Part shown: positions 1-64,000 of the stretch, in pieces
Position numbering within the stretch: the stretch's first letter is position 1
How the letters are laid out: each line of letters starts with the position of its first letter
Origin: Lytechinus pictus
Lineage: Eukaryota
Assembly (NCBI RefSeq): GCF_037042905.1
Contig: NC_087251.1
Location: 24,616,001 to 24,680,000 of the forward strand
Direction: 5' to 3'
DNA length: 64,000 nt
Notes under the pieces: model-generated
Told to the model about the DNA's origin: nothing
Seen by the model: only the letters and a program-made list of their open reading frames with translations
Databases searched by the model: none
Program-made: the position numbers and the translations under genes

Positions 1-3000
1 GAAAAGGAAAGGTTCAATTATATCTACACCAGCATGAAAGGCCACAGCCACACCAACGATACCTACTACAGACCAACCAAAGCTATTACAAATGACATAC
101 CATCGGTCGGTTTGGAGTTGGTTTTGCCGGTGTGTCAGACATGAAGCAGCTGGGAAGACACCTCTTGGATGTGGACGTGTACAGCAATCAACAAGCTTCC
201 ATCCAAGCTCATTAATGTCGAGCACCTGAGCATACCAGGGGCCTATCGTAGGAAGGGTTGCAAGTGCACAAAAACTCCAAAATCAACCAATCACAAGCAT
301 GCAGTTGGGACTTGCGTTTCATTTTTTGGGGGGTTGCGTTCAAATGTAACCCTTTCGGCAATGTTCCACAAATCAGCCATCTCTTCCTTCATTATTTTCC
401 ATAAGAAACATTGACACAAATATGTCAAATAAGGAATTCAATCTGTCTCGGTATAACCTAAAATATGATTTAAGAGATTATATTATGCCATGCTATGCAT
501 GTGTATGTCCATCTAGGGCCCCCGATACACATGCATCGGGATTGAAACCCAGCTCTGGCGTCGGCTTTGGCGCTGACAATTTAAAGCTATCTTGAGATCA
601 CTATACCCCCCCTGACATGGTCCAAGGCCAGCAAATGTGTGTCCACAATTACAGTTTCATGTTGCCTATTCACATGACACAAATCACCTGACTTTTCATA
701 TAAACATTTTTATTGTTTTTGCATGGTTCCTTAGTTTGAACTATTGTTCACTGTTTCTAGTTCATTGGTCAAGCTGGACCGAGTCTACTTGAGGGGGACA
801 CAAATACCCATTGCAGGACTGAAGCCCACACCCAGAGATGGACTCAGTCCGAGCAGGCATCGGTCCGGCATTTTCAATAAAGGGGGTGTTACACGGAGTT
901 GAGCAGGCCTCCAACGCCGACCTCAGTCCACTCTCAACGTACATGTATCATCACCCTATAATAATTTGTTGGGCTTTGCATCATTTCCCTGGATGTCTCT
1001 ATCTGTGATGGAAATCCATATATCACATCAATATTTTGGTTCATATCTAGGCCCTGGGTATCACACAAAGATCTGTGATTGATCAAGATTGATCGCAAAT
1101 CAACCAATAGATTAGGAGACTCTTACAGTACACACCCTTGTGGGTGACAAGTTGGGATTAGTCTTTGACAGAGAATAATCCTTTGATTTCCTTAATTGCA
1201 AAAGAGATAAAGTTAAATCGTTGGCAGATGACCACTAAGACTACTTGGACACGATACCGGAGAATTCTCTGATATCATCAAGAAGAAGGAAATAAACTGA
1301 TAAAGAGATTTTTTTCTTTGATGCATATGCCATTGACAATGCTCATCTTCTGCCCGGGGTAGGTGGTAATTCCAGGGACTGCAAGGAGTGGGCATGGGTG
1401 TCTCCAAGGAGCATATCCATGCCATCAAACCTTGCCAATATAGATGGATCAAAATACCTATTACCGGCACCTACCAGAAAATCTTGGGGTGTTCAGGCCA
1501 AGGTGATATATCAAATGAATTATCATATACAGGGAATTCTGTATAATCTGAATGATTTTGAAGATTGAAATGTATATCCTACACTGATAACTGCCATTTT
1601 TCTTCTTCTCTTGCTTTATTTTTCGGGGAGGATTTTTTTTTTTAAAGAAATTTTCGCTTGAGACATTGCTACAATAGGCAAAATTGCTAGAGGGGGGAAG
1701 GGGAGAAGACCTAAAAGAGACAGAAAGACAGACAGAGAGAGTTAGAGAGACAGAGAGAAGAGAGTGAAAAGACAAGATGATATGATAGGTAGGGAAAGGG
1801 TAGAGTTTTAGTCAACAACACATTACTAGCTAATGCTCTATAGGCAGCCAGAAATAGAGCTTTGATCTAATTTAGGGATCTGAAGTCTGGTCTACCTGTT
1901 CAGATTTAAGAGCATTTGGATACATTACCTGACAAGGTAATGGATGATTGGTATATCTACTTACATGGGAGGTATTCAATATGAACTCTTGTAAATACAT
2001 TTAGCACCATGTTTACAAGGAAGCATGAGTTTCCCTTTTTTGGTGTTGTTGTTGTTGGTTATTTAATTTATAATGTAAATATATCCCTACTTCTTTTTGT
2101 GCAAAAATCTAAATTTTGGGGGACATTATAGGAGTGAATCCCCCCTCCCCTGTGTAACACCAATTCTCAATAGAGTCCATTTTACTTCATCCTTTTTTAA
2201 AGCCACAAAAAGTAAGATTAAAGAAATGACAGATATTTGACTTTTGTTACATCATTTATATTCACTGCTAAGAAAAAGCATGAAATTAAGTCAACAATTG
2301 CACTTCAGAATTAGGAATCTTCATCACCATCCTGTGCTCTCAGTGCAGATTAAGAAAGATGATAGAATTACACTTCACTATATTTAGAGGGTGGAGAATA
2401 TACTTCATTTAGTTTACAATGGTCAAGTGCTTTTTACGAGTCACTACACATTGAAGAAAGATACAGGCCATTCGTTTTCCGAGAAGGAGGGGCATTATCA
2501 GGGGAAAATCCTACAAATAAACATGATATAACCATCATAAACATCTATCCCTTTTTGACTAGATGATAAGTTAAGGTGGCTCGCATTAAATTTGTTGCCT
2601 TGTATCGCTGAGATATAGCTCTACTTCAGAAAGGCAGCTATCTCTGCCCTAAAGAACCTAATTAAAGATAGACTTTTTGTCTCGGTAGCTAATATGTGAT
2701 TGGAATGAAATTTGACACCTTGGTTTTGAGGACAGTATACTCTAGCAGAGTATAGTGTTTTGCTATTTAAATCCAACAATCACAGAAAATCATAGCAATT
2801 AAAAAAAACATTACATCAGTCAGAAGTGGAGAAAGAAAAGAATGCAGTGAAAGATAAATGGGGAGTGGTCTTAACGGTTTCGGGATGAGGCAAGAACACC
2901 AAAAACCTAGCATTAAATGGTCCCATTCCACAAATACTTGTAATCAATTGCTCTTGTGCAAAAAACATTTCTGACTGTGGAACTGGTCAGGATTTTGACC

Positions 3001-3118
3001 GAATTAGACTTGCTACAATGATCTTGGTTAGCCATTGCCATTTTTCGATTGATTACAAATCTTTGTATTACCAGGCCATTGGGCAACATGACTTAATCTA
3101 CAGGTTTTGCTTGTTGAT

Positions 3119-3394
3119 CAGGGCCCAGTCTTACAAAGAGTTGCGATTGATCCGATCAATCGCAACAATGGACGGCCAGCAACGTCAACATCTATTATGC
3201 ATGTTTGTTCAAAATATTTTCTAGCTATGATGTATATTCATGCATTCATCGTTTTCTTGAAAATTCACTGCGCTTCTCTTTGGTTACAAAGGACATTGTG
3301 CAAATTTTCTGTAGAAAAAATTAAGACCCTGGTGGATTTCCATATAGTTACAATTGATTGGATCAATCGTTACTCTTTGTAAGACGGGGCCCTG
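3119..3394. mobile_element. MITE related to 48594-48744
   Basis: TIRs CAGGGCCCAGTCTTACAAAGAGT / ACTCTTTGTAAGACGGGGCCCTG. Confidence 0.8.
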
Positions 3395-3566
3395 GTTTGA
3401 TCTGTAATAAATGAATCAAAGAATGAATAATTAATGCAATAATCCATTAAGGGTTACAGCATACAGGAGCGGAAAGGTAGGGAGGGTGGGGGAGTAAAGG
3501 AAATGTGTAAGTTGGGGGAGGGGTTGGAGAGCTGGTATCTATGAAACCTACCCTGTGCAACTTTAC

Positions 3567-3678
3567 TTTCTTCATAGCTACTGGTTGTCATAGACCTATT
3601 CCTCAAAGCCTGGAGCTCTCTTGATATGTTAGACAGTCTGTCCTCTTCTATGACCTCATCTGGCGTTGTATCTGTCGA
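3567..3678 (-). CDS. FEZ2: FEZ/UNC-76 coding exon 4 (alternative donor could extend it to 3552); gene probably continues beyond the left window edge
   Basis: Acceptor tggtttacag; in-frame STDTTPDEVIEEDRLSNISRELQALRNRSMTTSSYEE, ending in SYEE as in FEZ2. Two phase-1 donors: GTAAAG and GTAGGT. Confidence 0.8.
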
Positions 3679-4217
3679 CTGTAAACCAGACGAGATAATT
3701 AAGCAAATCTTAAAATCTCCTCTATTTTTATACTGATAGATTCAATGAACATCATATGTTATTGATACAGCTGGTTTGTGTTGTCAAACTGTATGCATGT
3801 ATCCAGAGAAACAATAACTTGAAACCCTCTGGTACTGAGGATTAATGGCCAAGCGCATGTCACTACATAACAAGAGCACTGCTTACTGTTGAGTTATCCA
3901 ATTCTTACTACATTTCAAAAGATAACATTAGATTTAAATATTATATTGAAATAGGACAATTACCAACATAAATTCTCTCAGAAATTCAGTGTGACTTATC
4001 ATAGAGCTTACAGTTCATTTGCATGTTTACGTTTTGTGATGGACAAATGAAGCTATCCAGAGCAGCGGTGGATCTAGCAGGGTTAGATACATTACATTTT
4101 GTGGGTCATATTAATGGTGGGCCACTCCGAAGTATTGCCTCCAACCCAGATCTAGATCTACCACTGATCAAAACGTCTAAAGTGAACATTGCTACAAAAA
4201 TTCTCTTATTGACTTAC

Positions 4218-4382
4218 CTGGAACATTTCATCAAGTTCTTCAATTACTTCATCTGCAGTGACAACTGGCGTGTCCATATCATCGACGTCGTGATGAGATC
4301 GAGAGGAGAGGATCATGGAATGAAGGTCCAAACTCTGAAGAAGCTCATCATCTTCAGAAAGGTCAAGGTCATCATTATGAGG
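4218..4382 (-). CDS. FEZ2: FEZ/UNC-76 coding exon 3
   Basis: Acceptor ttttttacacag; PHNDDLDLSEDDELLQSLDLHSMIL...PVVTADEVIEELDEMFQ matches the FEZ LDMHSLI...TADQVIEEIEEMMQ motif. Donor GTAAGT, 165 nt, phase 0. Confidence 0.92.
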
Positions 4383-5660
4383 CTGTGTAAAAAATAATAA
4401 TAATAACACAAAGATAATAATTAAAATTTTCAGTTCTTGTAATGTATAGTGGTGCTAAAAAAGTTAGTGAACCCCACCATAAAATGAACATATTTAAAGT
4501 GTTCAAGTTCTGCCATGTTTTGGATATTTGAATTGTGAAGTCAGGTGATAAATATTCCATTCAATGAATTTTGTTTCTCTGGGCTCGCCGAACATTGTAG
4601 AGTTGTTGTCGACATTCAACACTTAGCATGAAGGAGTGCATTTTGTGGTGGGATTCACTTTATTACTTTTGAGCACAACTGTATCTGTATCATGTAGTTC
4701 AAGAGAGTGGACTTCTTATAGTTCTTATAGAAGCATGTTGTTGATATATTTCAGAAATGAAGACAGAACAATTCCCCATCTAAGCACGATTTGAGAGAAC
4801 TTTGATAAACAAATTCAGGAATTTCCTCTATAGATGTACCTGCTCTATGTAGAAAAAAAAGCTGAAATATCTGCTTAATGTGGCCGCTAGTTCTCAGTAC
4901 ACACATGTAGGATTGTGTTTTATCAAAGTAAATTCACCACATCAATAATTGATAAAACTAATAAAAGTCAATGACTATGCACACTGCGGTTCCTAGAAAA
5001 TGAACACTTGCCAGACATAGCAACAAGTCATGAATGCAATGTTAATTGTAAGTATTGTAGTTTATTCACTAGTAAGTGAATGGTGTCATACCCCATCAAT
5101 GCCCCCCTAGAAGAAAACAGTTAAACTACATGTACATCTTCAGATAAGGAGTCTGTTGATCATAAAAACTTCATATCTTCCATAGATCAAATTTAGAGTA
5201 TACCACATTCATCGAATGTCAAATGAAGCTTCACTATTTTGACCTACATACTTGTATAAAATTTTGAAAATTGAGTCCACAAAGTGAGTGAAAAGATGCA
5301 ACAAAACATTTTCATACCTTTCATGCATTATGAGATAGCTTTTTTCTTCTGATCTGTGTATCCAAACCTCCTAGTAAACATTAACAAGGTCTATCAACAA
5401 TCTTTCAGGAGTGAGAAGTATACAACTTGTCAATTACTGATCACTCAAAGATGTGTATTAGCATATTATCTTGTTTCATGCTGTTACATAGATTCAATTG
5501 GTTAACAAAACTTTATTAACAAATAAAATTCTAAATGGCATAGAACTTGTAGGTTGGTATTAATCGATATTGTTCTTTTTACAATCACGCCTAATTGCCT
5601 ATAGTATAAAACCCACATGTATACACTGTATATACCCATATATACATACATATATAAGTT

Positions 5661-5702
<42 letters not shown>

Positions 5703-5711
5703 CCCATATAC

Positions 5712-5886
5712 ACTGGGCGTTGTGGCGTGCCCCTGTAATCCAAGCTGTGGGGAAGTTACAAATTGATAGAGGTTCGGGGTTCGAGCCCTGGTCACGTCTT
5801 TCGGATGGTGACGTTAAAGGTCGGTCCCAGACGTAAATAATCATATCTGATTGATACATGTCTGACAAAACTCAAATACACACACA
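5712..5886 (+). mobile_element. Chimeric SINE with 7SL-like head
   Basis: Head ACTGGGCGTTGTGGCGTGCCCCTGTAATCCAAGCT resembles the 7SL/Alu 5' end. It is followed by a B-box GGTTCGAGCCC, a body and a (CA)n tail. ATATATACCCAT occurs on both flanks. Confidence 0.7.
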
Positions 5887-7361
5887 TATATACCCATTGT
5901 CCTATTTAACACAAGATTCATAATATGCAAAGTATCCATTCATATCATGGATATACGTTCACACAGCTTCATAAATGTACATTATGAAAGCATTATATAC
6001 TACACTTGTCTCAAGCAGAGTCAATACATGTTTTTGTACATATCCAGTGATGCATCCCAAATGTGCATGTATTTCATTCTGACATGTTTGGTTCTTAAAA
6101 GCAATCTCCATTAATGCATGCCCCCTCATTGCTATGCAGACATGGACTCCTCCATGTAGACTCAAAGTTATTGGAGCAATACACGCAAGGCATATAAAAC
6201 CCAACATCCTTTTCCTCAGCAAACATCCCTGGGTCGTGGTGGTGGGGATGACAGCGGAACTTGGGTAAACAACATGCATGATGCATAACATCTTATATCA
6301 CATTCATCCATATAAATCAGCCTCATATTTGCGCAAGAAGGCTGGGATAAATCAGAACTATGGCCTATGCTCAATGCTTTTGACTTCAATTACCTCAGCG
6401 ACATCGATCTCACAAAGCCAGTCACATTAGGGAAAGTCTAAATGATTTTTTTCCAAGAATGGAGGAATACAGCCCGAAATATACATGTATCCCATCCATA
6501 ATCTTTTATCTTTTAAAACCACATGAATTGCCTTGGGTGATATATCATTTCAAAATATAATTTCTTAGACCTTTTTTAACGTGAAGTACAATACCAAGAC
6601 ATGGATTCATTTTCCTGGTATCACACTGCAATTTGATATGCATTTCCATTTTTTAGACACAAAATGACTTTTGTGAAGCAGGTTTTTACACAGCATTGTA
6701 CAGAACTTTGATGATACTGTATATAAAAATAGCCTAAATCTGAGGAGGAAATCATTCCCTCCAGGGAAACAATTCACATTTTCTGTACCTGGATCTATTT
6801 TTTCTGCTTTTCTCTATACTGAAAACTGCTTTGTATTAAAACTGAATACATATTACCGGGGTTATGTTTAAATTTAGAAGGACTATTTCTTACATTCCCA
6901 GCTGTACTATTCTTTGCTCCAATGCCTTTGGGAGCTACGATTTGCATAATTTCCCACAATTTTACATGTGGGTCTGAAGACTCTTGAACTAGTAGTACTA
7001 GTAATGTATCTCCTGAATCCTTTAAATTCATATCAGCGATGAATTTTTCCACTACTCATAAAACCTTCACACCAATCTGGTATCCTATTACAACAATACA
7101 ATAGGGACTCCTATAACCATAGGCGATATCCTTCATAACAATATACCAATCATCTAAATGCAAATTTTCATGGTCATATCCATCAGATGCTATTTATCTA
7201 ATCTGAACAGACTGCACTATAAAATATAGTTCCATCTTCATTCCTTTAAAAAAAGATGGAATAAGAAAAAGCTTCAATGTTTTTATTTCATACACGTTCA
7301 CACCAATATTTTTCTACTCACACAAAATTTGCTTGTACTGAAGCTAAATACCAGAATCGAC

Positions 7362-7633
7362 GTGTTTCTACAGAGAATCGTTAAAAATGGTTGATCTTTT
7401 CCGGAACTGAAAAACCACAGAGCAAATAATCCGATTAACTAACATTCCACGTCGCAAATAAACAGATTAACATGGCAATAACCACCTCCCAAAAGTGGTT
7501 ATGAGAAACCGTATTATGCACGATACGGTGTATCAATAAACCACATCGCGTCTGTTCCTACAGGGAAGTTTTCCGCAATTCTGGATACTTACGCGGGAAA
7601 TACCGTTAAACGATTCTCTGTAGAAACAGGGTG
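7362..7633. mobile_element. MITE
   Basis: TIRs TGTTTCTACAGAGAATCGTT / AACGATTCTCTGTAGAAACA. Confidence 0.7.
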
Positions 7634-9575
7634 GCAAAGGGAATACTGATTCCTAGTTCAAAATGATGACTCAACTTGTTTTCCTGCGACATTTTTTAGT
7701 GCAATATTTTATCATTCAGGTGACAGATCTCGATCAGTACAAATTCACAGCTTTACGCTCTGATACAGGCACACAATATTTTGTATGCGTGCCTGCATGA
7801 TCAAAGGAAACTAGCACTTCTGACCCCAAAACCTTCTAAATATTCTTCCTTAACAAATCTAAGAAATGGGATATCTTGGGCAAATAGATAAGAGAAGGTG
7901 CGAAAGCTTCAGGGCATCAGAAGTACATTCACATGTTTCCATCCAATTCAACATCCCCGGGGGAAGATACACACTTTCTCCAATAAATTCTTCAATCTCA
8001 TGCATTTTGAGTGAGAAATGTCATGGTTCACAAGTCTTCTACACACCTTTGGGTGTCCAATAGTAGGATTCTAAGAAAGGCTGTCTGCAAAAGTGAAATG
8101 GGGGATATTGTGTGTCAGAATTCAATTTATATGGGTTATATTTAGCGGCATACTATGCCATGATAACCTATATGAATGCTGATATGATCTTACGCAAGAG
8201 CTTAAAGAAGAATATAATTGGATCAGATAAGTTTACTTCCTGGAAGTGCTAAAAATATTCTTTAAGAATTCAGATAATTGAGGCAGATCGAGATTGATTT
8301 TTTTTCAGGAAATAAAGTAAAATATTTTTGTTACATTATATCCAGTTTGATAAATCTGGACTCTAAAATGAAAGTATGATCATCAACTTAAAACACTACT
8401 AGTAATTCGATCTCAGTCAAATTAAATCAACTCACTTTATACTTGGTAACAAAAATGTCAATATGAACAGCAATAGAGGTTCATACATGAGGAAGCAATG
8501 ATCAAAGATACATGTAGGCCCAAGTGAGTAGCATTCAGTATACATTGTGAAAATATTAAATTAACCCATAAAACAGAGGTGAATGATTAACTTTATAATT
8601 CATTTGTCTGCCAGTAAACAGGCACAGTCTCAGACACAGTGGCACCACAGCCAAGTTAAAGAGATGGCTGGGTTTTTATAAATGTGAGAAGTAATTTGTG
8701 AACTTCAAACATTTCGTTTAAGGTTCCTCACAAAAGAATATCACAATAATGTCAAATAAAGAAGGAATATTTCTTACCAAAATAACACAATGAAAAAACA
8801 TCCTACAGTTTATATGTAAATTTAGCCCTGGATTTACCTGTATACATGTGTATATCAGTGTAATTTTTTTTAATGTTCTTCTGCTGTGACTATCTACATT
8901 GTCAATGATGTATATATTTTTTAACCAGTACAATCTCCTCTATACACATAAACTTTTACAAATTGATTAAGATAAAATTCTTCTTTTTTTAAATATTCAC
9001 TACAACTTCAGCACTCAAACATATTCTCTTTAAACTAAAGTGAGTACATGTAATGAGAAAGTCAAACCCAATGCAGTCATTTCAGAAGTTTGATGTGTAT
9101 GTAGCTTTCAAATCAGCAAGCAAAAAGGACAGCAAACACTGACGCATAGCGAAGCTACATTAGAAGTTGCTCCAGAGGGCTTTTACATTTATTGGAATTA
9201 AAAATTCATACCTTGGCAATCAAAAGACTCGTACAGTATATAGACTGCCTTGTTTTCATACTTTTCTGTGTATATCATAAATTTAGAATATGCACATTGC
9301 ACTGTAAAAAAAAATCATCCAATTTTTACTATGCCATGTAAAAAAAAAAATATTGAAGCTGTTCCATTTACTCCGTGAAAGCAATTAAAAAACAAGATTT
9401 TTAATTTTAAAAAACTGTAACAAATTATATTTCAAAGGTTCACATGTCACAGGTACAAACATGTAGAACATTTATACCAATTAAATGCTTCCAGCATGTA
9501 AACTTTGATGCTTATATATATTTTTATACATATATGCGGGGGGGGGGGGGGGGAGGGGGCCAGGGGTATACTCAC

Positions 9576-9684
9576 TCTCTTTTCTACCAGTCTGAGAGTA
9601 GGCATGTGCTTCCGTCTTGTGTGTGAGTTCTGCCAATCTAGAGGCATAACCTGTCCTAGCTGATCAGTTACTTGCTTCCATAAT
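9576..9684 (-). CDS. FEZ2: FEZ/UNC-76 coding exon 2
   Basis: Acceptor ttttttcag joins exon 1 in frame: (K)LWKQVTDQLGQVMPLDWQNSHTRRKHMPTLRLVEKR, matching the UNC-76 W..T...G..LP.DW..S.TR..H.PTL motif. Donor GTGAGT, phase 0. Confidence 0.9.
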
Positions 9685-10657
9685 CTGAAAAAATAGAGGG
9701 GGAAAATAAAACAAGTTGAAGAATTAATAGATTATATTACTGATTAAAATAAATGTACATTTTTTTTTCCTAATAGTGAGTTCATGAAGGTAATGCAATG
9801 TAATATTGCATAACCCCTCTCAAGTCTATCACAATTAACTACAGCTTTTGTAGTTTTATGTACGGTTATTAAATATATTTCTCTCTTCATGAACATTCAG
9901 ATTTTTTCTCCTCAAACTTAACGTGATTAAGCATCTATTTTCTTTCATACAACCCTTTATAAGGAATCACTATCTGAGAAAGAGGTAATTTATGTAAAAA
10001 CATTTTTTATGTTCTATTGGTTCAGATTTCTTATATCATGTAATGACTAATGGAGCATAAGGTTTTTTGTTGAAGCCTGAGCAAATCTCAGGCCATATAA
10101 CATTTGGAGATCATAGGAGGTAAATGCGATAAAAAATGATGAGCTGTACTTTCCCACCTCACTGGGAAAACATACATGTTTATTCATGTGAATCCCTAAT
10201 ACCTCATGACCTTTTACCAATGACTGGTGTCCAATATATTTCTATATGAAAATACCTGCTATTGTGTTAAATACAGAAATAAGATAAGATTTTTTTTCAA
10301 TAACTCACTTCATGGTCTTATAGTGACAAGATTTTGTCCCATTCTGCCATATGTGGCTCAACTGTATTCCATAGGGGCACATCAATCATGGCCATCTTTG
10401 GAACAGCGTTGCATTGCATTTGATATCATAATTCATATATTTCACAGCCTGGATATCAGAATTATTAAATGATTTTTTTTCTCATATTTAATTTTTGACC
10501 CAGGCCTAATCATATTTTTTTACTTCCACCACCTATTTTCATCTATAATTTCTAGGGAATTGCAAACTGTCATTCATCATTTTGATCATCAGCACCACTG
10601 CCACTACCTCCTATGCTATTCACTATCCACTTCCCCTTCCTCATTACCATTCTCTTC

Positions 10658-11021
10658 CTGGAGCCCGTTTCACACGGAGTTACAACTGTTGTAACTTTGA
10701 CATTATGGCAACTACCATGGCAACAGGGCTCAGCAGCCAATCAAAAATGAAGGTTACCATGGTAGTTGCCATAATGGCAAAGTTACAACAATTGCAACTC
10801 TTTATGAAAAAGGGGGGGGGATCATTATCCTCACTATGGTCAGTAGCTTCATGCAAAGCAGGGCCCCGCTTCATAAAGGACCTGCAACTGTTGTAACTTT
10901 GCCATTATGGCAACTACCATGGAAAACGTTATTATGATTGGCTGCTGAGCCCTGTTACCATGGTAGTTGCCATTGTCGCAAAGTTGCAACAGTTGCAAGT
11001 CCTTTATGAAACAGGTCCCAG
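10658..11021. mobile_element. Two adjacent related palindromic MITEs (about 10658-10820 and 10859-11021)
   Basis: Each is a near-full inverted repeat (ACAACTGTTGTAACTTTG..ATGGCAACTACCATGG / CCATGGTAGTTGCCAT..CAAAGTT). Confidence 0.8.
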
Positions 11022-14000
11022 GTGTTTGGCTGGTGTGTAATCAGACCAATTTTGCTCTTAGATCATGTGGGGTTTTTTTTCTGGAGAACAAACACCTCAA
11101 TATATTTTTTGTTTGTTTTGAAATGTGGTTTGTGCGGTTATGCATACTACTCTGAAACAACACTTCGCCAGTCAAAAATATATTTTATACGATCATAAGC
11201 CTCGTCTAATATATTTCAGAGATGGAAAGAGACATGAGTAAATTGAGTATCAATAATGCATTAAGCTCATCTTATATATGGAAACATGTATCTTAATTCA
11301 TTTGAATTAAAGACACCTACAAGCCTACCAAGAGACCGTGATCCTAAATTGACTGCAAATGTGTCAACTCCGTTAAGTCCTCCAGCTACCAGTACTATGT
11401 GAATACGTAATACGATTATACTAATACAATACATAATTCAATTGACCGGTATGCATCCTCATTGAAAATCGTGGCTGGGTTGATATTCAGAATAACGACA
11501 ATGGCCATCAGAATCCATCAAAGCTATAAAGCACCAAGAGATAGTGAAAAGACCTCTATATAGCTCATTACTGATTAATGTCCTTTGGAACTTATGAAGA
11601 TACTACACTACAGGGACTGCATGCCAAGAAGACTTAAGAGCCCATCAACGGATCACAAGATCAACATCAATGCTTTATAACTTGCTCTTCCCAACCTGAC
11701 ATTTAGAGTGTGGAGTACCCCAAGGCTCTTCTGTGTACATTCAATGGAAGATGCCCTGAATGGGATGGGATCCATGAGCATTTATTGCAATGGAAACTAA
11801 AATGGAATCAATTATTAAAATGGAAACTATAAAAAGAAAAGGTGTGTATGATAGGAGAGAGAGAGAGGGGAAGAGAGGGGGAGAAGGACAGAGAGATGAT
11901 GATGAATATAGCATACAAAATAAAATAGAACCGTTGACATTTCAACCAATCGTTAACACATGCCACACTAGTGAATGCTATCACTTTTTTTTTCAATTGT
12001 TGTATTTTGTGAAAATTTGAGGGGGCTGAGTTTGAGATATCATGCACTGTCATGAGTTATTTGCAAGCGATCAATCCAAGCAAGCTAAAAAATGTATAAT
12101 CTTGAAATTCATGATCATTTTGTTATAAATTTGTATCGGCCAGATATTCTGAGAACTGAGAATCTTTATAACTTAAAGGTATAGTGTATGATTGGTTCAT
12201 ATCAGACAAGGGCAGTGAATCAATTGTGAATATATTTTTTTCATTAAATATCTATATCAATGCTCTACTTTAGCACTCAACAGAAATTGGTATAACTCTT
12301 CTGTTTTGGTGATATTGAGGGGTGAAATATATATTATAGGGATCGGTTAACCTATTCAATTTGTTTCCGCCCTCTCGAGTTAGAAAATAAATTGATATTA
12401 GAACGCCGTTTGATTCATGCATATTCATTATAACATCGTGGATATTCATAAATACGTCATGGCGCATGCGCATTATCGACGAATGCTAAACGCGTAGCGA
12501 GAGCAGGGTGGAAGTCATGCACCGGACGCTGCATGCACAATGCGCCGATGGTTAGGCGGCCACTGGCTGCTGATACTGAAGTCCACCTCCTGGACTGCCG
12601 AACACACAACACACTACATCCCCATAACATGCATACACACACCCCTGAATAGCCGGGGAAAGTAAATCAATGGGTAAAGTGAATCACTGTGTTAGTTGAA
12701 TCACTGGGGGTAAGTGAATCAGTGGAGGGCGTGTGTGTATTCGTTGTGTGTGCGGGCGGGGGTACGGTTCGATAGGGTTTAAAATCGTCCTGCAGCACAT
12801 ACACACTGTATATATACCAAAGACATACGAGCATGCCCTACATGAAACTTCAGACACGTTGATGAGCGGACGTGAATGACTACGCAATACGGCTTACTGT
12901 CGGGATTGTATGTCATGAATCTGAATGTACTCCAAAGACTAAAAGAGATACGAGGAATCCCGGAGAAGGCAAGGGCCGAGTTTGATTTTTTTTAATGTCG
13001 GATCGTAGCTCTTTATGCACCCTTTCAGTTCCCTCCACATAGCTTGGCGTACTAGGTACGGGAAATCGGTCTCAGAGCGAGGCGATAGCTTACTATACTG
13101 ACTCCATGGCCCTCCCCAAAGGGAAGAGGGAGGGAGGAGAGAGAAGAAAGAAAGAAGTGGATCGGTGAAGGAGAATAGGGAGAACGATCAAAAAAAGAAT
13201 GTGAACACAACATACCCTAATTTTTTGTATATTTTTAAATCGTTGATCTTTCCTAAAATCATGATATCATATATTCTATAGCGTTTCAGTCAGTTTCAGA
13301 TTATTTGGCTCCACACACCAATTACAGAGGAAAAGTTTGATAAAAAGCTAAATTAAAAGTGGTTTAAAACTCTAAATAGCAACCACCCCCATTCTGTCTA
13401 GGGCCGAGTATGAAGAAAGGGAAGGGCGAAGAGAAAAACAATTTTCAGGGCGGGAAACAGAATAATAAAACATAAAAGGAAGATAAATCAAGTTGATAGG
13501 ACAATGAGGACACACATTATTGACATGAAAGTAGGTGCAATGCAACACAACTTGATTATTATTCGTTTGTTTAGACTGAACTTGCGAGGTCAAAAGGTGA
13601 GCGGAGAAACCCGTTGATGCAAAGTATGTACGTAGCGTAGTCTACATCATGTAGACCTTTGTAGTGTGTGTATGCGACCAATGCAGTTGCAAATTTCGAA
13701 TAAAGTGTTATTTGGTCAATCTTTACACGAGTCATGAGAAAAAAAATAAAATTAAAAAATTAAAAAAAACCGGGGGGCAGACGTAATGGGCAAGATTTCT
13801 CGGAAAACTCTTATTCTTGCAGCCACCCAAGATACCTAGATATGGAATAAGGAGAAGTTGAGTATATTCAATATTGCACGGCGCTATGATCTACGGTAGA
13901 ACCACTCTATATACGTATGCAGAGGGGTGAATTTCAGTGCAGAGCCGATCAAGGGGGCGACCAGCATGTTTTACAACAGAACTTTACAAGTCACGCAGTG

Positions 14001-17000
14001 GGAAACAGGGCAACGAAGTACGTAAAAGAAGACTAAGCAAACTTGGAGAAGCAACGTCCGAGGGGATTGCACATGTACTAGTAATTTACGTCGGCTTTCA
14101 ACGTGTATCAATAGGATTTCCAGAGATTTGGTCGCAGAGCATTTCTCCAGTGGGGGAGGGTGAGGTAGCCTATAATCAATTCATCGGTGGATGGATGGAT
14201 GACTGAAAGAATGAAAAGATGGAGGAATAGGCATATATGAATGGATCATCCGATGGCCCAAGAATGGATAGACATGGATACCAATGACAAAGTAATAGAT
14301 AGGGGCGCCCCATGGGAGCTTTTGTTGAATTAGCTAACCCTTATTAAATAAACAATAAACAAAAAAATACAGATGGAAAGATGAACTTTTATTGCAACAA
14401 ATGAGAGGCAGATAGGCCTACGCATACAGTGTGTGCACGAGCAGTTCAACTGTTGAAAAAATCTGAATGACTGTGGAGCGTGGCGACACGATCAGGACAA
14501 AAACATCACTCGCATCTTGATTGACTTATTTAGCAATGAAAGTGGAATTAACCGGGAAGTGGAACTCCCATTTCCCTGTTATATATAAAGGAAAAAGGGA
14601 ATGATAACTGTTGTTTTATAGCAGAGGAAGTGTATTTTTTCATATTGGGATTGCCCGTGGGGTTGGGACCAAGGAGATTCCGGCGTTTCGACATTTTACA
14701 ACTGATTGGGAAAATGATAATCATTTTGATGGTTGAGAAAAGAAATGTGCTCAGTTCACACTCAGGATTTATTTTTGCTGGGGTTACGTGCTGAAGAAAA
14801 TTTAACAAAGCAAAATAAAAACATAAGAAAGGTTCTGACACGAAATGTTGGTCATATTCCATACATTTCTCCAATTTGACACCTACCATAATTCCAGGGG
14901 GTGCTGCATGCCTGTAGAAAATAATACACGCCGCATCCCCAGCACCCCCGCTTCCAAGGGGCATACAATCGCGGAATAATTAGTCGTATCAGAAAGTATC
15001 AAATCAGTCAAGGCGATCGTATATAGAAAGTGTTGGAATATGGTTCAACTATTTTGGCTATCAGTTGGTATGAAAGGCCAATCGTGCATAGTGGTGGTGA
15101 TGACTTTCGAAAAAAATGAAATTTTTTGCAAGCCCCTTCTGGCGAGGTTCAATGGGTATACGCTTATTCTGATGTATTTACTTTATGGTGATGTGATGCA
15201 AATATGTTGACGATAAAAAATATAATATTTTGCCTTTATGGGTGTTTTACAACTCCAGGGGGGGGGGTCAAGGAGATATTTCAGAGTACTCACTGAGAGA
15301 CACGCCGATCTGCAAAAGGTAAAGCGGTCATGGGGCAAGCAAACAAGTAATACTTTCCTGAAAAGGCATACCATAATAAAGTTAATTGGAGAGAATAATA
15401 TTGAACTAAAGAGAAAAATAACATTGAGAATGCGAACATAAGGAATACACAAAACCTGAGTTTAGGAATTGTATAAACAGCAAAAAATACAGAAAGATGT
15501 TATGAACATGCTTTCACCATATAGCTCCATGCTTTCACTATTCATGATGTATAATGCAATGATAAAAAGGGAAAATGTTTTCAGTTGTATTTAATTTCAA
15601 CCAGTGGCGTAAATAATGAACATAAATAAATATGAAGGGCATATAGGGCACAAATCTTGATTTTTTTTTTTGGTAATCTACGATAGATTTTGACATGATA
15701 TTCAGACCCGGTATTCAGATAATAGTTTTCCTTCTCTCTTTCCTTTTTTTTTTTTGGGGGGGGGGGCGTGACAAATTTGGGAATCCATATAGCCCTAAGC
15801 CTTATTTTGAACGCCACCGATTTCAACTGAATACAAGGTAGTCAAGTGGGCAGCCGACGCAGCGTGTAAAACAGTATAAATTTCATTGCATGATAATAAT
15901 AAAATTATAAATAATGTCTTGTGCAGTTAGCAGAAACGAGGATAGGACGTTTTGTAATTCGCTATGCAGTAAAATAATGAGAAAGGCTGAAACGATATAT
16001 ATTCAACTGGATCAACTGGTTATCAGACGGAATGGCATGTATGTACATAGGCCATGTGGATAGTGAACGAACTGATGGTAGACCAAATGATATTAGACGA
16101 GTTGGCAATTGGACGATTTGGCATCGGACGAAATAAAAGTAAACCGATCCGATCCATGGACTTAGCGCCTATTATCACGCCGGTATAGATAAGGAGGTAC
16201 AATGTTGGAAACGATGCCCAACGGACATGTGCGTATCCAGGATTGAGCCTGACTATTTTGGCGCCCCTCTGAACTTTTCGTAAAATGGCACCCCGACCCG
16301 CCCAGCCAGGGAATCATAGGTGCCGTAAATGCAGTTTGAATTATCGTATTTCATAATCACGTGAAAAATACAGAAAGATGTTAGGAACCATGCTTGAACT
16401 ATTCATGAATACAACCATTGGCGTAAAAAATATGAATTAAGGGGCCAGATATATGTGTCGGGCACAAATCATTTTTTATCGGTGATAGATTTTGACATAA
16501 TATTCAGATATTAGTTCCCCTTCTCGCTTTCTGTTTGTATTGGCCGTGACAAATTTGGGAATCCATATAGCCCCAATCCTTCCCCATTATTTTGAACGCC
16601 ACTGATTTCAACTGGATATCGTCAAAAAATATTGATTGATTGATTTTATTTCGCAAGTCACCATAATATATATACAGTAGCATTAAAAACAACAGGCTTA
16701 CACAGGATGACCCACGAAAGCTCTAAAGCTATTTTCCAGTGGGGAAATAGGCTTTACCTTGTAAATAAATATTACCTTGGAAATAAGCTTTACCTTGTAA
16801 ATAAATATTTACAAGGTAGTCAAACTGACAGCAGATGCAGCGTGTAAACACAGTATGAATTTCATTACATGATAATAATAAAATGATAATTACGTAATGT
16901 CATGGGTGGTGAAACAAGGATGGGACGTTTTGTAATTCGCTACGCAGGCTTTTGATAGTAAAGCTGATGAAATACAGGGTTGAAAGTAAAATAATGAGAA

Positions 17001-17581
17001 AGACTGAAATGAAACGATCTATTCAAAATATAAATTCCATGAAAGAGAAGCGATTCAAACAGAGTATTATATTGCGTTTACATTCCCTCTGATTCATATT
17101 CTTTTGATTCCCTTTCAACAATCTACTTCTTTCTTTCTTTCTTCTCTCTCCTCCATGCCCCCCTTCCCTTTCTTGGGGCGGCGGGGGATGGGGGGGGGGG
17201 GTATCGGATATGAGAAAGCATGCAGTTTAGGTGTTATGGCACACTCGGACAAGTTCAATTTAGTGGCCTAGTAGGTCCATTGGTAAATAACCAAGTCGTC
17301 TATTTGGTCCAGTATCCAATTCATTTTCATTCATTTTGCACAATAGCACGTTGTCCAATTAGACCAAATGGTATATGGACTAAATGGCTATTGGACCAAC
17401 TGGTTACTAGACGATAGTGGATGAGCATAATTATGGTAGACTTTAATGATAGTAGGCGAGTTGGCAATTTGACGATTTGGCATCAGACGAAATGGAAGTA
17501 AACTGATCTGATCCATGGACTTATATAGTATCACACCGGTATAGATAAAGAGGTACAAAAGTGGAAACGATGCCCGACGGA

Positions 17582-19696
17582 CATGCGCATATCCAGGATT
17601 TTGCACCACGAGGGGGTCACTATTTTTGCGCCCCTGTGAACTTTTCGGAAAATTGCACCCCGACCCGACCACTCAGGCAATCAAAGTGCCTAAATGCATT
17701 TTGAATTGTCTTATTCCACAACCACGTGAAAAAGGCAATCGAAGACCATTTTTTGTAACGTGTCCATGTAAAAAAGATCAAAGTTGTATCCACTTCTTGA
17801 AAAGAATAAATGCGACCAGAAAGCATAAAATTTTTAAGCGTTTTGGGGTTTCAATTTAGTTCAACTTTTCATCAGAGTGGTAGACCATACTAAAATTATG
17901 TGCGGGAGCTGTAATTTCTTAACCGGGGCTAGATTCAGCTTTCGCCAATAGGGGAGGGGGATATTTTCATCTGTTTTCCGATCAAACATTCTACGCTTTT
18001 TGCAACCGTGAACATGATATGTATATGAATTATTTAAACAATTATTATTGATACGAGCGCGAAACGTGAGCTGAATTTTTTTTATATTCTGACCTAAAAT
18101 TTTTTTTGGGGGGGGGGAATCTACGAGCACTTTTGGCAATCAAGAACAGGATGGGTATCTATCAACATTTTATGCGATCACGAAGTGCGAACTGACCATT
18201 TTTGAATTCCCAATCCAACACTGGACATCATAAGCACTTTTTATAACCATGAACAGGATGGGTATATAGCTAAATAATTAATGCGAGCGCTAAGCGCGAG
18301 TTCAAATTTTTTGATATTCTGACCTCGTAAATTTGTGCGAGTGCGAAGCGCGATCTTAAAAAGTGATTGATATTTTGACCTAAAATTTGGACATTCTAAG
18401 CACTTTTGGTAATCATGAACAGGATTGTCATATAACTAAACATTGATGCGTCCGCAAAGAGCGAGATGAAATTTTTTTCATATTCTTACCTAAAATTTGG
18501 ACATTTGAGTAAGCATTTTCGGTTATCATGAAAAGGATGATCAGTAACAAAACAGTTTATGCGAGCGCGAAGCGCGAGCTGAATAAAAATCTATATATTT
18601 TGATACAAAGTCAGACATTCTAAGCACTTATCTTACCATGAACAGGATCGCCACCTTACTAAACAATTAATGCGAAGAGTAGGATGGATTTGTTTTTATA
18701 TTCTGATCTAAAATTAGGACTTTCTAGGCACTTTTGGTAATCATGAACAGGATTGGTAATTGATGGGAGCAAACATGAGTTTGGCACCCCCTCCCCTCCC
18801 TAGGTAAATTGAACCTGAATTTGATGCACCGAGACAAATATCAAATTGGCGTGTGGTGAATATCCATTCGGCACCACCTAGGTTGAACATCAATTCGGCG
18901 CCCCTATATGTCAAACAGCAACTCGACAACCGTATATAGGAAAAATAATTATTCGGCGCCCCATCCCCAAGGTTAAACATCATTTCGGTGCCCCTATGTC
19001 GAACATCTATACGGCGCCCCGAGGTAAAACATTAATTCACCCCCCCCCCCCTAGGATGAAGATCAATTTGGCACACCCTAGGTCGAACATCAATTCGGCG
19101 CCCCTAAGCAAAACATAAATTCGGCACCCGCTATATACATGCTCTAGGTTGAACATCAATTCGGCGCATCCACCCCCCCCCCCATGTCAAACAGCAATTC
19201 GTCAACCCTACGAAAAAAATATCGATTCGGCGCCCCCTTGGTGCCCCTATGTCGAACTTCGATTCGGCACCCTCCTATGTCGAACATCTATACGGCTCCC
19301 CGAGGTTAAACATCAATTTCCTCCCCCCCCCCCTTCCTAGGTTGAACATCAATTTGGCAGCCCCTAGGTCGAACTAATACAGGGACACTAGGTCGAACAT
19401 CGATTTGGCGCCCCCTAGGTCGAACATCAATTCGGCGCCCCCTAGGTCAGATATCAACTCGACGCCCCTTATTTCGAACCACAATTCGGCTCCCCTATCT
19501 ATGTTGGACTTAAATTCGGCGCCCCTAGGTCGATTATCGATTCGGCCCCCCCCCCCCCCCAGGTCGAACACCAATGCGGCGCTTCTTTTTTCCCTCCTCT
19601 CTTTCTTGCCCCCTTTCTCTTCTCTCCCCTCCCTTTTCCTCCCCTTTTCTTTCCTTCCCTTTTCTCCCTATTTTGGCGACCCCGAATACGCGCATG
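17582..19696. mobile_element. Probable composite hAT-type non-autonomous element
   Basis: Ends CATGCGCATATCCAGG / CCCGAATACGCGCATG are imperfect inverted repeats; the interior has GCGAAGCGCGAGC repeats and a minisatellite; no TSD seen. Confidence 0.5.
18765..19580. repeat. Degenerate minisatellite of about 27 bp
   Basis: CTAGGTCGAACATCAATTCGGCGCCCC variants in tandem. Confidence 0.85.
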
Positions 19697-19969
19697 GTAG
19701 AGCTACGGATATAGAGAAATAAGGACAAAGATGTAATGAAAATATAAAAACTCTTGAAATACTTTACGTTTTCTAGGCAAACAAGAATCCAAACTCCAAA
19801 GCGTATAAATAACGTCCGGCTGAATAGACCTCCATTTGCATTCTGTTTGATATATGCTTTCCTGTAAGTTCCATTGTGGGCAAAATAAAGGGCAAAAGTA
19901 AGTCTGCTTTCTTTGAGAGGGTGTAAATGATGATATATTAAAATACCAGCGAGTGCCATAGGTGCTAAT

Positions 19970-21081
19970 CATAGGCGACGGAACGTATTTTCAATTTTAT
20001 TTTTTATTTTTTTTGGGGTGGGCAAAGCCAAAAAAGGCACTTATATACAAAATTTGCATTTTTTATGCAAACTGATATTTTCACCATGAGATTATCATCT
20101 GTGTTAAGTAGTTGTGCGTTTTGTAGTAATTAAATTGAGCAAAACCTTTTTAAAGTCTTTTCTTATTGATAAAATATCTATTTAGGCTTTATTTTTCCGG
20201 GAGCGAGCGTAGCAAGCAAGCAGTTTGAACATTTTCAAATCTGAAGTTGTGAAACTCGCCGCTTTTTGGTCAAATCGCGCAAATTATTGTTAAAAGAGCA
20301 TTCTTGCGAGGTGTTCAGAGCGCAAATCGCGAGCTATAAATTCTAGACATTGCTTGTACATTTTCAAATCTGAAGTTGTGAAACTCGCCGCTTTTTGGTC
20401 AAATCGCGCAAATTATTGTTAAAAGAGCATTCTTGCGAGGTGTTCAGAGCGCAAATCGCGAGCTATAAATTCTAGACATTGCTTGTACTAACATGACTAA
20501 TAAGACATGAAAATCAAACATTCCGAGCAATTTTGTTATGAAAAAGATGTGCATCTAATTGAAGAATGGACGCGAGCGCGATATTCCAACCAGAAAACTG
20601 GACATTCTAAGCACTTTTTTAACCCCAAGAACTTAATTGTGTGTCTTAATAAATAATAATTGATGCGAAGCGCGAGCCGAAAATTTGTAATATTTCAACC
20701 TGAAAACTGGATATTCTAAGCAGTTTGAAACCGAGAACATAATGTGTACCTTTGATGCGAGCGGAAAGCGCGAGCTGAAGATTTGTGACATTTAAACCTG
20801 AAAATTGAACATTATAAGCACAAGTTGTAACCAAAACAAAGTGAGTGCCTTCCTAAAAAATAAATGATGTGGGCGCGAAGCGCGAGCCAAAAAAATTGTG
20901 ATTTCCAACCTAAAATGTATCGTTTGACTTCAAAAAAGGTATTTTATTTTGAAAAGGGACATACATGTACATCATTTTGAAATAAGTGCACTCTCCATTT
21001 AAAAAAGGCATTTTTTTCCTACTGGGATTTTTTATGTAGGGGGTTAAGTGCCCCTGCCGCCCCCCGGTTCCGCCGCCCCTG
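19970..21081. mobile_element. Non-autonomous hAT-type DNA transposon
   Basis: TIRs CATAGGCGACGGAAC / GTTCCGCCGCCCCTG; 8-bp TSD GTGCTAAT/CTGCTAAT (7/8); internal GCGAAGCGCGAGC motifs. Confidence 0.75.
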
Positions 21082-21376
21082 CTGCTAATATAGCCTCGGG
21101 TTATAATTTTTATCTAAGTTCAAACTGGTATTAACAAAAAAATGTTGGTATGACTGCATTTTATAACGATGGTTTTCTTTAAAATATATATTTTTTACCA
21201 TTTCGATCCATCACATGTTTGCATTTTTTTGTCCGTCGATATGCCCAGCGCTGAGAGGTCATGCCAAAACGTGATTTTGCATGAAGTACATTCTCTGAAC
21301 CATCATCGGAACTTCGGAATCACTCAGAGATGGAAGACCCCTTCCCCCAAATAGTTCCGCCTAGCTGTATGTCCTC

Positions 21377-21378
<2 letters not shown>

Positions 21379-21432
<54 letters not shown>
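21379..21432. repeat. (TA)n microsatellite
   Basis: Seen directly. Confidence 0.95.
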
Positions 21433-21435
<3 letters not shown>

Positions 21436-21723
21436 ATAAGACATCAGAAATGCGAAACACAAATTCAAGAGTAATGCAGTTTTTGCAATAAAATTTGCAA
21501 TTTTATTATATATATATATCACCATAAGTACGTAATTTTATTATCCGAGCCCATGCAGCGGACCGAGGAGGAGTGGGTGGAGGGAGAGGCACCTATAGGA
21601 GACGTCATACTTGTTTTTGTTCAGTATATACTACCATAACAAGTTGAAAATAAAAATACAAAGATAAACTTGGAGGGGGATCGATGATACATTGTTATAA
21701 CATACAGACCTACGCACCGGTAT

Positions 21724-22455
21724 CATAGGCGGATCCAGGAGGCCGACGTTACGCCCCCCCCCCCCCCCCCCGATATTGGCGGCGCAAAGTAATATGAACG
21801 AAAGCAGAGGGGGGGGGGGACAAAATATAAGAGGAAGAATGAATAAAAAAAGGTGAGGGGAATTCAGACTTGGGGAGGGGTGGGAGCCAATCATGTCACT
21901 ACACATGTATAAAAACAATTTAGCCCGCGCTTTGTGTTCGCATTGCCTGTTCGATGGAACATCTATTCATCTATACCAATTCATTTATTGATTTATTCAT
22001 TCAGTCATGGTTAAACAGGTTCACAAGTTCAGAGTTATTAGTATATAAAATCATAGTAACAAGTACAATAGCAAGGTATAATTCATATCAAAATAGTATG
22101 AGACATAAAGAAATATTAACTGATCAATGTAATACAAAACACGGAAACATTGTTGAAGGACTTATAGTAAAACGAACAAGGGAACTAAATAGGCCTTTAC
22201 TTATTCAAATTTTTGGGCACCTTATCCGTCAGTGTGCATCTTGTTTAATGATCATATTGCTCAGATCAATTTTCAGGACACAATACACAGTCCGAAAATA
22301 ATACCTCACGCTCGCATTTTTTATAGGGCTTAGTACTGTTACGACTATAGATTCCAACAAAAACTAGCTTTGAGCTGCCGATCGATCGGGAAAAATGTGG
22401 ATGAAAATATTGTTCACCCCGGCCCCGTTATTAGTGAAAGCTGGATCCGCCCCAG
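21724..22455. mobile_element. Degenerate MITE (GGCGGATCCAG TIR family)
   Basis: CATAGGCGGATCCAG ... CTGGATCCGCCCC; right end similar to 55890-55968. Confidence 0.55.
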
Positions 22456-23629
22456 AATATATTGTTTAAAAAAAAGGCATAGGCCACGCGGTATTTGTCA
22501 TTTTTTAGTGATAAATACATTGAGGCAGTATATTGACAAATAATCACTGGAAGAGAAAGAGCATCTTTCGCCCTATATAACGCACAAAGCAAAATAATGA
22601 AAAATGGCGGCCAAGCTAGTTCAATACAAAATTATTTCCTTTTCCTTTAAAAAAAATGTTACAACACATTATAATAATGAACAAATCAAAATACAGAACT
22701 TGAAGAAATTGATAACAATTCAGTGAATCGGAATCGAAACAAAAATGCGTATGTAAATATAATTATAAAATAGAAATAAAAAACGGGAAAAAAATAAGAA
22801 TAGCCCTTTCACAAGCAACCATAATTCTCCCTCCCTTCATACCCTGGACAAGTAAAGAAAAAAAAATACAGCTAGAGAAACGAAGCAAAGATGAAAAGCA
22901 AGGAAAGGGAAGGAAAGCCGTCTCTCGGTACCTGGTACCCTGCCCAGATATCAATATGTACGTAGGACCTATTCTCCGCGATTTGAAAAACAACGTGCAT
23001 AACATCACAATTATTATGATGGTCATTTCAAAAAGTTCCTTGGTTGTTTCCAAGTTATTTAATTTGCCGTCGAGGGACTGCGCGAATGCACACGCTCCTA
23101 CAGGAAATGAATGAAAAAGTCGCAAATAGACTCCGCCGTTCAATCCGATACTGTACTGTATAGCCGGTATACAGATCGGCACGTGAGACAAGCTCAGAGG
23201 CGATGGATATGAATATTCATGAGCAGGTATTGATGTCATTTGGTCTCAAGGTGGCGCTCTTCATTTGTTATGTCCATTTCAAAATCTGCATCAAAAGAAA
23301 GCTCACTTGGTAAAATTTATCTTCTTTATATATTTTTTTGAGAATAAAAACAGTTCTTTTGGCCAATGCAATATATTTTATGGACTCAGAACTTGTTTAT
23401 GAGTATTTTGAAAAGCGAAGAGTGAAATCTAAAAGAAAGTTTTGAAATAAACCAATGTCACAATTTACCTTTAATGCAAAAGTTTTAAAATTTAACAGCA
23501 ATTTTTTCATTTTTTTTTCATTGTGTACACAGAGGAGCTGGATAACAGTCAGACCAATACCTGAGTATGGATATATATATTCATATGACAAATTATTTAA
23601 TACCAAGATTTCAAGTCATAATCTTAAAG

Positions 23630-24093
23630 TGACCAACCACCCCAAAACCACCAATAAGTCGACAGGGAAGGTTCTTTGTTAATAGCCAAAATAGTAAACT
23701 TGTCTTCAAAAACCCAAAATTAAAAACTTAGCTTACAGGGAGTAATTCTACATCTTTATACTGCAAAAATTTCGAGTTGTAAAGTTGAATAGAAAACAAG
23801 ATACAAGAGTTTCTCCGACACAAGTTTTGCGGACTGCTTGGAAGTTTCATTAAAACTACACAGTGTGCACATCTCATGCCTGAGTGAACAAAAACTTGAA
23901 AAGTTGCTTTTTCCTATTCTGAAGCTCTCACTTTTTTTCTCTGCATTCATTCAAGTATTTGAGTGAGTTATTGTTGATCAAATTTGACAAATCATATATC
24001 GTTTTAAAGCTTAGGGTGTGCTTTTTCAAACTCAATAAAAATCTCAAAATTCAATTTGGGTGACTTATTGTTGGTTTCGCGGTGGCTGGTCAC
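23630..24093. mobile_element. MITE
   Basis: Imperfect TIRs GTGACCAACCACCCCAAAACCACCAATAAGTC / GACTTATTGTTGGTTTCGCGGTGGCTGGTCAC. Confidence 0.65.
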
Positions 24094-24118
24094 AAATAGA
24101 GTATTGTATCCTTGTTAA

Positions 24119-24721
24119 AGGTCAAGTCCACCCCAGAAAAATGTTGATTTGAAGAAATACAGAAAAATCAAATTAGCATAACGCTGAAAATTTCATCAAA
24201 ATCGGATTTAAAATAAGAAAGTTATGACATTTTAAAGTTTCACTTATTTTTCACAAAACAGTGATATGCACAACTCAGTGACATGCAAATGAGATGGTCA
24301 ATGATGTCCATCGCTCACTATTTCTTTTGTTTTTTATTGTTTGAATTATACAATTTTTCATTTTTTACAGATTTGACAATAGGGACCAACTCGACTGAAT
24401 CATATAGTTTTAAGCAATGCTAGTTCCAACTGTTCATGTTGGAATCAAGCATTGTTTCACTTGGCAATGAGGAGAAAATTAGAATATTTCATATTTCATG
24501 TAATAGAATACAAAAGAAATAGTGAGTGGATGACATCATCAGTCTCCTCATTTGCATACCGACCAGGATGTTCGTATAACTGTTTTGTGAAATTAAGCAA
24601 AACTTTAAAATGTCATAACTTTCTTATTTTACATCCGATTTTGATAAGGTTTTTAGTGTTTTGCTTGTTTGATTTTTCTCTTTTTATTCAAATCAACTTT
24701 TTGTTGGGGTGGACTTGTCCT
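24119..24721. mobile_element. TTAA-targeting non-autonomous DNA transposon (Kolobok-like)
   Basis: TTAA|AGGTCAAGTCCACCCC...GGGGTGGACTTGTCCT|TTAA with long subterminal inverted repeats. Confidence 0.85.
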
Positions 24722-27700
24722 TTAAAGAGGCACTCTTGGCTGAAAACTTATGTGATTTAAAGATAGTAAAATAAGATAAAACACTGGAAAATTTATCACA
24801 ATCGGACAAGGAAAAACAAAGTTTTGGGTTTTCAATGTTCTGGTCTTTAAATTTTATTCTATATATTTAAATGTCATTATTTTTATCCTGGAGTGTAAAG
24901 GTACACAGAAGAGATACATGTAGTTCTTTGCATAATCAAAATGACCATGGCAGAGGAGTTTAACACAGATTACAGCAACGAGTGCACACATTGCCCCAAG
25001 ACATCTCTTCCACTTATTGATTTTTTACACAGTGAGGGTCAGCGCTGATAAAGTAAACCATATCCAGGCCTATGGCATTACGACTCAACTCGTGAAGAAT
25101 TGCTAGAGAGCACAAGATCTCATCTCTCTCTTTCTCTCTCTCTCTTCCCCTCCATCAAAATTTTCCACTTGGTGGGCTCACATTATCCTATGCTAATCCT
25201 CCCCCCCCCCCTTCACTGACTATGTATGTCTGGTTGTATTCCTCATAATGCTTTATGATATCTGCTCTACCTGTCATTGATAATATCTATTTGTCCCCCC
25301 CCCCCCTTCCCTCTGTTTCTTAAATCTCTTATTTTCCCACTCAGAAAATTGACTAAAAATAGAAATTCACACCACTTTAAAAAAAATCTAGTTCACATGT
25401 TCTCCCATTCTAGGTTAATCTAATTGGAACATGTATTTCTAATCATCTTGTTATAAATTATATTTCAGGTAATAATGCCTGCATGTATGAAGATTAGTCC
25501 ATGCATTAGTGTGTAAGAGAAAATGGAGCAGTTATTAAAAGCTCCCTCCCAACAGGAAAACAAATCAAATCACATGTATACATCAAATATATGTAAATTA
25601 ATTTGTGGGGGCAACATACATGTACCACCTACCATTGTCTCTATATTTTGTACATGACTGTGTATGTGAACAGGTTGAGATATTAAAGCACTCTACAAAT
25701 TTCCAAGTTGGATTGGAATATATTAGTTCACTTCAATTGAGTTTAGTTTTATAGTCATAGCAACAGGGTCATCAACAACTGATGTTTGTGCTGCTATGAC
25801 TATGAGAATAAAGAATAAAAGAAGATGCTGATGTTTACACAAGTTTAATATAAATTGATGTACAAAATACATGTAATCTAATGTATTAGAAAACAGATTA
25901 TAACAACATTTCTGAACATTACACTCTGGTGTGAAAAGGAATCTCAAAAGCAAATATGAGAAAATATATGCTGCAAGAGCAGAAGACGGATGACACCTAA
26001 AAGAGGTTGTAAGGACCATGAGCATTGGGGATGCTGTTTAAGTGTGCTAATAACATTTTGAGAATGGTTGATAAGTACAATGCATTAAACTACGCGACTA
26101 TCTTCTCGTAGGTCAGTCTTTCCAATTGCTGGTATAGCAAGGATGTTTTCTGGTTTCACTCTGCAATGTAGGAGCAGTATGTACATAGTAATTACCAGTG
26201 AATGACTATAACATCAAGACAAAAGTCAACAGTATACCCACTAGCCACTATACCATCTGAAAGAGGAATATTAATGGAAAAAATATTGAAATGAAGTAGC
26301 AACATTAGAGGATTCATTGTTGCTGTGAAGGATTATCAACCTAAACCTTTTATATAAAAAGACTATACAAAAAATTCTCCGCATCAAAATTTGATAAACA
26401 AAGTGTGCAAGAAAGTAAGAATAAACAAATAAAAAGAGAAGAAAAACATCTTGAAATATCAGGTTGAGAGTTTCTATTATTACATGCTTTCCAGATTAAA
26501 TTTGACCATCAGTACACCCATAGACTGATCAAGGGCCTTAACAGTCCTGGTTCAAATTTCATGAAAAGGTTTTTAGAAAGACGGTCACTCAAGCCACCAA
26601 TTTATACCAGATGCTGTATGAGGCACACGTTCGTAAATCATTATCAACATTTTCTATATATGAAATATAGCCTATTATATCTAAGAACAAAATCACAGAT
26701 TTCTTAATTTCTAGCACTTTTATAGGGCAACTGAATGTTAATTCTGGACTTGAAAACCTCCACGTTCTTTGGAAATTTGGAGCAGGAATATGTGCTTTAA
26801 GCATACTATCCAAGGCTACAGTCGAAGTGTGAAATTCGTGAGAGCATCTCAAGTTGTGTGTTCTGCACAATTTGAGACAGAAATCCATTAGATGGAGATC
26901 ATTCACGCAAATTACATTCACAGGTGGATTACATAGCCATGTGCGACAATGACATGGCCATGTGATCAATGAACAGCCGATCTGCTAATGTGAGCAGAGA
27001 AAGCGAAGAGAGGGAGGGAGAAAACATTCAAGCTAATGTCAATTATTAGATAAAATTCCCTTAATGCCAAATGTTGGTGAGTAAAAAATGTGTTTATCAC
27101 TTTTAATTACATATTGTATTACATGTACATAGAATCTTTGTGAACATTAGACCATGAAATTCATTTCCTATAATAGAATTTCATTTTACATCTGAACATG
27201 GCCAATTCCACAAATGGATGATTTTCTTGGCTTCCCTGCAAATCCCATTCTGGTTGGAAAGGGCTTTTAACACTTGTAGCCCCCCCCCCCCCCCACCACA
27301 CACTCCCACATATTCTCACTTGTATGAACACATTATATCTATTACACTATCATTCTTTCTTTCTCTTTCCTTCCCTTCCTCTCTGCCTCTTTACCTCTCA
27401 TCCTCTCCTTCTAATTCCTGCTTACATTTCTCTGATAACATACACCTACACATATATTTGCCGATGCAGTGATTCTGAATCTAGCTACTACTGCTCTCTT
27501 ACCTCATCTGAAAAAAAAATCATTGATTTCCCCCTTCTGCTATTCATCAAATTTACATGACCCAAGCAATGTAATATTGCATGTTCAATATTCCATTCAT
27601 AATTAGGTTCATGTAATTTAAGTTAAAATGACAGCAGACAAGAATTGCAGTAGAAAAAACAAAGTCGATGCCAAAACGTTCACGTCAGGTTAATCTACTA

Positions 27701-30084
27701 TATCCACAGCATGTAAACAAGCATTTGCCAGTGGATTTCAATCAACCATGACTCACTTTTCTGTAGCATTAAATGGCTCCAAACTCTACATCGGAACATG
27801 TATGCATTTCATATGTTTCCAAGCTAATTCATATTTACCCAAGAGTCAATGTTTATCCCTTGGTCTTTACACAATGTATTCAGATTAATAATATCATCTG
27901 GAGTAGATGAAGAAAGAGTACAACCAATTTCATGCCCGAGATCAAACAACAGTGGGTAAAAATAAATATTTCACTATATTACATGCCTCAGTTTATGACG
28001 CATTGTCCTGAGTCATATAAATTGTTGTAAGAGGTGTGACTGTGTGAGTATTCTCCATAGTGCTTACACAATGATTTCAAAGTACAACATTTATCAGCAG
28101 TAGATATGGAAATACTGAAATCAAATTGTTGTAAATTAGTGTAAACATGCCTCCGCACGGGAACATACGTTTCACATTATCATAATGATATTTTGAACGG
28201 AATATAAGTTTCAATTTTCATTTTCTGATTCATTAGTGAAACATATCCAATGTTAAACTTTTTTAACAAAAAGATGAAAGAGAGAAAAGAAATGTTCAAT
28301 TTTAGATGCAACCATTTTGTGCAATTGAATGGTCACAATAATTAAACTTCCTTGTAAAAAAAATTCAAGAAAAGAGATGGAGTAATAATTGTAAATTTTC
28401 TGATCAGAGCATAACAAATCTTGAATCTTGACCTGCATTACACGTATACTGGTAAACACTCTAGAGAAAGTGAATTATTATCAAAGATTTATGAAATTTA
28501 GATGAATAATTTCACTATCGTATCATGGATGCTGTAATAGCGTAATATTCTAATTTCATGGGCAATTTAATACAAGTCTGGATTCAACATCTCTCACCTG
28601 GTGTGTAATATGAACTACATGCAGCTGTAAAGGTGTTAGGAAAGTACAAGTCACCTTGCTATCATATTAATGAGATAGACCAAGGTCAATTCTGTTTTTG
28701 GTTACAGCAAGGTTACAGGCTCTTTAGGAATCCTATATAATGTCAACACATTATGTAGGTAACCCAACACTGTTACAGGGTTGGATTCTCATTCTCTCAT
28801 GCATAATTTAATTTTCTTCTTTTTTAGGCTCACCAACTTTAAATGAATGAAAGTGATTCGTCTTCATCGATTCATTGGGACAACTGTCAAATCAGTCTGT
28901 ATCAACCATAAATAATGCAGTTGATTATAAATGCATAGTCCTCTTTGATGAAAAACTAAATATAGTAGAAAATATGATTAAAAATTTTTAAGATGAAACT
29001 GCAAAAAAGTGAACGGCAATAATTTTCAATGCAGTTTACTACTAAAATCCCAGATTGGTGTGTAAAGAGTAAGACTATAAAACTTATAATTAAAGAAAAA
29101 TACAAGATTTCTGCTCATATCAGTGCTGCATTTCACATCGAACAGGAGATGCTATGGTACTCAACTCAGATAGAAATAACCCACTGAAACAAATTCATTT
29201 CAGACCCTATCTCAAGTGGGCTCAGTAGGTTTTATTCATGGCAATAAGAAATGGGTGAGAAAGCACGACAGACATCTTTCTGAATATGGAATGATGGAAC
29301 AAGCTCATCAGCGGATGCAATAAAAAAAATGGTAGTTGTTTGACAGCACGGCAAAACCCTTCCCATTTTGTAATTAGCATGCCAGCAGATATAAACATAT
29401 CATAATGCAGTCATGCACAGCTAGCTGAAGGATACATTTCATCAGACATGCATGGCCACAAACAATCATCTGAATCTAACATTCTCTGTCTAGTATCTAT
29501 CCCGACAATGTTTTAATGGAAGATATATTCAAGATATCGTCTGTCTAGACAGTGTGTGGGTTGACACTCCTGCTTACCATAAACTCCTCTCTCAAGTATA
29601 TCAATTCTTGATCTGTTTTCCAAAGTGAAAAACATTTTCAATGGCTCCTTGTTTTTGCCTCGTCTTTTGCCACACAAACAGATAAAATCTAAATTAGGTT
29701 TTTCCTAGATGAATAGACTTGTTAACAGACACAAATAATGTAATTATAATATTTCAGTACATGTAGGTTCAACTAAATTGAAATGAACATGTATGGAGTT
29801 TTGTATTGTGTGAAAGAGTTGGGAATACTGACTGTAAATGCTGATGTGCATATACATAATGCTGAGACTTTCTTTTTCTTCACACTATCCTCATACAAGT
29901 TCTACAAAAACTTCAGACAGCAACAAACAAAAGATGATTCTGGTGAAATCAAGAAAAATTATATCAAAAGGGTACTTGTCTTTGGAGTGAAGAAAATTTG
30001 TAATAATGTACTGTACAGGCAGAAAATAAAAGGGAAACTTCTCAAGTGAAAATTTTGAAAACAATAATTTTGTTCTCAAGTTAT

Positions 30085-30306
30085 TTTTATTAGAAAGTCA
30101 AATGGGGCCTAAGCTTTCGATCCTAGCAGAATCTTCGTCGGAGGCAAAATGACAAACATATAAAGTGGAACAACCATAATATAGACCACAGACAAGCTAC
30201 AGCAACACTAGAAACAAGGAGACAAAAGGGGCATTAGTGAGTAGAGAAGACCAATCAGGTTAGTGAAGGGGATGAAAGAAAAGGAGTAGGCAGACACAAA
30301 GGGAAG
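30085..30306 (-). mobile_element. Penelope-like element pLTR fragment
   Basis: Pyrimidine-rich tract followed by a minimal hammerhead motif and AATAAA, the layout typical of PLE termini. Confidence 0.55.
30107..30145 (-). ncRNA. Minimal type-I hammerhead ribozyme motif (U4C core variant)
   Basis: Minus strand reads GCCT-CCGACGA-A-GATTCT-GCT-AGGATC-GAA-AGCT-T-AGGC: stem I GCCU/AGGC, stem II 6 bp, palindromic stem III AGCU. Confidence 0.65.
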
Positions 30307-32196
30307 TTAGTGTAAGTTATTTTTATATGAATAAGGTAAAAACTTCAGAAGGTACACTACAAATGACTGCAATTTTTTAGAAACTCTTAAGTAACATTCA
30401 AAATATACATGTAACAAATAAAGGTTTGCCCAATTCACACAGATATACAGTTTATTTTCCTCATCATTTTGGTAATACAAAATCACCCAGTAATTCATGA
30501 ATGCATTACAACAAACATTTTACAATAACCCTTCTCAGGGAGCAAGCATTTCATGAAACAAATACAGTAGTGACTGATTTTCACTTACAACTCTTATAAG
30601 CTACTAAATTCATTTCATTTTTGCTGAGAGCAAATTAGTTGGTGAAAATCATTTACACCCTTGTACAATATTCTTCTTGAAATGCTTCCCAGAATATAGG
30701 TCCATGTTAATCTTTACATATGTAGGCAGTCATGGCAGTCAAGTGGTCTACATCCCCAAGTGTATTCAGTCTTCTTCTTGTCTGAATTCATTTGCCATTT
30801 CCCTTCAAATTTATTGCTACTTTATGTAAAGGCACCACACTTAAAACCAAGAAGCATGGAGAATTTGGCGCACAAATCAATGACAGAAACATTCTGGCCT
30901 ATCTTCAATTTCTATCAATTTAGCATGCACCATAGAAACATCCTCAAAACAGGTACGATTGTCTCTGCTTACATCCAGGAACTCAAGTTCGACTCTAATA
31001 AAGTGAGAGCGATGTGTATGGAATATAATTCATTTGTCCCCAGGCTTGCCAACATGCATTTTCACATTAGTTTTGCACCAAGTACATTTTAGACAGTATC
31101 TACAAAGTATATCTGATGTACCATGCATGATATCTGTAACATATAGGAGTCTACTCACTGCACAAGTGATTCATGCATGTCTAAAATGTAAATGTATCAT
31201 AATTCAGATGGTCAAGTAAGAAACGCCCACTAAAATATTGATTATTAATTAATTGACACAAATATTAAATCATCAAATAAAAAATCACTTCTTAAACAAA
31301 TAAAATGTGACTTTTTATGTTAGTGAAAAATCATGCTTTAAGCGCATACTTATTGATGAAATTTCTTAGTTTTTTTTCATGATTGTAATCAACATGAATA
31401 TCTAAATTTCTCTCATAGGATGTGATCTTCCCAGTTGTTTATGTCTGATAAAGCAACATTAAACTTTTTTTCTGACTGACTCATTCTGGATAATGATATG
31501 AGTACTGAGGTTACATGAGGATGAAAAACAAGTTCATGTGTAGATTATGGACACCCACTCGCAATAACAGCGATTTCACAACAGTAGTTTCTTGAATTCA
31601 TTATACTGTTTATTATCCTCTCTTTATAAACTTATGTTCTTCTCCCCACTGATCCGTCCCAATCAGCAACATATAATAAAACCATGTGTAATGTGTAATT
31701 ATCTAATGCTACTGCTACTGCCACATGATTCATTTGACCTTAAACAAATTCACAGATCTCATCAATAATTAATCATCTGACTGTCATAGCGAATGCCGTG
31801 TCCATAGCAATGTGTCTATGCATTTGCCAAATTGGCTTTCACACTTTCTAGTGTTATTTGCAACTCTACAAGTCCTGTAAATCAAAGGGGGGTATTCAGG
31901 TCTTTCATGTTGCTTTGATAGGTTAAGCCAACTCACAACCAGCCCATATGATTCATTTAAAAGACTGTATTATAGACTTCCCTATCTGCCTTCTGCAGCA
32001 TTTTACTTATTGCCTACATCTCCAATGATAGAACAGTTTCTAAAAATTGATTGCTTAAACTTTTTACATGACTGATTTATATTATTGAAGAACTTGAGGT
32101 TCATGGTCTTATCAGTTCTAGTAGGATCCACGGTCTTGTAGAGTTTTACATAGAGAAATTGTCTTCAAAGTTCTCAATTGCTATCATGTATTTTTT

Positions 32197-32477
32197 AATA
32201 ATAATAATAAGATGCAAAAATGATGCAACATTATATAGCATTTAATACCAATTTAAGCGCTGTATACTATTACCCTGGCTTTAGTACAGCTACCCTGATC
32301 GGATGCTCAAGCATTCAAGGAATTCCTTCCTACTGGGTACCCATTTACTACACCAGGGTGCAGAGAAGCAAATGTAGATACACGCCGTGCCAAAGGTCGC
32401 AAGTGCTGCCGTGGGATATGAACCTCGAACCTTGTGATTCAAAGTACGGAGACTTATCCACTGACCCTCAACACCTC
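32197..32477 (-). mobile_element. Degenerate tRNA-derived SINE related to 41493-41770
   Basis: tRNA-like head, AAATGGGTACCC core, AAAGCCAGGGTAATAG 3' part and (TAT)n tail. Confidence 0.75.
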
Positions 32478-34861
32478 TACATCTCTTCATCTTAATCTCA
32501 TGATATCACATGTATAATTGCATTCCTAAAGCCAAATGTTTTATTAAAGAGAACGCTGATTAATGAAGAAGTAGAATAACGCATACCATGGTGCATTGGA
32601 AAAGAATGGAAAGAGTTTGTAAAATAAAGAGAAAGTCCGACCAACATATAACTGAGAAACAGAGAAGATAAGAAAGATACGAGGGAGGGGTGAAGTAGAC
32701 AGGGTTGAAACAAAGGGGAGGGGCTAGAAGATCCCAGACTGATGCGATCAATACTTGTTATACCCTGGTCCTCCCGTCCCTCATGGATGATTGGTGTAAT
32801 TTCCAGCCTCAATCTCTTCTCTACCTTGGCCTACTCACACTCAGGGTCAAGGATAAGACATCATAGTGATCAGACAAGTCTTCAAATAGTTTAAGAGGAT
32901 TTCGCTCTTCTCAAAATCTTGGTGGAATTGTATCGTTTAAATTGCAAAGCAACTTCGTTTACCACCTTCATGAATATTTACTGTGGGGCATTGAAAGCAT
33001 CCTTAGGATGCGTGAATAGCTCTCTGAAATAGTAATTGAAACAAAAGTTTAACTTAGGATTGATACCCAATTCACTGATGTGGAAAATGTGGGAATGAAC
33101 TATGAAAAAGAATGGGGGCATTCCACTGAAATTGCAATGAACTAAACATCTAATTTGATTTACATGTAAAGTAAAAGGGGGGGAGCTAGGATAATGTTTG
33201 ACTTTCTGCTCCTGCATATATCTCAAACAGCACATAAAATTTAACATAAGATGATGTACAATACATGTATCCATTCCTTTCCTTTGATCCCCAAACATCT
33301 GTCAGTTAAGACCATTTTTTTTCTACTTGGTAAAATTTCGGTAAAAAGGGATGGTGGATGAGGGAAAGTCTGACTAGAATAGAATTTGCTCATGGATCAT
33401 TCGCATGCATTCTCCAAATATTAAATGAAGTTGAAATGAATTTTACAATGCTCTATGTATTCCTTTGAGCCCCGACCATCTGTCAGTTCAGACTCTTCAG
33501 ACCAGTGTTTCACATATCTTACTTTTGTCCAAGCTTGATTGTCACATCTCCATGACATATTCAAATTTATTTAAATTTAAATATTGCTTGAGAAAAAAAA
33601 ATGGTCTCGACTCTTCTTCAGCATTTTCACCAAAAAGCTTATATTCAGCAACATGTATTACTGTTCAAACATGTTAAGTTTTTGCTAACACCATATTGTT
33701 TATAATTTCATATTGCTAAATTAAACTTTACAAAAAACAAACAAATCAAGTTTTAAAAAATATGGAAAATCACTGGAGCTTAGCATCTTGTTCATTTGAT
33801 TCCTTTGTTTTTAAACTCAATTATAAAATGTTCAAACAATGCACAGGTGTAACATAACTCCCCAACAAGAAATATAAAAAAGGTTGAAAGAGATACAAGA
33901 AACAAGAAAGAAAAAAATCTGATCTACAGGAGGGAGAAAGTACAGCTCAAAAAGCTAATCAAATATCACTTAAAAATAGAGCAATTAGCTGAATGCAATA
34001 AAAGAAGCATTCCAGCAGTCTGCTTTGTTGAGAAGGCATCGCCTTAGAATTCATCATCTTCTTCGTCTTAAGGATGACTCAGACATGTAAGCCACCTTGA
34101 GCGTAGGCCGCACCCTGACCGACTGAGATGCTACGTCAGCATCCTAAAAGCACTGAGATGAGATGCATCCATCCCTCCCTCCATCTCTCTCACACACGTA
34201 CAGAGATGGAGGCTTGCTCGGGCCCTCCAGGCTGGGGGCCCCTGCCTCCAAATGCTCACGAGCCTTTGCCGAACGCTATAAGCCACCACCTGCCTGAGAC
34301 GAGGAGAACGACAAAAATGCATGCATCTTCCTCCAATAGGCAGGATGGAGACGGGGGGGCAGGCTCAGCTTTGGGAGCTAATGCAGGCACTGATATTCAT
34401 GCACTCGTGATGGAGTAGCTTGTTTACGCACGCACCATGCTTGGTGCATGCTGCTGCTACGACAGTGTGTTATCAGCGATGCCCTACTCATCCCGACAAG
34501 CATTACCTGATCTGAAGGCTGGCTACGAGATGGGTACCAAGATTGAAATAAAAGGGAATGGTCTTATATTGCTCTCCATGGGTGGTGTTTCTTCCTAGAC
34601 TATCAATGAGTTCATTGGCTTTATGTCTTCACAGATGTAGGTCATGTCATATGTAATCTCAGAAGTTAAGCAATCACACAAATCAATTTCTTTCACACCT
34701 GACCTTAACTGTAAATCAATATAATTGCCCAATATGGGTTTACATGTAACACCTCTGCATACAGTCTAGGTTATACTTATATACGAATTTGTGACTCAAT
34801 GTGGATCAAAAGGGAAGTCATTTGACAGCAATTGGTAAGAGAATGATCAGTGTGTCCTTAA

Positions 34862-35420
34862 AGGGGATTGAAACCTTTGGAACATGTGGACTTGTGTGGA
34901 AACAGAAAAATCAAAGAAAAGAACAAAGAAAATTTGAGAAAAATTCAACAAATAATGAGAAAAGTTATGAGCATTTGAATATTGCCATCACTAATGCTAG
35001 GGAGATCCTTCCATCGGCAATGCGACAAAGATGTGTGATGTCACATGTGAACAACTTTCCCTTTGGTGGACTAAAAAATACCCCCAAAATGTCTCTTTTT
35101 GCTTTCTTATGGTGATACAAACTCTTTATCCATATTGTATTCTTTGAAAATTTGTATTACATGCCCTCCTATAGAAAGAATACATGATCTTCTAGATAGA
35201 TGTGATAAAAGAGGCAGTTTAAGTGAAATATATATACAAAAGTACTGGGAGAGTTGTTCACAAGTGACATCACACATCTTTGTTGCATTGCCAATAGGAG
35301 GATTAGTGATCGCAATATTAAAATGCTCACAACTTTCTCATTATTTGTCCATTTTTTAATACTTTCCTTGATTTGTTGCAAGCTGTTTGATCTGTTTCTT
35401 TGATTTTGAAAAAATATATA
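34862..35420. mobile_element. TTAA-start palindromic element (Kolobok-like), right end lost
   Basis: TTAA|AGGGG start; internal inverted arms GATGTGTGATGTCACATGTGAACAACT / AGTTGTTCACAAGTGACATCACACATC. Confidence 0.6.
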
Positions 35421-35425
35421 CACAC

Positions 35426-37431
35426 TAGGCCCGTTTCGGGTACACGTGTACACGCCCGGTCAAGTCAGTGCACGTGTACTGAATTCCATGACCGTGTACA
35501 TGGTAGCATCTGTATAAAACTTGCGTGGGAGTTGTAAACAAGTGAACAATTATTAAATTGAACACAATTCTATTATCATGCGCACAGCCTCACATTAATT
35601 CTAAGTTCTCAGACGCTGCACAAGTTTTAATCACTAAAATTTGACTTTCATACCCACCCTTGAAGTTCTGTATTTGCGCAAGAAGCCATGGCGCTCATTC
35701 ACATTTTTTATGAATGAAATCTGTCTTGGGCCGGCCTGGGGCGCGGGCAGCGTTCACGAAGTTTACATACGAAGCAGTGACGTTATGATTGATAAAACTA
35801 GCTATGAGCTTTTTGCCGCACCTTCATAACTACTACCACTTAATTTCTATTTCCCCAAAATGAAAGTTTATTTTGATCCTAATTCGAGTCTCACTCGTCT
35901 GTTCGTGTTGAGATAATTTATGCACGATGAATTCATGAATGGAATTTATCGATCGCGCATGCACATTGTGCTTTAATCAAACCAGATCGAAATTGATCTG
36001 AAAGGAAAATCATGACGCGATCAACGTAAAATAAATCTTGCTTTCATTAACAATATTTCTTATTACGACCATAGAACATTATTTAATCGTAATATTTTAA
36101 CAATAATTTGCAAATGATAATCATTAATATGAATTCAGAGCTTGATGTTATTCAATTCAGTTCAATTTGTATTTCGTTTCCATTTTTAATGACGGACATC
36201 ACAAATTCCGTTACGAGTGATGGTGCACTTGTCTAAAAAAAAACTATACCATGTCAGGATTGACTTTGAAACATCGTCGTTGCAGAAATTCTTCTCACGA
36301 TCGTAATATCACCATAGAATACAATTTTACATGACAAAGCAGAGAAAATTAGGTTTGATATTTATTCCCATCAATTTGAAGCTTGTTTGTGCCCAATTCC
36401 GCATTAGAATTTATGAATGGAAAATTATGTCATCAATCGCGCATGCGCAATGTGCCTCTTTATCTCGGAGATGTCTGGAGTACTTCCATAATTCCAACAT
36501 AACATTTTTGCTGACATTACCAATATTTTTTGTATGGCCATAGAATTTTATTAAATCGCAATAATTTAACAATAATTTAAATCCATTAATCGTTCATGAG
36601 ACATTCGTATATATTTCGGTCAAGTCAGTGCTCTGCAATTATCCTGAGTCTAAAAATGGATTATCAAAAATATCATAATCAGAATTAATTCTCGAACATC
36701 GTCATAACTCATATTCCACAAACTTTTCTTACAATCGCTATATCAGCATAGAATACCAATTCAAATGACCATCCAGAGAAAATTACGTATATTTATTCCC
36801 ATCAATTTGGAGCTCATTTTGGATCCAACTACATCTCGGCCAAGTTGGTCTCCGCTAAGCGCACTTGTTGGGCGGCAAGCACGCCTGTCGTTTTGGGCGG
36901 GAGAGTGAGTGTAGAATAGGGGCTGTAGTGTGTGTGTGCGAGTCTGGACTGTGACTGTGAGTTGACCGAGAATAGTTCGGATCGACTTGATTTTGCCTTC
37001 CATATTATCTTATTTCAAACGTAAGGCCTTTATGTTGTCATCTGCAAATATTGTTTTAGATATTTTGGGAAAAATTCTGCTTGGATCCCTTTTTTTTTTA
37101 GTTGTTCTTTAATTTGTGATAATTGAAAATACAGACGATCTTTATTGTTCTGCATCCGGCCGCTTGTGCAACGCTTAACCCGGCCCTCAGCGCATTTCAG
37201 CGCGGTCATGACGGAGCAAAAAAAATTGACTTGATTTTCCCGCCTTCAAATTTCGATGCATCGATGTTCGATCAAATTAAAGCTGGTTACAAAATAATCG
37301 ATATGGCTTAGGCCTAATGCAAGTTATCATAATTATGTAACATAACTGGCTCTCAGTGTTTACAATGTGTACATGACCAAAAAACAGGCCGTGTACACGT
37401 GCATCAAAAATGGACTTTCAAAACGGGCCTA
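35426..37431. mobile_element. 2-kb non-autonomous TIR element
   Basis: TIRs TAGGCCCGTTT / AAACGGGCCTA, subterminal CACGTGTACACG repeats at both ends, ATATACAC-like flanks. Confidence 0.7.
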
Positions 37432-40400
37432 ATATACACATATCGACATAATACATTTTGAAATGTGGGACTTACATGTACATGTAACACTTTTAATTGC
37501 TTATTTAGAGAAAATATATGAAAACGTGCAGAAAAGATTTTGCATAAGGTTTCCCCGACAGAGCATCCCGTGGTTCCAATTCTAAGAAAGGGCATGGCAT
37601 AGACGTGATGATTAGAATAGTACTGTCTGAGATCGTTTGCTGTATTGTCAGCGTTTGGCACATTGACTATCATTGGGGCTAAGTAGGCTACTGTCAAATA
37701 CCAATCATTATGAACCATTTATTACTCTTCAGCTTGGATGTGATAACAAGAATAATTTAGAAAGAATACATGAATAATCATCAAATCCCAGATGCTTATA
37801 AATGTCAGTGAATTTGAAAACCACCTTGATTTTATATCTCGAATGGCATTTCACTGCTCATGCAGTTAGTATGTTCTGCAAAAAGGATTTTTCAATCGGT
37901 AGGCCTAATTCAAATTCAAAACAGATAACAGCCTTACAATATACATGTATGTAGGCCCTACCTAAATGTATATATTCAAAACTGTTTTCACTTACATGAG
38001 GCTTCATATTTATTAATAGCAATGATTCTACTCTGATGTCAATAAATGAAAACATAATTACTTTTCAAGTCTGTCAAGATGGCTCGAGTCACCTAATTTT
38101 CATGACAGACAGTGTTAACAAGAGAAATCAATGATTCCCATCTGTACTCGGAGGTTGTTTACATAACTCATTAATTAGTACACTCTTGTTTCTACAGAGT
38201 CAAATTTGACTCAGAATGTGTCAGTCATCAGTTGACTCTATTAAAAAATTGAATTGGCTTAGATTTTCAACTTGTTTGGCTCAGAAATGCTCCTGATCCA
38301 ACTCAAGATCAACTCGATCTGAGTAAGAGATGGTTTTAGTTGTGTTTTGATTGCCAAATTTTATTTATCTGTAATAGCCCCAGATCAACAAGGGGAAGAT
38401 AGAGAGAGAGAGACAAGGCGAAAAAATAATTGAAGAGAATCAAAAGAATGATATACTGGAAGAATATACTGCACATTAGTTTGTTTCAGGTGAAGGGTAG
38501 TGATGTAGGGTTGGAGTTGGTTGATGGGGCCAGGAAGACTTGTTTCTCCTCTTTATATTACAAATTAAGAATTTGGAATAAGCCCACTAAAAAAAGTAAA
38601 TATACGATTACAAATATTTGTAAATTCGAATAGGAGGTACTTTTCGAAATCAATTTTTAAAAAGTGGCATATAGGAAAGAGGAAAGGAAGGTCGAATAAA
38701 AAGGGATTGAATCTCATGATATAAAAGGAGAAAATATACATGTGCATTTCATGATACAAAATGTGAAAATATACATTTCATGACACAAACATTTCATATA
38801 AATTTTGGAAAAAATATAAATTTCAATTTTTCTTTGTAACAGATATCAAAAGATGGAGACTAGGCAGTGAAAGCAGACAGCTAGAGCAGACAGGATAATG
38901 AAACTTTACCCCAGCTTCCATGACAAATACAGACACCAAATATATGTAATTAGTGGGAATTATTGTACATGTTTGTCTTCGGCACGCAATATAGATATCT
39001 TCGCACGCATGCACACACAAACCTCGTATGATAGAAAGGAAATTGTGTTCAACTACTCACTGCAATACATGCATTCATACAAACATGTAAGTATAATTTA
39101 TAGTATTTATACTACATGTATGGGGATCCATTATATTTTCTTCTTCATTTTGGTTTGCAAGAGAATAGAAAGATATTTTACTTAATGTTATTAAAGCTTG
39201 ATAAAAAAAAATATTCAGAAGATGCTGAGTGATACTGATAGTAAGTACCGGTACTAAGTTTTTATAATAAGATTGCAACCGTGCCAGAAGCTATTGTACA
39301 TATACAAGTATGTATTTGTAGTAAACATCATTGTAATAAAATAATTTTGTGGAGTGCAGTGCAGAATTGTTCCACAATAATTTGTGTATTTAATTTGTTT
39401 CTGATATTGATCACAACAACAGAGAGATTATAGAGAAAGTGATGGGGATTCAGTCTAGTAATTATAAATTGTTGGTGCATGATGGATGACTCATATAATT
39501 AGGGTAGTTACAAAAAATACAATCAAAAGCCTCACGTATGGCCCTGATGAAAACACCCAAAGACAAAGAGAATATTAAATAAATTAACAGTATACAAGTT
39601 CATGGAATATGTAGGCCTTCACTCTAAAAAATATTGGGCATTTTTTCGGGCATATTTATTTATCCAGTGTGATGACAATTTTGCCCATTCTAAAGTAATT
39701 GCTGCTTATTTTTCAACCTTACTGGACAATATGCTTCCCGCATTGGGTAAAATACTGCCCCAAATTGGTTGGACACATAATTAACCTTGTGGTGGTAAAA
39801 TTTTTATTTTTTTCACAGTGTACAAGATGCTTCCTGCCACTAACTTTCAATAAATATTTACTATTCAACTCCAGGTGGAATGAAGATGAGGTTTTTCTGG
39901 CTCACCGTTGGGCAACGTGAATGCTCTCATAGTGAAATCAATAAATAATTAATTAGATTGTTCATCCGAGACCTCCAAAATAAATGTCAGAAAGCCAAGC
40001 CTGTGGGTTTGTTCAAGCTCAAACAAAGATTGCTTTATGGGAGACGTGATGCAAATGGATTGTTTTGCTTTCAAACGAAAAAAAAATCACTTCTATTCAA
40101 ATTAATATCCCTTTCATCTAAAGCACAAAAGAGTACTTCATATAGGCCTACATTTATTTCTACAATCAGAAATATTCAGTCTTTCTCTTTTCAGTCCTAA
40201 ATTTATTAAAATTTCTTCTATTTTGTGATTATATCATCTTCTCTTTTTCATTTTGTTCAAAACTCTTCTAGACCACAAATTCCTTTGTAATCAATACAGT
40301 TAATGCCATCAGAAATAATAAACTGACAATTTACACCAAAGAGAAATTAAAAAAACTCCAAAAGGAGCAATTTTCTCTGAACTTTTTACTATTCCCATGT

Positions 40401-41492
40401 TGTAGAGCTCTAAATGCAAGGAATTTTAGGAACCAAACATTAACAAATTAAAATGATTTGTTTGCTTTCTTCAAGCCTGGATGTACAATCAATTTTATTT
40501 TAATACTAATATCTCATCATAGAGCGCGCAATAGGCCTACACATGCTATTTTCAAAACATCAAATTTTCAACAGTCTTTGGACTCTTTGACAATCTGATA
40601 TCTTGCTTAAAGACTCTACTACTTTGGTATTAAATGGGTATACTTGAGTATCATTGATCATTACAATATTACAAACACGTACAGTAGTAGGCATTCATTG
40701 AATGCATTATTTACCCATTAGAATTTAAATATGGCATTTTTCCAAGTGTTACAATTTCAATTTAAATCTAATGGTGATGTTTTTATCTTTATTCAAAATA
40801 GCCATTTGAGCACTTGCTTTTACATATTTAGTAATTCGATATAAGAAAGCTCCTGGCAAAGATTATGTCCTAAAACTTTCAGCCTATTTCATGCTTGAGG
40901 TGTCTTATACAGACAAGACAAAACTATGCAGATATTCTATTTTGATGGGCACCCAATCAAATTAAATTCTGAGGTAAAGTCAGTAAATTTATCCAACAAA
41001 ACACATTTCTAGTTTATATCCTTAACATCACAAAATAGTAAGCCTATCTTTTTTTACCCCTTTTTCTTCTTTCTTTCTTTTTCTCCCTCATTCTTTAGTC
41101 ATGATTTTTTTTTTCTTTTTTGAGGGGGGGTCCATGGCACTCTAACCCCCCCCCCTAATCAGTCTACCATGCAGTGACATCAGGCAAAAAATAATTTTTC
41201 ATTTTCGGGGGCTACTTTTCACAACCTACTGCCTAAATCTAAAAGATTGGCAGTGAATAGGGATTTTCCAGGGCTGTTTTAAATTTTTTTTTGATAGCTC
41301 GTTTAGCATTTCGGGGGCAAAGTCATCCCGAACATATCAAACCCCGTGTAGGGTCTATTTTTTTCCATTGGACATAATCACAAAGAATAATTTTTCACAA
41401 CCAAGGCCTATGAAAGCCTAGACAGCTGGCAGCCGTCTGTTTCGAGGAGTTTTTTAACATTTTAAATTTGTTTTATTTCCCCTCGTACACAG

Positions 41493-41770
41493 ATAATAAT
41501 AATAATAATAGTTGGATTTATAAAGCGCTTTTTGCCAGAGGATACAAAGCGCTGCTATTATTACCCCGGCTTTAGCTCGAGCTACCATCACCGGCGCTCA
41601 GTGCATGCAAGGAATTACTCCTGCCGGGTACCCATTCACCTCACCTGGGTCGAGTGCAGCACAGTGTGGATAAATTTCTTGCTGAAGGAAAATACGCCAT
41701 GGCTACGATTCGAACACACGACCCTCTGTTTCAAAGGCGAGAGTCAGAACCACTAGACCACGACGCACCC
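41493..41770 (-). mobile_element. tRNA-derived SINE
   Basis: A box (GTGGTCTAGTGG), B box (GTTCGAATC), central CCCAGGTG..AATGGGTACC core, 3' stem-loop AGCGCTTT..AAAGCGCT and (TAT)n tail. Confidence 0.85.
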
Positions 41771-42666
41771 ACTATCGTGCAGCCACCATTAGGGGGTTTG
41801 GTTAACAATGCAAAATCCCCCCGACGGGGCTCATCGATTTTTTTTTTTACTTAAAAAAAATATATCAAAAGAACTGTACCAAAATAAAGATTATTATTCC
41901 GTTTTGGCCTGAAATGCACCAAAACTGGGAAAAATAAACTTAAAAGGGGAAAAAACAGTGACTTACTTCTGCTGTCGCGCAACTTCACTTCCCTGTTTTA
42001 TCCGAACTTAATACATAAACATATGGCCATTGAGTCTCCTGTACAGATGGAGCTAGAACTTTGGTCTCTGTATTTGGTGAGTGGAGCCAACAGAGTTCAG
42101 CGGAACAACCAACATAACAGAGACCGAAGCTTTTGGTCTAATGAAAGCCTAGATCTATATTTGAAGTGCAGATTTTGTAAGATCCAAACTGAAATAAGAT
42201 TTTTATGTAATTCGGACATCTGACCCCATGTCCAAAACTTACTTCCTACCACAAAAATATAGGCCCAATGAAAATCCTGATGGAGCTTCTTTCATACCCC
42301 CAAGGCCCTATATAGCTAGATAGATACCTGTAGGTTCTAGGCCAACAACATAGTTAACTTTAAAGTAAAAGTGAGTACCCATGCAACAAACATAAAAATG
42401 AAACAAAAGCCAAAGCCATTGCATTAGCGGCAGTGCCAGTGGTTTCCCAAAAACTTTTTTAGGGGTTAGTAAGGGATGCCATCCTGCATCCATGACCATC
42501 ATCACCATGGGCATGGCATCCGTTGATGTTGTCTGATATCATTATTGAATATGACATGCATCCATTTCCAACATTAACCATGTTAACAGCAGCTAATTTC
42601 ATTGATCAAAATTATACTAGAACCTGAATTACAGCTAGGCCTACAAGTAATTTTTTTTTTACTTAC

Positions 42667-42971
42667 TTGCAATTTTTCATCATCTCCTCCTGTGTGAGTA
42701 TTTTAACTGGTGCAAGTGGCTCCGTATTGAGGTTGTAATTACGGAAGCATACGGCCAGCTTGTCATCGAAATTGTTGACCAAATCTTCGATAGACGATGA
42801 ACGCATTTCGTTGAAGTTATCCGGGCTTATTTCCTCTTTCGGTGACAAAACTGGTAAAACGTCTCCATTGGAATTTATAACGTCTGCTGAACTACGAAAA
42901 TCTATGAATTCAGGCCATTCATCGCTTGCCGCATCGCCGTTTTCTTCGAACACAGCGAGTGGGGCTGCCAT
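42667..42971 (-). CDS. FEZ2: FEZ/UNC-76 family protein, coding exon 1
   Basis: MAAPLAVFEE...SSSIEDLVNNFDDKLAVCFRNY is the hallmark FEZ N-terminal motif (SMEDLVxxFDEKLxxCFRNY). The exon ends AA|GTAAGT (phase 2). Co-ortholog of FEZ1/FEZ2/unc-76, so the paralog name is nominal. Confidence 0.93.
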
Positions 42972-43200
42972 TTTTGTTAGAATTATCCACTTCAGCAGCT
43001 ATACATGTTCATACACACGGTCGACGTCTGAATGCTGTCCGCTGGGCGCTGGCGCAGGTCACCGAGAAGGCCTGCTAGTAAATATGCATAGTCTTTGACG
43101 TACGGTACTTGGACGGTGAATGTATGGGGCCGATTTCTAACTCGAATTTGCTCTTTCTGAAATAGCGCCATCTTGTGGTCCGTGCATTTCAGTTATGTTG
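42972..43200 (-). promoter_or_regulatory. FEZ 5'UTR/proximal promoter with CTCF-like motif
   Basis: CpG-rich stretch upstream of the ATG; CCACAAGATGGCGC (minus strand, 43165-43178) resembles the CTCF core consensus. Confidence 0.45.
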
Positions 43201-44898
43201 GCTAAAGTTTAGACATTGGGTAATATTTTAACCCGTATTTTAACCACCTTGTAAAAGTTATACACATAGATTACCGATATTGACATTTTTCTATTACATA
43301 TGACTTATGTTTATTGTATCCAAAAGCAGCTATCGAGTGACCTTTTCATACCGAATCGTAATTGCAAAGGGCCCAGCAAAAATGAAGTGTATCATTTCCC
43401 CTATCATGTCTATACATTGATGAAAAAACATTGCTAAGTTTTTTTGTTTTTTTTTCATTCACTTTTGGTGTGCTGTACATTTATCTAAAAATATAATAAT
43501 AATGAATTCTAAAAAATGGGGATACTGGTAGGTGCCAATAAAGACATGCAATGATGTCGGTACAGTCGGTTACGCTATATAGAATCATATATTGCGCAGG
43601 CCAAGTTTTACGCCGCCACAAAATTAATTATCCATTACAACTTCCAAAAAAAAAGCATGTATCAATTCTATGTCTTATCAAAGAATCGTTTTTTTTAAGT
43701 ATCTCCTTTTCTCAATATTAGATGTATTTATATTTAGAGACTTTTTCAGTCTTTTACAGTTTTGTACGCTATAACTTATAGACACCGTGCAATTTCCCAT
43801 CCACTCAAATTTCGCTTCATATAGTGTTCGCTATTCACTCTCGCCCACCTATAGCAAGGCAAATGCTATGTAGGATAATGTGTGTCAACGCAAAAGATAT
43901 ATCGATAAATCATTTTATATAGCCTTATCAAGTTGACACCAAAAAAGAGAGTGAGATACGTAGTAGGTACTTTATCTCATTTTGAGACACACTGGCTTAT
44001 TTTTTTGCTGTTTCTTGGGGGGGGGGGTTCCGAAAATTTTGGAAATTTCAATTCGGTCATTGCTTTATACATCCCTTCCCTCCCGCCTGTGAACTGGATT
44101 TATGTCAGTGATCATAATAGGTCGATATTCCATTGGTTTCATCATGGACCTATTATAGGTCCATGGTTTCATCACCCCCCTCCCTTCTCATTCTTCTTCT
44201 CCTGTACGAGTGCTCGGAGTTGCTCCCATTCGATTCAGGGTTGATCGAGCGAAGTAGGAACGTAATACCAAGATAGAAATGACACTTCACGTCAGAGAGC
44301 AGACATGATTGTTTAGTATTTAAATAATCGAATATCAGAGCAAAGTATAAAGTATACACGCAATATAAGTTTGTCACGTGGAACTGGTATTTGATTTAAA
44401 ACAGGTACATTAATTGAGGAAGAACTAAGGTCTGGAAAGCCGGGCTGGAAAGACTGTTGTTGTTTCAACTGAATTAATATTTGGCTCAAATGTTGCAATG
44501 GTGCCCCGGAATAGTGCACTCTAAAAAAAAATACCAAAGAGAAAATGGTGGAAACGAACCGAGGAGGGACAGCGTTTTCCACCCTTGTTCACTCCTTGGC
44601 CCTTTTAAAGGATGAATTACCACTTTCTACCCTTTCATTTTTAGCGTGCAATTGTCAAAAACGAAAAAAATTTTAATTATTTTGTAAAAAGTAAAGATTT
44701 ATCAAAGTTTTAAAAGGAAAAGGGAAACCAAATTTCATGAATTACTGCATGGAAGCATAATTGCATCCCCAACCACGGCACAAGATCAACTATCAGAAAG
44801 TTAATGAAACCTATAACAAATTTAACATGCGAGTCATAAAATTTTTAAAAGATTGTCATCTCATGCACTGAATAACATATGGTCTTAGCATGAATGAT

Positions 44899-46347
44899 CA
44901 GGCGCGTAGCCGGGGGGGGGGGGCGGTCGCGCCCCCCAAAAAAAAACGTCCCCAAAAAGAAAAAAAAGAAGGGAAAAAAGAGAGGAGAAAAGGAAAAGGG
45001 AAGGGATGAAAGGGAAGAAAGGTATCTTTGTGGTTTTTTTTTAATTCTTTATTTTTTTTTCTCAAAAGAGAAACTCCTTCACTCTTGCTCTAAATTTATA
45101 TATGAATTTTGCTTCCGCGCTCCGCGCGGTTAAATGACAATATTGAAGTTCTCCATTGTTTCCCCCACCCTTTCTCTAACCCTGTTTTTTCACCTCAGCT
45201 ATATGTGTTTCTTGCCAGTTAAAGTTCAACTGTACACATTAGGGCATGGAATTAGAGTAAGATTAGGCCGAAGTATATGAAGTTATCTTTTTTTTTTAAT
45301 TGATCGCGCAACTTCTGGTCGGGTCGGCTCCGGGCGGGTAAAATCTTTATATCAATTTCTGCCGTCACCTCCATAAAGTCAACTTTTCCCGCTTCTCAGC
45401 TCATCACTAAACAACCATAATTTTGGGGCAAACAAGTCCCTAATTTAAAAAGAAGAAGGTATAAAATTCGTGTCGTATTAAATAAAATATCAAATTCTAT
45501 TAAACTTCATGTCATTTCCCTGCACATTCATCTCCTGTCCTGTTTTGCGCCCTCATGCAGTTTGAAAATTTGAATGACACTTAAGTTTCTTTATAATTCA
45601 AAATGAAGCGCTTCAGGATAAGTCAAAGAAATTAGGCATCCTTTTTTATATAATTTCAATAAATCACAGAAGTTTCAACTTTTTGCGCACTATTTTCCTT
45701 GTAATGAAGTTCAATAACCTTAGAAAATCAATTGAATTAGAGCCGATGGGGTATTAGAGATATCTGTATTTGACGAAACGACCGCCCATTGAAATTTCAG
45801 AGTTTCATTGCTCTGCGCGGGGAGGAATATCTTCCTCCCGGCATATACACTTCTTCTCCTCTGTTTCGCGAGTTAAAGATATGCACTGTCGCTAAATTGT
45901 TTGTAATCAAATCTGATCTTTCCAAGGGAAGTATTCAATGTATCTTTGAGAATACCCTTTTCTAGGGACCCTTTTCATGGCAAAAAAAAAAATTGATAAA
46001 ACGCTTTAGCTTCAGCGCTTCGCGCGGGGTTATTATTATCTTAATTTCCTCCATTGTATTCCTTTTTTGTGCGTTCACAATCACTTTTGAAAACAAGGTT
46101 CATGAAAACAAGGTTCAAAATCACAGTAGTCAACTGAAACGGAGCTTACATAGGTACTAGAGACAAGAGAGACGGCTCCTTTTCATTTTAATTTATGAAA
46201 CACCAAAAGCTTCGCGCTTCGCAAAGGGAGGGGGAAACTCCCCCTCCCTGCACCCACCCCCTAGGGAGCGCGCTTCGCGCGCTCTGTAAGTGTTGGCACC
46301 GGTGCATTTACCGCCCCCTCCAAAATGAAATCCTGGCTACGCGGTTG
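44899..46347. mobile_element. Non-autonomous hAT-type DNA transposon
   Basis: TIRs CAGGCGCGTAGCC / GGCTACGCGGTTG; perfect 8-bp TSD TGAATGAT. Confidence 0.85.
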
Positions 46348-48093
46348 TGAATGATATATATATATATAATCTAAGAGGAAAGAGGGGGATTCTTGTGTTC
46401 GTAGCATGAGGTGAGAATATGGACATTTGTTGAAATGAATATTTACCATTTTCATTAAGTGTACATTGTGTGCAATAATAAACTGACATCAGAGAACACT
46501 TATATTAATGATCACGCGATGTATACAAACATGAACAATTACTGAATGAAAATGTCAACTTATAGGCCGACCGTTCCGACACGGTCACTCTTTCTTCTGC
46601 CCTTCTTTTTCCCTCTTCCCCATTTCCATTTATTTCATTTTCCCTTCTTGACTTTCCCCTTTTTGCTGCTATGGTGAAAACACGCAAATTCATTTCGCAC
46701 TCATACTTCCTTTTCTTTTCCCCTTATTTTTTATTAATCTTCCAATCCTCTATGGAAAAACAGATAATAACTTGAAAAGAAAAAGAGTGGAAAAGGGCAA
46801 CCTACGCACAAGGGCAGAGGTTGTATTTTTTCTTTTCCCGTTTTCCGTTCTTCCCCTCTTCTTTCCCCAGCTTGTAACTCTTTTCTCTCTTTATCTAATT
46901 TCCTTCAATTGATTTCCTCTCTGACCATTCTCTCTCCCCTCCTTTCTTTCTCTGCTTTATTCTCCTTAATTTTCCAGCTCTCCCCCTTTTCCTTCGCCTT
47001 CTCTTCGTTTTACCTTCCTTCCCCCTCTCCCTTCCCCCTTTTTTATTTATTCATTTTTTTTAAAATCAATTTGGTAATTACAATATACAACAAAATTTCA
47101 ACAAAATACGAATAAAAGCAGAGTCGAAGATGGGTACATGTAGCTTAGCTGCCTGGGTATTGGAAAAGCTAACTTGATAACTGCGTACCGAGGGTCTCCC
47201 TCCCCGACCAAGCTATACATGTACACAGAATTGGTCTGTAATAATAATAATTGATAGAACATTAAAAGGAAGATAAATACACAGATAAACAACTAATAAA
47301 TTTAAATTTAAAGCAGAGAAAATAAATATAGACATGATTGATAATGTGGGTTGTGTAAATTGGTATTAATAATGGCTCTGTTCTTGAAAGAGGTCCAATT
47401 GAAATAATTATAAATATTAAGCAAGATAAACATGATCCATGAATGTGTGATAAACAAAATATAGTTTTCACATAAACAGTACCTCCATCCTTCTACCGTT
47501 TGCACTTATAGGACACAAATCTCCTTTCCGTTTGCCAATTTTTTTTTATCCAATCATCAATGTAGGCTTGGAATAAAGTTATTGTGTTTGGTCTGCGAAA
47601 ATTGAGTAAAAGGTCATTATGATCTTTACAAAAAAAATTTTAGCGTTTAGTACTTAAAATGGTGGCAGCATGATATTTGGATAGGGAGAACAATTTAGTT
47701 ACAATACTATTTTTTATTCTCTTTATTCTCCGTTTCTTCCCTCTTTTCTTTCAAAAATCACAAGGGATGTTTGCATAATGCACCATTGTACTATATATAT
47801 GTTCAGGATTTATTATCATCAAATTCTAGGAATTCAAAGACAACTCAAAATTGGAATCAATATCAACAACATAACATGCAATTAAACAGCGGTGACGAAA
47901 CTTCCTTTACTTTGAGTCAAAGGGGTTAATTTATTTTGAAAATCAGTCAAAGACGAGGCATTGCGATTAAAATCCTCCTCTCCAAAGAAACAGAACAATC
48001 AGTGTTTCCACTATATACTACACTATACTGTGCTATACTATACTATAATGTACTACACTATATAGGAGCCATGGGCCTTCTGGCAACCGATTG

Positions 48094-49142
48094 ATAATAA
48101 TAATAATAATATATAGCATTTAGAGTGCGCCTTTTATCTAGTTTCCTATTCAGAGGCGCAGAGGGAATTATTACACAGAAGGGGGGGGGTGTTATTTGAA
48201 ATATGAAGAGTATAGATATGTTTTAAGGTTGGCTTTGAATGACTCTATAGATTTGGCATTGCGTATTGTTGATGAGAGTGCATTCCACAAAGTTGGAGCA
48301 CTATGAGCAAAAGCTTTTTCACCAAATGAGCATTTGATTCTACGAGTTGTCAACAACCCGGTCCCTGAAGATCTTAGATTTCTAGAGGGTACATATTCAA
48401 AGATAAGATCGTTAAGATAATGAGGAGCACAACCATCAACAATTTTCCATGTAAGCAACAAAATCTTGAATTTTATTCTCTCTACCACAGGCAACCAGTG
48501 AAGTTCTTTTAGAACAGGCGTTATATGCGTATATTTCGAAGTTTTACTAAGAATTCGGGCAGCGGCATTTTGCACTCTTTGAAGCTTGCGGATCAGGGGT
48601 CCGTTGCAGAAAGAGTTGCGTTTAAACGCAAGTCAAAAAATCAATCTTAAGTCCCAAATGCGCGCTGTTGATTGGTTGAAAATCAAGTTACGCATGATTT
48701 TTATAGTTGCGATTGATTGCAACTCTTTCTGCAACGGGCCCCTGATCATTGTTAGCATTGAACAATAGTCTAAACGAGAAATAATGTATGAATGTATAAC
48801 AGATGAAGTTACATTTGTGGACATGGATTTTCTAATACTAAAAAATTTGGAGATACAAATTTCTACATGTCAAATTCACATGGGAAGCCATTGACAATCA
48901 GAATCAAATTGAACATCAAGGTTCCGTACACTGGGCTTTGCATCAATAAGAGAATTACCAACATAAAAAGATCGACTTTGAATCTTAGACATTTGATTAC
49001 GTGACGCGATGATCAAAAACTCACTCTTATCATCATTCAACTGTAATTTGTTACAAATCATCCAAGTTTTCATTTCAGATATATAGGTTTCCATACGGGT
49101 TCTTGCATTTGCCTCTTCAAGTGGATCAGAAGGATTAAATGA
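48094..49142 (-). mobile_element. 5'-truncated L2/CR1-group LINE (RT C-terminus + 3' UTR), disrupted
   Basis: Translations WMICNKLQLNDDKSEFL, SRLDYC and KLQRVQNAAARIL..HITPVLKELHWLPV..RIKFKILLL..AF..AP.LWN.L; 3' stem-loop and (TAT)n tail; frameshifts and a MITE insertion. Confidence 0.9.
48594..48744. mobile_element. Palindromic MITE inserted in the LINE
   Basis: TIRs CAGGGGTCCGTTGCAGAAAGAGTTGC / GCAACTCTTTCTGCAACGGGCCCCTG. Confidence 0.85.
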
Positions 49143-49519
49143 GGGCCTTTTGGCAACCGATTGATAATAATAATAATAATAATATAGCATTTAGAGTGCG
49201 CCTTCTATCTAGTTTCCTATTTAGAGGCGCAGAGGGAATTATTTGATCATGACTACAATCACTATACAAATAATGGTTTAAAAAATTGTCATAATACATG
49301 CAGTATTCTGTCATCATAATACAAATACGGCTCAATATGGCTTCAAATTTATATACACGATGTCGTATTAATATCATTATACATAGCATTATTAATTGAG
49401 AAAATTTTGAAATAAGGATCTGTTCCAAAACATTAATTGTCCGTTTTTCAGTGAAGAATAATTGTCTACGATTATTGAAAAATAGACCATAAAAAACACA
49501 CACACACCCACACAAAGCA

Positions 49520-49815
49520 AAAATGTGGAACGCCTCTGACAGTCTCGCCTGACGCGATTCAATATAGCAGCAGTGCTGAAAAGCCACAAAGATGAAACAA
49601 ATTCATTTGAATATAAAATGCTATTTTGTGGACCTCAAATGACAATTGACTTTTATCATGTGACCTGAAACTCATTCAAAATTCATAAGTGATTTTTTAT
49701 TACCCTTCAAAAACTTAACCTTGGTTGAGATTTTAATGTTGATATCCCAATATGGTCAAAGTTAATTGACCCTAATTGACCTTTGATCTAGTAATGCTAT
49801 GCAGGCGACGGAAAA
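49520..49815 (-). mobile_element. Degenerate, internally deleted copy of the 57408-58383 family
   Basis: GTGGAACGCCTCTG..GTCTCGCCTG..CGCGATTCAATATAGCAGCAGTGCTGA ... GCTATGCAGGCGAC. Confidence 0.7.
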
Positions 49816-49918
49816 AAATCAAAGGACTTTACAATTATCACAGTGACGTATATAGACTCTCGCCATTATACGAGATTGATATTAAGATTTTTAAATCCAA
49901 ATTGATATTTTTAAAGGT

Positions 49919-51061
49919 TTATTTTGATCGACATCTGATTAGTCTCACAAAATTGTGCCTAAACTGGATATCTGTGAAAGCATAAAGAATGGGATTAATA
50001 ACCGAGTTAGCCCATTGGATATTCTCGGTTATATCTAGAACTAAATCACTAATGCATGTTTCTTTACAAAATGAATTCATAGCAATGCAGATTTCATATG
50101 GAAGGCAGCAAATACCAAACACCAATACTACTTTGGCCAGCTTCTTAGCAATTATTTTATTCTTTTGAAGTCTCGCATTTGTAAACTGATCAAATTTTGT
50201 ATTGATTGGTGTCGCGTTCAAGTTTGCTTCTTTTGAAACAGTGTTGATGTTCACAGTCGTTCCTTTTGAAGAAGATGGTTTTAATTCACAATTGTTACCA
50301 TAATTTTCCCGTTTTATAGGTAAGGTATTTGTACCATTGTTTTCATCTGAGCTTCGATTAAACGCGACAACAGGAAATTTATCAAATTGCCTCTTAACAT
50401 TGATAAAAATAAGAACGTTTAAGAAAACAATACTAGAAAATGGTATGAAAAAACCAATAAGACAATGGATCAAAGTTATGACTGGGTTCACTATAAATTC
50501 CATTTCACACTCGTGTAAGTAATCGTCCGTTTCATTTCGTTCACCAAAAGTTGTCCATCCAAAAGAAGTTAAGGAACAAAATGTAAAGTAGATTATCCAA
50601 GCTGGTATTACGGCATATCGAACACGTTTTCGTGTGACTAATGATCGGTGTTTCATTGGCTTTGCAACGATCAAATATCTATCGATACTGATGAATACGA
50701 TGACGACGACCGACATATAAACAGCGACGTAGTCGACGATGCAGTATAACCTACAGACGAATTGACCGAATAACCAACGTCCACTAACAATATATGTCAG
50801 ATTGACCGGGAGCGATACGGAACCGACGATGAAATCGGCAATGGCCAGGTTGAGAATGATTAGGTTTGCCGGTCGTTGACGGAGCTTTCTGTCTTGAGCG
50901 TATGAAATGATGACGAGGAGATTGCCCACGACAGTGATCGTGATGAGGAATCCGTAGATGACGATTATCGGAATCAAGGTGGAAATAGGTCGGCTCCATT
51001 TTTCTCCTGAAGACAAGACCGGTGTATTATTGATAATTTTCATTGAACCGTCAATATCCAT
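49919..51061 (-). CDS. Class A (rhodopsin-like) aminergic GPCR, histamine H3/muscarinic-like, about 380 aa, uninterrupted CDS
   Basis: Seven hydrophobic segments with GN (TM1), LAIAD (TM2), W-x-FG...C, TM3 Asp3.32 (IVDY), DRY, FFIP (TM5), CCLP (TM6) and WANSVINPILY (TM7). Start placed at MDIDG, just after the acceptor ttacctacag; the ORF is open up to 51169. Confidence 0.92.
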   Translation of the reverse strand: MDIDGSMKIINNTPVLSSGEKWSRPISTLIPIIVIYGFLITITVVGNLLVIISYAQDRKLRQRPANLIILNLAIADFIVGSVSLPVNLTYIVSGRWLFGQFVCRLYCIVDYVAVYMSVVVIVFISIDRYLIVAKPMKHRSLVTRKRVRYAVIPAWIIYFTFCSLTSFGWTTFGERNETDDYLHECEMEFIVNPVITLIHCLIGFFIPFSSIVFLNVLIFINVKRQFDKFPVVAFNRSSDENNGTNTLPIKRENYGNNCELKPSSSKGTTVNINTVSKEANLNATPINTKFDQFTNARLQKNKIIAKKLAKVVLVFGICCLPYEICIAMNSFCKETCISDLVLDITENIQWANSVINPILYAFTDIQFRHNFVRLIRCRSK

Positions 51062-51656
51062 AATCTGTAGGTAAGTAATTAAATTTGATTGGAAAACAAA
51101 ATCAATATATGTATACAACGTAAAAAGTGAATGACATAAGATATGTAAATGAGCGAAAAGTTCCTCCATTAGAACACGGATTATGATCCGTCGTAGTCAT
51201 CACAGTCCTATAGTTTCTTGTGTTGTCTTGATTTTTTTTTTCAATAAAAACCCAAAGCTCTGGGAAGCGGGTAATGGAGGCACCCCAAGATTATTATGGG
51301 GGCGATGCTATGTTATTAGGAGGCAAAACCTGGAATTTAAGTTGGTAATGTTAACAATATAGAAATATGACCCAAACCACCTTGATTTTGGAGCGATAAT
51401 CTTATTTTTATTTTTATTTTTTGCTTGTCATTTTTCCTAACCAGCATCCCCTCTTAAAAAAACCGTTCCCATGCAGACCCCTGAAAAAACCCTATTATGA
51501 AAAAGGGTATATGATAAAATAAATCTATGTCGTGCCACGCCCCACTCTTATTTTACAAGGGGATGGTGCGACGAATGTGGAGCTGAAGCAGCAGACACAG
51601 TCGACTGTATGATATTTCAGGTTTAGGAAAACAGGCACGACGAGGGATAGAGGAAT

Positions 51657-51762
51657 GAATAATAATAATGATGATGATCATAATAATAATAATAATTATT
51701 ATTATTGATAATAATAATAATAATTTGACTTTACGCTTTTTCCAGAGGATATAAAGCGCTGT
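51657..51762 (-). repeat. SINE/LINE 3' end with expanded (TAT/CAT)n tail
   Basis: CGCTTTTTCCAGAGGATATAAAGCGCTG matches the 3' stem-loop of the SINE at 41525-41554. Confidence 0.65.
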
Positions 51763-51772
51763 TAACGGCAAT

Positions 51773-51891
51773 CAGGCGCGTCGATCAATTTTTCAGATTG
51801 GGGGGCCGGGCAAAATCATAAATTAACGTTCCAAAGGCGCTCGATCACACAAAACGAAAAACAAACAAACTCACCCACACACACATAGGCC

Positions 51892-51924
<33 letters not shown>

Positions 51925-52688
51925 ATGTATATGACTCATGAGAAAGTGACACATATCTCACCAACAAATTAATATGCGAGTGCGAAGCGCGAGCTGAAAT
52001 TTTTTAGCATACTGACCTGGAAACAGGAAAAAGGTACCTGTTTAGGACTGTTTGTATATAGTAACTCATGAGGAGGATATATACAGGTACATGTATCTCA
52101 CGAACAGATAATGAGAGTGCCGAGAGCGAGCTGAAATTTATTTATATACTGACCTGAAAGCTTGATATTCTAAGCATTTTTGGTACCAATGATTAAGATG
52201 AGTATCTAAATGAACAATAAATGCGAGCGCGAAGCGCGAGCTGAAAATTTTGACATTTCGATCTGAAAAAAAATTGACAGTTTAATGGTCGTTTTTAATA
52301 AAGAACACGATATATATCCAACAAAAGATTGTTGCAAATCGAAGTGGGAGTTCTTTTGAGGTTTAGAATTGGAAACGGGACAATTTCACCTATTTAATAA
52401 CGAAAAGTATGGGTTTTGCTACAGAAATGATGCGAGCGCGAAGCGCGAGCTGAAATTTTTTTAATTCCAATTTGAAAAGCGGACATTTTGAGAACGATTT
52501 TAAATAAAGAACGAGTTGTGTATTTCAATCTCGCTTGCTGATTTCTGTGTAACATTACAATCTCATTATTTTATTTTTGCACATGCGGAATTATTGGGAA
52601 GGGGGCAAAACGATATGTTTGCCCCCCAATATTTTCATTGGTGGGGCGATCGCCCCCCTGCCCCCCCCCCCCAGGATCGACGCCTCTG
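51773..52688. mobile_element. Non-autonomous hAT-type DNA transposon
   Basis: TIRs CAGGCGCGTCGATC / GATCGACGCCTCTG; perfect 8-bp TSD ACGGCAAT. Confidence 0.85.
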
Positions 52689-53658
52689 ACGGCAATAGAC
52701 TAATAAAGATTGATAATTATACAGGTGCAATATACGTGGAGTATTATTAAAATACCACTACAGTATGTCATTGGAAGGGCGGGGGGGGGGGGGATCAAGG
52801 AGAGGTAGGTGATCTTATCCACACCAACCTGAAATATACTACGGCAACGTCCCTGAATTTCACTCAGATCTGTGATGTAAAGTATATCTCAATACTTCTA
52901 TGGGAAATCATATAAATTCATTCTAATTCTAAATTTATTCTAATATACTGGCAATAAACCTGTGTTTAAAGATAGTTGAATGGGTATCTATAGATATTAT
53001 CTGAGATGAAACTATGATTAAGAAATGGAGTGAAAATCTCTCGTTTAACAGGATATTTCAACAAAGACGTAAATTAAATTTAGATGTGGATAAAGTCTTC
53101 CAAAAGAAAAATAACGTTTTCACGTTCAAAATATTAATGGCACTTACCTCTATATGTTGTTACAATAGACAAGGTAAATGTAGTTTATTAGAAGATCAGA
53201 TCACAATCCAAAGTTATACCGTCATTTGCCCTTTTTGATGATTGAATGGCGCAAAAATGCTGATCAAAACACGTCAACTCTTTTAAATCTGAACGCAATC
53301 AGAATTAACACATACTGGGGTAAGATGCATCTTCACTTGACAAAATCGAAGAGCAGACGTGTCTCGATAAATGTGACAAGCCGAAGTTTAATCATGAAAC
53401 GGACGCGGAGTTTAATCGTGCTTTCCTCATGACCAAAAATCAATGGTGAACACTAATATTGAAACAAGTGTTTAGCATTAATGTGTACTATTAGAAATTA
53501 ATGTTTAACACTATAGGGTCGTGTGAAAAGCGAGATCCATGTTGAGACATTACAGAGAAAAATCAGTGCCTGACATATCCTTCAATTTGCTGCTACCATC
53601 GTGCTTCCATTAGGGATAACATGAACCCCATAGAAGGCCGACAACAATTATTAACAAC

Positions 53659-56004
53659 CATGGGCGGAAATCCCAGGGGGGACAGGGGGGACGTGTCCCC
53701 CCTACTCAAAATAGTAGGGGGGACACAATATCAAATGTCCCCCCTACTATTTTTTGTCGTTTATGATGGTAAGAAATACATCATTCTAAATCGAAATAAA
53801 ACATGTATTTTGGGACGAGTTGGGACGAGATGACCGAACTTTTGGGATGATAACCTTTTTTTTGCTTGTCAAATTTCCCCGCCCCTTGTCCCCATAAGCA
53901 GATCCAGGGGGCCGAGCCCCCCCCCCCCCCCCATTGGCGGAGCAAAAAAAGAAAAAGGGAAAGAAAGAAGGAAAAAGGATAAAAGGAGGGAAAGAGAGGA
54001 GAAAAAGAAGAGAAGGACGACGAGTGCATGAAATAAGATGAGGGGAAGACTTCGAAGATAAAAAGAATCTTTCGTGCCACTATATAAAATTTTCGTTCGC
54101 GCTTCGCGCTCGCATTGCCTGTTAGGTATTTTACATATCTTGTTCAATATGGAGCTGAAATATCAAGTTTGGAAGTCAATATACAAAACATATTTCACCT
54201 CGGAAATCGAACTTTCATTATTTTGTGTGATTTACAAATTGATTTTTAAAAAGTGCTCTTTAAAAATATTCGTTTTATGGTCTGAATAATTTTATCAACA
54301 TTTGCTGCTTGCGCTGCGTGCTCGCAAATTTTTATTTATCATGCAGGTACCTATTATTTTCGTGTATTCCATAAAGTTTTCGAAATGTCCCGTTTCGGGT
54401 CTTATTTTCAAGAGGTATCAGCTAGCGCTGCGCGCTGGCATTTTGATTGGCGAGTTATGTATGTTTCAATATTGATTATACAACAAACTACTTAAAATCC
54501 CATTTCCATGACAGTTTATCAAAAATTTTAGCTCGCGATTTGCGCTCGCATTAATGGTTAAAAATATATTAACTGATGCATCCTATTCATAATTACATGA
54601 ATTACAGTTTTTATGCCATAATATCATCAGATTTCGCGCCCTCATTAGGCATTAATAAATATGATATTAATTTAATAATTAAATTGTCCGTTTTGTTTCA
54701 TCTCGCGCTTAGCAAGAGGAATAGGAAGATAGTCATCATTTTCATGACATGTCGTAAGGATGTCCCAGTCCTATGTCAAAACTCAAAGTAATAATATTGA
54801 AAATTTTAGCTCTTTTTTTTAAGTGCGATCCATATCCATCTTACAATTTTCCTACAAAGTGCTTGAAATATAAAGCTGTAATTGACTCTTTTTCCAGATC
54901 GGAATATCAAAGTTTCATGATTTTCATGATTAAAGATGTATTTAGAATGCCTAGATTCTTTAGGTTTATATAACTCTATGGTCTAAATATGAAACACGCG
55001 CGCGCATGTTTATTCAAATACTCAACTTGTTCTCTATTTAAATCATTATCCAGTTTCAGATCACAATATCAACATTTTTCTGCTCGCGCTTTGTGCTCGC
55101 ATTATTAATGTAGGAAGACCCCCTATTACTCATCCTTTTCATGATTTACAAAACATTGATTTTGATTGATTTATTTTTATCTAAACACGGTAAAAAGCCC
55201 TCGATCAGCCTATGGCTGTTTACAAAACATGAACAGAGTGGCCTATTTTTAGGTCTAAATCTCGATTTTTTTTCTGCTCGCGCTTCGCGCTCGCATCAAT
55301 TGTTGAATTATATAGCTATCCTGTTCACGATTACAAAAATTGATTAAAATTTTCCATTCTTTCTTTAGAAATTTTCAAAAATTTTCAGCTCGCGCTTCAC
55401 GCTCGCATTTTTTGATTGTTGAAATATGTAACGCCTTCATGGCTAAGTGCAAGCAGTCCTTAACAGGTACCTTTTCTACAGGTACCAGTTCAAAACGTAT
55501 ATCAAAAATTTCTGCTCGCACTTTGCGCTCGCATTATCAATACTCATCCTCATCAATTGTCTACTTGTATACCTATTCTGCTTGAGTTACAAAAAGTGCT
55601 TAGAATTTCCATTCTTTAGGTGAAAATGTCCCCAAAAAAATCAGCTCGCGCTTCGCGCTCGCATTATTTGATTGTTAAATGCTAACTGCACGCAGTCTTT
55701 AACAAACATTGCCCAGAATGTTCAAATTTTAGGAAAAAATACATAAAATTTTCAAAAAATTAGCTCGCGCTTCGGGCTCGCATCATATAAATAATGATTA
55801 TGATATTATATATCAATTTATAAGAATAAAGCTAAGAAGTGACTAATGAGGACTACCCCTTCAAAGAAACAAACACAAATCATCTTCGAGCTGCCGATCG
55901 GGGAAAATATGGCTGAAACAAATTTCCGCCTCCCCCCCCCCTATTGGCGAAGGCTGGATCCGCCCCTGTGTCCCCCTACCTTTTGGGAGAGATTTCCGCC
56001 CCTG
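53659..56004. mobile_element. hAT-type MITE with a nested 2-kb element (53893-55968)
   Basis: Outer TIRs CATGGGCGGAAATC / GATTTCCGCCCCTG with TSD TTAACAAC; inner TIRs CATAAGCAGATCCAG / CTGGATCCGCCCCTG flanked by TGTCCC(CC). Confidence 0.85.
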
Positions 56005-57136
56005 TTAACAACTAAATAAATTTGTGGAATCATGATCCATCAATCAGAAATGTATAAAGTGAAGTGACATTGACAAAGGAATCGAGGTTTGGAGTTGTTT
56101 AATCAACCATCCAATCAACACCTTATCAATTAATATCCATCTCTCGAAATTGCCAAGTTGCGATGTAATCATAGTCGAGTGAATAGCATATTGCTTGCTC
56201 ACAGTATACGATTTCACGACACATTCGTGTATACGCCCCGCTCCATCACAAACACAATAATCTTCTCCAAACCGTGCATCCATTTCGTCTTTTGGTGCTA
56301 ACTGTTCAAGAGTGGGAATCAGTCAGTTACCATCCATATCCCCATTTCGAGTCTTATTGGTGAGATCTACTGACGTAATCGTTGAGAGTTTGGGGATGGC
56401 TTAACAAGATCATATTTCCCCCCTCAAATTTCCTTGAATATCTGGTTGATTCAACCCTTTTTACATACAAGTTCTATGATACTGAATAATGTCATGTTTC
56501 ATTCGCTCACTTCGCTCGCTTGCAAATTATCAGCCATAGAGCACCCTAATGGAAATGTTGCCCCCTCCCTGTTTCAGCTTCATGTAAGCTAATTAAAGCA
56601 ATACAGTGTTGGCGTGTCAGAGAATGATTTTTGCCCGGGATTTCTGCGGCTGTTGAAGATTGCCCTATCCATCATGATAAGTGTCCAGAGCAAATTTACG
56701 AAACACTCGAAAGCTGAAGTTTATAATGGCTCTATTATAAACCATAATAAAAGAAGAAGAAACAGTATCTGAGATAGTCCTTAATCTTCTCTAGAAGAGA
56801 CTCCCCTCCTGTGGCATCATAGGCTTCGACAATTATTCTGTGTGTCTCTTACAAAATATATAAAATATATAGAGACAGGGACAATACCCACAACTGTACT
56901 TTAACTTGTTGAGTAATTGTTCCAAGTATGTACTCAAACAGGGGAAGTGGGTTTCCAATAATCCATGAAAATAAGATACCACCGCAACACCGCCAAAAAT
57001 AGAAAAAAGAAATGTGAAACAAATAGATAATCCAGTCTGAAATAGGTATCCATCCTTCCAACTATCCTTTACTAAATGACAATGTATTCACCAATGCCGC
57101 CATATTCTTCTTCATCGTCCTCCTTCTCCTCTCTAC

Positions 57137-57283
57137 CATCATCATCATCACCACCGCCACTACCATCCTCTTCCTCCTCATCATCACCACCACCACCACC
57201 ATCATCACCACCATCATCATCATCACCACCACCACCACCATCATCACCACCATCATCATCATCACCACCACCACCACCATAAC

Positions 57284-57315
<32 letters not shown>

Positions 57316-57330
57316 CCATTGCCATCATCA
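57137..57330. repeat. (CAT/CAC)n microsatellite
   Basis: Seen directly. Confidence 0.95.
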
Positions 57331-57407
57331 AACTATTTATTTACATATTGTTTGTTAATTATTAAACAATTTGGTAATCTGGGTGTGGTGGGTGGGTCAT
57401 TAAAAAA

Positions 57408-58383
57408 AACAAGTGGAATGCCTCTGGCCGTCTCACCTGCATCACGCGATTCAATATAGCAGCAGTGCTGATTTTGAAAACTACTATAACTCGCACAAGA
57501 TGTTCAGTGATACTTGGTTACTCTTATTTCCACGTTTTATGAACTAGACCAATACACTTATAGAGATATGATGGCAATTCAACAAATACCCCCAACGTGG
57601 CCAAAGTTCTTTGACCTTACATGACCTTTGACCTTGATCATGTGACCTGAAACTCGCACAGGATGTTCAGTGATACTTGATTACTATTATGTCCAAGTTT
57701 TATGAACTAGACCAACACACTTTCAAATTTATGGCTGTAATTCAACAAATACCCCAATTTGGTCAAAGTTCATTGACCCTAAATGACCTTTGACCTTGAT
57801 CATGTGACCTGAAACTTGCACAGGATGTTCAGTAATACTTGATTACTATTATGTCCAAGTTTCATGAATCAGATCCATAAACTTTCAAAGTTATGATGGT
57901 AATTCAACAGATACCCCCAATTCGGCCAAAGTTCATTGACCCTAAATGACCTTTGACCTTGGTCATGTGACGTGAAACTCATGCAGGATATTCAGTGATA
58001 CTTGATTAACCTTATGTATAAGTTTCATGAACTAGGTCCATATATTTTCTAAGTTATGATGACATTTCAAAAACTTAACCTTAGGTTAAGATTTTGATGT
58101 TGATTACCCCAACATGGTCTAAGTTCATTGACCCTAAATGACCTTTGACCTTGGTCATGTGACATGAAAGTCAGGCAGGATGTTCAGTAATACTTGATTA
58201 ACCTTATGGCCAAGTTTCATGAACTAGGTCCATATACTTTCTAAGTTATGCTGTCATTTCAAAAACTTAACCTCAGGTTAAGATTTGGTGTTGACGCCGC
58301 CGTCGCCGCCGCCGCCGCCGCCGCCGTCGCCGTCGGAAAAGCGGCGCCTATAGTCTCACTCTGCTATGCAGGTGAGACAAAAA
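57408..58383 (-). mobile_element. DINE-1/HINE-like (Helentron-associated) non-autonomous element
   Basis: 13-bp subterminal inverted repeats GTCTCACCTGCAT (57430-57442 / 58366-58378), adjacent partial IR, (GCC)n tract, five central repeats of about 160-190 bp, A/T-run flanks. Confidence 0.7.
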
Positions 58384-60479
58384 CTCACCAGAATAAGGGG
58401 TTAGTTTCTTGGGGAACAAATTTCGATGATGCGGCTTCTATTGCCAGAAATATCCTCTTTTTCTGATAAAGTTTACTCAAGTTTAAATTGCTAATGATTA
58501 AAATGACTATTACCGGACATTTACAAATCTCAAATAAACATCGTTGGTTTGAAATATAATCACCATGGTTATAAAAGTATATAGGATTTATAGAGAAAGG
58601 GTGGGCTGTGATAGACGAATATTTTTGTGAAGATTTGGTTGCTTCGATCAAGAACCGTTGATACTACAGTAAGTAGGGTCGTCAGATTTGGCATCTTCAC
58701 CATCATCATTCATCAATTTATATGAATTTAAAATCACTGAATTCTAATCAAAATGGGAAAAAAGTAAAATGGCTTGAAAATGGTACAACTGGTAAGGCTC
58801 TCCATCATCAGCCCTGCCATCATCATCATCATCATCATGACCACCACTTACTGCCATCATCATTCCTAGGTTTGGGAATTTTTATTTATCAATTGTCACT
58901 TGTCAGCACGCGTTCTATCCTCTTTTTTTGTTGTTGATACAAAGTAGGTCAAACATTTTTATAAATCAGAATTTTTAATAACATCCTCATGCCACAAACC
59001 AATGTAAATGGTAAGCTTTAACTCTTAAATACCTTCCTGAGATGAAGTCCATGTTAAATCTAATATTGTGTAATGTATTATGAATTGGGCCCCATTACCC
59101 CCATCCCCTTCCTTCGACTTATACACACAATGCAATGTTTTAAAAACTTAAATAGGCTTGTTCATGCACTGGGAAACTAAAATAAAAGAACATCTTAACT
59201 ATTTAGAATAAAGAGATTGTTCACAGATAAACAGGCAAATGCAACAATCTTGTACAATATCAACAGATTTAATATTTCCTCTTCATAAAAGTACAATTAT
59301 TTTTACTTTATGTTATTAAATACTAAAATACATGGCAACTTCTTCCATCATTACAATATAAGCACAAAACATGTATTCTACAACACAGAAGTGACACACA
59401 AGAATTGTTTCTTCCAGTTTTTAAATTACATACCTAGCCTTACTGGCCTGAATTCTCGAAAGAGGTTTTGATTGTACCATACTAATAAACCTTGAAGTAT
59501 GCAGATTTTTGTACATAAGTGTGCTTATTTCATTGCATACACCAAGAAAATATCCAATCAAATGCATGCTTTTCACAAAGGCCACTATAAAAGGGAAGCG
59601 TAAATATACAAGAAATCTGCATCATCCATGGATCTGTACCTTGGTACAATTGAAACCCCCAAGGCCCACTGTGTTGTTGTTATTTTAGCTTATACGGCGC
59701 AAATCATTCAGTAGTGAATATTTGCACCAGCATAATTTGCGGTAATTGTTATATAACTAGGTTTCATTCATGCCAGCCTTAATACAAGGCAAAGTTAATA
59801 GGGTTACATGTCCATGCTGTGAAGAGCCTGGGAGGAGACTACCAATGAAGAGCAAGCTTGGATGGGTAGGCACTTATGATCCAAGTTTGAAAGGAGACTC
59901 GTAAAATGACGTCAGTCTCGCCGATGAATATTCATTAGATCGTGGTCGTGCGTGTTCAATACACACTGCGTGCAGGCATGCAGATAGTTATATGCGAGGA
60001 ACTTTGGCTCCAGAGACAAGTTGTCAAATAACGTGTGTGTGTGTGCGTGTGTGTACCATCGGCTGGTAGTATGCCATGCTGTCTAAGACTTCAAACGCGT
60101 CGGATTCGGTAAAACGAAGTTTCCGATATAAAGAGATAATAAAATAACACTATGTACAGTACGCCCGGGGGGGCCACTTATATTGACGAGTGGATACCAT
60201 GCGCGACCCAAAAAACATGTCAAAAGGATGTCTTTTTCAAGAGAGGGCACGTTACGTATAACGTGATAAGGGTGTCAAAAACACAAAAATATTGAAAAAA
60301 GGGTATCTATTTCCAGTACGTCGAGGCAAATGTCAGATCAGGGGAGCAGGAGTACAATCAGGTTTTTTTAAAGGGAAGAATAGTGTAGAATAAAAGGTAT
60401 TATATATAGCCAAATGATCTAGGTGAGGGAAGTGAACAATGATGTTTAAAAAAAAAAGAATGAATATACCTTACCTGAA

Positions 60480-62247
60480 TATTATGGTGAAGCCAATTTA
60501 AAAGGAGGTGAGACAAGTTTCAATGGAGGTTTTAAAAAAGAATAAACTGTATTATGGTGAAGCCAATTTAAAAGGAGGTGAGGCAAGTTTTAATGGAGGT
60601 TTTTAAAAAGAATAAACTGTATTATGGTGAAGCCAATTTAAAAGGAGCTAGGTGAGGCAAGTTTCAATGGAGGTTTTTAAAAAGAATAAACTGTACTACA
60701 AATTATGGTGAAGCCAATTTAAAAGGAGGTGAGGCAAGTTTCAATTGAGGTTTTTAAAAAGAATAAACTGTACTACAAATTTAAAAGGAGGCGAGGCAAG
60801 TTTCAATGGAGGTTTTTAAAAAAGAATAAACTGTACTACAAATTATGGTGAAGCCAATTTAAAAGGAGGTGAGGCAAGTTTTAATGGAGGTTTTTAAAAA
60901 GAATAAACTGTATTATGGTGAAGCCAATTTAAAAGGAGGTGAGGCAAGTTTCAATGGAGGTTTTTAAAAAGAATAAACTGTACTACAAATTATGGTGAAG
61001 CCAATTTAAAAGGAGCTAGGTGAGGCAAGTTTTAATGGAGGTTTTTAAAAAGAATAAACTGTATTATGGTGAAGCCAATTTAAAAGGATGTGAGGCAAGC
61101 TTCAAAGGAGGTTTTTAAAAAGAATAAACTGTACTACAAATTATGGTGAAGCCAATTTAAAAGGAGGTGAGGCAAGTTTCAATGGAGCTTTTTAAAAAGA
61201 ATAAACTGTATATGGTGAAGCCAATTTAAAAGGAGGTGAGGCAAGTTTCAATGGAGGTTTTTAAAAAGAATAAACTGTATTATGGTGAAGCCAATTTAAA
61301 AGGAGGTGAGGCAAGTTTCAATGGAGGTTTTTAAAAAGAATAAACTGTACTACAAATTATGGTGAAGCCAATTTAAAAGGAGGTGAGGCAAGTTTCAATG
61401 GAGGTTTTTTAAAAGAATAAACTGTATATATGGTGAAGCCAATTTGAAAGGAGGTGAGGCAAGTTTCAATGGAGGTTTTTAAAAAGAATAAACTGTATTA
61501 TGGTGAAGCCAATTTAAAAGGAGGTGAGGCAAGTTTCAATGGAGGTTTTTAAAAAGAATAAACTGTACTACAAATTATGGTGAAGCCAATTTAAAAGGAG
61601 GTGAGGCAAGTTTCAATGGAGCTTTTTAAAAAGAATAAACTGTATATGGTGAAGCCAATTTAAAAGGAGGTGAGGCAAGTTTCAATGGAGGTTTTTAAAA
61701 AGAATAAACTGTATTATGGTGAAGCCAATTTAAAAGGAGGTGAGGCAAGTTTCAATGGAGGTTTTTAAAAAGAATAAACTGTACTACAAATTATGGTGAA
61801 GCCAATTTAAAAGGAGGTGAGGCAATTAGTTTCAATGGAGGTTTTTTAAAAGAATAAACTGTATATATGGTGAAGCCAATTTAAAAGGAGGTGAGGCAAG
61901 TTTCAATGGAGGTTTTTAAAAAGAATAAACTGTATTATGGTGAAGCCAGTTTAAAATAAGGAGGTGAGGCAAGTTTCAATGAAAGTTTTTAAAAAAGAAT
62001 AAACTGTACTACAAATTTAAAAGGAGGCGAGGCAAGTTTCAATGGAGGTTTTTAAAAAAGAATAAACTGTACTACAAATTATGGTGAAGCCAATTCAAAA
62101 GGAGGTGAGGCAAGTTTCAATGGAGGTTTTTAAAAAAGAATAAACTGTACTACAAATTATGGTGAAGCCAATTCAAAAGGAGGTGAGGCAAGTTTCAATG
62201 GAGGTTTTTAAAAAGAATAAACTGTATTATGGTGAAGCCAATTTAAA
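60480..62247. repeat. Tandem satellite, 70/78-bp monomer, about 24 copies
   Basis: TATTATGGTGAAGCCAATTTAAAAGGAGGTGAGGCAAGTTTCAATGGAGGTTTTTAAAAAGAATAAACTG repeated, with or without a TACTACAAAT variant. Confidence 0.97.
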
Positions 62248-62254
62248 TAAACAC

Positions 62255-62710
62255 TCAGTAAACAGAAGATAATTAGACAAATATATAGAAATTTATTGAA
62301 CAGTAAATGAATATAAAAATCATTTTCAATTTTTTTTTCTCTCTCTTTCATAGTAAGTTTTCTATGAATGGCCAAAAAAAACCAGTAAACAGAAGATAAT
62401 TATCGAGAGAAATATATAAGAAATTTATGGAACAGTAAATAAACATAGAAAATGGTTTTCAATATTTTTTTTACATTATGAGTTTTCTATGAATCGCAAA
62501 AAATAATAAACAGAAGATAATTAATTAGAGAAATATATAAGAAATTTATTGACCAGTTAAGAAACAGATAATCGTTTCAAATATTGTATTTTCTTTGCAG
62601 TAAGATTTCTATGAATGGCAACAAAAAGCAATAAACATAAGATAATTAATTCTAGAAATATATAATAAATTTATTGAAAAGTAAAATAAACATCGAAAAT
62701 TGTTTTTATC
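62255..62710. repeat. Degenerate tandem repeat of about 125 bp, 4 copies
   Basis: TAAACAGAAGATAATT...AAATTTATTGAA...TTTCTATGAAT recurs four times (last copy partial). Confidence 0.85.
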
Positions 62711-63315
62711 TTGTAATTTGTCTTCCTAGCAGTACAACTTTTGCTTCCATGATCAGAGCAGATCTAACATAGACTTTAGACAAAGCTCCATGTCTGATAT
62801 AACATGTATTTCATTGCCTGATGTCTCATGACATCGGGCATCAAAAGTGCGAATCGGCGCATCGGCATGCTCATGGATAATTCATAGCAAGCAGTAAAAG
62901 CAAAAATTTATAAGGCATCGCAACTGAAGTTGCTTGATCTCGCATGTGTCCGCGGGTTTTGCCATTTCTCTTCTTCGTCAAACTAACCTTATTTTAGCCA
63001 CTACTTGAAGAAGTCATGCTGCCTTGTCAAAAGGCTAGATCTAATAAATAAAGCATTATCTCCTTTGATGATGCGTCACCATTCACATTATGCAAATCCA
63101 GGTGAAGATCAATGCTGTGCTGTTTCTCTTTCATATTATAAACAATTTATTTTTTATGTGATAGCAAGATTGGTATTTTTACAAGCATTCTTTATTTTCT
63201 TCTTATGAAATTAATTTATACCCTGGGACACTGTTTGTGACTTTTTGTAGTAAATATTCAATGACTATGCAATTTGTGTAAAACAGGTATTTCTTTAAGG
63301 CAGTTGGCAGCTTAA

Positions 63316-63765
63316 AGGTCAAGTCCACCCCAGGAAAATGCTGACTTGAATAAATAGAGAAAATTCAAACTTGCATAATGCTGAAAATTTCATCAAAATC
63401 AAACGTAGAATAAGAAAGTTTTGACATTTTAAAGTTTCGCTTATTTTTGACAAAACAGTGATATACACAACAAGGTGAGTCAGTCGATGATGTCAATCAC
63501 TCACTATTTCGTTTGTTTTTTACTGTTTGAATTATACAATATTTCATTTTCTATAAATTTGACAATAAGGACCAACTTGACTGAACCATATAGTATTAAA
63601 CAAAGCTATAATTCCACATGTTCAGGGAGGAATTAATCGTTGTATCACTTGACATTGAGGAGAAAATTAGAATATTTCATATTTCCTATAATAAAATACA
63701 AAAGAAATAGTGAGAGGATGACGTCATCAGTCTCCTCAGGTGCATACAGACCAGGATGTGCATAT
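63316..63765. mobile_element. Right-truncated copy of the 24119-24721 family
   Basis: TTAA|AGGTCAAGTCCACCCC start; colinear similarity up to ACCAGGATG. Confidence 0.85.
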
Positions 63766-64000
63766 ATCCAGGTGAAGATCAATGCTGTGCTGTTTCTCTT
63801 TCATATTATAAACAATTTATTTTTTATGTGATAGCAAGATTGGTATTTTTACAAGCATTCTTTATTTTCTTCTTATGAAATTAATTTATACCCTGGGACA
63901 CTGTTTGTGACTTTTTGTAGTAAAAAGTTTTTCCCAGTTTTTCCCAGTTTTTCTGGGGGGGGGGGGGGGGGGTGGGAAGGGTAGATATTTTTAGGACGGG

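Follow-up and report, generated by a model that had tools for sequence, protein, structure and literature searches.

SINEs derived from 7SL RNA are stated to be confined to supraprimates, hagfish and the shrew mole (PMC10886601, 2024; PMC13023118, 2026), and the hosts listed in PMC10886601 and PMC5786205 are vertebrates only. All known 7SL SINEs keep both ends of the RNA around nearly the same deletion, an arrangement interpreted as showing that the entire Alu domain is required (PMC10886601, PMC13023118). The first-pass annotation of the sea urchin DNA described here placed such elements in Euarchontoglires and hagfish; those lineages are right, and the shrew-mole family Urop is 7SL-derived as well (PMC13023118). 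Alu, B1 and Tu of Euarchontoglires, together with Urop, share with the sea urchin element the 5' Alu domain, the A box, the U-turn triad and the loop complement, and they have an internal deletion of ~183 nt with both 7SL ends kept, poly(A) and a dependence on L1 (PMC13023118). In contrast, the sea urchin element carries a foreign body and lacks both poly(A) and the 3' part of 7SL.

The hagfish family SINE1-1_EBu (Ebu1-1) of Eptatretus burgeri, like our element in all likelihood, gained its 7SL head by chimera with an older tRNA SINE, and the two appear alike in non-L1 mobilisation, a microsatellite tail and target-site duplications (PMC7245038). However, Ebu1-1 carries 96 nt of the 7SL 5' end and ~44 nt of the 3' end, owes both its A and its B box to 7SL, and combines 3' parts of RTE origin with an (AAC)n tail (PMC7245038), whereas the sea urchin element has 45-47 nt of the 5' domain only, a tRNA-type B box, a Deu/Nin-like body, a (CA)n tail and an invertebrate host. 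A second Pol III RNA placed by template switch before a partial tRNA head on a Deu-type body is also described for the 5S-headed DeuSINEs (SINE3-type; PMC4824008, PMC4758252). In our element the donor is 7SL rather than 5S, the tRNA B box is apparently retained, and the body is far below the 330-nt vertebrate Deu domain.

Within sea urchins, the Repbase SINEs SINE2-3_SP (Deu), SINE2-1/2_SP (Meta) and SURF1/SINE2-4c_SP are all tRNA-headed by their listing (PMC4824008, PMC3747384); they come from the same animal group as the element, and SINE2-3_SP has a Deu/Nin domain. The sea urchin SINEs named in the accessible text of PMC3747384, PMC4758252 and PMC5804259 are tRNA-type wherever a head is given, and that of PMC11481361, PMC3531059 and PMC9734144 mentions no 7SL-headed invertebrate SINE. 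The literature searched yielded none either, within a scope that left out most subscription papers, Repbase Reports, and the Repbase, Dfam and SINEBase databases. The annotation had warned that the family might already be catalogued. Within that same scope no such entry surfaced, and we put the existence of a catalogue entry naming a 7SL head at about one chance in four.

The element works like a SINE1 yet is not of the Alu/B1/Urop/Ebu1-1 type. Compared with the metazoan model, it has the 7SL-derived 5' part that marks SINE1 in the broad sense (PMC7245038), and its letters hold the Alu-type determinants for SRP9/14. The arrangement common to Alu, B1, Tu, Urop and Ebu1-1, with both 7SL ends around a central deletion, is absent, and by eye so is that of a MetaSINE. 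At 175 nt the element is well below the 1 kb that SINEBase allows, and it is interspersed and non-tandem, with 77-102 contigs per run entering unlike flanks and one head-to-tail pair. Repeats of 11-12 nt and an allele without the element speak for target-site duplication and insertion, with the left repeat being ambiguous. SINEBase also calls for at least 60% identity to tRNA, 5S or 7SL RNA over at least 60 nt (PMC3531059), a cataloguing cut-off that the element misses, at 70% over 44-45 nt, because its head is hybrid.

A 7SL-like head in a FEZ2 intron

The repeat unit occupies 5712-5886 on the plus strand of the window (the whole 64-kb stretch of DNA that was analysed), and its 175 bases were located at exactly these positions. 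It lies antisense within a minus-strand intron (4386-9575) of FEZ2 (fasciculation and elongation protein zeta), between exons placed by tblastn at 9686-9576 and 4385-4218. Over the aligned parts, identity of the FEZ2 exons is 98.9% to Lytechinus pictus, 97.5% to L. variegatus, 95.9% to Strongylocentrotus purpuratus and 93.7% to Diadema (tblastn), which points to an echinoid host, probably Lytechinus. The gene's exons (PF07763) lie on the minus strand at 42971-42666, 9686-9576, 4385-4218 and 3684-3553, with a first coding intron of ~33 kb. BLAST of the window found no second copy of the element within the 64 kb. We are confident that this unit represents one full-length member of a dispersed, multi-copy sea urchin repeat family, a 7SL-headed chimeric SINE, and that family is likely mobile. 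This copy, an antisense intronic insertion with a damaged head, has no evident function of its own. The annotation had proposed an independent SINE family, a hybrid of 7SL A box and tRNA B box, in an echinoderm-like lineage. A dispersed multi-copy echinoid family in which a 7SL-like head is combined with a tRNA-type B box and a (CA)n tail is supported by the Rfam match, the contig pile-up, the siblings and the FEZ2 context.

The head (5712-5756, plus strand) aligns to positions 1-44 of Metazoa_SRP (RF00017), the Alu 5' domain of 7SL (SRP) RNA, at 25.4 bits, E 3.7e-5 and a posterior of 0.98 (cmscan of 5708-5900 against 4227 Rfam families). The other three matches of that scan have E values of 2-4, and no tRNA family appears among all of Rfam up to E 10. 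A second Rfam scan of the element gave Metazoa_SRP at E 1.2e-5, with posteriors of 2-6 beyond the head in an alignment forced to full length. Identity to the consensus is 31/44 positions (70%), the reference being the metazoan model and not the host's 7SL gene. The score is far under the model's gathering threshold of 70, as expected since the head covers 15% of the model, and when the whole 64-kb window is scanned at E<=0.01 the SRP match to the head is absent from the list. Taken alone, the statistic would offer modest evidence for the match, which gains its weight because the model starts at the element's first base and ends at a domain boundary. The annotation had counted 26/35 matches by hand to the 7SL 5' end; the count is right and the Rfam scan agrees independently. 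Its choice between a tRNA D-arm and 7SL likewise falls to SRP RNA, for this copy and within Rfam.

Eleven of the 14 model pairs are kept. The G4/U23/G24 triad and the GGC/GCU loop complement stand at the same numbers as the determinants of SRP9/14 binding and of the pseudoknot (G4-U23-G24, GGC/GCU; PMC12265939), a correspondence at the level of sequence. The closing helix reads ACU/AGU here vs gCc/gGc in the model consensus, with both sides changed yet still paired. This copy is also worn: its first helix has lost three pairs, and it lacks two loop bases. Other copies carry an extra two bases behind 5746 (7, 9 and 26 contigs in DNA runs X1, X2 and X10), which bring loop 2 nearer the model consensus and make the head 47 bases long. 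Thermodynamic folding of the head is no better than that of shuffles (z +0.99), and in this copy the Alu fold is less stable than the minimum-energy fold by 13.6 kcal/mol. The element lacks the 3' part of 7SL and with it the 3' strand of the Alu domain, which every published 7SL SINE retains; the local alignment stops at model position 44. Inside the 7SL part, a putative Pol III A box (5716-5725, plus strand) is identical at 8/10 positions to the human A box printed in PMC7245038. Rfam microRNA matches at 5580-5770 were set aside as an artefact of the AT microsatellite. A pattern scan for the head motif found 0 instances in prokaryote genomes and viral contigs; that 0/100 shuffles matched a pattern drawn from the element itself is circular and was not counted.

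Body, 3' end and insertion site

Behind the head lies a linker (5757-5774, plus strand), which falls outside the SRP alignment and varies among copies through small insertions and deletions at 5767-5773. It leads into a tRNA T-arm-like segment (5775-5791, plus strand) that shares 7-11/17 positions with the B-box segments of four sibling loci, L001-L004. The B box that the annotation had pointed to is present at 5778-5788. The T-arm it described is a likeness by eye: no tRNA model matches the segment (ARAGORN on the window, 0 genes; Rfam), which appears, from its letters, to be of tRNA origin.

The central body (5791-5828, plus strand) is conserved in L001-L004 and holds a short Deu/Nin-like segment. 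By eye, it agrees at ~30/38 bases with the start of what follows the Meta domain in a BivaMD-SINE1 row, a part of that SINE assigned to Deu/Nin (PMC4824008). The likeness, which carries no score, covers 38 nt of one row in the supplement to that paper, and in invertebrates the Deu/Nin central domain is described as 70-120 nt long. MetaSINEs are described as having a 66-nt Meta domain directly behind the tRNA head, and the annotation had seen a MetaSINE-like central segment here. We rejected a Meta-domain reading of the body, which has no by-eye likeness to the region that BivaMeta-SINE1 and BivaMD-SINE1 share after their tRNA part; it resembles instead, again by eye, the post-Meta Deu/Nin part of BivaMD-SINE1 in the PMC4824008 supplement.

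A predicted 3' stem-loop follows (5828-5864, plus strand) and is likely the signal for a partner LINE. Its z score is -3.0, with 1/200 shuffles as stable, for bounds picked after the fold was seen. The counterpart in L002 scores z -4.0, those in L001 and L003 are non-significant, and there are no compensatory changes in the stem-loop among the five sequences. Stem-loops of this kind at the 3' end characterise stringent LINE-SINE pairs (PMC3747384). No partner LINE was found; the last 20 bases resemble bivalve tails, a weak lead towards a Nimb/I-group element. A possible interaction between the 5' end and the terminus of the body was discarded, being lost in longer folds and in the siblings. 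The element closes with an A/C-rich end and a (CA)4 tail (5865-5886, plus strand). The (CA)n tail of the annotation is real, with four CA units in this copy (5878-5886); other copies carry more CA and then enter unlike flanks at 5886.

The repeats on both sides that the annotation took as resembling target-site duplications are also present, although the left copy is ambiguous and the word occurs three times. The right repeat (5886-5897, plus strand) has 12- and 11-base matches to two left candidates on the same strand: a near one (5696-5707), 12 nt identical to 5886-5897 and 4 nt before the element, and a far one (5629-5639), 11 nt identical to 5887-5897. A shared 10-base word at 5630-5639, 5698-5707 and 5888-5897 has no other plus-strand place in the window. 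Record 17 of run X2, at a depth of 46.9, covers 5415-5639 and 5920-6200; only 16 letters separate the two blocks, vs 280 in the window (5640-5919), and the record apparently represents an allele without the element and without the AT-rich stretch 5640-5711. The far left copy is favoured because the first aligned block of this apparently empty allele stops at 5639. Most simply, the record is the pre-insertion site, and 5629-5639 would then be the left duplication. Its gap of 16 letters falls 6 short of the 22 expected if the site were cleanly pre-insertion, and loss of the sequence between the repeats by deletion may have given the same picture. The AT-rich microsatellite stretch between the left repeats (5640-5695), missing from the empty allele, would be either part of the insertion or later slippage.

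Dispersal, siblings and transcription

Three DNA runs and one RNA run, from 24 listed, were aligned at 80% likeness to 5400-6200, and human-matching records were dropped. The element region gathers 3694 and 3121 contigs in two runs of organism A and 3278 in one of organism B, and summed depth, 35-47 across the flanks, reaches about a million over the body. Relative to the flank, depth in the head bin is 10,242x and 12,226x in organism A and 470x in organism B; in the body bin it is 22,695x and 26,134x in organism A and 27,431x in organism B. Summed contig depth is not copy number, and these ratios overstate copies up to 31-fold because short contigs overlap by up to 30 letters. Dividing by 31 leaves floors of 330 and 394 for the head in organism A and 15 in organism B, and of about 730-885 for the body. 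The body is equally abundant in organism B, with a head bin at ~2% of body depth at 80% likeness; there the head is rarer or more diverged.

Contigs leaving the tail at 5886 into unlike flanks number 102, 81 and 77 (X1, X2, X10), with an agreement of 0.38-0.42. Among 24 pieces listed, with 10,109 further ones, 14 begin within 5715-5732 and extend across the body; they come from both organisms, have depths of 17-64 and differ from the window by 9-25 letters. These headed pieces of single-copy depth are separate, older headed copies. The annotation's own worry that the sequence might be single-copy is removed by this pile-up with varied flanks in two organisms. In run X2 one contig passes from 5886 to 5727, the CA tail going straight into another head; this head-to-tail pair hints at insertion into the element's own tail or at a dimeric form.

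A pattern scan with a 20-base body motif recovered four loci in metagenome contigs (L001-L004) and 0 in prokaryote genomes and viral contigs. Over body and tail (5791-5878) these siblings are 85-94% identical to the element, while the 63 bases before their B-box segments match it at 42-47%, around the shuffled level of 46%. The heads of L002-L004 seem tRNA-like by eye, with B boxes of their own, and ARAGORN (0 genes) and Rfam (0 matches at E<=1) found no tRNA or Rfam family in the four loci. Scanned alone, the L002 head gave a match to tRNA-like mascRNA at E 1.4, which was not counted as evidence; the D- and T-arm words of this head (426-490) presumably resemble those of tRNA-His. The head of L001 (400-482) is unlike those of the other three siblings and unlike 7SL, with no Rfam match. 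L003 has a 20-base tandem duplication in its body (501-540) and L004 a 9-base duplication in the loop of its 3' hairpin (314-330), and both end in (AACC)n and not (CA)n. With at least four different heads attached to one type of body and tail, the 7SL form is most readily interpreted as the product of a head swap that spared the T-arm segment.

In RNA run X21, 2043 of 12.9 million reads fall on the family, equally on both strands and with almost none on the flanks, and 79% of them run on into other sequence. No pile of read starts occurs at 5712 in this run. The reads fit family copies embedded in longer transcripts, and are compatible with both the presence and the absence of Pol III transcripts.

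Origin, competing readings and neighbouring features

We propose that an older tRNA-headed SINE had its front exchanged for the 7SL 5' domain, probably by template switch, for which the 5S-plus-partial-tRNA heads of Deu SINEs are a precedent (PMC4824008). Transcription by Pol III would then start from a hybrid promoter made of the 7SL A box (5716-5725) and the retained B box of the tRNA T-arm (5778-5788), whose spacing is about that of 7SL (positions 6 and 76, PMC7245038). As with Alu, the RNA would reach ribosomes through SRP9/14 bound to its folded Alu 5' domain. Its 3' stem-loop and (CA)n end would be read by the reverse transcriptase of a stringent-type LINE, and target-primed reverse transcription would insert the new copy with a target-site duplication of 10-12 bases. 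Alu itself depends on SRP9/14 binding for efficient mobility, which a G25C change cut by 88% (as reviewed in PMC11581171), and the same role is plausible here because the determinants are kept. We regard the chances that such binding matters for mobility as about even.

The same family, with the same 7SL origin, could instead have taken from 7SL only an A box and start site, the Alu fold and SRP9/14 being idle and mobility passing wholly through the 3' stem-loop. That the head serves only as a promoter has about even chances, because the 3' strand of the domain is missing and the same body succeeds behind other heads. As a complete account, with no part for SRP9/14, we rate it slightly below even. 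It is in keeping with an Alu fold that is not the lowest-energy one in this copy, and with a body and tail that stand behind unrelated heads and have a head bin at ~2% of body in organism B. A pure promoter donor leaves unexplained, however, why the borrowed piece ends at a domain boundary (model position 44), far past the A box, and why the closing helix, the U-turn triad and the loop complement are kept, although this last counter-argument is weak because a young family would keep such determinants without selection. A head that is a decayed tRNA or some other Pol III head, Alu-like by chance or through A-box convergence, we think improbable. The 45 matched bases, the borderline significance in the whole window, the resemblance between tRNA and 7SL A boxes, and the use of a metazoan model in place of host 7SL all leave it some room; against it stand 31/44 identities spread across both helices, the U-turn and the loops, a model that starts at the first base, the lack of any tRNA model to E 10, and the want of likeness to the siblings' tRNA-like heads.

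It is still less probable that the element is a one-off chimeric retrocopy, a 7SL fragment joined to a tRNA SINE in a single reverse transcription and not self-propagating. The window does hold one copy, and head depth is under half of body depth; however, the head stands at hundreds to thousands of times flank depth, and several contigs of single-copy depth, from two organisms, include both head and body. Contamination by human or rodent Alu or B1, or an assembly artefact, would account for an Alu-like head, and we consider it extremely unlikely: the element sits in an intron of an echinoid gene, flanks and element recur in several runs, human-matching records had been dropped, and body and tail are unrelated to Alu.

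Returning to the 7SL-headed chimeric SINE, we suggest tentatively, and at clearly less than an even chance, that it is the first invertebrate 7SL SINE lineage and a fourth independent origin, of an unprecedented design in which only a 45-47-base SRP9/14-binding 5' domain was plugged onto a widespread Deu/Nin-type body and tail, elsewhere tRNA-headed, in a family that is still polymorphic. A sea urchin family of this kind would widen the distribution of 7SL SINEs beyond vertebrates. If SRP9/14 binds and boosts mobility, a minimal Alu 5' domain would suffice for ribosome targeting with a non-L1 LINE, and a genetically tractable animal would offer a natural comparison of headed and unheaded forms. 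Siblings with other heads on the same body would make the contribution of the Alu domain to retrotransposition directly testable, and a polymorphic insertion suggests recent activity and usable population markers. To this picture the present analysis adds the apparently empty allele, copies bearing the head in a second organism, and siblings from other samples that carry different heads.

The window holds several further features. Two minus-strand frames (48192-48632 and 48876-49190) resemble what we take to be the C-terminal part of a decayed L2/CR1-type reverse transcriptase; Pfam gave no match for the fragments at 48192-49190, and nothing ties them to the tail of the element. An intronless frame of 425 codons on the minus strand (49919-51196) encodes a rhodopsin-family GPCR (PF00001, E 1.4e-53). 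Tandem arrays with periods of ~70 and ~163 bases lie at 60387-62247 and 57488-58294. Direct repeats of 159 bases, 100% identical (63096-63254 and 63766-63924), enclose a 450-base repeat with an internal inverted likeness that recurs at 24115-24725 (84%); the structure at 63096-63924 is either an assembly join or a MITE-like element whose flanking duplication is unusually long. A long hairpin-like repeat at 10709-10969, which scores 79 bits on Rfam MIR6217 (gathering threshold 110), is probably a MITE.
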